Notes: generated from the letters alone by a model not told the origin. A stretch of DNA of 64,000 nucleotides from Haliotis cracherodii (GCF_022045235.1 NW_027266264.1:86118001-86182000); one strand, 5' to 3'; shown: positions 1 through 64,000, numbered from the stretch's first letter. Made by a program: numbers and translations.

Positions 1-2685
1 GAGTTATTTGTTTGTGTATAGTGTGATATGTGAGTTATTATTGTGTATAGCATGATGTGTGAGTGAGTTATTTGTGAATAGCGTGATGTGTGAGTAAGTG
101 AGTTATTTGTTTGAGTATAGTGTGATATGTGAGTTATTTGTTTGAGTATAGTGTGATATGTGAGTTATTTGTTTGTGTATAGTGTGATATGTGAGTTATT
201 TGTTTGAGTATAGTGTGATGTGTGAGTTATTTGTTTGAGTATAGTGTGATATGTGAGTTATTTGTTTGAGTATAGTGTGATATGTGAGTTATTTGTTTGC
301 GTATAGTGTGATTTATTTGTTTGAGTATGGTGTGATATGTGAGTTATTTGTTTGAGTATAGTGTGATGTGTGAGTTATTTGTTTGAGTATAGTGTGATGT
401 GTGAGTTATTTGTTTGAGTATAGTGTGATATGTGAGTTATTTGTTTGTGTATAGTGTGATGTGTGAGTTATTTGTTTGTGTATAGTGTGATATGTGAGTT
501 ATTTGTTTGTGTATAGTGTGATGTGTGAGTTATTTGTTTGAGTATAGTGTGATATGTGAGTTATTTGTTTGTGTATAGTGTGATGTGTGAGTTATTTGTT
601 TGTGTATAGTGTGATATGTGAGTTATTTGTTTGTGTATAGTGTGATGTGTGAGTGAGTGAGTTATTTGTTTGTGTATAGTGTGATGTATGAGTTATTTGT
701 TTGTGTATAGCGTGATGTGTGAGTGAGTGAGTTATTTGTTTGTGTATAGTGTGATATGTGAGTGAGTGAGTTATTTGTTTGTGTATAGTGTGATGTGTGA
801 GTTATTTGTTTGTGTATAGTGTGATATGTGAGTTATTTGTTTGTGTATAGTGTGATGTGTGAGTGAGTGAGTTATTTGTTTGTGTATAGTGTGATGTATG
901 AGTTATTTGTTTGTGTATAGCGTGATGTGTGAGTGAGTGAGTTATTTGTTTGTGTATAGTGTGATGTATGAGTTATTTGTTTGTGTATAGCGTGATGTGT
1001 GAGTGAGTGAGTTATTTGTTTGTGTATAGCGTGATGTGTGAGTGAGTGAGTTATTTGTTTGTGTATAGTGTGATGTATGAGTTATTTGTTTGTGTATAGC
1101 CTGATGTGTGGGTGAGTGAGTTATTTGTTTGTGTATAGCGTGATGTGTGAGTGAGTGAGTTATTTGTTTGTGTATAGTGTGATGTATGAGTTATTTGTTT
1201 GTGTATAGCGTGATGTGTGAGTGAGTGAGTTATTTGTTTGTGTATAGCGTGATGTGTGAGTGAGTGAGTTATTTGTTTGTGTATAGCGTGATGTGTGAGT
1301 GAGTGAGTTATTTGTTTGTGTATAGTGTGATGTATGAGTTATTTGTTTGTGTATAGCGTGATGTGTGAGTGAGTGAGTTATTTGTTTGTGTATAGCATGA
1401 TGTGTGAGTGAGTGAGTTATTTGTTTGTGTATAGCGTGATGTGTGAGTGAGTGAGTTATTTGTTTGTGTATAGTGTGATGTATGAGTTATTTGTTTGTGT
1501 ATAGCGTGATGTGTGAGTGAGTGAGTTATTTTTTGTGTATAGCGTGATGTGTGAGTGAGTGAGTTATTTGTTTGTGTATAGTGTGATGTATGAGTTATTT
1601 GTTTGTGTATAGCCTGATGTGTGGGTGAGTGAGTCATTTGTTTGTGTATAGCGTGATGTGTGAGTGAGTGAGTTATTTGTTTGTGTATAGTGTGATGTAT
1701 GAGTTATTTGTTTGTGTATAGCCTGATGTGTGGGTGAGTGAGTTATTTGCTTGTGTATAGTGTGATGTATGAGTTATTTGTTTGTGTATAGCCTGATGTG
1801 TGGGTGAGTGAGTTATTTGTTTGTGTATAGTGTGATGTATAAGTTATTTGTTTGTGTATAGCCTGATGTGTGGGTGAGTGAGTTATTTGCTTGTGTTTAG
1901 CCTGATGTGTGGATGAGTGAGTCATTTGTTTGTGTATAGCGTGATATGTGAGTTATTTGTTTGTGTATAGCCTGATGTGTGGGTGAGTGAGTTATTTGCT
2001 TGTGTATAGCCTGATGTGTGGGTGAGTGAGTTATTTGCTTGTGTATAGTGTGATGTATGAGTTATTTGTTTGTGTATAGCGTGATGTGTGGGTGAGTGAG
2101 TTATTTGTTTGTGTATAGCCTGATGTGTGGGTGAGTGAGTTATTTGCTTGTGTATAGCCTGATGTGTGGGTGAGTGAGTCATTTGTTTGTGTATAGCGTG
2201 ATGTGTGGGTGAGTGAGTTATTTGCTTGTGTATAGCCTGATGTGTGGGTGAGTGAGTCATTTGTTTGTGTATAGCGTGATATGTGAGTCATTTGTTTGTG
2301 TATAGCCTGATGTGTGGGTGAGTGAGTTATTTGTTTGTGTATAGTGTGATGTATGAGTTATTTGTTTGTGTATAGCCTGATGTGTGGGTGAGTGAGTTAT
2401 TTGCTTGTGTATAGCCTGATGTGTGGGTGAGTGAGTTATTTGTTTGTGTATAGCCTGATGTGTGGGTGAGTGAGTTATTTGTTTGTGTATAGCCTGATGT
2501 GTGAGTGAGTGAGTTATTTGCTTGTGTATAGCCTGATGTGTGAGTGAGTGAGTTATTTGTTTTGTGTATAGCCTGATGTGTGGGTGAGTGAGTTATTTGC
2601 TTGTGTATAGCCTGATGTGTGGGTGAGTGAGTCATTTGTTTGTGTATACCCTGATGTGTGGGTGAGTGAGTTATTTGTTTGCGTT
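1..2685. repeat. Minisatellite array, 31-bp unit GAGTTATTTGTTTGTGTATAGTGTGATATGT with 39-bp (+GAGTGAGT) variants; intronic in the JmjC gene; continues beyond the left edge
   Basis: Directly visible tandem periodicity. The overlapping ORFs (THTSHYTQ.../HQAIHKQ...) are repeat translations. Confidence 0.97.
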
Positions 2686-3013
2686 TGGAGTGTCACTGGA
2701 GTGTGGTCAGCGAGTGATAGCACAGATATGGTGCAGACAGGCCAAGGATCACAACGAGAACGAAACTCAGACTTGAATCAATAGTTATTGCAAAAGTTTC
2801 TTTCAATATCAATAGTTATTGCAAAAGTGATTTCCAATAGTCACCCGTACTTTCAACACTGATTGGCCGATGTCCACCTGATCTGACCAATTGAAGGGTT
2901 GTCAGATCTGAACAGAGTCGTATCAACTGACAGCAAACATCTGATCTGGGTGCAGACATTTCAACTAATTCAAACCGTATCGTCATCCTGAAGTTGCCAC
3001 AGAAGCAACCTAC

Positions 3014-3187
3014 CTGATCTGCTCATTGGGCGACGCGAAAGTGAACTTGGAGAGTGGTTCTGTGATGTTGAAAAGATGGAATGCTCGACAGTCAGTCGCG
3101 TTGTGCCACCATCGGTGTGAGAACCAGTAGTTAACAGCGACATTGCGATTCTTGTCCCCTCCGCCCGAGTTGATCTGATGGTACCAT
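3014..3187 (-). CDS. JmjC-domain (cupin-like) 2OG-Fe(II) dioxygenase, last exon visible in window (WYHQINSGGGDKNRNVAVNYWF...EQIR); gene continues left of position 1
   Basis: Acceptor ttgcag at 3188-3193 and donor GTAGGT after 3014. Phase 2 joins the previous exon to give IPYK-WYHQ. It carries the distal Fe-binding His and the AVNYWF strand typical of JmjC hydroxylases. Confidence 0.88.
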
Positions 3188-3415
3188 CTGCAATACAACC
3201 AACTCAGTAATGGCACACAGCAGCTGCAGAAATGAGAAGTTGTTAAACAATGACTCCCTACAACAGGTATAAAAAAGAATGGTCCCTATACTTGATTATC
3301 TCCCTTTGATTAAAGTTTGAATGATCAATGTCATTAACTGAAATTCCGAAATATACAACAGTCAGAATATCTGAGTGGGGCAATGGTCTTGTGAGGCAGA
3401 GAGATGCAGTCTTAC

Positions 3416-3576
3416 TTGTAAGGTATATAGATGCAGTCTCCAGCCTCGAGGTGAGCGCGATGCCAGGGTACAGCCTTCAGCCTGGGGTACTGCTGCAAGT
3501 TGACACTATCAACGTCCACCGTGCTGTATGTCCCTTCCTGCACAAACCCATGCGCCTCCACATCAGATTGGTGGGC
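3416..3576 (-). CDS. JmjC-domain dioxygenase exon (AHQSDVEAHGFVQEGTYSTVDVDSVNLQQYPRLKAVPWHRAHLEAGDCIYIPYK)
   Basis: Hand-translated; missing from the ORF track. Acceptor tgacag, donor GTAAG. Contains the VDVD..D/NL..YP and LE.GD.IYIP JmjC motifs; phases 0/2 fit the flanking exons. Confidence 0.9.
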
Positions 3577-4049
3577 CTGTCACAAAAGAAGTAAATTGTT
3601 GCTATTACAAACTCGACACACAGGGAGTAAAGCTGATTTTTTTTAGGACATTGTTAAAAACCACAATCAGAAATACTCCACTGACAACACTGTGGTTAAC
3701 AATGAACACTGGCTCGGACAAACCCTTGTTTGAAAGCAGAGTCCAACTAAGGAACGGGTCATTTACTACAGGGAGAGAGAGGGGGATTGGCTTGGGACGC
3801 CACAACCACCACAACCACAACCACCCAACCCTTATTATGCAACATTTTATCACACACAACACACAACCAATGCATGCAACATTTTTTCATGACCCTATCA
3901 TGAATTACCAGTCTCTAAATAATATTCAAATTATGAAAAAAATATTTTTAAAAAAAATACAATTGTGTCATACTGTCATGTCCCCTCCATATAGTTGGGA
4001 TAAATTTTGGTGACCTCAACCCTTCAATGTTTTGTTCCATTTTTTCCAT

Positions 4050-5575
4050 TTGTTTCACCCTGGTAACCTGTTCACCCAGTACCTTCCCCACCCTGTTAGC
4101 CCAGTACCTTCCCCACCCTGATCATCCAGTACCTTCCCCACCCTGGTCACCCAGTACCTTCTGCACCCTGATCACCCAGTACCTTCCCCACCCTGATCAC
4201 CCAGTACCTTCCCCACCCTGGTCACCCAGTACCTTCCCCACCCTGATCACCCAGTACCTTCCCCACCCTGATCACCCAGTACCTTCCCCACCCTGGTCAC
4301 CCAGTACCTTCTGCACCCTGATCACCCAGTACCTTCCCCACCCTGATCACCCAGTACCTTCCCCACCCTGGTCACCCAGTACCTTCCCCACCCTGATCAC
4401 CCAGTACCTTCCCCACCCTGATCACCCAGTACCTTCTGCACCCTGATCACCCAGTACCTTCCCCACCCTGATCACCCAGTACCTTCCCCACCCTGGTCAC
4501 CCAGTACCTTCCCCACCCTGATCACCCAGTACCTTCCCCACCCTGATCACCCAGTACCTTCACCACCCTGGTCATCCAGTACCTTCCCCACCCTGGTCAC
4601 CCAGTACCTTCACCACCCTGATCATCCAGTACCTTCACCACCCTGATCACCCAGTACCTTCACCACCCTGATCACCCAGTACCTTCCCCACCCTGATCAC
4701 CCAGTACCTTCCCCACCCTGATCACCCAGTACCTTCACCACCCTGATCACCCAGTACCTTCCCCACCCTGATCACCCAGTACCTTCACCACCCTGATCAT
4801 CCAGTACCTTCCCCACCCTGATCATCCAGTACCTTCCCCACCCTGGTCACCCAGTACCTTCCCCACCCTGATCACCCAGTACCTACCCCACCCTGATCAC
4901 CCAGTACCTTCACCACCCTGATCACCCAGTACCTACCCCACCCTGGTCACCCAGTACTTACTCCATCCTGGTCACCCAGTACCCATCCCACCCTGTTAAC
5001 CCAGTACCTTCCCCACCCTGGCCACCCAGTACCTACCCCACCCTGGTCACCCAGTACTTACTCCATCCTGGTCACCCAGTACCCATCCCACCCTGTTAAC
5101 CCAGTACCTTCCCCACCCTGGTCACCCAGTACTTACCCCACCGTGGTCACCCAGTACCTACCCCACCCTGATCACCCAGTACCTACCCCATCCTGGTCAC
5201 CGCGGTCGCCCAGTACCCACCTTGGTCACCCAGCACCCACCCCACCCTGGTCACCCAGTACCTTCCCCACCCTGATCACCCAGTACCTTCCCCACCCTGA
5301 TCACCCAGTACCTTCACCACCCTGATCACCCAGCACCCACCCCACCCTCGTCACCCAGGACCCACCCCACCCTGGTCACCCGGTACCTACCCCACCCTGA
5401 TCACCCAGGACCTACCCAACCCATCCCACCCTAGTCACCCTGTACCTACCCCACCCTGGTCACACGGTACCTACCCCACCCTGGTCACATGGTACCTACC
5501 CTGGTCACCCAGGACCCACCCCACCCTGGTCACCCGGTACCTAGCCCACCCTGATCACCCAGTAACCACTCCACC
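4050..5575. repeat. Minisatellite, 25-bp unit CCCTGATCACCCAGTACCTTCCCCA, degenerating rightwards; intronic
   Basis: Visible tandem periodicity of 25 bp. Confidence 0.96.
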
Positions 5576-5711
5576 CTGCCATTCTTAGTTCTGCTCAGAG
5601 AGAAGATTCATGTGATCCTGCCTTGGTCAGAGTCATGGCCTATGTAAACAGCCACATCCAGACAATACCAAGTCACAACATTCTACATCATCACTGCAGA
5701 ACACATGCCCC

Positions 5712-5917
5712 CCTCAGTACACCACTGCCTCGGTACACCACTGCCTCGGTACACCACTGCCTCAGTACACCACTGCCTCGGTACACCACTGCCTCGGTAC
5801 ACCACTGCCTCAGTACACCACTGCCTCAGTACACCACTGCCTCGGTACACCACTGCCTCGGTACACCACTGCCTCAGTACACCACTGCCTCGGTACACCA
5901 CTGCCTCTGTACACCAC
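5712..5917. repeat. Minisatellite, 16-bp unit CRGTACACCACTGCCT (~13 copies) abutting the exon donor site
   Basis: Visible tandem repeat ending a few bases from the donor at 5920-5921. Confidence 0.95.
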
Positions 5918-5921
5918 ACAC

Positions 5922-6091
5922 CTTATCAATGAGGATGACATCCTTGGTTCCGCTGAGCACACACAGCAGATTATCCAGCTTGTCACTGTGCAGCACGGAC
6001 TTGGTGCCCCCGCTGCTCATCCACAGAACGGCATCATGCAGCACATGCTGGGTTCCCCCACACTGGAGAGTGATGGGAAGGTGGACATCGT
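5922..6091 (-). CDS. JmjC-domain dioxygenase exon with HxD Fe(II)-binding motif (...AVLWMSSGGTKSVLHSDKLDNLLCVLSGTKDVILIDK)
   Basis: Acceptor ttacag, donor GTGTGT. W.S.GGT.S.LH.D..N..C...G.K is the JmjC/cupin_8 core signature; phases 1/0 fit the neighbours. Confidence 0.92.
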
Positions 6092-6794
6092 CTGTAACCA
6101 TGGTAACAAAAGCCTACAAAAGCTGCAAACCATCCGCCATTTCTGTAAGGGACATACCTAAGCTGATGTCTTATGGTTTCAAAGATTTCCAGCTACTATT
6201 TTAAGCTGCATCACTTAATAAACAGGGGGTATGAGTAGTTTGCCCCTAACACATCACGATATTCTTGTGAAGAAGTTCTTTTATTAGTATCACTGTTGCA
6301 GTTTAAGTCTTGTCGGTTATGAATTGATTTTAACAGTTGATAGGTAGAGTCAAGGTTCAATCACATAAAACCATACACATATAAATATACTTTTTTCTGC
6401 AAAGTTTGATCTCAATAATTCACCTATTTTTGAAATAACCCCACTGTCTCATTCTGCCCAATAAGCATAACTGAACAAATATGGCTGACAGGTATCAGAT
6501 AATGAAAACAATTGTTTGTGTAACAAAACGGTGTCGTCACTCCAGAGTGACATTTGAATTTTTAGACTGAACGCGAGAGCAACATGCGGTAATGCTTTGA
6601 AGTTTTAATCTGTTTACGTAAAGGATTAGTATGTTTTAACATAGGATTAGTATGTTCACCTAGGATTGACCATGACCACATCTTAGTAATTAATTATGAT
6701 TTGGTATTCATAGTGGCATGTTCAATCAGTGTCAATCTTAATTAATTAAGTGAGCGTTATTACCGCGATTTTGATAGCGTTATTAGATAACAGA

Positions 6795-7635
6795 TATAAA
6801 TAAAGAAGAAGTTAAACCTTCTTGTGGATCCCCGCCCACGTAGGAATTTACGGCAACGAAAGCGCCGATAAAGCAGCTAAATTATCTCTCAAAATACCAG
6901 AAATAAGCCTAAACCTACCCATCTCAAAATCAGAAATTAAAAGTGTAAACAAACCAAAAATAACCAAAAATGGCATAATCAATATCAAAACTCAAATAGC
7001 CAAATCAAAAAAGTGCTCAGAAAACCATTAGCCAAACCTAAAATCCTACACCCCTTAAAAAAAATTGACAGATTAATTACAAAACTCCAAACAGGACACA
7101 CTAACCTAAATAACCACCTAAAAAATCTTAAAAGGCACACCACAGGCAACTGCCCCCACTGCAAACAACCAGAAACCACAGAACATGCACTCATCCACTG
7201 CACCAACTACCAAACACACAGAACCACACTACAAACCACCCTCAATCTAAATAAGGTTCCGACTCTAGATGAAATACTAAACCCTAAAAAAATAAATTAG
7301 AAAACGTAGGCGTATTCCTAATCAAAACAGACCTAATTAAGCGCATCTAAAAAATAATTAATCTACCAATCCAAAATCCAATAAACATACAAACACCCAC
7401 CTCACCCGGCTCCCTTAGTTCCCTCCTCCACCAACCTCGGCATTTATTCCAAATTTAAAATTCCAAAAATTCAATATAATTATGCAACCCCTAAAAGCCC
7501 CCTCTTGGATTGCACACACCGCTTTCACCCTTTTCGGAATACACTAAATGGTCTGGCCAGGCCCGTGTGCGAAATACGCTACAGTCGGAAAGCGCACGTT
7601 AAATCTTCTATATCAGTCAGTCAGTCAGTCAGTCA
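6795..7635 (+). mobile_element. 5'-truncated non-LTR retrotransposon (I/Nimb-like clade): RNase H C-terminus, CCHC knuckle, 3' UTR and (TCAG)n tail; frameshifted
   Basis: WIPAHVGIYGNESADKAAK (RNase H) and, in another frame, LQTGHTNLNNHL...CPHCKQPETTEHALIHC. A/C-rich strand bias. Ends in CACGTTAAA followed by TCAG repeats at ~7612-7635. Confidence 0.88.
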
Positions 7636-7689
7636 ATGTGAAGTTAGTTGCCAAATGGCAAACGCTCAAGTTGACATCAATTTCCCCAT

Positions 7690-8340
7690 CCCCTCATGGA
7701 GGTAGGATTCTTCGTTTTCAAAGGTTTATGTTCCGTTGCAATAAGAGAGACACATGGCAGTCTTGGCAGTGTCTTGAAAAGACATGTCCTGTACGTGTTT
7801 CGACTAAAGATGACCAAGTCACCATTATTAACCGGGAACACAACCATCACCCCAAACCAGGTGATATTAAGGTATTTTTTTCCTATTCCTAATTCCTATT
7901 TATAAATTCAAAGTTATAGTATAATAATAGTCCATTAAATAACTATATTCTTAGTATTAGAGTATTATTTTGTTTTCTTTCTTAAGACAATTTATGTATT
8001 TCAGGTGTAAGAGACAATCGAGAAGGTAAAAAAAAAGTCAAAAGAGACCACAACATCCTTGCCAAGGCCTATCCCCAATTGTTTCAGTTTCTTGCCTTCC
8101 TAACGAAGGAGCAGCTCAACAATGAGTGTTGATGGTGCAGCATGAAGCTGGAGGAAAGCGACCTACAAAGAGGAGGAGATATACCAACATCAACAACCGA
8201 CTCTTAGAGCGCGACTGATGGATGGTGCCGTATCCAGAATGGAGTATGCCGACCATTGCAGTGAATTGCTTCACTTGAAGTAATGTAAAATGACATTGTT
8301 GTGACATTGTTGATGGTTGTTTAGTGAATAAAATGAGAGT
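7690..8340 (+). mobile_element. Decayed MULE/Mutator-type DNA transposon remnant with FLYWCH-like zinc finger
   Basis: GGRILRFQRFMFRCNK...SWQCLEKTCPVRVST...EHNHHP matches the FLYWCH spacing. The downstream disrupted segment AYPQLFQFLAFLTKEQ...KRPTKRRRY resembles MULE transposase C-termini. Confidence 0.6.
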
Positions 8341-9069
8341 GACAAAACATTTTATTATCTTATTTTATTATTAAAAGAAGAAAGATATCTTATTTATGTG
8401 TCATAATGGGTGGTGATGTGAAATATGATTTGGATTACTGTATTGTTTTAAAACCCTTAATGTGTTTTCATTTGGATTAGGCATGGGGGCTTAAACGCAT
8501 TGTGCACTAAATCCGGCACTTAACTGGTTTGTTAGCAAACCTAACGCTAGAGCGACATACAAGTCGAGTCAAATTGAGCTATTTTCACCCCAATGTCCAT
8601 GATGTCGCTCTGGCGTGCATAAACCAACAAAAAATGAAAACTGCTAAATAAATAAAGACATTGTCCAGGGCTGCTACTCGGCACTAGACTGAGTTAGTTT
8701 ATCAAATTTAGTAGAATGTCAGGCTATTTCGGGGATGTCCTTATACATTATCACTATTCAGCTTTCAAAATGTTTCAGTTCAGTTGCATCCCAGATTTGT
8801 AAGTACAAATTTGTGCTAGTCTGCTGTCCTGAGACAACTAAATTGTGCTGAAGACAATAAAAAATCCAATGATAGTAGTCCTCATTGACTTATAGCACTT
8901 GAGGCCGAGAATGTGAACCAGTTCTCAATGTCTTAATATTGCTACAAATTGGAACTGAATAAAATGGACGAAAATGTAAACACAGTGAACACTTATCTCT
9001 TGTTCAAGTAGGACTAGCTACAAACACTGAGGACAACAGACCTAAGGTTTCCACTAGTCCTCTAGACTG

Positions 9070-9620
9070 GGCTCTTCTTCCCACGGCAAGGGTGTTAACT
9101 GACTATAAAACTTTCCAACTTTGCCAAACAAGGCTGGAATTTCCAGGCACAATCGTAGTGCCACCAGTGGCTATTATGAGTCATGTCTTTTCTATGTTCC
9201 TCCTACTGACCAATCATATTTCATCTCTCATATCACTTGCATTTGCTTCAAACAAAATGACGGTACCCAGTCAAGACCATCTGATTGATAATCAAGATCT
9301 ATATTGTTATAAAACGGGTCTACCCCACGAAGTGCATTAAATAACTTGAGCACCTTGATTAAAAACATGAAAAGAATTGCAAAAAGCCCATTTGACGGTA
9401 CACATGCGTTGCAAATCCTGCAGTCAACCAACAACTGCAGTTGAAATCCATGTTTTTTTATGAACCAGGTATCTAGTTCGTTACTCGATTTTGATTTGAC
9501 TATGCATACAAATGTTAGTCCAGCCAAAATGTAACTCCGGAATTCCAGCCTAGTTCAGCAAGGATGGAAACTGGACATTCATAGTCAGTTAATGCCCTTA
9601 CCTCAGGAAGATGGACTAGC
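9070..9620. mobile_element. Non-autonomous DNA transposon with long imperfect terminal inverted repeats; second, truncated copy at ~59430-59855
   Basis: Left end TCTTCCCACGGCAAGGGTGTTAACTGACTATA...TTTCCAACTTTGCCAAACAAGGCTGGAATT is an imperfect reverse complement of right end AATTCCAGCCTAGTTCAGCAAGGATGGAAA...CATAGTCAGTTAATGCCCTTACCTCAGGAAGA. The internal sequence is shared with the 59.4-kb copy. Confidence 0.7.
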
Positions 9621-9624
9621 TTTC

Positions 9625-9870
9625 ATTTGGTTTGGGGTAGCACTCAGCAATATTCTAGCTAAATTATGGTTGTCTGTAAATAATCAAGTCTGGACCACAC
9701 AATCCAGTGATTTATACCATGAGCATCGATCCACGCAATTGGGATCGATGACATGCATCAACCAAGTCAGCGAACCTGACAACCCAATCCAGTTAGTCGC
9801 TTCTTACGACAAGCATAGTCGCCCTTTAACATGTTTAAGGCAAGCATGGGTTGCTGAAGATCTATTCTAG
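9625..9870 (-). mobile_element. SINE fragment with Nin-domain-like core (same family as 55390-55640)
   Basis: Reverse complement contains ATGCTTGTCGTAAGAAGCGACTAA and a CTAGAATATTGCTGAGTG tail. Confidence 0.7.
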
Positions 9871-9904
9871 ACTTTAAAAAGACAAATTCTAAGGCTGGGA
9901 GGAC

Positions 9905-10056
9905 CTTTCATGCTGCTGGGAAGTGACTGAACCATGTAGACATTTTTCTTCTGATAGAGGTCAAGGAACTCATGGAGGGTCATTGTAGATGGGCGCAGAT
10001 TCCTCTTTTCCTTTTTAGACTGTTCCACTGACACCACCTCACTACCGTATTCCTCC
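9905..10056 (-). CDS. JmjC-domain dioxygenase exon (EEYGSEVVSVEQSKKEKRNLRPSTMTLHEFLDLYQKKNVYMVQSLPSSMK)
   Basis: Acceptor tttcag and a weak GTCCTC donor; phases 2/1 fit both neighbours. YG...V.VE and MTL.EFL..Y are typical of cupin_8/JmjC N-terminal regions. Confidence 0.88.
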
Positions 10057-11142
10057 CTGAAACATGTACAGACACAGATATGGTAAAACATGCATGTAAA
10101 CCACTCCCAGTGTTTGATGAGGTTTGCCATAAGTAAATCTAGGGACCACCTTCACATTTTTATCATTGGGATTATAGGGACCCCTTGACTTAATTCCAAA
10201 CACTGAACACCCATGTTTGCTTACCATGATATGGACAAGCATGGATGTCACCATATCACTGCACTCCCACACTACTAGTACATGTAGTATGATGTAGCAA
10301 CATTTAGAGATAAAGTTTCAATCTAAAATGCACTTTCATCATGTTAATTCATTCTAACAGAAATTTATCAAGACCTGTTCAGAAACCAATATTTTGCCCT
10401 ACATCTGCAGCAAAAGTCAGAAAACATTCCCAAATTAGAATTTATATTTTCCAATTCATGGTTAACATGTATGTTCAATATATCAACCATGGCAGTGTCA
10501 CTGACAGCTTTTATGACAGAGCTGGTTGTCACCTTGACCCATACGCAGATAAGCTGCATGGACTCCATATAATACTCAGTCAATGCTATTTCACCATGAT
10601 CGAGGTAAGCAGTTGTAATATTGTGGAGTGCAGCGTACAACAACAAACCAACTTTGGAAATTTTTCCTTCTTCCTTTTCATGAAAACTGATACACTTTTC
10701 TTTATACATTTATTTTTTAATCGTACTGTACATTAACTGATTAAGAGTCTTCAGTGTTCATTTCCCATGTGATTGGCCTGTTTACTTTTACAAAAGTACA
10801 TTCTGCATAGGCTTCATGCCAATAAACATATAAGCAAACTTCAGGCACAAAATATATATAATTTCTAAGGTGCCTCATATAACAAACTTTGAACCCCACT
10901 GTAATTGCAATAATAAGTTAATGTAACGTTAAGGTCATTGCGATAAATTTTGCAAAACATGCTACATTAATAACATTGCCACAACACGTAGATCTGCACT
11001 AAATTACCAGTGATTACTGATCTCTAAGGGCCAAATTGTTCGCCAAGGAAGAATCGTGACATTGACAGAATTAAATGATATTCCCCATCATAACGCCAAA
11101 TTATCTAAGCTCTATTCACTTAGTTTTTCAACCTTTTCTTAC

Positions 11143-11381
11143 CTAAGAAAATCATCTGTCCATTTTTCAAATGCTGGGAAAGGAGTGTCCAGGAGGGGTG
11201 ACTTCATTAACAGTGGTTGACTTTCCTTCACAAAATTTTCATAAAACACACCTGGTGAAGAGAATTTGCCTATGAATGTCACGCCAAGAGGAGGTGCATG
11301 AGAGCCTAAAGGCTGCTGGTGACCTTTGAGAGTCTCTCCTGCAGCAAACTTCAGTATAAAAACAAAGTAGAGGGGACACAT
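11143..11381 (-). CDS. JmjC-domain dioxygenase 5' coding exon (ETLKGHQQPLGSH...FYENFVKESQPLLMK...AFEKWTDDFLR); the start is uncertain (ATG 11381 or acceptor at 11338)
   Basis: Donor GTAAG after 11143 (phase 2). F...FV....P......A..KW.D.YL-type motif of JmjC hydroxylases. ATG 11381 would give a short hydrophobic N-terminus. Confidence 0.8.
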
Positions 11382-11734
11382 TATCAGAATCTGAATTGCA
11401 ACGTACACCACTGTTGTTTATCAGTATCTCGGTATTAACGGGTGGTTACATCAGTGTCACTATACGTAAAACGATAGAATAGTTGGTTACTGCAGTATCT
11501 GTGTGTCGTGGTATTATTCACACCATCTCATCGTGATGCATCTCCGTCAAATCGAAATCCACGGAATGATTCCTTGCATGTGCGAACACAAATATTTGTA
11601 TTGAATTAAAAAGAACTCAAAAGAAGTTAGATCAGTCGATGAGTGAAGAAGAAGCCGCAGCTAGTGCTTACTGCTGCACAAGAGAAATATATCCGCTTTC
11701 AGAAACAACTAAGAGTGCATCAAGCACTCATTCA

Positions 11735-11800
11735 TGGGGGCCGCCATTTTCAAAGTGGTGCATCATGGTATAGCGGCGTCACGTGATATGTCCCCGGTAA
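11735..11800. promoter_or_regulatory. Candidate core promoter of the JmjC gene, possibly bidirectional with the first ZNF gene: YY1 motif (AAAATGGCGG on minus, 11741-11750) and E-box GTCACGTG (~11778-11785)
   Basis: Motifs seen directly in a locally CpG-richer patch just 5' of the JmjC coding exons. Function is inferred. Confidence 0.55.
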
Positions 11801-13431
11801 CATCGACATGTGCAGTAACAAAGTTGATTAAAGGTGACTTTAGGTTTGAAATTCTGCTTGATAGAGTTTGCCAACTCATTTTGTTCAACAAATACACATT
11901 CAGTTTATATTGCAGCCCAGTTCAACGTTTTAACAGCTTACCAGCCTCTTTTTCAGACTAGGGATGTCAGCCATTTTGTACACATAGCATTGTGTGAGTT
12001 TCACAGTGAGAGAACCTTGACAGATTGGTCAAATTTATATTTCTCTATGAGAGAGAATTTTCTTTTGCAAATTGAAGTATGTGCAACCACAGACTTTTTC
12101 CAAGAAAAAACTCCACACTGAAGTGTAAGTAAAGCAACAAAATTGTAGGAAATATTAGTCATATTTCCTAACCAAGAATAATCTCAGTGTGACCTGACCT
12201 TCATGGTAAATGTGATTTCTCAAGTGCTAAAGTGTAATTGTTGTCATTTCTGTTTCAACTAAGTGTTCTGTTTAACTACATTTAAGTGCGGCTTATACAT
12301 GACACAATGTATTTGTGTCATTGTGAATGATACCAGAGAGTAACTATCGGTGTATGGTCTCTGATGATACATATCCTCGAAAAGCTATTATAGTATTGCT
12401 TCATCAATTGTATTTCAGAACAGCAACATTGGGGAGAAATTAACGTGGAAAGTTATAACAAATCAAGTTGGCCTTAACTTTGAAAAGTCATCCCCTAATG
12501 GTCAATAAGTATTCTTTTCTGATTTGCATCTGAGGACAACTTTTCGTTTAGAGTTCTACATTGAAACATGTTTAGATGGTGTGAAGAGTTCAGCGACGAG
12601 GAAAGTGTGAACAAACAATAGCTTCAACTGTGTGTAACTGTTTATCAGTATCGATAACATCATACCCGCAGTTAGACTCTTGTCGTAAGTAAACATGTCT
12701 GTTGCATTAGGATCAAGGTCAGGAAAATGCCCTGACGAAAATATCAAATTTGTTAGATCACTCAAAATGTTTTTTTCATTTCAAGAAAAAGATAAATGTT
12801 CAATTTATTATGTAAATTCCAACTGTCATCTAAAAACCATAGTGTCGAAATGTCAGTGAAATAACAATTTTATTTAGTATGAGATTTGTTGATGATAGTT
12901 GTTTCAAATAAACTTGTCAAATTAATGCACATGAATATTGTATGACTGATCGAAAAATGTCTTCACATTCTGTAGGAACGATCTCATGTAGTAGGTCAAT
13001 AGCTTTCGTCCCCAAATATCAAGTGTATATTAAATCGCCAATCTATTATGATAAACACCCTGGACCACAATCGCCATCACACCTATAATTTGTGCCCGTT
13101 CAAGTGACACAACCGTACAAATAGAAGTCCAATCAAATTCCACTCTTATTTCCATCTGAAATACAACCAGAACATCTTGTATCATTAGGACACCCCTCTC
13201 CTGTCTAAGTACTCAGTGAGTCAGCTTTTCCAGCTACAAATGACTGTTTCCTGATATGTCCAGGTCATTATTTGTTTAATAAAATGATATTTTTAAAGTT
13301 TTTATTTTCTAAATTTAGGAGATGTTTTATGTTGCGTTCAATGCAGTAATGTACTATTAAGCATTCAAGCCTCTTCTTTTTTATTGGTTCTGTTCATCTG
13401 TGAAAAACAAATTTCCTCTGCAAAGCCGTAA

Positions 13432-13938
13432 CAGTGTTCCCGTTTACCAGTAGTTACAATATTTTACTGGTAAAATTAGGGTTGGACCGGTAATTCAGGT
13501 GATTGCCAGTCCCTCTGGACCGGCAAATAAAGTACCTTATGAATCTTTGTTGTTGAACAAAACATCGGCGATATTCATATAGGTACATTTTTCGAACTTT
13601 GGTAAGCTTGTCTTTTACCATCAGGGTTTTACCTTGTTTATTTTTATTGCAAGGAAATAACATTTTGCTTTGAGGTTAAATATCCATTTGTAGTGACTTC
13701 GTCTCGAAATATTTTTAAAAAAGGACAAAATTGTGACTGAAGTTAGTGTGAATGATGTATACTTCAGAGATGATGTTTTTGCACTGAACGTGATGTTGAA
13801 AGAATTAAAACCAGGTAATTTTCATACATTTTTTTATTTGTTGAAAGTTGGGACTGGCAAAAATTAGGCTGGGACTGGTAATTATTAGAGCTGCTAGGCC
13901 ACAAGAACTGGCAGTTTCAAAAGCCAGCGGGAACACTG
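13432..13938. mobile_element. MITE with TIR CAGTGTTCCCG.../...CGGGAACACTG, flanked by direct repeat GCCGTAA (hAT- or P-like)
   Basis: TIRs at both ends; GCCGTAA at 13425-13431 and 13939-13945. Confidence 0.8.
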
Positions 13939-14149
13939 GCCGTAACATGTATTTTTATGCGACAGTTTAGAAACTGTAGTATTAATAAAGACATAGTTGA
14001 CATACTATAGGGATTTCCATTTCTTTTTTTCAATGCAACGTTTCAGTGCAGATGCTACATCATACCTTTGGCATGTTTGGCACCAATCTCAATTACTGAT
14101 ACTCAGCTTAACACAATGTCCATCTGGTCTTTCTTTTGTCATGATCAAT

Positions 14150-14510
14150 ACCATATGTTTTATGCCATATTGAATGAGAAGATATGCTGTTTTATATAAT
14201 ATTGAATGAGAAGATATGCTGTTTTGTATCATTCTGAATGAGAAGATACGCTGTTTTATATAATATTGAATGAGAAGATATGCTGTTTTGTATCATTCTG
14301 AATGAGAAGATACGCTGTTTAATCTCATTCTGAATGAGAAGATATGCTGTTTTATCTCATTCTGAATTAGAAGATATGCTTTTTTATATCATATTAAATG
14401 AGAAGATACACTGTTTTATATCATTGAATGAGAAGATGAGCTGTTATATATCATGTAAAATAAGGGATATGCAATTTAATACCTTATTGAATGAAGACAT
14501 ATACTGTTAT
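14150..14510. repeat. Minisatellite, 32-bp unit (TGAATGAGAAGATATGCTGTTTTATATCATAT-like); related degenerate array at ~19610-20280
   Basis: TGAATGAGAAG recurs at 14171, 14203, 14235, 14267, 14299 and 14331. Confidence 0.9.
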
Positions 14511-15211
14511 GTGTATGTTATTATTCCTTGGTACTAGAACACTATTTGAGTAGATAAATGAGATGGCAGGTAGGACAGTAGTTGTTACAAGGATGACACA
14601 AGGCCGGTTTCTCTGTTGTCCCTGCGTACATACGGCCGATAAACAGTGTAGATGCTATGTTTTGCTAACAGATCAAGCCATGGCCTGGTTTCAGTGAGAG
14701 GGGAATCAATTTGTGCTAGCTAGATTGTCTCATGTTTCAGGTATCATGTGGCATAATGTCACAGGTATCCTGTGGCCTAATGTCACATGTATCCTGTGGC
14801 CTAATGTCACAGGGATCCTGTGGCTGGGCTATTAGAAGTTAGGGCTCAAGATGAGTGTTCTTATTTGTTATCACTATTCAGACTAGTTTCAGATTAATGT
14901 CTACTGCTTTCTGTTTGTGAGTTTCATGAAAGCTGTGAACCTGCATCACCTTAAGGCTTCCTCATACATGCCGTAGTCTGGGCTCATGCAAAAATATGCA
15001 TGTCCAGAAAGACAGACAAGTATGTGACGCCTGTCTGATTATGTGAGGACTTTGTCATCCAAGCATTAGTACATTTATATGCAGTTTGTGCAAGTGCTGG
15101 TTGCTACGGTAGCGTAAGACATGCTTGATAACAGTGTTTAGAACCTACAACGAAACGTCACTCTTAAATGTAATAAAGAAGTTGTTCATCCATTAATCCT
15201 ATCCTTACTTG

Positions 15212-15324
15212 GACGTCTGAGACCTGCATCACTTCGGGCTTTCCTCCCACATTAAGCTGACACGCCGCGATATAACTGGAATACTGTTAAAAGCGGCGTT
15301 AAACCAAACTCACTCACTCACTCA
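15212..15324 (+). mobile_element. SINE 3' half with shared tail and (CACT)n; an inverted copy lies at 63897-64000
   Basis: GGGCTTTCCTCCCAC...GATATAACTGGAATACTGTTAAAAGCGGCGTTAAACC followed by CACT repeats; reverse-complement match at the window end. Confidence 0.7.
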
Positions 15325-16273
15325 CCTTACTTGGACCATGTTCGTTTAACAAGTGCATATATATATAGACCATACATCTACCCAGTAATTCTGGGCAATC
15401 TATGTTAATCAGTAATGAATTAGATATTTGATTTTCATAACCTTGCCGAACTACCAAACACCAATTCATTGTTCCAAAGTTGCGATAAATAAAATATGAA
15501 TATATCCTACATCCCACCTTACATTTTTTACAAATATGGATAAAAATCAAATAATTAAATCATTGTGGCTTTGCACTATTCAAGTACGTGTATTCAGTTT
15601 TCAAGGTCAACACTTCTGGTTAATTTTTATCATGAAACTGCTCGTTACAACTTCCAAACTGAGTCAAAACATGGCCAGTGCATTAGCTATGTTATGCTCA
15701 GTTATACTCACTACATGTATACATAATATACTCTTTGGTTGATCACAGTTTGATTACTTTTGTTGTTATTTGAAACTTGACCTATTAATAGTTCAGATTG
15801 TGCTACAGTTAGGCAGATATCCAGTTGAACAAGCCTTATGCATAGATTTACGTTTCAGATGTTATGACCTTGACCTTGGGAACTATTTGTTTCCTCCATA
15901 TTGATCTTGGATGGTGTGGAGTTCCCTCCCTTTGACCATGTTTACTTCTGCCTGCTTTTTTATCATGAGCATATAGTAAGGCATTTGTTTCTGAAGATGA
16001 TCACTACACTGGTCCTGTATACCCTTCTGTAGATTCATCAATGTATAGGTCACTACGTATTGGGACTCTGAAGTGATTTGTGTGAGAAAATGCGAAAAAC
16101 AAATCCATTGATGTTTAGTGCTTACTTGAGGCGATTAGCTCAACACCAAAGTTTCCGACTGATTTCAATATGACCCATTTCCTGTGACAGAGATTAACCT
16201 TATCCTTGTTAATCAGAAACTGGGAGTCATGATTCTAAGAATCGATGGTTCAGTGCATCCTTGGGGAGGGGGA

Positions 16274-16446
16274 GGGGACAGTTGGGTAGCCTAGTGGTTA
16301 AAGCATTCGCCCATCACGCTGAAGACCTGGGTTTGATTGGGTACAATGTGTGAAGCCCATTTCTGGTGTCCCCCGCAGTGATATTGCTGGAATATTGCTA
16401 AAATCGGCAGAAAACCTCACTCACTCACTCATTCACTCACTCACTC
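16274..16446 (+). mobile_element. tRNA-derived SINE (same family as 36707-36876)
   Basis: A-box TAGCCTAGTGG, degenerate B-box, GATATTGCTGGAATATTGCTAAAA tail and (CTCA)n end. Confidence 0.85.
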
Positions 16447-17769
16447 CTGGTAATCTGGTGGTCCTCAGCGGTTTTTCGTTGTATAATAAAGCTGTCATTG
16501 CATGACAGATTAGTTGTGTTAATATGGAAGAATTGGGTGGTCATTAGTGATTTTAGTTTTATGATAACGCTGTCATTGCATGAAAGATTAGGTGTGTTAA
16601 TATGGAAGAATTGGGTGGTCCTTAACGTTATTTAGTTGTACAATACAGGCCATCATCATATTGATTTGAAAGTTCTGATTTAGATGTTAAGCAGTGTCTC
16701 AATTACACCATCTTTATGTTGTCATACTCCTGTTCCAAGGATTAATGTGTCAGTGGGTTAGTAGCGTGGTATGGAGGAAATGAGATCATACTGTAGTCTC
16801 CCCGTGGAGATTTTTGGTAAGGATCGGTCACAAGCTACCTATGCTGGTCCTACTTTAAAGAGGCGACCAAATGGATCTGATGGTAAGGCTTGGTACCTGG
16901 TTGATGGTGTGACATTACACCAGGGCTATATCTGGACCTGCTCAAAGGCCAATATTCAGCCCCAAGTCCACAGCAAATGACAATTTGTATTCCCAATTTA
17001 AATTTTTAGATTCCTATTTCCTCAGGATTTACGAAATTATAACCCTGAAAAAAAATCCTATTTGGAACAATATCATCTTTTTTTCAATTTGCCAGCCAAG
17101 GGCACTTAGTTCAGAATCCTAGGTAAATCTCTGCATACCCCGACAACGTGGATCATTGCTCCCAGTATCATTGACTGGATTGTCTGGTGCAGGCACGGTT
17201 AGTTACAGGCCAGGTCTGGTCAAGTGATGGTGTGTGGAGATTATCAGTATTTCCGATGACTTTTTTAAATGGCAGTTTATACAGCCAAAGACAACAACAA
17301 AAACTACCAGGCCTGGCAACTTTTCTTAACTCTTTATTTCCAAATACTACTTGGTACTGGAGAAACATTAAACAAATGCCTAGAGACTTCAGTCTTGTTA
17401 GCAATTGTGACTTTGTATCTTTCTATGCTTTTGCAATCAAAGAAAGATGTGGCATCTTCGCTGATGTCAGCCACCAGTCCAGGCTGTTTGGGGTCACTGG
17501 ATATGCTGAACAAAGTGTTGTTGTAGGGTCCGGAGCATGTCATCATGTGACATAACTTGGATGAACTCCTTGAACATCCTCATTTGTCCTCTCTATAAAA
17601 AACTGGGTAATTAAATAGAGATAATTCATGTATAACAACTTCTGTACTTATTGTAAATGTGGCGTTTCAGTATAGGTCCTTACACCGTTGTCAAGCCTTG
17701 CCGAAACATCACCTACACAGTAAATAAAGATATCCATATCCATAAATTAATTATCTCTGCTTTAGTACC

Positions 17770-17881
17770 CTGGGTCCCGTTCCACAAAACGATCTTAGCG
17801 CTAAGATGATTGTAACTCCCATACTTTAACATAGGCTTACAACAGTCGTAGCACTAAGATTGCATTGTGGACGGGGCCCTG
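17770..17881. mobile_element. Short palindromic MITE (~110 bp)
   Basis: Imperfect inverted termini CTGGGTCCCGTTCCACAA / TTGTGGACGGGGCCCTG and an internal CTTAGCGCTAAG palindrome. Confidence 0.55.
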
Positions 17882-19827
17882 GACTCATTTGCTACCATAG
17901 CTTGCTTTGAGTTTGTTTCCAATTACAATATTTCACTCCTGCGTGTACTAAGAGTGATGGAGATGGAGATGTCACTTCCGAAACAAAGCTATGGGTCCAG
18001 GGCATGTATCACAACCAAATAGTGGTGTAAGACACTGGTCCAAACAGACTCCAGTCTCCATGTCACTATAGGATGTATAGTTTCTTCAAATGATGCTTAA
18101 CGACACTACATAATGTGATGAAACAAGCACCTGCAGTGAGGTCCGTACATGATAGAACCTCACAAGGAGGAAGTGCTGGCTGGTTATAGCATCACCTGTT
18201 GATGGAGGCTAGTTTGAAAAGGACAGGGCAGTCAAAGTAGGTTGATTCATGACTGGAAGCTTCAGTTTTATCTGCAGCAAATACCTACCAAAATTGTTAC
18301 ACATAGACCAGGTCACAATTTCTCGGTAATTACAACAATGATTGTGAATGTGCACCATAGAACTTAGTCCCCCTGTAATGAGTATTTACAAACTGTCTAT
18401 ATATACCTGAAATATTGCTGACTGTGAACCAGCAAACACATTTCATGGCTGTGATACATGTGCAATATCCAGACTGAGAACTCTGGTCAGAAACATGTAA
18501 ATGAATGGATTTTCAGTAACAAATTATTTGAATTTATGAGTCATGATAAGAAATACATGTTAGGAAATCATGTAGCTTGGCTCGACAGGATGACTGCCAC
18601 TTCAGACAATAAATGAACAATACATGTAAAAACAGGATGAATTATTGGATCTGAATTTGCAGAATAGAAAAGCATTGAATATGTGTCTGTGTCATGGTGA
18701 TGTGTAAGATAGCGACATAAGCTGAACAGCATAATGGAAACAGTTTTTCACCTGGGTTTGCTTGTCAGTAATATGTAAGAATTTACAGTTTATGTTTTGA
18801 CTAGTTTATTCCATCTTGTGTGGTTGATACTGCTAGTTATGTGGCCACAGCCTGTAGTGGATGGGTGAGTTGAGCTGTCGGGATCTAGGTCAGCGAGGAC
18901 AGCTGAACACCATGATAGGAGTAGGCAGCTCAGGCAGCTTGCTGCTCATTATGTAGGTCATGCAGGAAGTGACCTCTGACCTCCATGTTCTGCATGTGTG
19001 TGAGAAGATTGCAGTTGCATTGTAAGCAACAACAGACTAATGCTAGTTGCTTTTGTGGGCTGTTGCAATATGACAACTGGGTAATATGAGTTTGTGTTCC
19101 TCAGAAGATGTTTGATATTGATTTGTGCAACCGAGGGTTGTCAGCCATGTTTGAGACTATCTCCCATTAGGGTGGTATTATCTGAAGCTAGATTCCATGT
19201 GTGCTGGTAAAGGCCTTCATGTAGATTTGTTTTAGTACAGTACACTGTAAGATAAGGTTGTAATGTAAACTGGAAACTTCTTCCCTCTTCATGGCTCCCT
19301 TTCTTTGATGTCTCTGTCACATTTTGCCTACATAATGTCAGCTACAGAGGTAACAGTACTCAATAGAACCGTACCTCTATGTGGCATTTTGGAAGCTGTA
19401 GACTATGAAGAGAGAGTAGTCTTATGGATTATCTTTTCTTTTTTCTTTCATTGCAATGTACTGACGCTATTATACCTTTTGTACCAAAACATCAAATTGA
19501 AAGAATTATGAAGTTGAATTCCGCAAGTGGATATTGTCTTCAGTGAAGCCTTGGTAACATCAATCTCCAATACCTTATACTCAGCTTGCGACAATGTCAA
19601 TCTAGTATTTCTCATGTTATTATCTATACCATATTGAACAAGGCCTTAAGATGTTTTATGCCATATTGAATAAGATATTTGGCTTTATATCATATTGAAC
19701 GAGGGCTATGGTGTTTTATATCGAGGAGGATTGTTGATGTGCTGTTTTATGTCATATAGCATGAAAAGATATGCTGTTCTATACAACATTGAATTATGGA
19801 TACAGTGTTTTATACCATATTGAATTA

Positions 19828-20196
19828 TAGTGGTGGGACAATACACCGATGCATCGGTGGATCGCGATCTTTTACTTCCCGATACAAGTATCGATCACAC
19901 TCACACACTAAGTAATAAACATCGATTCATACCTTAAATGTTCACTTTAATGGCTGTTACACCAACATTAATTAGTAGTGAAAAAGGAAATAATTTCATC
20001 CACTGCACCATACTTGACAGTGCTATCTGTAAATCGTCAGTGTGCCAGGTATTTGACTATCATGGCCTCTCTATGAACAAAATGGCTTACGCACCACAGA
20101 TCAGAGCATATACATGTATCTTGATAAGTATCATATCGGAAACAAGGTATCATGATACATATCGGATTGCACAGTTGGTGTGTCGTCCCAGCCCTA
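19828..20196. mobile_element. hAT-type MITE with 8-bp TSD TTGAATTA, inserted into the 32-bp minisatellite
   Basis: Termini TAGTGGTGGGACAATAC / GTGTCGTCCCAGCCCTA; TTGAATTA at 19820-19827 and 20197-20204. Confidence 0.88.
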
Positions 20197-21014
20197 TTGA
20201 ATTAGGAAAATGATGTTTTATACCACAGTGAATTAGGGATATGATGTTTTATACCATATTGAATTATGATATGCTGTTTTGCTGTCTTCTGAAAAACAAT
20301 CTATCTGTCTGATTAGCCAGTTGCCATCTTGTAAAAACCCGTACAGGATGGCTACAGATTCCTTTACATCATAATGTTTGAACTCACATCGCTTGTTTGT
20401 CTCGGCACATTCAACTCAGGTCACACTTTGAGTTATATGTACCATACTAATAGTCTGATTACAAATGGATGGAATTGTCAAACACTCAAATAATTTGTTA
20501 CTGAAAATATGTCTTTGTTGTTTGTGAACTGATAAATTTGTTCGTGTACACCCCTGGCATAGTGTATTATTGCACAAGCCCAGTCAGGTGGTAAGATCCT
20601 GTATGAATCCACAAGTTCAGTGAGTTTTTTGTTGCTTCTATCAGCAGACGCTGAATATGATATTTTAAGGTCTGAATAGAGTCAGTTGTAATCAAACATA
20701 ATGACATCACAGCCCTAGAAACTAACTGTTTTCGTCTACTGGTCCATATTATAATAACGTATTGCAAAACCATTAAAAATGGCAAATATCTAATAGTCTT
20801 TACCTCACCCGCTAGGCCGTTTGGCAAGGACCTTAGGATTTTTGTCAGTTTCTAACCTTGTGTCATGGTGTTCACGATGGCCAGTCATCTTGTATCAGTT
20901 TTGAGAAGGCAGCAACCAGTCTGATATCTAGATTTTATTATGAATAATGATAGTTGACAGTCCATGGGTGCTTATAGTTGTGACTTATTTTGCAGATGAC
21001 GAAGATGAACTAGA

Positions 21015-24000
21015 ATGATGAATGGTGAAGCTGGGTCTTCGGGTTACTCTGGGGCCAGCCAGGCACAACACAGCAGTGCTCTCCCTTCTCCTACAGATGG
21101 CAGCACCGCAGATGTTAATGGGTGTACAAAGGAAGACAGACCAGATCAGCTTATGTTCAAACAGTGCCAGGAATCTGTGAACAATGTTGTAAAACATGAT
21201 GGAGCTGTGTTCACTGGACCGTCTCCTCCCTTGATCTGTAATGGTGGTACTCGGTGTCAAGACCACAGTGATGCAAAGTCTCCTGACAAAAGGGTACGAC
21301 AGCTTTCTGCTGTCTGTAGAAGCCATGATGTGGTAGTGGATGGTGTAAATCCATCAGATAAAGATGAACAGCAATCAAGGGAAGTTGTACAGAAAGTAGC
21401 TTCAGATGACACTGGCGGTACGACACATGTATCGGTTAAGGGTCAGAAAACATTTGTCAAAAGTGAAAGTGAAAAAGACACAATAGACTCAAACCAGACT
21501 GTCTGTGAGTCTCTGACACTTCCAGAAGGCAGGAGTGAAACATTATTAAATGTAAGTGATAAAAGTATGGAAATGGATGTGATTAACAATGGAAGTAAGA
21601 TTGAGTCTGAAGACACACCAATGGAGGTTGATAGAGAAAATGTAGAACTAGAAGGTGAAACAGTGTCAAGTATTGGCAGCTCACAAGACCCGGAGGACAC
21701 CAGCTGGAGTGGAATGGCAGACCAAGAGAGTGGGCCTGACAGTGATGCAGAACTAAGAATTGAGATCAGTGATGTCCGGACTGTCAACTTTGATGAGGAA
21801 GTTGATCTAGATTCAAGTGATCCCCTCGCAATAATTGATCTTGAAAACTCCGAAGGCCTGTCCAGGGGTAACAACTCCCAAGAAGATTTCACCAGCCCCA
21901 TCACAGGAGACACATCACAAGCTTTTGAAGAGGAAGGGGATTCTTCACCACAGAATGGTGGCAATATGGAAGATGGTGAACGTCAAGCCAGCCCACATGG
22001 CCCCACTGCAGGAGAAGCATCACAAGTTAATCAAGAGGAAGGGGATTCTCCACCACAGAATGGTGGCAATATGGAAGATGGTGAACGTCAAGCCAGGTCA
22101 AATGGCACCACGGCAGGAGAAACATCACAAGTTAATCAAGAGGAAGGGGACTCTTCACAACAGAATGGTGGCAATATGGAAGATGGTGAACGTCAAGCCA
22201 GCCCACATGGCCCCACGGCAGGAGAAGCATCACAAGTTAATACAGAGGAAGAAGAATCTTCACCGAAGCATGATGGCAATATGGAAGACGGTGAAGACCA
22301 AGCCAGCCCACATGGCCCCACAGTGGGAGTGAATGATAGATACACACTCTGTGAGAGTTCAGAGAATGGTCATGAGGAGAGGCCTTATTTGACAGGAAGT
22401 ACTGAGGGAGACTCGTTAGTCACCAAGAACCAGAATGGTGAGAGCCCCAGCACTGAGACCCAGACCCAAGAAGCTGATATCCTGCATGATCTATACCAAC
22501 AAACGTCCTCTCTACATGACCCAGAGCTGAACACACTGAAAGCATCAGATGCTGTGAAAAAAGCAGATATGGAGTCGGCACCAACAACAACTCAAGCAAG
22601 TACTCTTCTTTCCAACATCGCTGAAACAGTTCAGAAGATAAAATCCGAGCCACAGGATCAGGGGTATGAAGATGCTCAGACTTCTGTTCAAGAAGCCCGG
22701 GTTGGCAGCTGCAGCAAGACACAGGATATGACGGAGCGGTTCCGTCTGCCAGAGAGTATGTGTAGGACAGAACCAAGTACTGTATCTCATACCGTCATAA
22801 CACAGCCAGCATCCCTGATCACCACGCTGCCATCTCCGAAAGTCCTGCCTTATATGGCCATGAAGACCATGGTTACTCCGACACTGCCAAGTCGCGTGAT
22901 CAGCACCACATCTGTGGCGCCCATGTCACAGGCCCTTGTTGCCACGGGGATGGAAGGAGCTCAGACAAAAACTGTGGCATTACTAGTTCCCTTTAGAACA
23001 CAGGGGAATGACAGGGGTCCCATGTTTGCTTCACTTCCCACTGTCTCAAGCAAAGATACAAGTTCCGCCACTGCCCATTCGGAGATTGCAACAAGTGTGA
23101 CAGTCAGTGTTGCATCTTTGGAGCCTGTCATGTCAACAAATACTCTTGTGTCAAAAAGTGAGGAAGAAGTAGAAAGTTTTGAAAAGCTTGTTTATGATAA
23201 GTGCATGCAACATGAAGTGAAGTCTATTGAATTGGGAAAAGTGTCAGAATTTCTTCAGCGGAGAAATACCATGAAGTGTTATAAGGGGTCAAAACACCCT
23301 TCATTCGCGGACAAGAAACAACAGGGTTGTCTCGAGTGTGGTGACAGCTACGTACTGAAGACCAGTCTGGATCATCACATGACGCGCTGCAGCATTGTAA
23401 TCAAGTACCACTGTGACAAATGCAAAGGAGATTTTAAGTTTACGAATAAATGTCAGCTCTTGACTCATCTGAGACTGCATGTTGATGCATCAAGTACATC
23501 TAAAGTTCCCCCACCACTGAAAATAAACTCTGACAACTTATCTATTGTGACTCCGTCTGAAGAGGATCTTCAGAAGGCAACAGATAAGTTTAATGTTCCA
23601 CCAAAGGACCCTGACAAAGTTATGGTCCGCTGTTTGGAATGCAGGCAGGTTTTTGCAAATGAAAAAATCCTCAAGATCCATTTTGGTGCTAATGAATTAG
23701 TTTGCTCCTTTGCCTTCCAGTGTCTTGTTTGTTCTAAAGTCCTACCGAGACTCTGTGCCTTGAATGCCCACATGAAGATCCACTCAAACATGTCAGATTA
23801 TGTCTGTCCGGAATGTGGCAAGCCTTTTACAAACAAGAGTATGTCGTTTGTGAGGCATCTCAATGATGAATGCTACCACCAAAACAGAATCTTCCTTCTT
23901 CAATGCCCAGTGTGCAACATCCATCTGGAAAGTCTCCCCAAGATCAAGGAACATTGTATGAAAGAGCATGTAAAGAGCATTATCAAATGCAGTTCATGCA

Positions 24001-26876
24001 ATGAAGGGTTCCAAACGGCAGAACTTTTAAAGTTTCATATTCAAAATACCCATGGCCTTGAAGCTGTTCCTCAGCATGGCACCAGTAGGACCATGTGTGG
24101 ACTGTGCATGATCTTGCTCAAGTCAAGTTGTCTGTTGGAGAAGCACATGGATCACCACATGCAGGAGCTGAAGAAGAACGCAAAGTTCGGGTATCAGTGC
24201 AGCGACTGCTCCCCGAAGATGCCCGTTTTCACTTCAAAGCAGCTGCTCATTCAACACATGCAAGCAGTTCATAGGAAACTGCAGACAGTGTCCTGCAACT
24301 GCTGTGACCTGATGTTCAACTGTGTCCTTGCCTTGGAGAAACATCGTCAGAAGGTACATCCTGTACAGCCACACTCAGTGGGGCGCCATGAACACACCAA
24401 GGTCACCTACCAGTGTGGAAAATGTAAAGTGACCAACCCATCAGCTGCTGCTTTGAAGAAGCATGATTGCAAGCCACAGACTCAGTCCATACCCACGGTG
24501 CCCATCACGGTAGCAATGTGTGCTAGATGTAAGTATATCATGGCAAGTGATTACTCGAAACATAAGTGCCCAATGGCTACTAAGAGTCCAGACAAAGCCT
24601 CATCAGAGTCATCTGTGGGCCTTAAGGGTCCGTCCAAACCTTTCCCCGTGCAGCTGATCACAATCTCGAAACAGTCCCTCGTGCCTCTATCAGGGAACAC
24701 AATTCGCTTGAAGAAGGTTAAAGACTTCAGTTGCAAGCACTGCAAAAAGTGTTTAGATTCGGCAGGAGAATTAGCAGCTCATCTACAGAGCTGTGAAAGT
24801 AATCTTCCCATGAAGAGAACTTTCAAGGCATCTCTGAAAAGTAGAAGCACTCTCAGTAGTTCCCAATATGTGTTTTCGTGCAACTTGTGTCATGCCAAGT
24901 TTCCTTCAAAAGACAGGCTATTAATCCACATCCAAGATCACAGCCACAATGGTGATAAGATGTGTTCGGTCTGCAAGGTGATGGTCTTCAAGACGAGAGC
25001 CCAACTGGAAGGGCATACTCCGTCTTGTAAGGGGCCTGATCTCGTAGCTGATCCAGACACCAAGGTTCAGTGCCGAGTATGCTGCCAATTCATCCAGCGG
25101 GTTTACTTGAAGAATCATATCCTCACACACATTACCAAGGGGAAGATGATGTGTCGCCATTGTCAGAGGATGCAGTTTCAAAGTCGAGAGGAGTTCAAAT
25201 CTCATGAGTATGCATGTGGTTTCACGGACTACCCCTTAGAGCACAATTACTGCTATGTCTGTGCGATGACGTTTGACTACCTCGAGCAGCTCGTTGTCCA
25301 CCTTCAGCAGCATGTGAAGGAGGGAACACTCGTGTGCTGTAAGTGTCAGAGATCCAATTTCAGTACAAAGGAGGAGTTGGAGGGTCACCACGAGACGTGT
25401 GGACAAGACTACATGAACATCCTGCCCGGCGAGATGTGCAGCCTCTGTCGGTGTTCATTGCAATATCGGCCAACAAGCTACTTGCACCGCCACATAACGC
25501 AGCATGTTACAAAAGGAGCTCTCATTTGCTGCCGGTGTCAGAAGATGGGATGGGAGAGCTTTGGTGAAGTGAAATCCCATCAAATAGGCTGTGGAATGTT
25601 CACGGAGAACTCAGCACTTCCGTTCCACCAACAAGACAGGAAGTGTGTGTGCACCATCTGCAACAGGGACTGCAGCGACATGAACGCTTTAATAGCTCAC
25701 CTGAAACGGCATGTAGCTAATGGACAGCTTATTTGTACAAAATGTCAGAAGAGGGGATGGAAGAATGCATCCACGTTGATGAACCATGAAGTAACCTGTG
25801 GCGTCACTCTTGCTAAGTCAGTCAAAGCTGGTTACAAGACAATGGATCATGTGTGTGAGCACTGTGGTAAGATGTTCCGCAAGTTCAACCTCCTGACAGA
25901 ACATGTGAAGAAGGAACATGTCAGTTTTCCGTGCCACCTCTGTGGTCTGTCATATGACACCAAATCAGCCCTGGTGAGTCATGTCGGTGTGGTTCATGAC
26001 GGTAAACGGTCTCTTTTCTCTTGTAATATATGTAAAGAGAAGAAAATTGAAAAGAGTTTTGCAAGTCAGTCGGGTTTAGAGAAACACATGAGGAAAATGC
26101 ACAAACACCATCGTCGTCGCTCTGATAGCTCTGACATCAGTAATACAGAAAGGCACAGCTCTGGTACTTCATCCAAGCCATCGTCCCCCCCACCTGTGAA
26201 GCGACTTCGAGTTGAGGGGGACTTGCATTATACTTGTGCCAAATGTCCTGTCGTCACGGAGGATGCTGTTCACTTTGCTGAACACATCAAGGAGCACAAC
26301 TCTGACAATGCCAACCAGTGTCCTGACTGTGGCCTCTGTTTCGCAATCCTGGCCACTCTCAAGAAGCACCTGTTCCTTGTCCACAAGATCCGAGACTCGT
26401 ACAAGTACTTGCGAGACAAGGGCATGAAGACGGAAGAGGAGGAAATAATTTCTGACTCGGAGGAACTGTCCCCACCACCAATAAAGAAATCCAGATGGAC
26501 GAACCATTCTATGGCGACAAGGAAGTCTGACAATCCACTTGAATGTACTGTATGTTCAACAACGTTTGATACTGACAAGCAGTTGAAGACACACATGAGA
26601 ATACATGGCATGGCATTCATTTGCTCCAACAAGAGAGCTGGTTCCGTTAAGTCTAGTCCCAGTGGAGATGCATCGCCAAAAGTGGCCCTATCGCCAGCCA
26701 AGTCATCAATTAGTTCAAGTTCTGACAGAAAGATTTCAAATAATGCTGGGAGCCAGGATGTGGAGAAGAAGACAGAGACTGATTCGGAGACCTTGGCAGA
26801 CACTCCACTGCCTGAGGACACACAGCAGACGCAGAGGCTTGTCAAGGTCAAACAGGAACCCATGGATTATGATTGA
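21015..26876 (+). CDS. ZNF532: Zinc finger protein of the ZNF532/ZNF592/ZNF687 family, 1953 aa, single coding exon
   Basis: Uninterrupted ORF preceded by acceptor ttttgcag (ending 20995) and an in-frame TGA at 20997. Family hallmarks: CLECGDSY.L..SL..H..R.S..I...C..C......NKCQLL.H.R.H, CPECG....F..H...C.H, QCPDCGLCF.....L.KHLF.VHK and C-terminal finger ending HMRIHGMAFI. The exact vertebrate paralogue cannot be resolved by eye. Confidence 0.9.
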   Translation: MMNGEAGSSGYSGASQAQHSSALPSPTDGSTADVNGCTKEDRPDQLMFKQCQESVNNVVKHDGAVFTGPSPPLICNGGTRCQDHSDAKSPDKRVRQLSAVCRSHDVVVDGVNPSDKDEQQSREVVQKVASDDTGGTTHVSVKGQKTFVKSESEKDTIDSNQTVCESLTLPEGRSETLLNVSDKSMEMDVINNGSKIESEDTPMEVDRENVELEGETVSSIGSSQDPEDTSWSGMADQESGPDSDAELRIEISDVRTVNFDEEVDLDSSDPLAIIDLENSEGLSRGNNSQEDFTSPITGDTSQAFEEEGDSSPQNGGNMEDGERQASPHGPTAGEASQVNQEEGDSPPQNGGNMEDGERQARSNGTTAGETSQVNQEEGDSSQQNGGNMEDGERQASPHGPTAGEASQVNTEEEESSPKHDGNMEDGEDQASPHGPTVGVNDRYTLCESSENGHEERPYLTGSTEGDSLVTKNQNGESPSTETQTQEADILHDLYQQTSSLHDPELNTLKASDAVKKADMESAPTTTQASTLLSNIAETVQKIKSEPQDQGYEDAQTSVQEARVGSCSKTQDMTERFRLPESMCRTEPSTVSHTVITQPASLITTLPSPKVLPYMAMKTMVTPTLPSRVISTTSVAPMSQALVATGMEGAQTKTVALLVPFRTQGNDRGPMFASLPTVSSKDTSSATAHSEIATSVTVSVASLEPVMSTNTLVSKSEEEVESFEKLVYDKCMQHEVKSIELGKVSEFLQRRNTMKCYKGSKHPSFADKKQQGCLECGDSYVLKTSLDHHMTRCSIVIKYHCDKCKGDFKFTNKCQLLTHLRLHVDASSTSKVPPPLKINSDNLSIVTPSEEDLQKATDKFNVPPKDPDKVMVRCLECRQVFANEKILKIHFGANELVCSFAFQCLVCSKVLPRLCALNAHMKIHSNMSDYVCPECGKPFTNKSMSFVRHLNDECYHQNRIFLLQCPVCNIHLESLPKIKEHCMKEHVKSIIKCSSCNEGFQTAELLKFHIQNTHGLEAVPQHGTSRTMCGLCMILLKSSCLLEKHMDHHMQELKKNAKFGYQCSDCSPKMPVFTSKQLLIQHMQAVHRKLQTVSCNCCDLMFNCVLALEKHRQKVHPVQPHSVGRHEHTKVTYQCGKCKVTNPSAAALKKHDCKPQTQSIPTVPITVAMCARCKYIMASDYSKHKCPMATKSPDKASSESSVGLKGPSKPFPVQLITISKQSLVPLSGNTIRLKKVKDFSCKHCKKCLDSAGELAAHLQSCESNLPMKRTFKASLKSRSTLSSSQYVFSCNLCHAKFPSKDRLLIHIQDHSHNGDKMCSVCKVMVFKTRAQLEGHTPSCKGPDLVADPDTKVQCRVCCQFIQRVYLKNHILTHITKGKMMCRHCQRMQFQSREEFKSHEYACGFTDYPLEHNYCYVCAMTFDYLEQLVVHLQQHVKEGTLVCCKCQRSNFSTKEELEGHHETCGQDYMNILPGEMCSLCRCSLQYRPTSYLHRHITQHVTKGALICCRCQKMGWESFGEVKSHQIGCGMFTENSALPFHQQDRKCVCTICNRDCSDMNALIAHLKRHVANGQLICTKCQKRGWKNASTLMNHEVTCGVTLAKSVKAGYKTMDHVCEHCGKMFRKFNLLTEHVKKEHVSFPCHLCGLSYDTKSALVSHVGVVHDGKRSLFSCNICKEKKIEKSFASQSGLEKHMRKMHKHHRRRSDSSDISNTERHSSGTSSKPSSPPPVKRLRVEGDLHYTCAKCPVVTEDAVHFAEHIKEHNSDNANQCPDCGLCFAILATLKKHLFLVHKIRDSYKYLRDKGMKTEEEEIISDSEELSPPPIKKSRWTNHSMATRKSDNPLECTVCSTTFDTDKQLKTHMRIHGMAFICSNKRAGSVKSSPSGDASPKVALSPAKSSISSSSDRKISNNAGSQDVEKKTETDSETLADTPLPEDTQQTQRLVKVKQEPMDYD
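21902..22326 (+). repeat. Coding tandem repeat, 105-bp (35-aa) unit x~4 in the acidic N-terminal disordered region
   Basis: CAGAATGGTGGCAATATGGAAG at 21951, 22056 and 22161, with a variant at ~22269; protein unit EEGDS..QNGGNMEDGERQA. Confidence 0.93.
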
Positions 26877-28711
26877 CGCGACAGACACATCTTCAGCCGC
26901 ATCCCTCAGTCATGATACTGTTGTGCTAGGTGACCTTCAGCTGATGTTTTCGTTATGACTGAGCATATCTTTGGTTGTTGTAGAATCTTGATTTGAATTA
27001 TCTCTCTGTGGAGGCCAGCCAGCCTGGTCTTTTGATTTTGTAGAAGCTGAGTATGCAGAGAAATGGCTTTCCATCTATGGATGGAACAGTTCACTGATGG
27101 GATGATATGTAATGATGCCTTGTCATGCTATAGGCCAAGGTTTGGTTCCCCATCTGATGTGTAAAGCCCATTTCCCCTGTTGTTATGAAACCGCTTAGCA
27201 AGCAACTGTCTGTGTCAAGAGACATTTCAGCATTGATCCCAGCATGTTTATCAAGCATACATGCTTGTTGTATTCTCTTGAGGGATATAATACCGTTCTT
27301 TTTTTTGTTTTGGCTAGTGCGTTCTTGAAAATGCACTGTACTTTTTATGATTTTATTTTGTATAGAGTGAGTACCTGTCCTATAAGAAAGCTTCCTCAGC
27401 TGTTTCAGCCCATAGCAGGACAGTATGACATCGTGGTTTCAGGAAGACTTCACCCCATTTCACGGTAATCACATCCTCGCAGTGTGTATCTCCATTGTTA
27501 TGATAAGTACCCTGGATCCACCTTAGCTTTATTTTGAACCTGCGTTCGAAATGGCTGCCTGCTTTCTAGCCAAATGCCAGAGACGTTTGAATTGGGCTAG
27601 TGACATTTCTGTAAAGATTGACCGACTGTCTAAGCGTCATTTAATGTCAAAGTCTGTTGTCATCTTTTCCAGCTGAAATATCTTTATTACGATCTTGTGA
27701 TTCCTCTAAATACATCTAGTAACTAAGATGAGGCTGAAATTTTGAATGTAGATCCATCCAGAACTGACGTTCAGAATAGGCATTTTGATTGGTTGTTAAC
27801 TGATATCAAGCTAGGGAAATTGTGTGCTCTGTTAGTGATATGGGAGCTGGAGCTGGTGACATCACGTTCAGCATGAAGCTCTGGTGGTGTGTGGGTCCAG
27901 GGTAGTCATCACTGGATGAACGAGGACCAGCTGTTCTTGGGTGTCACGGTTCCTTCTCTGTGGGACCAGGGTTACGTTTTAAATAATGTTTACTTTTTAT
28001 TCCTCTTCTACACAAATATTTTCGGTAAGAAATCAATAATTTATACAAGGAAATATGAACTGTCATGCAAATGTTCGGTCTCAGTAGGGGCGCAAAGACT
28101 ATACTTACAAATTGTTTTAGAAGTTGGTCAGGGTGCTTATTTAAAGCAGTGCGTTTAATAAGGCAAATACGATACATGTTTTGTCCCTACTTCTGTAATT
28201 TGGCAACTGCGGGAATTCCAGGGCAGAACAGTCTCCAGTCTCCATTGCTTGAGCTGGGACAATGTATGACCTAGCTGATGAGTCGTCATACTCCAGCAAG
28301 GAACAGCGGTCTTGCTGTTAATCTGTGCCTTTCCTGGCCCAGACTCAACTATTTACAGTCCGGGTGATACAGCTGGAATATTGCTGACTGGTGAAAAAAC
28401 TTGCACTAACTTTATGATGCAGCACTGTTGACTGTTCAGTGTATGTGTGATCTAGTCATGAGAAATTATATAATATGAATGTTGACATTACTTGGAAAAT
28501 GAAGTCTTCAAATCTACTTCCTGCTGCTATTTTTGTATATCCAAGATATTTGTGCTCAATGATATGCATTTATAACATTGCCTGGGTTTCAGTCATATAT
28601 TTTGAGGTTATGGATATAGTGTACAGTTTGTGAAACCAACATGTATCCTGTCAGCTTTGTTAGGCTGGACAAACTTTCATTTCTCACCATTGCCAAAGTG
28701 GTCAGAGTGTG

Positions 28712-29296
28712 CAGGGCTGGGACGAGTCCAAATTTTTACTACCCCGATACCTGACCCCCTTTATCCAGACCCCTCTGTGGTACCTGCTGTAGGTCTCAAG
28801 AGTTGGATAGAAAATGTCCAACTGAAATTGTTTTACCGGAGCCCTGTAAAACAATATTTAGATGCATGTTAAAAACGATCTGATCATGCATACACAAGAG
28901 TTGACTGAAGCTTTATCTTTACTCAAAAATAAGGAAGTCCGAAGTAATGCTTGCAGCTTTAGAGTAACCATGCAGTTTTATTGGGGGGTTTTGTCATTAG
29001 ACAATATATCACAGGACTACCCGTACCACAGGTCCAGGACTAGTCCTGCACCATGACCATGGAATATATTTATTTTATGAAAAAAAATAATCTAGAAATG
29101 CATACAAAAGCAAGTCTAGCCAGTTCAAGCTAGCTCTATTCCACAATATTCTGAAATCAGCATAGGGAATTTTATTTTATTTTTAGAATCAAGAAGTATA
29201 TTGTGTAATATAATATTTCCGAGACTAAATGTTAGTCTAGTCCTGGCCTTCAGTTACTCCGGTGTGCCGGGTCCAGAGTTACTCGGCCCAGCCCTA
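28712..29296. mobile_element. Probable hAT-like MITE (older copy)
   Basis: Termini CAGGGCTGGGACGAGT / ACTCGGCCCAGCCCTA; no clean TSD. Confidence 0.55.
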
Positions 29297-29960
29297 GTCT
29301 GCTCACATGTTCAATTACAGGGAGGCTGATTGTTATTCTTGGTCTGTTTACGGAAAGTTTTGTTCTGCAGATTTTTTTTCATTTGATTTATAGTGACTGT
29401 TTGGTCTACATCAAGATTGTTGGTCAAGAGATCCTTTTCATTGTATTTATGATGAAAGGCAAAGATTTACAGGGTCCCCAGAAAAAGGCACCACTAATCC
29501 CCAGAAACTCAGAAACCACCTTCATTTCAACAGGAAATTGATGGGATAAGAGATTATTGTTCCCTGCCATGAAGGGGAAGTGGGATATAGGAATGGGTGC
29601 TGTCCGTCACATTTTGTTTCCGGGGCAGAACTCACGACCCATAAGAGATACCTTGAGCAAACTTGGCACATAGATAGGTCTAGTGGTGAACTGGTGCCTT
29701 TTGATAGTTTGGGATTTTTTAAACATTTATCTTCCGAGTTTCCATGGCAAAGACTTTGACTTGAACTGAATATGGCGGTATTGGCGGGGAGATACAAGTA
29801 TTTCATGCTTGTTTTGTTTTGAAGAAAGTGCTCAGATAAGCATTATGGCCTAAACTGGTCAGTCTGCATGTTTTCATGTCCTATTATATCTAGAATAAAT
29901 TTGATTGTAAATTAATTCATTTACTTGGAATATTGATATTGCAGACTTGTGAATAGCTTG

Positions 29961-29966
29961 AATAAA
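29961..29966 (+). terminator. Candidate polyadenylation signal AATAAA for the first ZNF gene (~3-kb 3' UTR)
   Basis: AATAAA followed ~20 nt later by a GT-rich tract (GTTGTTTTGTTT). Another AATAAA lies at ~29894. Confidence 0.45.
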
Positions 29967-30377
29967 GTGTGCAACACTGTCTACAAGTTGTTTTGTTTCC
30001 TGGCATGCAATGCAGAGTCATGAATCATCATGTCGATCTTTTCAGCCATCTGTTGGAGCCACGGATGGCCCAATCATCTAAGCTGTCACAATTGACTGTG
30101 CAGAGTGGTGTCCCTTAGGTGTGCAAGGATCCTATAATTGTAAGGTGGCCCTGATCATTATCCTTGGTATTTCAGCAGCATAACTGCTGGTGAATTTCTT
30201 TTGGGTTTACTCACAGATTAATCTGATGCGCCGGCATGTGACTGAAAGTAGAGTTAAACCTGACTCACTCACTCACTCAGCTTTACACAATTATAATAAA
30301 GTGGTCAAATTGCATTATTAACCTTTCATGGCAATGATATCAAATCTGTGTGACATTTTTTACATTTATCCATAAAT

Positions 30378-30380
<3 letters not shown>

Positions 30381-30412
<32 letters not shown>
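30381..30412. repeat. (CA)16 microsatellite, possibly inside a small TTAA-flanked (piggyBac-like) element 30322-30576
   Basis: CA run visible; TTAACCTTT...AAAGGGTTAA ends. Confidence 0.85.
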
Positions 30413-30418
<6 letters not shown>

Positions 30419-31123
30419 TCAGGATTTCCTATCTTTCAGCACTAGTTTTAGAATATCATTTGGGGGGATTTCCTTTTTTAACATGTATCAGATACGAACT
30501 ATAATTTCGCTGGGCCTGTTTCTGGAGCAGAAAAGAAATGACTTCCGATAACTTAATGCATCAAGTCCTTAAAGGGTTAAAATCGGCCCCAGTCAACCTA
30601 TACAGGTTGTAAAAGGCGATGAATGGATCAGGTGTGATTTGTTTGTTTGTTTTTTTAAATGCCTCACTCAGCAATATGGCAGTCTAAATAATCAAGTCAA
30701 TCCAGTGATTGGCATCATGAGCATTGATCCACGCCAGTGGGATATGATGACATGCATCAACCAAGTCAGCAAGACTGACTGCCCAATCCCATAACAAGCA
30801 TAGTTGCCTCTTACTGCATGCATGTGTTGCTGAAGACCTTTTCTCTTCCTGGATCTTCCTGGCACGGGTCGGATCGGGTGTGAAACCTGGTGACTTGGTT
30901 GATTGTGTCCTAGTACATAAGCTGCATGGACTGTTCCTCATAATATTGTGACTGGAAAGAACAACAACATCCAATACAGGTTACTAGAGAGTCTTTATTG
31001 CCAGTAAAATTAACAGATAATGACACTGCAATGTACACATACATCCATATTCCGAACACAAATTTCATAATCAGTGACAAATGAGATCATTAGTCCTTAC
31101 ACAACGTAAACAAACAATTCAAG

Positions 31124-31601
31124 TCTTTGAAAGCATTTAGAAGTGATACACATGAGGAAGAGAATATATGAATGTCAACGTCTTTATTATGAGGAACACA
31201 ACGTTTCGGAGTATATGCTTACTCCATCACATTATTGCTTTGATCATTGTGGGTGCTAATTACCTAGCTGGCTTCCATTTGTCCATTCTTTCACCTGTCA
31301 GCGCTTATTACCATCGGCCTCCTGTTTGTCCAGTGTCCATTGCCTATTACCTATCTATGATAACTTAAGTACTGGCTTCCATACTATCAGCGCTAATTAC
31401 TGTAAAGTGTTGGCTTCCATTGTTAGTTTCTACCCTTTGTCAGTTTCCACCTTTTGTTATCTTATTAATGTTGTTGTCCCTAAATGTGTATATACATCTC
31501 TGCCTCATGGCATTCATTCACCCGAAGAAGGAGTAAGCATATACTCCGAAATGTTGTGTTCCTCATAATAAAGAAGTTGACATCCATAAACTCTCTTCCT
31601 T
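31124..31601. mobile_element. Inverted-repeat element resembling Penelope-like element pseudo-LTR ends, with hammerhead-like cores; flanked by 12-bp direct repeat AAACAATTCAAG
   Basis: ~75-bp inverted arms (31155-31226 vs 31529-31600); CCGAAGA-A-GGAGTA/TACTCC-GAAA at 31522-31551; direct repeats at 31112-31123 and 31602-31613. Related copy at ~33945-34090. Confidence 0.6.
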
Positions 31602-32315
31602 AAACAATTCAAGGTCGATAAGTCGTCCTGATAATACTTACAGGTAACACTATGGACTGTATGCTGGTTGTTCAGTACTTTGGATAATATAAGTACAATT
31701 ACACTTTCTGGTAAGTATCGTTGTAATTACAGTAAATGATCACACACTTGGCATGACACGCTATCTACAATAGACATAGACACATGACAAACATGTTGCC
31801 TGTACCCTGTGGGGGACCCTGGGGTGTTGACGCTCTAAAGGCAGCCGCCTTGCGTGGCATTACTTACCAACTGAAACCGGATGCTGGTCTGATATCCCAA
31901 GAGTGGAACATTTGAGTAATTTATGAAGGTCTCTCGCAGTTGGTGGCGAGTTTCATTACCTATTCAGATGTGAAGCTCTTCTCTAGTGGCAGTCTATGTA
32001 CATACCTAAAGATCTCTCCAAATGGCCTTCTATGTATAAATTGAAAAAGTAAAAGATAAGAAAAACTTTTCCAAATTCATCAATACCATCTTTAGAAATG
32101 TTGATGCTTTTAAAAAACATGTATGAGATTCTTGTCACTTTAATTTGTCATATTTCATTGTGACTTATGACCTCTATATGCATTTGACAATATCCCTGTC
32201 ATCTTGATATTAATATTATGTATGAATTAATATTATAATTTTTCTCATGTACCACCATTGGTGGGTCTTTCTGAGAATCAACTAAACTGATCTACAGTTA
32301 TCGGCACCTCCATAC

Positions 32316-32763
32316 TAGGGGTGTCATGATATATTGAAATATTGATACATGTATATTGCTATTGGTAAGCACTTAAAGTCAATAAATTGATAGTAAAATC
32401 AGTTTCCGATCAATAGTATCAGTTTCAGTTAGGAATATCGATAGTTGCGATTGTACATGCAATGCTGTTCAAATTTGTTTTTCTTTTGATCATGAGTGGT
32501 AGTAATTTACACATGGTAATGTGGAAGTTTCTTTTTCTTAAATTATTAGCGTCAAGAAAAGACAAATCAGGCATATCTCAAGCTTTACTTTTTATTTGTT
32601 GTTATGGTTATCAAATTCAAAGGAAACTTCAGTTCCAAGGTTTAATTCAACTCTAAAATCCATCTAAAATGATACACTGAAAACTATCAATATTTATCGC
32701 AATAATTGCTTGCAATATCAATAGTTATCGCAATAGTAATTTCCAGACCAATAGTCACCCCTA
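32316..32763. mobile_element. hAT-type MITE with 8-bp TSD CTCCATAC
   Basis: Termini TAGGGGTGTC / GTCACCCCTA; CTCCATAC at 32308-32315 and 32764-32771. A fragment of the same right end lies at ~2777-2850. Confidence 0.88.
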
Positions 32764-34934
32764 CTCCATACACAATCAACTAAGAATGAATAGACTGAAT
32801 ATAATACAAGTAGTAATTGCAAACATCACAGAATCCTAACATGCTAACCACATACTACTATGCAATGTTTGACTACTATGCAATGTTTGACATTGCATAT
32901 GAATCCTGTATTTACTCAATTAGGAAAATGTAGCATTCACTCAAACATTCATAATAAGAAATATAAAAGAAAGGTGAGAAGCACCTAAAAAATTAACTTA
33001 GGCCTAATTAATTATTTTATTAAGAACAAAGCGATGTGATCACCGTACAAGATATAAACATTTTACTAATACTGGAATAACATTAAACATAATTCTGGTC
33101 ACATAAGTTATACAACACATACAAAGATAGTATCTAGCACCTCTACATATTAATCACCTTAACAATCTAATGGTTTGTCCAAAGATCTGTCACTTGTGTT
33201 TTGCCAAGCGCAACATGGATGAAAGTGCAGTTAAAACAAGTTGATGTAATCAAGGTATGGGTTACAGTAGAACAAGGAAAGCCATTAACACGGACCAAAC
33301 CCATCCGTCTTTTACTTTCAGAAGCCCAAAATTGATGCTGAGGTAAGAAACTACTTTACCAACAACTTAAAAATAATGCCAGAGAAATAAAAGAACCTGA
33401 AATAGATAAGTATATTTACAAGAAAACTATATATGATCACTGCCACAATCTCTGGATTGATGATTATTTACATGCTGTCATCATTTGAAGGAGTGAGTGA
33501 GAGGTTTTATGCTACTTTTAGCAATATTCCAGCAATATCACAAAATGGGAACAACAGAAATGGCCTCACACAATATGTACACATGAGGGCACTAGGCCAC
33601 ACCTTTTAAATTTTATGTTTCACACATTTATTCCAACTTTTCCATACAAGGTTGGTCAAAATCAAAATAAATATAAATAGCTATGTCAATCATTTATTTA
33701 TTTATATGAAAGTCAGTCTGCCATGGAGTTAAAACTGCAGGTGGCCTCTTGAATCACTGATAGTGCTGGAGATATCCAATTTATATATAACATTTTTCAT
33801 TGTACATAAGAGGGACTAAATACTACTAGCAGGAGACATATTAATTTTTATAAAAAAAATTCTGTTTCATTTATTTCTTTTCCAGCTGCTTTTCAGTAGA
33901 GACAGCTGGCTATGAAATGAAAAATACAAAATGAGTGGCCTTAATGTGGATGTCAACTTCTTTATATTGAGGAACATATTATGTTTCGGAGTGTAGGTTG
34001 TAATAAAGAAGTGCCTCATTATAAAGAAGTTGACATCCATATATTCTCTGTCTTATGTGAATTCACTTCTAAATGCCATTCAAAGACTTGTCATAATTTA
34101 GCTTGAGTGTGGCGACAATAAACATCATAAAGCTAATTCAATAATTCACATACCTTGGGGTATAGATATTATGTGTAATCGGTCACAATCAAGTGAACAT
34201 ATTCTGGGGTAGTTTGGCAGTTAGCCTGGAGGTATAAGCATTGCTGGTCAGGATCATGGCCTCGCTTTGATTTTGACCTTGACATTGCTGGAGCAGCTTT
34301 ACGATTGCTCTACATATGATTACTTGGGAGTCTTGCCCTTTATAAATGTTTCAAATGCCATTCTCGACTTGAACCCTTAAAATGGTTTCACAAAATACTT
34401 GGCACACAACTATAAGTGGTCTTTAGACCATAAGATGTTCCATTTTAATAAAATAAAGCTTCCTAAATGGAGTAAGATCCTATAACTCAGAGAGGAGATT
34501 AAGATAACTAATTGAAATCCTGGCATTAAACAAAAGCATCAACTTTCAAAAACCAAGAAAACAGAGTCGGGGCATTTATCAGATTATCGTCTGGCTTATT
34601 GTCATGAAAGGTCAAGGTTATCATAAGCCATGAATACCACCTCTGCGGTATCAATTACTCTTGGAAAAAGTATGGGTAAGGCAATTTAACAATATCAGCC
34701 ACTTGTTCAAAATTGTTTCATTCATCTTTGGATTAATGAAATAGACCCAGAGCAAATGAATAAAAACTAGGATGTAGAATCTAGTTACAGAATCTAGATC
34801 TGCTATATATTTATACTTTTCGATGTGGCCATTTTGACTTTCTTTTCCCACATGATGCATCTTTGACAAAGATTTATAAGGCCGTTTTCACGTGGCTGTC
34901 GGTGGAAATGTTGATTAGTGTCCACTTTGACCCG

Positions 34935-35097
34935 TTTCCCGCCAAAAATGGCGGATTTCGTCCTGTGGTTTTGAGAAGTTACTCAACTGCGTTAGGTGAC
35001 AAGTCTTATCAACAGAACATGTTGTGTTGGCGAAAGCAAGTGACCCAGAGTAAACCTAAGTATACACAATAACACTGTTTGTACCGGATTCTGAGGT
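34935..35097 (+). promoter_or_regulatory. Candidate promoter and non-coding first exon of the second ZNF gene: overlapping E2F (TTTCCCGCCAAAA) and YY1 (AAAATGGCGG) motifs, donor GAG|GTAAA at 35095/35096
   Basis: Motifs visible in a CpG-enriched patch 5 kb upstream of the acceptor ttttacag at 40172. The exon linkage is inferred. Confidence 0.55.
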
Positions 35098-36464
35098 AAA
35101 ACTGCGTCAACTCGTACAAGTCAAATGGTGTGTATTGAACCTAACGTTAGGAAAATGTAACCACTTAGTTTGAACGCAAATACGCGCCTGCCTTCCTGGT
35201 GAATTATGTCAACGTGTACGATTTCATTGGATGACGTTGTATCTATGCACACAAATATAGGTCGAAAATGTACAATGTTCTGTTTTCAGATCATACACAT
35301 ATTATGTAAAAACCTAAGCCATTATCAATATGAGTTTTAGCCCAATATCGTATTATTTGCTTAGAGGAATGGAAAATAGTTTTAAAGAAGATACTATGTT
35401 TTGAATGCGGGATCGACTTGAATGTAAAGACGAAGAACGTAATCATCATTGAACTAAATGTCCGAATTGATGTCCTTGCAATCTTAACATTATGTTGAAA
35501 AGCCTGTGCTTAAGATCAGGTAAAATAGTGAAACAAGCCTGATGACATTTACTGGCTTAGATCAAGAACTCAAACGTTCAAGCCAAACAACAAAAATTGT
35601 GATTGTATTTTCTTGACGACTATCCGCGGGAATAGTTGTTACAGTGAGCATGAAATGTTGCGAAAGACATTTTTATTATTGTGATATATTTTGTACACAA
35701 AGTATTTTATTATCAAAACGTTGATAATTTATTGGATTGTTGAAATTGAGTTGAGTCAGTAATGTAAATAACCTTTATAAAAAAAATGTTCATCTGCAGC
35801 AGAGACCAAATAAATTAGGATAGATTTTGACTGTTATTTACAATTACAAAATGAAAAATTGGCACCAGGCTATTTTAATTTCACCTTTGTGGTCCCTGAA
35901 GTCCCTTTCTTAAATAAATCATGACATAGCAGTAACAGAAAATTTATAAAGTGAAACTCGAGTCAATCAATGAAAGTCTATACCTGTATTATTTTATCTT
36001 TGTGTTTTAATTATTATAAGGATGTAGTACATTGGTTGAAGGGCCAGTTACCAACGGTTCAGAGTGTTTTGAAATCATGCATGAAATCATTTTCAAGTGT
36101 GACATCACACCTTTTAATTCATGAACGATTTGATTCTCAAATAATAGAAATAATAGAGCTCCGCACAGGGAAGCCAACACCCTAAGAGCTGCTCAGAATA
36201 ATTGGCTTGGGTCATGTTTTTGTTGTAGGCAAATTAATGAGAAAGCTTGTGTGGTATTTGTATGGATGAGTTGCGCGATACTAATTGCCAGCTGGATTGG
36301 ATGAGAAGCCAGTGTTTATCAAAGCCTAAATTACATTATAAATGCCATGGTCATATGAAGCCAATCACGTTGCAGAACACTCTTTTACTCAGAGGTCCTA
36401 GCAGCCAGCTTAGTACCTCCGCCACATCATTACATCTTACACAGTCCATTCAAGATATTACATG

Positions 36465-36651
36465 GCAGACACAATTTTATGGATAACAACTTCTTTAATA
36501 CCGACATTTCGGTATAGATCCTTATACCGTTGTCAAGCCAGGTATAAGTATCTATACCAAAACATGGGCATTACAGTATTAAAGAAGTTGTTATCCATAA
36601 AATTGTGTCTACCTTGTCATCCGTCAACTTCTAAGTAATGCCTATCAAACA
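36465..36651. mobile_element. Inverted-repeat Penelope-like-end element with hammerhead-like core (U3-A8 variant); flanked by 17-bp direct repeat ATTCAAGATATTACATG
   Basis: Direct repeats at 36448-36464 and 36652-36668; inverted arms ACAATTTTATGGATAACAACTTCTTTAATAC / GTATTAAAGAAGTTGTTATCCATAAAATTGT. Related copy at ~17620-17760. Confidence 0.62.
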
Positions 36652-36706
36652 ATTCAAGATATTACATGTTTTATATTTGTATTTGACAAGTCTTCACATT
36701 TAAATA

Positions 36707-36876
36707 GGGGCGGTCGGGTAGCCTAGTGGTTAAAGCGTTAGCTCGTCAAGCCGAAGACCCGGGTTCGATTCCCGACATGGTTACAATGTGTGAAGCCCAT
36801 TTCTGGTGTCCCCCGCCGTGATATTGCTGGAATATTGCTAAAAGCGGCATAAAACCATACTCATTCATTCATTCAC
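36707..36876 (+). mobile_element. Full-length tRNA-derived SINE with target-site duplication
   Basis: A-box TAGCCTAGTGG, B-box GGTTCGATTCC, tail GATATTGCTGGAATATTGCTAAAAGCGGCATAAAACC and (CATT)n; flanking TTCACATTTA(A/G)ATA on both sides. Confidence 0.92.
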
Positions 36877-37256
36877 ATTTAGATAAATATGAACATGTCA
36901 TGAATGTTTTACTTTCAGTGAGAAAGTATCCTCAAATGTAAAAAACTATTTCCATTTGCGTTGTTATCCTTTGTTTACATTGGTTGTATGTCGTAAAAGC
37001 CCTACACGAAGGTGGCGATATGGTCACTGTGATTTGTTTGTAAAAAAGACCAAAATCTATTCATATTAGGCAAGCAGAGCAGAGTAGGCAAGGTTATCAC
37101 GTATTGTTAGCAAACAATGTTTTAAAAGTTGAGAAATTAATTTTTTGTAATGGCTTTGATTTTAATGTTTCTTCTGAAGCATGAGATTTCGGCATGACCA
37201 TGTTTATTTAACGTGTGACTGATTGGCAGTTGGCAGGAATGTTTTTTCTTTGAAAT

Positions 37257-37560
37257 TGAGGGGAGGTGAAATGGGGTTTATCGTCGCGTCCAATATTATT
37301 GCTCTTATATAGCGACATGCATGCACATGTTCTAGTCCGGACTAATGCTGATTTATAGTGATAGCACACTGAGATACCATGCTGCAGTTAAACATGAATA
37401 CCTGACTCAGACACAGTATACTGACTCCGAGCTGACTCGCCCCTTGATGCCAAGCGCCAGACAGGGTAACAACAAGTACCATCTTTTAACGTCTTTTGGT
37501 AGGACGATCGAACCCGGAACTTTCCGCGGATGCTCTACCACTAGACCACAGAGGCGGTCT
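37257..37560 (-). mobile_element. tRNA-derived SINE with Meta-domain-like body (same family as 48657-48980)
   Basis: Reverse complement has TGGTCTAGTGGTAGAGC (A-box), GGTTCGATCG (B-box-like) and CCAAAAGACGTTAAAAGATGGTACTTG; aligns by eye to 48657-48980. Confidence 0.78.
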
Positions 37561-38149
37561 CTCTTTAACAGAACTGCATGTTCAAGTTAAAAAGGGGACA
37601 CACATTCCTTGGCAATAGCGTCTTCATCTGACCCCCAAGATGTTCCTTGACTTTGTTGATACATGTCATCATATCCCAATTGCATAGATCAGTGCTCATG
37701 ATATCAATCACCGGATTGTCTGGTCCAGTCCCGATTATTTACAGACTGTTGTCATGTAGCTGGAAAACTGATGAGTGTGGCGTTCAACAGCAAACTAACA
37801 AAACAAAAATATTCTGTTTTCAGCAAAACTTGTGTTCTGGCAACGACCCTCTACCATCCATCCCATGTCCATCAGAAACAAACATTCCATTTTTTCCACA
37901 GCAAGAAAGTGAATCTGCAATGCTTTTTTTGGTTGTTGCTTACAAAATAGCTGTATTAAAAATATTTCGAAGGCCCCTCTTTTCCAAGTGATTCATGAAC
38001 CAAAGTATACAGATAACTATTCATTTTGCAGGAATATACATTCTTTGACTTTTGTGACTATGGAATCTCATTGAAAATCATTCAAAATTTACCCATATAT
38101 GAAGGAAAATGTTTTGTAATGATGTGTTGAATAGTATGCAATAACATTA

Positions 38150-39955
38150 CAAGGGGTGTCGGGAAGGTTTTGAGCCTAACTATGAAGGATGTATTGTACA
38201 CCCCAATAACAGTTTCCATTTATCATGTACAATACACCTTACTTCAGGCTGTATGGGAACTGAATACACAACCAGGCAGCATCTTTCTGCCGACATCAAA
38301 GTGACTAGATATTGTTTGTTGATGAAAATGGACAAAATTGTCATCAAGTATCTCCGACTGAAAGGGTTAACATGCATGCAGACATGGTTTCAACTTTAGG
38401 GATGGTGCTCCTTCCTTCCAGAGTCCAAGAAGGGAACAAGAAAGCCTCGAAGATGACCACGATCAGGAAGACCTTCAGTTGCCGCCATTACGGAAAATGT
38501 TGATAAAACACATGATATGATTATGTATGATCAACGACCTGTCCCACGTCAAGTGTCCAATTCAGTAGGCATCTCTCGTGAGAGAGTTGAGAACATTGAG
38601 GAAGGAACTGGGCATGACAAGGGTTTCAGCACACTGGGTTCCAAGGCTTCCGACCCCAGATCAGAACTACTCCAGGGTCATCATATCTTGTGAGAAATTG
38701 CGTTATTTTGAAGCAGACCCAGCTGAATGTTTTGCAATTTCTAACCACAAATGAGTCATGTGTGTCTGCCACTATCAAACGGAGACTGTCAGGTGATATA
38801 TTGTTTAATGGCACAAATTATCTGGAACTCTATGGTTATACTATAAGTTACTAATGTTCGTATTTCTTTCTGACTATGCGCCCATTCCTTCCGACTTTAT
38901 ATGTTTGAATAAAGATAAAACCTCTGTCAACTTCAGTGTATGCATGACCAGATGGTTTTATACAAGTATTTTGCCAGCGCAACGGTCAAACTATTCCCAA
39001 TCGGACATTTTGACCTATCTCTTGGGATCTACAGTTTGTACTCTAGTAGGGTCGGGTAACGGGGGTGGGTATCGGGTAGTACTTTTGGACTCTGTAGCAT
39101 CTCTTCTTCCGAAGAAGACAAAGTCTGTTCCATTAGCTGGCAAGGTGATGGCTTTGGTATTCTGGAATTCAAGAGGAATCCTACTGGTGGACTACTAGGG
39201 GTGAAACAATACATCGGTGCATCGTGAGTTTAATGTGATGATACAATACACGATACATTATTTTCTGTATCGATACTAGACGATGCACTTGCTGAAATAC
39301 ATTACTAACTTCCTGTTTAATGACCTCAGTGTTTTCATTAGTCAGATGTAGCAGATGTCAGATCTGTGTTGTAATTAGCGTTTCAAGAAAATTCCATGTG
39401 ATTTGAAGTAAATATGCGTATAGCGATACGAATCGTGACCTAAGTATCGTGATACGTATCGTATCATGGCGGTATCGTTTCACCCCTATGGACTACTTCC
39501 CAAATGGTCAGACCATTAAAGGCCAATATTATGCTGATCTGTTAAACCATCTGCAGGAGAATACCAAAGCAATTCTACATGGAAAAGTCAGAAAAGGTGT
39601 GTTGTCCGACCATTAGCACAAATTTCCAGTCGCATAGTTGCAATGCATGACTATGGCTTTGAACTCATTAGAACATCCTTCGTATTTACCAGATTTGGTC
39701 AGATTTCCACCTCTTCCCAAACACGAAGAAAGAATTGTCTGGCAAGCATTATGCAAATGATGATGTTATTTCTGCCATGAAAGACTTTTTACACCACCAG
39801 GAGGAAGCCTTCTATACCAATTGGATCCAGGCACTCCATCATCGTTGGCAGAAGTTTGTGGGCCTCAGAGGGGATTATGATGAAAAGTAATTGGTAACCA
39901 ACACCATCAATGTAGCCCATCATGGTTCGGCTCAGAACTTTTCAGCCACCCGTCA
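38150..39955 (+). mobile_element. Decayed mariner (Tc1/mariner) transposon, TA-flanked, transposase pseudogene interrupted by two insertions
   Basis: TIRs TACAAGGGGTGTCGGGAAGGTTTTGAGCC and GGCTCAGAACTTTTCAGCCACCCGTCATA. Fragmentary frames: IKYLRLKG, ELGMTRVSAHWVPRL (WVPxxL), AGKVMALVFWNSRGILLVDY, GQTIKGQYYADLL, HPSYLPDL (YSPDL), RWQKFVGLRGDYDEK*. Confidence 0.9.
39196..39488. mobile_element. hAT-type MITE with 8-bp TSD TGGACTAC nested in the mariner transposase
   Basis: TIRs TAGGGGTGAAACAATAC / GTATCGTTTCACCCCTA; TGGACTAC at 39188-39195 and 39489-39496. The transposase resumes at VDY. Confidence 0.92.
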
Positions 39956-40228
39956 TATTTTAGACAGATGAAAAACACTTATGTCTCCTGTACACCAGGA
40001 GACACGATTTGAGTCATCTTTATAACACCTGTTTAGTTTTATTAAGACAACTTATATGTCCATAAGAGCCTTTATCTGAAGCCCAGTGTTTTTTTGCCTG
40101 ATATATAGACCATGTAGATTAGTTCTAGGAAGATCAGAGCTGTGATGGTAAATGTTTATTTTCATTTTACAGATGACTGTGGTGCCAAGGTAACCTGACC
40201 AGGACATATCCAGAGTCTGGTGTTTGTC

Positions 40229-43200
40229 ATGATGTGTGAAGTACGGACATCTATGGAAGTTGATGAGACAGCTGTGTCCAAGACATGCAATATGGTCATC
40301 AAGACGGAACAGATCGCTCCTGATGAGGCCAGGGGATCACGTACACATCGTAGTAATGAGATGGATACTGAAGATGATGTCACAGGGCCATATACTGATC
40401 GAACTGATCATGAAGTCGCGGCAGAGTCACATTGTAGTGATTACAGAGAAAGTGCACACCCTTCAGAAACACATGATAAACATATCGTGGAAGTCCTTCC
40501 AGTTGAACAGTCGAGAAGAAAACAATCAATCAGAAAGTCTTCAGTGTGTATGTATACAAATCAATTAGACAAAAGAGCCAAGGAGCCAATGAGGGAACGA
40601 GACAGTGAGCCTGGGTGTTGGAGGAAGATGAGCACTGGTATGCCTGTGATCAAGGAGGAAGAATGTGATCCAGTTGATGCCAACAAACTTGTATATGAGG
40701 AGCATTGGGGGACAGAGTGTGAAGATCAGTTTGCTGTCTACTTGAATGATAACGCAGACATGAAGTTTGACAACAAGACGGATTCACCTGTGTCTTGGAA
40801 TACTGGAGAATACCAGGTTGATTCACCAATGGTGTATGTTCCTTACCAGTGTGAAGAGGACCAGATGGAGGGTGTCACTGAGCAGGTGAAGGTGGAACCA
40901 GTGGATGTACTGTCAGAAGCAGCAGCAGCAGCAGCAGCAGGTGGAGGACACAGGACCCTGACAACACCACCGCTACGTTCTATGTCCAATCCTACACCTG
41001 TATTTCATGTCAATAGCTCCAGAAATGATCAATTGAAACCAGGGGTCATCTTTCAAAATGTCTCGGATCAAGTTAAAAGTGGAGAATTTGATGTGTCAGG
41101 TGATTCTGAATCAAATGTTGAGGATGAGTCTCCGTGCGGGACAAGGGAGAGCCCTGTTGACCAAGAAATCCAACTTAACCAAGCAAGTGATTCTGATTCA
41201 GCTGACATGGCAATTCCATGTAAAGAATGTGAGATGGAGTACTCCTCTCGTGCTGAGTTTGAGAAGCATCAGGAATTGTACAGTGGGGCCAGTGTCAAGT
41301 ACTATTGTCCAACCTGTAAGCAGCAGTTGATGTCCAAGTGCCAGTTACTTCAGCATTCACACAGACATGGAGGCATCAGCGGGAAGTTATGTCGTGACAG
41401 CCACTTCTCATCATCCAAACCAGCATATGGGGGAAAGCGTAATGTAAGAACATGCCGCTACCTTGAAAAACTGAAAACACAATTGCACTTGAGACATGGT
41501 GAGATTCTTGTGTGTTTGGTGTGCAAGAAAAGGTTTGAAGGAAAAGCCATGTTGGTGAAACACTTGGGTGAAGATGTGGACTGCAATCCAGACTTTAGTT
41601 GCCTGGAGTGCCACGCAGTATTAGCTTCCGAGTGTGCGCTTGTCACCCATCTTACGCTCCACAAGCAGCCTGAACAAGGTGATGAGTATTTCATGTGCCC
41701 AGAGTGTGGCAAGTTCTTCTTCACATCTTGGGATGCGTATCTTAGACATGTGAGAAACGAGTGTCTTCACTTCTGCCGAGTCAGTGTCTTCACGTGTAGG
41801 GTGTGTGGAAATAAGCTGAAGAGCTTTACTCAATTCTTAGCCCATTTTGAATCCCACTTTGTCAACTTTCCATACTGTAAAGAGTGTTGCTTCAGAAGCA
41901 ACTACAAAGGCAAGCATTACCCTGTGTCAAAACATTCCACTGTGACAAATTGTGTTGTCTGTAATGAAAGACTTGAGACGGATTGTCAAAGAGGAAAACA
42001 TGTGAAGAAGCATGGGAATGAAGTGAAGGACTCTGCTGTCTCTGAATACAAATGTCCTGACTGTGCAGAGGAGACACTGTTTGAAACCAAGAACATCTTG
42101 TGGTATCACAGAGTGGTCAGTCACAAGGTAGTGGAACAGTTCTCTTGTAATCACTGTGACTGTGTTCTGTCCTCCCGACACATGCTACAAGCACATATCA
42201 GGGCAGTGCACGTCAAACAGGTGTGGCTTGCTGGAGATAGACCAAAAACGTGCAAGGGAAAAACCTTAAAGGCTATCACTTCAACTATTGGGAAACACGC
42301 TGCTGAATCTGATGCAAAAGACGTCAATCCTGAAAGAGATCCCCAAGGTCACCTTGAACTTGAAGGGCAAGAAAATGTAAAACTTTGGAATGAAACAAAC
42401 CAGACATCAAAAATGAAAACAAATACTGTGAATTCTTCCGCTCCTTCACCGAAAACTCTTCCAGCTATTTTAGACAGGAAAAGGAAACACAGGCCAACAT
42501 CATTAAGCAGCAAGAACAGGAAAGCAGTCACAACTAAGATCTGGAATACAGTTACAACTAAGATTGGGAATGCAGTCACAACTAAGATCGGGAATGCAAT
42601 CATAACTAAGATCGGGAATGCAGTCACAACTAAGATCGGGAATGCGGTCACAACTAAGAATGGGAATGCGGTCACAACTAAGCCTCCACTGAAGTCATAT
42701 GGGGAGCCGGCTGTTGAAATAGATGTAGCAGATGAAGCACTGGCTCAAGAAGACAATACTTCAGCGGGTTGTACACAAAGTCAACCTCAAGGTCCTCTTG
42801 AAGGAGAACAGAAGCTTCCAGTTAAGAAGAAAAGAAAACCAAGGAAACAGGTAATTAAAATAGCTCCTCTGCTCCCTGAGGTGGAGACAGAAGACCCTCT
42901 GATTTATCCTCAAGGTCACCTTGGAGAAGACCAGAGTGTAACAAGGGAGATAACTGGACCTGTGATTCCAGTCAGCCATGGGATAATCCAAGTGAGACAG
43001 AAGATGGATTTGGTTATGAACACTGATCCATATCAACCTGAGCATAAAAATAGAAGTAAAGCGTTTGTGGAGAAAGACATTGGTGAACCTGCTGCTGAAA
43101 AGAATTTGGCCACCCCTGTGATTGTAAATGAAATCGAGGGAGATGTTCACTTAGGATGTGAATCAGAAGATGTCTCAAAGGCTCCACTCATGATGAAGCA

Positions 43201-46183
43201 GAAGAAAGAAAACCATCAAAATCGTCATAAGTGCCTTGGTTGTATGATCCGATTTGAATCAGAAGATGATTTAAAGGCTCACATATCTCATCACTCGTAT
43301 GAGAAAGTCCCACTGATCAGGTGCAGTACTTGCAACATGGTGCTCCCAACAAGTTGCTCTCTACAAGCTCATTATAAAATACATTCCGGTAACAGGAGCA
43401 TGACACCATCAGCTTGCCCTGAATGTGGTCTTGTATTTACAAATGACATGAGCTCATTTAGAAGGCATGTCGACAGAGAATGTCTGCACTTTAGCCGTGA
43501 GAGTTACATTCCATGTTGTCATTGTGATGAGTTGATTGAGATTTTTAAGTTTCTGGTTCATATCGTTAATATACATGCGCCAATCTGGACTAGAATTTCT
43601 AACAGCTGTCCTATTTGTGGGCCTGATGTCCCCATCACACCACATCATCAATATACCAAGCATTTTCTCCGACTGCAGATGGAAGATGTGGTGTTCAGAT
43701 TCAGCTGTGCAGTCTGCAAACAGTATAACAATGAAAGACTCTTTTCAGAGTTTGACAGTCTGTGGGACCACATGTGTTCATCACACATGAGAATTAGAAC
43801 TTTCTCGTGCACTTTCTGCAACCTGAAGTTCCCAGATGCACTGAGTCGGAATGCCCATGTTACCTCCTGCCACTATGACACTCCAAAACAGCTACAAAAA
43901 CAAGGGAAGGATGCTCGCCCCAAAGATGCAGAGACAAGCAAATCTGAAACTGTGTTGCAACCAATCAATGAAGTGTCCACAAGCTTTAAGGAAGGAGCAG
44001 ACGTCATGTTGAAAGAGGGAAACACCACGTCTAGCCCTGCACCATCTGTGTGTGAGGGTGATGCTGGAGGTACCTCCATCACCAGCAGACCCAAGATGTC
44101 CCCATCTGTCATTGTTCTCAGAAGACAAAACCTTGATGGTCATACTGGCAGCAGATCTGAACAACTGCTATTGTCTGCATCAGTTGTTACTTCTTCCAAA
44201 CCGATTTCTGCGTCACCTCCCAGCGAGCACAAACAGCTACCAGCGTCAGTCATTGCCAAGGCAACGGAACAACCTGCTGCACATCTAAGCTTCTATCCAA
44301 AATTAGCGTCTGTTCAAAAACCATCAGCTGCAGCAGGAAATAATTCTTGTTCCATCATATATACCCATCAGCAACCAGCTGAATCTGTACCCATCCCGGA
44401 ACCCATTGCATTTGTCACTCCAGACCTACCTCTTGAAGCAGCTGGTAGTTCTTCCACTAACAAACCCCAGCAACCACAAGTAACTTCAGAATCTGTCAGA
44501 AGTCTTAACTCTGATGGACACAGTGCTGAAGCTTGTGAAGTCAGCAAGGAGAATATGGAGAAACTTTGCAACAAGTTGTCTTCAGAAAGAGCATCAGTAC
44601 ATCACTTTTTGGATTCAAATCCATTTGAACCTGTGAGTCCGGAAGATGGCCCACCAGCAACTTCAGAATCTGTGACAAGTCTTAACTCTGATGGACACAG
44701 TGTTGAAGCTTGTGAAGTCAGCAAGGAGAGTGTCTTGTGCAGACACTGTGGAGAAGACATCCCTGTTGCTGAGCTGAAGGCACACATAACACACCAGCAT
44801 CCAGTGAACAACAAATTGTGTGATCATATTCATTTCTCTCAGGATTTGCTCCAGGTGGAAGTCCTGAATATTTATGATGGAAAGTATTTCTTCTGCCCTT
44901 ACTTAGAAAAGGGGAAATATTGCACCAAGTTGTCTTCAGAAAGAGCATTAATGAAGCACTTACTGGACACACATCCATCTGAATCGGTGAGTCTGGAAGA
45001 TAGCCCATTATTTGTGAAGAAGTTCCACACAGGCTACAGAAGGCTGAGGACAATGAAGGATAAAGGCAACATGGCCAAACAACACCAAGAGTCTACAGTG
45101 ACTCTTTCTATGAACAGTGTGGACACTCTACTTCAACAAGAGATTGTCTTGGTAAGGAACAAGGATCAAACTGATGGCTCCATGTCTGAAACCACAGCGT
45201 GCCCTGGTGATGCAATACTCACTGCAGGAACAGGATTTACTGGTTTATTGAAGCATCAGCCTGATCAAACACTGCAGGATCAGCCCCATCAAGCACTGCA
45301 GCAGATTATAAAGATTGGGTCTACAGGGATGCCATGTCCTCCTTTGTACAGAGCAGCTCCTGGCCCGAGTGTATTGTCCTGTCCCTTCTGTGGGCTGACC
45401 TGTAAGACAGAGTTCCATGTATTGAATCACGTCAGTGAATGTCACTGTGGTTATCTTCCAGTCTTGATCTGTCCTTTCTGTGCAGAGAAAAACTTTGAAA
45501 CAGAATTTTCGACTCTGAAGGAACTTCGTCTTCATCTGTTTGATCTCTCTGAAGTGCCTCAACACACACAACCTGAGAAGGATGGCAATGCGACTCATCT
45601 GGAAGAAGGTAAGAATACTGACCACAGTGAAACAGTAAGAGAGGTATACACAAAAGGTGGAAATAAAACACATGGCAGAATGAGGTGTGTAAGGGTGTTG
45701 AAAAGAAAATCAAAGGTGATTTATTTCCCATGTGACCGTTGTGAAAGGGTCTTTGCCAGTTGGAATTGTCTTGAGAAGCACAGGTGGATGCTGCACCACT
45801 GTGATAGCCCTGACATTATCTATGTTTCTGAGAACTCTAGCTCTGATAGTTCTGACAGTCCCTTTAACGTACCATCGTCCTTCCCACCTGTGAAGAGACT
45901 TCGAGTTGAAGGGGACTTGCATTATACTTGTGCCAAATGTCCTGTCGTCACGAAGGATGCTGTTCACTTTGCTGAACACATCAAGGAGCACAACTCTGAC
46001 AATGCCAACCAGTGTCCTGACTGTGGCCTCTGTTTCGAAATCCTGGCCACTCTCAAGAAGCACCTGTTTCTGGTCCACAAGATCCGAGACTCGTACAAGT
46101 ACTTGCAAGACAGGGGCATGAAGACGGAAGAGGAGGAACTAGACTTTGATTCTGACAATGACACTTTTCATCCGATGCAGTGA
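40229..46183 (+). CDS. Second ZNF532/592/687-family zinc finger protein (~1984 aa from the first ATG), single coding exon, divergent tandem paralogue
   Basis: Long ORF (track start is GTG 40220; first ATG is 40229) after acceptor ttttacag at 40172. Family motifs KCQLL.H, CPECG...RHV..ECLHF.R (twice) and QCPDCGLCF..LATLKKHLFLVHK. It lacks the terminal HGMAF finger. Confidence 0.88.
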   Translation: MMCEVRTSMEVDETAVSKTCNMVIKTEQIAPDEARGSRTHRSNEMDTEDDVTGPYTDRTDHEVAAESHCSDYRESAHPSETHDKHIVEVLPVEQSRRKQSIRKSSVCMYTNQLDKRAKEPMRERDSEPGCWRKMSTGMPVIKEEECDPVDANKLVYEEHWGTECEDQFAVYLNDNADMKFDNKTDSPVSWNTGEYQVDSPMVYVPYQCEEDQMEGVTEQVKVEPVDVLSEAAAAAAAGGGHRTLTTPPLRSMSNPTPVFHVNSSRNDQLKPGVIFQNVSDQVKSGEFDVSGDSESNVEDESPCGTRESPVDQEIQLNQASDSDSADMAIPCKECEMEYSSRAEFEKHQELYSGASVKYYCPTCKQQLMSKCQLLQHSHRHGGISGKLCRDSHFSSSKPAYGGKRNVRTCRYLEKLKTQLHLRHGEILVCLVCKKRFEGKAMLVKHLGEDVDCNPDFSCLECHAVLASECALVTHLTLHKQPEQGDEYFMCPECGKFFFTSWDAYLRHVRNECLHFCRVSVFTCRVCGNKLKSFTQFLAHFESHFVNFPYCKECCFRSNYKGKHYPVSKHSTVTNCVVCNERLETDCQRGKHVKKHGNEVKDSAVSEYKCPDCAEETLFETKNILWYHRVVSHKVVEQFSCNHCDCVLSSRHMLQAHIRAVHVKQVWLAGDRPKTCKGKTLKAITSTIGKHAAESDAKDVNPERDPQGHLELEGQENVKLWNETNQTSKMKTNTVNSSAPSPKTLPAILDRKRKHRPTSLSSKNRKAVTTKIWNTVTTKIGNAVTTKIGNAIITKIGNAVTTKIGNAVTTKNGNAVTTKPPLKSYGEPAVEIDVADEALAQEDNTSAGCTQSQPQGPLEGEQKLPVKKKRKPRKQVIKIAPLLPEVETEDPLIYPQGHLGEDQSVTREITGPVIPVSHGIIQVRQKMDLVMNTDPYQPEHKNRSKAFVEKDIGEPAAEKNLATPVIVNEIEGDVHLGCESEDVSKAPLMMKQKKENHQNRHKCLGCMIRFESEDDLKAHISHHSYEKVPLIRCSTCNMVLPTSCSLQAHYKIHSGNRSMTPSACPECGLVFTNDMSSFRRHVDRECLHFSRESYIPCCHCDELIEIFKFLVHIVNIHAPIWTRISNSCPICGPDVPITPHHQYTKHFLRLQMEDVVFRFSCAVCKQYNNERLFSEFDSLWDHMCSSHMRIRTFSCTFCNLKFPDALSRNAHVTSCHYDTPKQLQKQGKDARPKDAETSKSETVLQPINEVSTSFKEGADVMLKEGNTTSSPAPSVCEGDAGGTSITSRPKMSPSVIVLRRQNLDGHTGSRSEQLLLSASVVTSSKPISASPPSEHKQLPASVIAKATEQPAAHLSFYPKLASVQKPSAAAGNNSCSIIYTHQQPAESVPIPEPIAFVTPDLPLEAAGSSSTNKPQQPQVTSESVRSLNSDGHSAEACEVSKENMEKLCNKLSSERASVHHFLDSNPFEPVSPEDGPPATSESVTSLNSDGHSVEACEVSKESVLCRHCGEDIPVAELKAHITHQHPVNNKLCDHIHFSQDLLQVEVLNIYDGKYFFCPYLEKGKYCTKLSSERALMKHLLDTHPSESVSLEDSPLFVKKFHTGYRRLRTMKDKGNMAKQHQESTVTLSMNSVDTLLQQEIVLVRNKDQTDGSMSETTACPGDAILTAGTGFTGLLKHQPDQTLQDQPHQALQQIIKIGSTGMPCPPLYRAAPGPSVLSCPFCGLTCKTEFHVLNHVSECHCGYLPVLICPFCAEKNFETEFSTLKELRLHLFDLSEVPQHTQPEKDGNATHLEEGKNTDHSETVREVYTKGGNKTHGRMRCVRVLKRKSKVIYFPCDRCERVFASWNCLEKHRWMLHHCDSPDIIYVSENSSSDSSDSPFNVPSSFPPVKRLRVEGDLHYTCAKCPVVTKDAVHFAEHIKEHNSDNANQCPDCGLCFEILATLKKHLFLVHKIRDSYKYLQDRGMKTEEEELDFDSDNDTFHPMQ
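42523..42682 (+). repeat. Coding tandem repeat, 24-bp unit (AVTTKIGN) x~7
   Basis: GCAGTCACAACTAAGATCGGGAAT periodicity inside the ORF. Confidence 0.92.
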
Positions 46184-46564
46184 CTCACCATGAAATGTTT
46201 TGGACCGTTTGGGTATGTCTTCCTCGTATTAAGAATAATGCCATCTCAGAAAAAGTATTTTGACTGCCCTATCATCTTGCAAATACTACCGGTATGTCTC
46301 CATAGTCACAGGATATTTTTGAATATTCCAAGTTCATTTTTTTAGAAAATGCCATGCAGGGATTTCAAAAATATAGCTCATAGATCAAGAGATTCAGAAC
46401 CTGTGGAAAATCGAGACTTTATGAAGGGCTAACACATTACAGTGAAGGCTGGGCAGAAGGGAAAATAATGTTTTAGAGAGTGTGAGATGGACGAGGTGAT
46501 GCACATGCTTTTGTAATAACATGGATATATTGGTGTCTTGACTTTCAGGTTCTTAGTAAAAAAT

Positions 46565-46876
46565 ATTGATTCATTCCTTAAATGTTTACTTCAATGGCTG
46601 TTACACTACTAATTAGTTGTGAAAATAAAGAATTGAAAAAGTAAATATTTTCATCCATTGTGTCATACTTGACACTGCCAACTGTAAATCGTCAGTGTGC
46701 CAGGTATTTGAATATCCTGTCTGTGAAAAAGATGGTTTACACACCACAGATATGAGTACATGCAAGTATCGTGATACGTATCGAATCATGAACAAGGTAT
46801 CGTGATACGTATCAGACAGTGAACAAGGTATTGGGATATGTATCGGATCGCATAGTTGTGTATCGTCCCAACCCTA
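46565..46876. mobile_element. Partial copy of the 19828-20196 hAT-MITE family in the 3' UTR of the second ZNF gene
   Basis: Shared internal sequence (CTGTAAATCGTCAGTGTGCCAGGTATTTGA) and right terminus GTATCGTCCCAACCCTA. Confidence 0.8.
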
Positions 46877-47390
46877 CTACGCAATTAGATTGCTGAACCA
46901 GGTTATTATTGGAAGAACTGGTCAATCTCTCTATGAATTCATCTCATTAATTGGTTCTGTTGTGTGCAATAGCTATGAAATACATAAACATCATTTGGTT
47001 AGTCATCAGGAAAATGTGAAATGTCCAGTTTGCTAAATGTGTGCATGTGTGAGACTTTACATGTACTCAGTTGACCAGTTTGGCCCTTCTATTGATCTAA
47101 TAAAGACGTGAAGGATGCAATTCATGTCTGTTGATTCTCACTGAAGGGGTCTGCCAGCTGTTCCTGAAGTCTGTGGGTCACTGACCATGTGACCAAAACA
47201 CAATGATGATTTTTATCGCTAAGAGAATGGATATTTCTTGAAAAGCACACTGTGCAAATTTTGTCATTACTGTAAGTAATATTCCTTATCTGCGGAATGG
47301 CTTGTTTACACTTTATTAGCACAAGTGCAGCTATCTTTGTTAATTCATCATTGCGATGTTTCATGATTCTATTTCAAGTAGCGAGAACTA

Positions 47391-48237
47391 TAGCTGCCGT
47401 CACCATATCTCTGTGGGTCACAGGAGGACGTTGCTGCCGTCACCATATCTCTGTGGGTGACACGAGGACGTAGCTACCGTCACCATATCTCTGTGGGTGA
47501 CACGAGGACGTAGCTGCCGTCACCATATCTCTGTGGGTGACACGAGGACGTAGCTGCCGTCACCATATCTCTGTGGGTCACAGGAGGACGTAGCTGCCGT
47601 CACCATATCTCTGTGGGTGACACGAGGATGTAGCTGCCGTCACCATATCTCTGTGGGCGACACGAGGAAGTAGCTGCCGTCACCATATCTCTGTGGGTGA
47701 CACCAGGACGTAGCTGCCGTCACCATATCTCTGTGGGTCACAGGAGGACGTAGCTGCCGTCACCATATCTCTGTGGGTGACACGAGGACGTAGCTGCTGT
47801 CACCATATCTCTGTGGGTGACACGAGGACGTAGCTGCCGTCACCATATCTCTGTGGGTGACACGAGGACGTAGCTGCCGTCACCATATCTATGTGGGTGA
47901 CACGAGGACGTAGCTGCCGTCACCATATCTCCGTGGGTGACACGAGGATGTAGTTGCCGTCACCATATCTCTGTGGGTCACAGGAGGACGGAGCTGCCGT
48001 CACCATATCTCTGTGGGTCACAGGAGGACGTAGCTGCCGTCACCACATCTCTGTGGGTCACAGGAGGACATTGCTGCCGTCACCACATCTCTCTAGGTCA
48101 CAGGAGGACATTGCTGCCGTCACCACATCTCTCTAGGTCACAGGAGGACGTAGCTGCCGTCACCACATCTCTGTGGGTCACAGGAGGACATAGCTGCCGT
48201 CACCATATCTCTCTGGGTGACAGGAGGACATAGCTGC
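47391..48237. repeat. Minisatellite, 40-bp unit TAGCTGCCGTCACCATATCTCTGTGGGTSACASGAGGACG (~21 copies)
   Basis: Exact 40-bp periodicity visible. Confidence 0.97.
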
Positions 48238-48656
48238 ATTAACCGTTGCTATGTGGTTGACACTGTGTCATTGTACCTCAGTGATGTGTGTCGTGATAGA
48301 TGGAGATACTGTCAAGACACTGGTTGTGGTATAAATCAAGTATTTGAGCAGCAATGAAATAGCTGGAATATTGCTCATTGAGGCGACAAACAATATTCAC
48401 TCACTCAACATGGGTACTGAAGCTCAACTATGTCCATTAAATGTAAACAGAAGCAGTCATTTATGATTGTTTTATTTTGTACTACTTTTATGGATGGGTG
48501 ACACAAAAATCGTATTGCAATATACATTGGGGCTCAAATTATATATATTTGAACTCTTTAAATAGTATTTTGTACCATTTTTGTAATATTTCATGTCCAA
48601 ATAAAAGTACTTTCTTCCAAGTTATGTAACTTAATGGCCACTGACACTTTCAAAGG

Positions 48657-48980
48657 ACCACCTTCGTGGTCTGGAGGTAGAGCGTCCGTCTGGAGAGCAT
48701 ACCAAAAGACTTTTAAAGATGGAAACTTGTTGTTACCCTACCTGGTGCTCGGGATTAAGAGACTAAAACAAGGACTAGTCGGCTCGGAGTCAGTATACTG
48801 TGTCTGAGTGGGGTATTCATGTTAAACTGCGGCATGGTATCTCAGTGTGCTAGCACTATAAATCGGCATCAGTCCGGACTAGTACAAGCAGCCACACAAA
48901 TACACACACGTGCATGCACGTCGCTATATAAGTGCAATAATCTTGGACGCGATGTAAACCCCATTTCACCTCACCTCACC
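48657..48980 (+). mobile_element. tRNA-derived SINE with Meta-domain-like body and (CACCT)n tail
   Basis: GTGGTCTGGAGGTAGAGCG head, CATACCAAAAGAC...AAAGATGG body, GATGTAAACC tail. Confidence 0.78.
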
Positions 48981-49854
48981 TCTATCTCAAGGGAGATAAC
49001 TTCTAAAGATGATCTGTCATTCCAAGCAACATCCAACAGGTACATCCTTCATTATAAATAACAATAACACACCATTTGTTTTCACAGAATAACTTTTTAT
49101 TTATAAAATCGGTAATAACAGCTGAAGATGGCAACATTTGACATCAACATCACGGGAAAACAAACATGATGTTCCTGGACAATGCTAATAAAAGCTTGTT
49201 CCTGTAAAACAAGAAGTGACGTTCTTCTATCAACGACATCCAGTGTATAACATGGTATCACACAGGGGAGGTAACTGCTGTACTGCAGCAGCACCATATG
49301 CATGATGGGTACTCTACACACAATGTGTAACTTGCTCTAGGCTGGTGAATGGGTGGAAGTGCTACTAGATGAATACACTCTCAATGTTGACCTGAGGTTA
49401 CCCATAGGGAACAATGAATCTCTTTTTAAAAATCAAGATTTTAAAAATGATAGAAAATATGACACTTATTCTTTCAGACTTCCACATTTTTTTAGGAAAA
49501 TAACTTTGAAAAATGAAAAAGTAAATGTATATATTGGAACCCCAGGAACTGAAATAGCAAGAAGACCTTTTGACTTTTCAATTGATTTGTCCTTTTCTAC
49601 AGTTCTGTGTTTTAAAAAATTATGAAGAAAAGACCACAAAACCTGTAAGAATCCATGAGGAAAAAAGGTCCAGTTTTTGCCAATCCGAGATGCCACTTTT
49701 CAGCCATTGGCACAATTCAGTGGGGCAATTATCCTGCACGTAACAGTCCATGTCTAAAGTGTTATCATGGACTGCATCAACACATCTATAACTGCATCAA
49801 CACATCAATATCTGCATCACATCATCATCACCAGCTGTTTGGTCGATCTATCTA

Positions 49855-50033
49855 CAGTAAGCTACGTTTACAACGAGCATGCTCATAACGAACTGACGGG
49901 TATATCAAACTGTTTTTTGTTTAGGTCCTGGCAATTTGCTGTATATATGCTGAAAACATGCTTATAACGAACTACGGTTATGTCGAACTAGAATTAGTGC
50001 TCCCTTTGAGTTCGTTGTACCCATGGTTTACTG
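49855..50033. mobile_element. Tc1/mariner-pogo (Tigger-like) MITE, TA-flanked
   Basis: TA-CAGTAAGCTACGTTTACAACGA...TCGTTGTACCCATGGTTTACTG-TA with internal ATAACGAA repeats. Confidence 0.72.
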
Positions 50034-52503
50034 TAGTTTGTCTGATCAACATTACAACCGTTCGGAATTATAATTAAATGTAACCTCAAAACGGCAACAA
50101 TGAGAGTGTATTGGTGGCTTCCAAGTGCTCAGACAATACCATTGCCCACACAACTGTATGCTTCAAACTAGACACTTGATGCAGATAATGCACATCCATG
50201 CTGGGAACAGATGGCTGGGACAACAGCAGTAACCTACCTGGACACATTGTAACAATTAGTGGTGGTTAAATCTCTATATATCATTTCATTTCTACTGTTC
50301 AACATGACATTACCTTGCAAATATACAAATATTGGGTGGTGAAATAAATATTGCCTATCAAATATTACAAATACTGACTGACTCGCTGCTGACATACAGG
50401 AAGCTTGTCCTGCTGACCAGGAATCACGATGGCCGACATCAGACATTCTCATCCATTCTTACAAACCCTGTTGGTCGTGCACTAAACTGTGAGCAGGTTT
50501 GAATCCCAGTAAGGGTTAGCTGTGTGATAACTGTCATGTCACAGTCATGTTATATAGCTGTAACACTGTTAAAAGTGGGGCACAAATATTCACTAACTCA
50601 TTCACTGTCAGAACTGTAGACGTTTTGTTTTTATTGAAAACATTCCTCAAATCTACCTTGTATGGTTTAGTATATGACACTTACAAATACGTAAATTACA
50701 GTTTCGCTAATGACTAAATATGACAATCTCTAATACGATAACATTATTTAGAATATTTCAAATTGACATCATTTGCCTGATATTATTTGCAAACGTTTTC
50801 CTGTCCAATATGATATTAAACTCTTCAGGGAAAATTCAAACAAATCTTTTACTATCCTCCATACTGAGCAATTCTGACAGAAACATTTGAAACTGTTCCC
50901 CGGCAGCATAAAACATCCACATTTACACGTGGCACGGCCGTCTTGACCTCCGACACGCCTGGGGATCTCTCAGATACACTACTGCCCGGAAACCAAGATG
51001 GCGGAACCTTGGTTCCCTCGCAAGAAGGCTGGAATGTGAGTTGGTCTCGCAGCACTAGTCTAACACGACCTTCAGCTAGTGAATATGCTCCAATACAGAG
51101 GAAGACATAAATACATGCTTGAATAAATTACATACACTGTGTACACCAGATTCAGTAAGTAGTTGTGAGGCAAGCACAACCGAGTATTAATCCTCCATTC
51201 AGGGCTACAATCGCACAGTTGCTACAGTTGACTACCGTCCACCTCCGAGAAAACCCGGCATGGCGTATACATGCACTTCTCTGGAAGATTGAATAATAGA
51301 TGGCTCCCGGCTATTAGTAAAGAAGATTTGAAAAGCTCTTACACAAGTTAATCTTTTATCAGATACCATGAGTCGGACATTCACAAACTGTTGGGAGTCC
51401 GAACACAACATGCAGGGCATGCGATGTGAAGGGGTGCACATGACCTTTGAGGGTGCAACTATACAGTTGTGGCAGAATGCACATTATTATCGAAGTTTGC
51501 GATATGATACATACCATTATATATGAAAATTTATATTTACTGATATCATAAAAACTCAGTATTGACATCTGAAACTGTATCTTTGCACCCTTAAGGGTTT
51601 GATATTAGTATGATATTGATTAATACCCGCCCTGATACGGATCAGATCTGTCCATAGAGACCTGATATAGCCCTGATCCTGATGTTGATGTTGATCTGAC
51701 TTGGCGTCCCATTTGACATCACATCAACATAGATACAGTTTGATCAACATCTACAGAAGAAGAACATAGAGACACGATCAATATCACCTTGTAGACAGCA
51801 AATTTAACAACTTTAATATAGGAAGCAGGATCTGCTTCACGAACAAGGCTCTCCACGATGCCTAGATTTATCTCCCCTTGATTGATGCGCTTACAGTGCA
51901 AGACATGATTATGATGAATATCTCCATTGAATAAAGTGTTCATACCTAGCAGTCCTCAGAGAGTTATCTACAAGGGGAGATACTCCTAGAGGTACAATGA
52001 AAACCCAGGTCATGACAATCATCACAACTGGGAGTGCCGATCCTCTTCCATTAAATCCATTCACGCGCAGTCATCCATACACACACCTCTTGTTGCCTAG
52101 CAGCACACCGAGAGAACAGGTCCAGAGTGAAGTGACTAGAGTTCGGTAAAGTTTGTAAGGCAGGATGACACTGACTCTTCATTGATATCCATTCTTACAA
52201 GCAACTGATGGCAGTAAGATGTCGACAGCAAGGTCACAAGCTCAGTTTAACCCTGAATCTATGAAGGCTTCTGCTCCAATGACCTCGCAATGTGGAAGCC
52301 GAACAAAAGCTGACATACTGGTTTGGGCTTATTTTTCACTCATCTAGGTGACCATGTATTCCATTACAATGACCGCAAATTGTACTACCGGTAGATACGA
52401 TGGCTATTCCATATGTCATCTCTCTCTCTCTCCATCTGTTGCTGGGCAACAAGCCTCTCTCCCAGGTCCAGCACAGTAACAATCTACATCTTCTATCTCC
52501 CTA

Positions 52504-52698
52504 TCATAACTCAGTGCACAGATCGGAGGTGTAGCCTTGTGGTCGGATGTGTTGCGAGACAGTTTCCGAGGTCATGCTGCTGTTGATGCTTCTGCTTCCT
52601 GATTGGTCACTTGGTGCCGGTGACGGACGGGACGGGGGAGCATAGCGAGACCCAGATGACAGACGTTTTGACGGATCTATGTGACTTCGAGAGTTGGA
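52504..52698 (-). CDS. Terminal coding exon of an unidentified gene (SNSRSHIDPSKRLSSGSRYAPPSRPSPAPSDQSGSRSINSSMTSETVSQHIRPQGYTSDLCTEL*)
   Basis: Strong polypyrimidine acceptor tttttctccttatttccag. Phase 0 matches the donor at 62428. Ends in TGA TAG. Not in the ORF track. Candidate minus-strand AATAAA at 50630-50635. Confidence 0.72.
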   Translation of the reverse strand, partial: SNSRSHIDPSKRLSSGSRYAPPSRPSPAPSDQSGSRSINSSMTSETVSQHIRPQGYTSDLCTEL

Positions 52699-53192
52699 CT
52701 GGAAATAAGGAGAAAAAGTTCATGTTATCACAACATTCTTACCATAATTGTCTCCATACATGAATTATCAATAGTACATAACACTTAATAATTGATGCCT
52801 TAATATTAAATAAGAACATATCTCTTAATGTGTTATAAAAGTATGACCTCATTTCATTTTTCAATTTAACAAATACTGATAAAATGAAATAAAAGAAAAC
52901 ATAGCTATACAGAGGACAGTTAATGATGTCAGTGTTCCAAATTCGGGGGGAGGGTGGGAACGGGATGGTCCCTGGATCTTTGAGGTTTTTATGGGCTTTG
53001 AATCTAGGGACCCCGTAAAAACTGTACCCTTGCAATTTGGGTTATGACATGCTGAATTATGAACACTGGTTGTGTTCAACATAAATGTTGATACTCAAAA
53101 TTATCGTACGTCAAGTTCATGTATGTTATGGTCAACATGAAGTGGTGGTTGCTTCGACCACATTTTACATACAACAAACTTGACAGACCAAA

Positions 53193-53927
53193 AACAAGAC
53201 AAAAGTGAACAGGGCTCACTAATACCCCCGACTTCTACTCCATCATGTTTCTAAGTTCAAGACATGAAAAAGCAATATTTTCGCAGAAAATCCACTTATC
53301 ACAACGAAACTTTGCACTGCACCTCCCCAATTGGTATAGAAAACTGTTCCCGAAATGTAAAAAGAATCCATCAAGTATCTTTCCAGTTATAGGTCACACA
53401 AATGTTTCAATAATAACATTCAAAGTAAAAATACAAAATAGCTGTATTTTTTCAGAAAATCCAAATATTGAAAACACACTTTGCACTGCACCTCTCCTAT
53501 TGGTATAGAAACTGTACCCACAATTGGAAAAGAATCCATGACATAGTTTTCAAGTGAGAAGTTGCACAAATGTTACAGTATACAACATTTCTAAGTTCAC
53601 AACATGAAAAGAACATCATGTTTTCAGAAAACACACACATCAAAATCAAACTTTTCTCTTCCCCTTTTCTATTAGTATGGAAACTGTTACACAAATCTGA
53701 AAAACTGTAGGTCGCATAAATGTTTAAGAAAAATAAATCTAAGTAAAAAATGCTGTCTCTTTTCAGAAAATCCAAATATTGAAATCATACTTTGCATTGC
53801 ATTTCTCCAATAGGTTTAAAAAGTGTCCACAATAAAAGCTTGCACAGGAAAATATGTTCCCAGAAGGACAGACAGAAGGACAGAATTCCTTGGTATCAGC
53901 CAAGCCCTTTTAGGTCGGGGTTATAAT
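53193..53927 (+). mobile_element. Helentron/HINE (DINE-1-like) non-autonomous element with an internal degenerate ~160-185-bp tandem array
   Basis: Starts AACAAG. The block TTGCACTGCACCTC..ATTGGTATAGAAA recurs at ~53311, 53480, 53660 and 53791. It is followed by a GACA-type microsatellite and a GC-rich terminal hairpin ending ATAA. Confidence 0.55.
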
Positions 53928-54469
53928 GAACGTCTGAGGCAAGATTTTCCGTGGCCCTTAATTATCGTACAATAAAACACTGCAGGGAGAATAAACCACT
54001 GCAGTGTTTTATTGTACGATAAACAATGACCATGAGGCATTTATTTCTGAAGTAAACATACCGGTGTACACAATGATATACTGTGATGTCATTTCTACTG
54101 TGATGTCATGAAACATTGTCAACAATGATGTCTGTTTAATGCCAACAATGACGTCTGTATGTCAACAATAGTATTTGTATTATAGCAACAATGCCTTAAA
54201 GTGAGTGAGTGCATTCTTGCACATCCTTCAAATCTTTAACGGTATGGATGAAAAATATGTTCATAATATTTGGTGATAAGCGATTGCCTTAAAACCATAA
54301 ATGTATCTGGTAAACTTATGGAATGTCAAGTCTGAGTGGCACTGTTCAAGATGTTAATACCAATATTGTTGCCTAAAAATATTGGTGAGCCAGGAAATAA
54401 ACGACTGGATACACAGCATAACTAAGTCTACATACAGGAAGTATATCTGTAGTAAAAACAAAACTATGT

Positions 54470-64000: not shown

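What the first reader, a model, noticed from the sequence alone, without database searches (positions are those of the whole stretch)
26178..26444. 267-bp gene-conversion tract between otherwise highly diverged ZNF paralogues
Seen: 26178-26444 and 45872-46138 align without gaps, with about 10 mismatches by my count (~96%), including synonymous sites. The rest of the two ORFs shares only finger-level protein motifs. The tract covers exactly the PPVKRLR basic (NLS-like) motif plus two C2H2 fingers. A short upstream match (CTCTGATAGYTCTGACA, 26120 vs 45841) suggests a slightly longer tract with an indel. The second gene stops 14 codons later and lacks the HGMAF finger. Inference: recent ectopic conversion or segment capture homogenising a functional module.
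Basis: partly seen in the sequence, partly recalled or inferred. Interest (0 to 1): 0.7.

Follow-up and report, generated by a model that had tools for sequence, protein, structure and literature searches.

The report
Abalone zinc-finger paralogues share converted tract
Two neighbouring, long-diverged zinc-finger genes of an abalone share one nearly identical 270-base stretch, also seen in related species, likely because it was copied between the genes more than once; this is a clean new example of a known process.

Summary
26178-26447 and 45872-46141 align gap-free and in frame with 11 differences in 270 bases (dS 0.07). The other shared zinc-finger block of the two genes is 27% identical and saturated at silent sites. 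The genome is an abalone close to Haliotis rufescens. Gene 1 is its ZNF532/592/687-type gene; gene 2 is a far-diverged paralogue 19.7 kb downstream. Mis-assembly is unlikely: H. rufescens proteins and contigs of five other coded organisms carry the tract, with the same 5' edge where contigs resolve it. So it is not private to this genome. It was homogenised after the split from H. rubra/H. asinina and before the window/rufescens group radiated. Weak older homology upstream favours conversion over insertion. One double site suggests later patchy exchange: both window copies read one state, and three other organisms appear to read the other in both copies. This rests on bubble-collapsed contigs. 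The tract is the best-conserved part of gene 1, but no selection for homogenisation was shown. Known kind (Capitella Dlx, BMP8A/B), new member.

The parts
21009..26876 (+). Gene 1 open frame (1955 aa stop to stop; first Met at 21015), ZNF532/592/687-type
   Evidence: PF25412 32.6 bits, cut-off 27; 97% to H. rufescens, 80% to H. rubra 'ZNF532-like', 75% to H. asinina
40199..46183 (+). Gene 2 open frame (1994 aa; first Met at 40229), far-diverged paralogue lacking the last finger
   Evidence: (95% to two H. rufescens proteins)
26178..26447 (+). Tract, copy in gene 1: basic motif, two C2H2 fingers (second is PF16622-like), acidic end
   Evidence: top-scoring 90-aa window of gene 1 (aa 700-1870 scanned) against 3 of 3 distant relatives
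45872..46141 (+). Tract, copy in gene 2 (likely the original recipient)
   Evidence: GC3 55 of 90 against 780 of 1904 in the rest of gene 2
26016..26177 (+). Finger and Ser/Asp linker upstream of the tract in gene 1
45725..45871 (+). Older homologous flank in gene 2 (finger and linker, pS about 0.6); a 12-base length difference lies just before the tract's 5' edge
26399..26400 (+). Diagnostic double site in gene 1 (codons 74-75 of the tract), G,T in the window
46093..46094 (+). Same double site in gene 2, also G,T in the window; A,G in 6 of 6 runs of organisms C, D, E
46142..46183 (+). Short diverged tail and stop codon of gene 2
   Evidence: 18 of 42 bases match gene 1 in register; 40 of 1942 in-frame places do as well or better
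26541..26618 (+). Last finger and HGMAF motif of gene 1, absent from gene 2
23328..24398 (+). Core finger block of gene 1
41219..42250 (+). Core block copy A in gene 2 (27% identity, silent sites saturated)
43229..43924 (+). Core block copy B in gene 2 (28% identity)

Best explanation
Two tandem, long-diverged ZNF532-family genes share a 96% identical 270-base tract that was likely overwritten by interlocus gene conversion more than once, first probably from gene 1 into gene 2. Steps: (1, shown) the genes share old homology, saturated in the core blocks and intermediate in the finger just upstream of the tract. (2, inferred) the whole tract was homogenised after the split from the rubra/asinina lineage and before the window/rufescens group radiated. 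(3, inferred, weaker) shorter patches were exchanged later in single lineages. (4, inferred) conversion stays confined because this is the most constrained part of the protein and the only block still similar enough to pair; indels and divergence at the edges would stop it spreading. No selection for identity between the copies needs to be assumed.
For: Silent sites are homogenised only here: pS 0.07 in the tract, 0.60 in the upstream finger, 0.93 and 0.85 in the core blocks. The trees conflict by region. In the core block a clade of gene 2 with window/rufescens gene 1 is rejected (p-AU 0.002; path about 3.7 changes per site). In the tract all 7 abalone rows form one starred clade, with paths of 0.04-0.07. 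At the 7 columns where window and rufescens gene 1 agree against both rubra and asinina, all three gene 2 rows side with the former at 5 and none with the latter at any. Gene 2 differs by 4-6 of 90 residues from window/rufescens gene 1 and by 9-14 from rubra/asinina gene 1. Upstream flank: 12 of 16 same-residue codons are identical against 7.0 expected (p 0.008), and the finger's best match in 4 of 4 gene 1 proteins is the finger before the tract, by small margins. Later exchange: both window copies read G,T at the double site and both rufescens gene 2 proteins have Asp where its gene 1 has Tyr. All 6 runs of C, D, E read A,G, including both unmerged variants in X9 and contigs joined to the gene 1 3' flank in X10 and X14. 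In X7 two contigs tied to the gene 2 flank differ at 45881, one carrying the gene 1 letter. The tract is the top 90-aa window against 3 of 3 distant relatives.
Against: The cross-species DNA comes from short-word assemblies that merge near-identical copies, so letters are often not tied to a copy; the two X9 variants could be alleles of gene 2. The tract protein tree does not group by species, and a clade of the four gene 1 rows is not rejected (p-AU 0.48; window/rufescens gene 1 plus gene 2 only 59/75). Site 26216/45910 stays paralogue-specific in all flank-tied contigs, and both window copies carry private changes, so exchange is rare. The 3' flank homology is weak and the 5' test rests on 31 codons. 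No gene 2 orthologue was found in rubra or asinina, so the state before homogenisation was not seen. Non-reciprocity cannot be shown.
Confidence: 0.68

Rival explanations
1. One event only: a single conversion, or a partial duplication or capture of gene 1's 3' segment into gene 2, before the group radiated, followed by independent divergence.
For: Same 5' edge in all organisms where contigs resolve it. Gene 2-specific states are shared across species (Lys28, 45910 A). Paralogue distance in the window (11 of 270) exceeds the orthologue distance to C in the flank (7 listed changes in 312 bases). Gene 2 holds other internal duplications.
Against: It needs parallel change at two adjacent sites in both copies; by my rough estimate from 2-3% flank divergence this is well under 1 in 100 (inference). 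The intermediate-age flank already implies an older layer.
Confidence: 0.2
2. Conversion is kept going by selection because both proteins need the same binding surface (shared partner or heterodimer), as speculated for BMP8A/B and TUBG1/2.
For: The tract is the family's best-conserved block, its edge is conserved, and human relatives sit in the Z3 module with ZMYND8 (PMC8246863 passages).
Against: Gene 2's tract differs from rufescens at 4-5 of 90 residues, like the rest of gene 2 (4-5%) and more than block B (1.7%). dN/dS between the copies is 0.48, not significantly below 1 (p 0.26). The window's gene 2 has Ala-to-Glu inside the second finger.
Confidence: 0.1
3. Assembly artefact, or purifying selection alone.
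For: Tandem repeats abound in the window; the tract is a conserved domain.
Against: Two H. rufescens proteins carry the same tract. The gene 2 5' junction is bridged by 31 or more letters each side in 7 of 8 runs laid. The copies differ at 11 sites. 79 of 83 same-residue codons are identical, which protein selection cannot give.
Confidence: 0.02

Closest known systems
Capitella teleta Dlxa/Dlxb homeobox conversion (PMC3199776; 12 of 15 passages on 'gene conversion' read)
   Same: Linked invertebrate transcription-factor paralogues; conversion confined to the most conserved domain (150-bp tract) while the rest is highly diverged.
   Different: There the genes are inverted and the tract reaches into an intron. 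Here they are in direct orientation 19.7 kb apart, the tract is inside one long open frame, and several related species could be compared.
Mammalian pairs BMP8A/B, DDX19A/B, TUBG1/2 (PMC2720389; abstract and Discussion read)
   Same: Two linked copies, mosaic homogenisation with conserved boundaries across species, raised GC used as support.
   Different: Those tracts cluster by species and show lower dN/dS. Here clustering by species is limited to single sites, no lower dN/dS was shown, and the background divergence is at saturation.
Hexapod engrailed/invected (seen only as cited in PMC3199776) and mammalian ZFX/ZFY finger-exon conversion (search listing only; details recalled)
   Same: Domain-limited conversion between old transcription-factor paralogues.
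   Different: Different families; ZFX/ZFY are gametologues, not tandem paralogues.
ZNF532/ZNF592/ZNF687 (Z3 module with ZMYND8; PMC8246863, 4 passages read)
   Same: Gene 1 has the family's Pfam domain and orthologues so named; the tract is the family's best-conserved block.
   Different: Gene 2 has two degenerate core blocks, unique sequence between them and the tract, and no last finger; its function is untested.

Membership tests
Domain-limited interlocus gene conversion | Mosaic similarity: short block far more alike than the rest, silent sites included | tested here: met
   pS 0.07 against 0.85-0.93
Domain-limited interlocus gene conversion | Phylogenetic conflict between tract and remainder | tested here: met
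   Core block rejects the tract-like grouping, p-AU 0.002; tract distances. The tract tree itself resolves this node weakly, 59/75
Domain-limited interlocus gene conversion | Tract replaces homologous sequence (flanks homologous) | tested here: met
   5' flank p 0.008 on 16 codons, 3' flank about 0.02; modest
Domain-limited interlocus gene conversion | Paralogues share lineage-specific changes (concerted evolution) | tested here: inconclusive
   One double site supports it but contigs are not phased; other sites stay paralogue-specific
Domain-limited interlocus gene conversion | Copy number stays two | tested here: inconclusive
   2 copies in G000; both genes on one H. rufescens chromosome-length contig, plus a 99% alike gene 2 on a 39.5-kb contig; gene 2 not found in rubra/asinina
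Domain-limited interlocus gene conversion | Raised GC at third positions | tested here: inconclusive
   Gene 2: 0.61 against 0.41, p 2e-4. Gene 1 against its finger region: 0.62 against 0.53, p 0.12. Residue make-up not corrected
Domain-limited interlocus gene conversion | Non-reciprocal transfer | not testable with these tools
   Needs pedigree or gamete data
ZNF532/592/687 (gene 1) | PF25412 domain, PF16622-like finger, orthologues named ZNF532-like | tested here: met
   PF25412 above cut-off; PF16622 26.8 against cut-off 27; names
   Neither found. It is a derived paralogue: block A's best non-self matches among 157 fetched proteins are the abalone gene 1 proteins
ZNF532/592/687 | Binding to ZMYND8 | not tested
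   No job run; no binding is claimed

The most novel reading that the evidence does not exclude
A 270-base island has stayed in concerted evolution since an ancient duplication while everything around it saturated, shrinking in steps. Selection keeps it alive, so that a fast-evolving, truncated paralogue keeps an up-to-date copy of the conserved Z3-type docking surface and acts as a competitor or retargeting subunit of gene 1.
Probability: 0.12. Interest if true: 0.6.

Novelty: new member of a known kind. Interest (0 to 1): 0.33.

Why it matters
It is an unusually sharp natural case: about 3.7 changes per site in one block and dS 0.07 in another, within one gene pair, in a genus with many sequenced species. 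That makes the question of why conversion persists in one domain (neutral self-maintenance or selection) testable with existing data. It also points to the two-finger block as the likely key surface of ZNF532-family proteins, and warns that short reads and markers in this tract will cross-map between the genes.

Tried and rejected
Gene 2 orthologues outside the window/rufescens cluster: none (1 of 3434 candidates passed; 0 of 7994 shorter candidates) or (next best 35-36%, vertebrate multi-finger proteins). This is inconclusive, because an orthologue above 50% could hide in the same cluster and word searches can miss diverged proteins. Remains of the HGMAF finger, or DNA homology downstream or upstream of the two genes: nothing beyond dispersed repeats. 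An argument from linker length was dropped: gene 2 matches window gene 1 in total spacing but rubra/asinina in part, depending on the alignment. Lys28 in gene 1 of C, D, E: all 7 runs of C-F read A at 26259/45953, but one X10 contig has single-copy depth there, so it was left unresolved. Depth sums (room for about 1 merged difference in X13, about 4 in X11, none in X15, 0-1 in X10) are only a hint; the tool warns that depth is no copy number. Expression: no RNA holder listed on record; four runs guessed to be RNA hold gene 2 contigs, which is not taken as evidence. No raw or long reads and no run of organism A were laid (8 of 21 listed runs laid). Solved structures: only generic C2H2 matches. 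Earlier scan findings: none near. An earlier count said 5 synonymous differences; the correct count is 4.

Full report
Observation. The two stretches align without gaps: 10 mismatches in 267 bases, 11 in 270. They sit in frame near the 3' ends of two long open frames on the + strand, gene 1 (21009-26876) and gene 2 (40199-46183). No other DNA match between the ORFs is better than E 0.10. The own genome gave 2 copies by DNA and 2 strong matches of 8 by protein. There are 4 synonymous and 7 nonsynonymous differences, dS 0.071 and dN 0.034.

The genes. Homologues are from Haliotis. Gene 1 is 97% identical to H. rufescens LOC124134174, 80% to H. rubra 'ZNF532-like' and 75% to an H. asinina protein, and passes PF25412. 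Gene 2 is 95% identical to two H. rufescens proteins. It holds two degenerate copies of gene 1's core finger block (27% and 28%), saturated at silent sites (pS 0.93 and 0.85). Among 157 fetched proteins, block A's best non-self matches are the four abalone gene 1 proteins, at near-equal scores of 108-114 bits. That suggests a split older than these species, or very fast change (inference). Gene 2 ends 14 codons after the tract and has no trace of gene 1's last finger.

Not an artefact. Both H. rufescens gene 2 proteins carry the tract with the same ends. Of 21 runs listed, 8 were laid, from coded organisms B, C, D, E, F. In 7 of 8 a contig bridges gene 2's 5' flank into the tract by 31 or more letters each side; X11 overlaps by 30. 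In X11 the tract is one 270-base contig starting at 45872. The gene 2 3' junction is bridged in X7 and X9.

Age. In the core block, a clade of gene 2 with window/rufescens gene 1 to the exclusion of rubra/asinina is rejected (p-AU 0.002; long branches are flagged there). In the tract all 7 abalone rows form one starred clade, but its inner order is weak (59/75) and a clade of the four gene 1 rows is not rejected (p-AU 0.48). Distances carry the point: gene 2 differs by 4-6 of 90 residues from window/rufescens gene 1 and by 9-14 from rubra/asinina gene 1. The window's gene 1 has two private changes (Arg79, Lys81) where gene 2 keeps the old residues. So the last full homogenisation likely fell after the rubra/asinina split and before the group radiated.

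Conversion or capture. The finger before the tract in gene 2 matches best the finger before the tract in 4 of 4 gene 1 proteins, by small margins (58/47, 63/47, 52/50, 52/48). Its pS is 0.60, and 12 of 16 same-residue codons are identical against 7.0 expected (p 0.008). The linker aligns colinearly with small indels, the last a 12-base length difference just before the 5' edge. The 3' tail matches at 18 of 42 in register, reached by 40 of 1942 in-frame places. This is modest support for a tract laid over older homology.

One event or several. At 26399-26400/46093-46094 both window copies read G,T, as do the surviving contigs of B and F. All 6 runs of C, D, E read A,G, including both unmerged 133-base variants in X9 and contigs joined to the gene 1 3' flank in X10 and X14. 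H. rufescens has Tyr in gene 1 and Asp in both gene 2 proteins; rubra and asinina have Asn. Other sites (26342, 26378) flip between runs of one organism, as merged differences should, while this one never does. A single event would need parallel change at both adjacent sites. X7 also shows two gene 2-tied contigs differing at 45881, one with the gene 1 letter. Against this: contigs are unphased, the X9 variants may be alleles, and 26216/45910 stays paralogue-specific in all flank-tied contigs. Exchange after the radiation is therefore likely but rare and patchy.

Why only here. The tract is the top-scoring 90-residue window of gene 1 (aa 700-1870 scanned) against 3 of 3 distant relatives. PMC3924837 (6 passages read) states that conversion needs highly similar sequence of typically a few hundred bases and stops when substitutions or large indels disrupt pairing. 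A constrained 270-base block can thus stay convertible while its flanks escape (inference). Selection for identity is not shown: gene 2's tract changes at 4-5 of 90 residues against rufescens, like the rest of the gene, and dN/dS of 0.48 is not significantly below 1. GC3 is high in gene 2's tract (0.61 against 0.41), fitting a gene 1 donor or biased conversion; in gene 1 it is not significantly above the finger region.

Comparison and novelty. The pattern matches Capitella Dlx (PMC3199776, passages) and three mammalian pairs (PMC2720389, abstract and Discussion). I found no paper on this pair: 'Haliotis' with 'ZNF532' gave 0; 'Haliotis' with 'concerted evolution' and 'gene conversion' gave 9, none on it by title and abstract start; none of the 20 listed of 44 contains ZNF687. 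The library lacks most subscription journals, and no supplements were read. Verdict: a real feature and a new member of a known kind, interest 0.33.

Noticed in passing
window 21895-22329: 105-base tandem repeat (about four units, 80-88% alike) inside gene 1's acidic N-terminal region; the H. rubra and H. asinina proteins are shorter here by eye.
   Followed up: partly
window 44474-45007: Internal duplications in gene 2: 44474-44552/44651-44729 (94%) and 44557-44653/44911-45007 (80%, a degenerate copy of a finger). H. rufescens has one more 59-aa unit.
   Followed up: partly
window 42512-42682: 24-base repeat (VTTKIGNA-like) in gene 2 whose copy number differs between the two H. rufescens proteins.
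   Followed up: no
window 46127, run X14: A contig of organism E carries 77 unrelated letters before 46127 and then continues into gene 2's 3' flank; a possible insertion or rearrangement in E's gene 2 tract, or a mis-join.
   Followed up: no
window 26469-26498: A second basic motif (PPPIKKSR) follows the tract in gene 1 and resembles the one at the tract's start; gene 2 lacks it.
   Followed up: no
window 1-2692, 4067-5578, 47391-48263, 58638-59167, 60556-62364, 62602-63644: Long tandem arrays; also an imperfect inverted repeat at 36457-36620 and a dispersed repeat upstream of both genes (16275-16436/36707-36876, 84%).
   Followed up: no
G000:C3:2.32-2.38 Mb, 8.66-9.23 Mb, 19.0-19.6 Mb; C78:28.2-28.4 Mb: Large tandem clusters of C2H2 zinc-finger genes, some with near-identical scores and frame lengths at about 5-kb spacing.
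   Followed up: no
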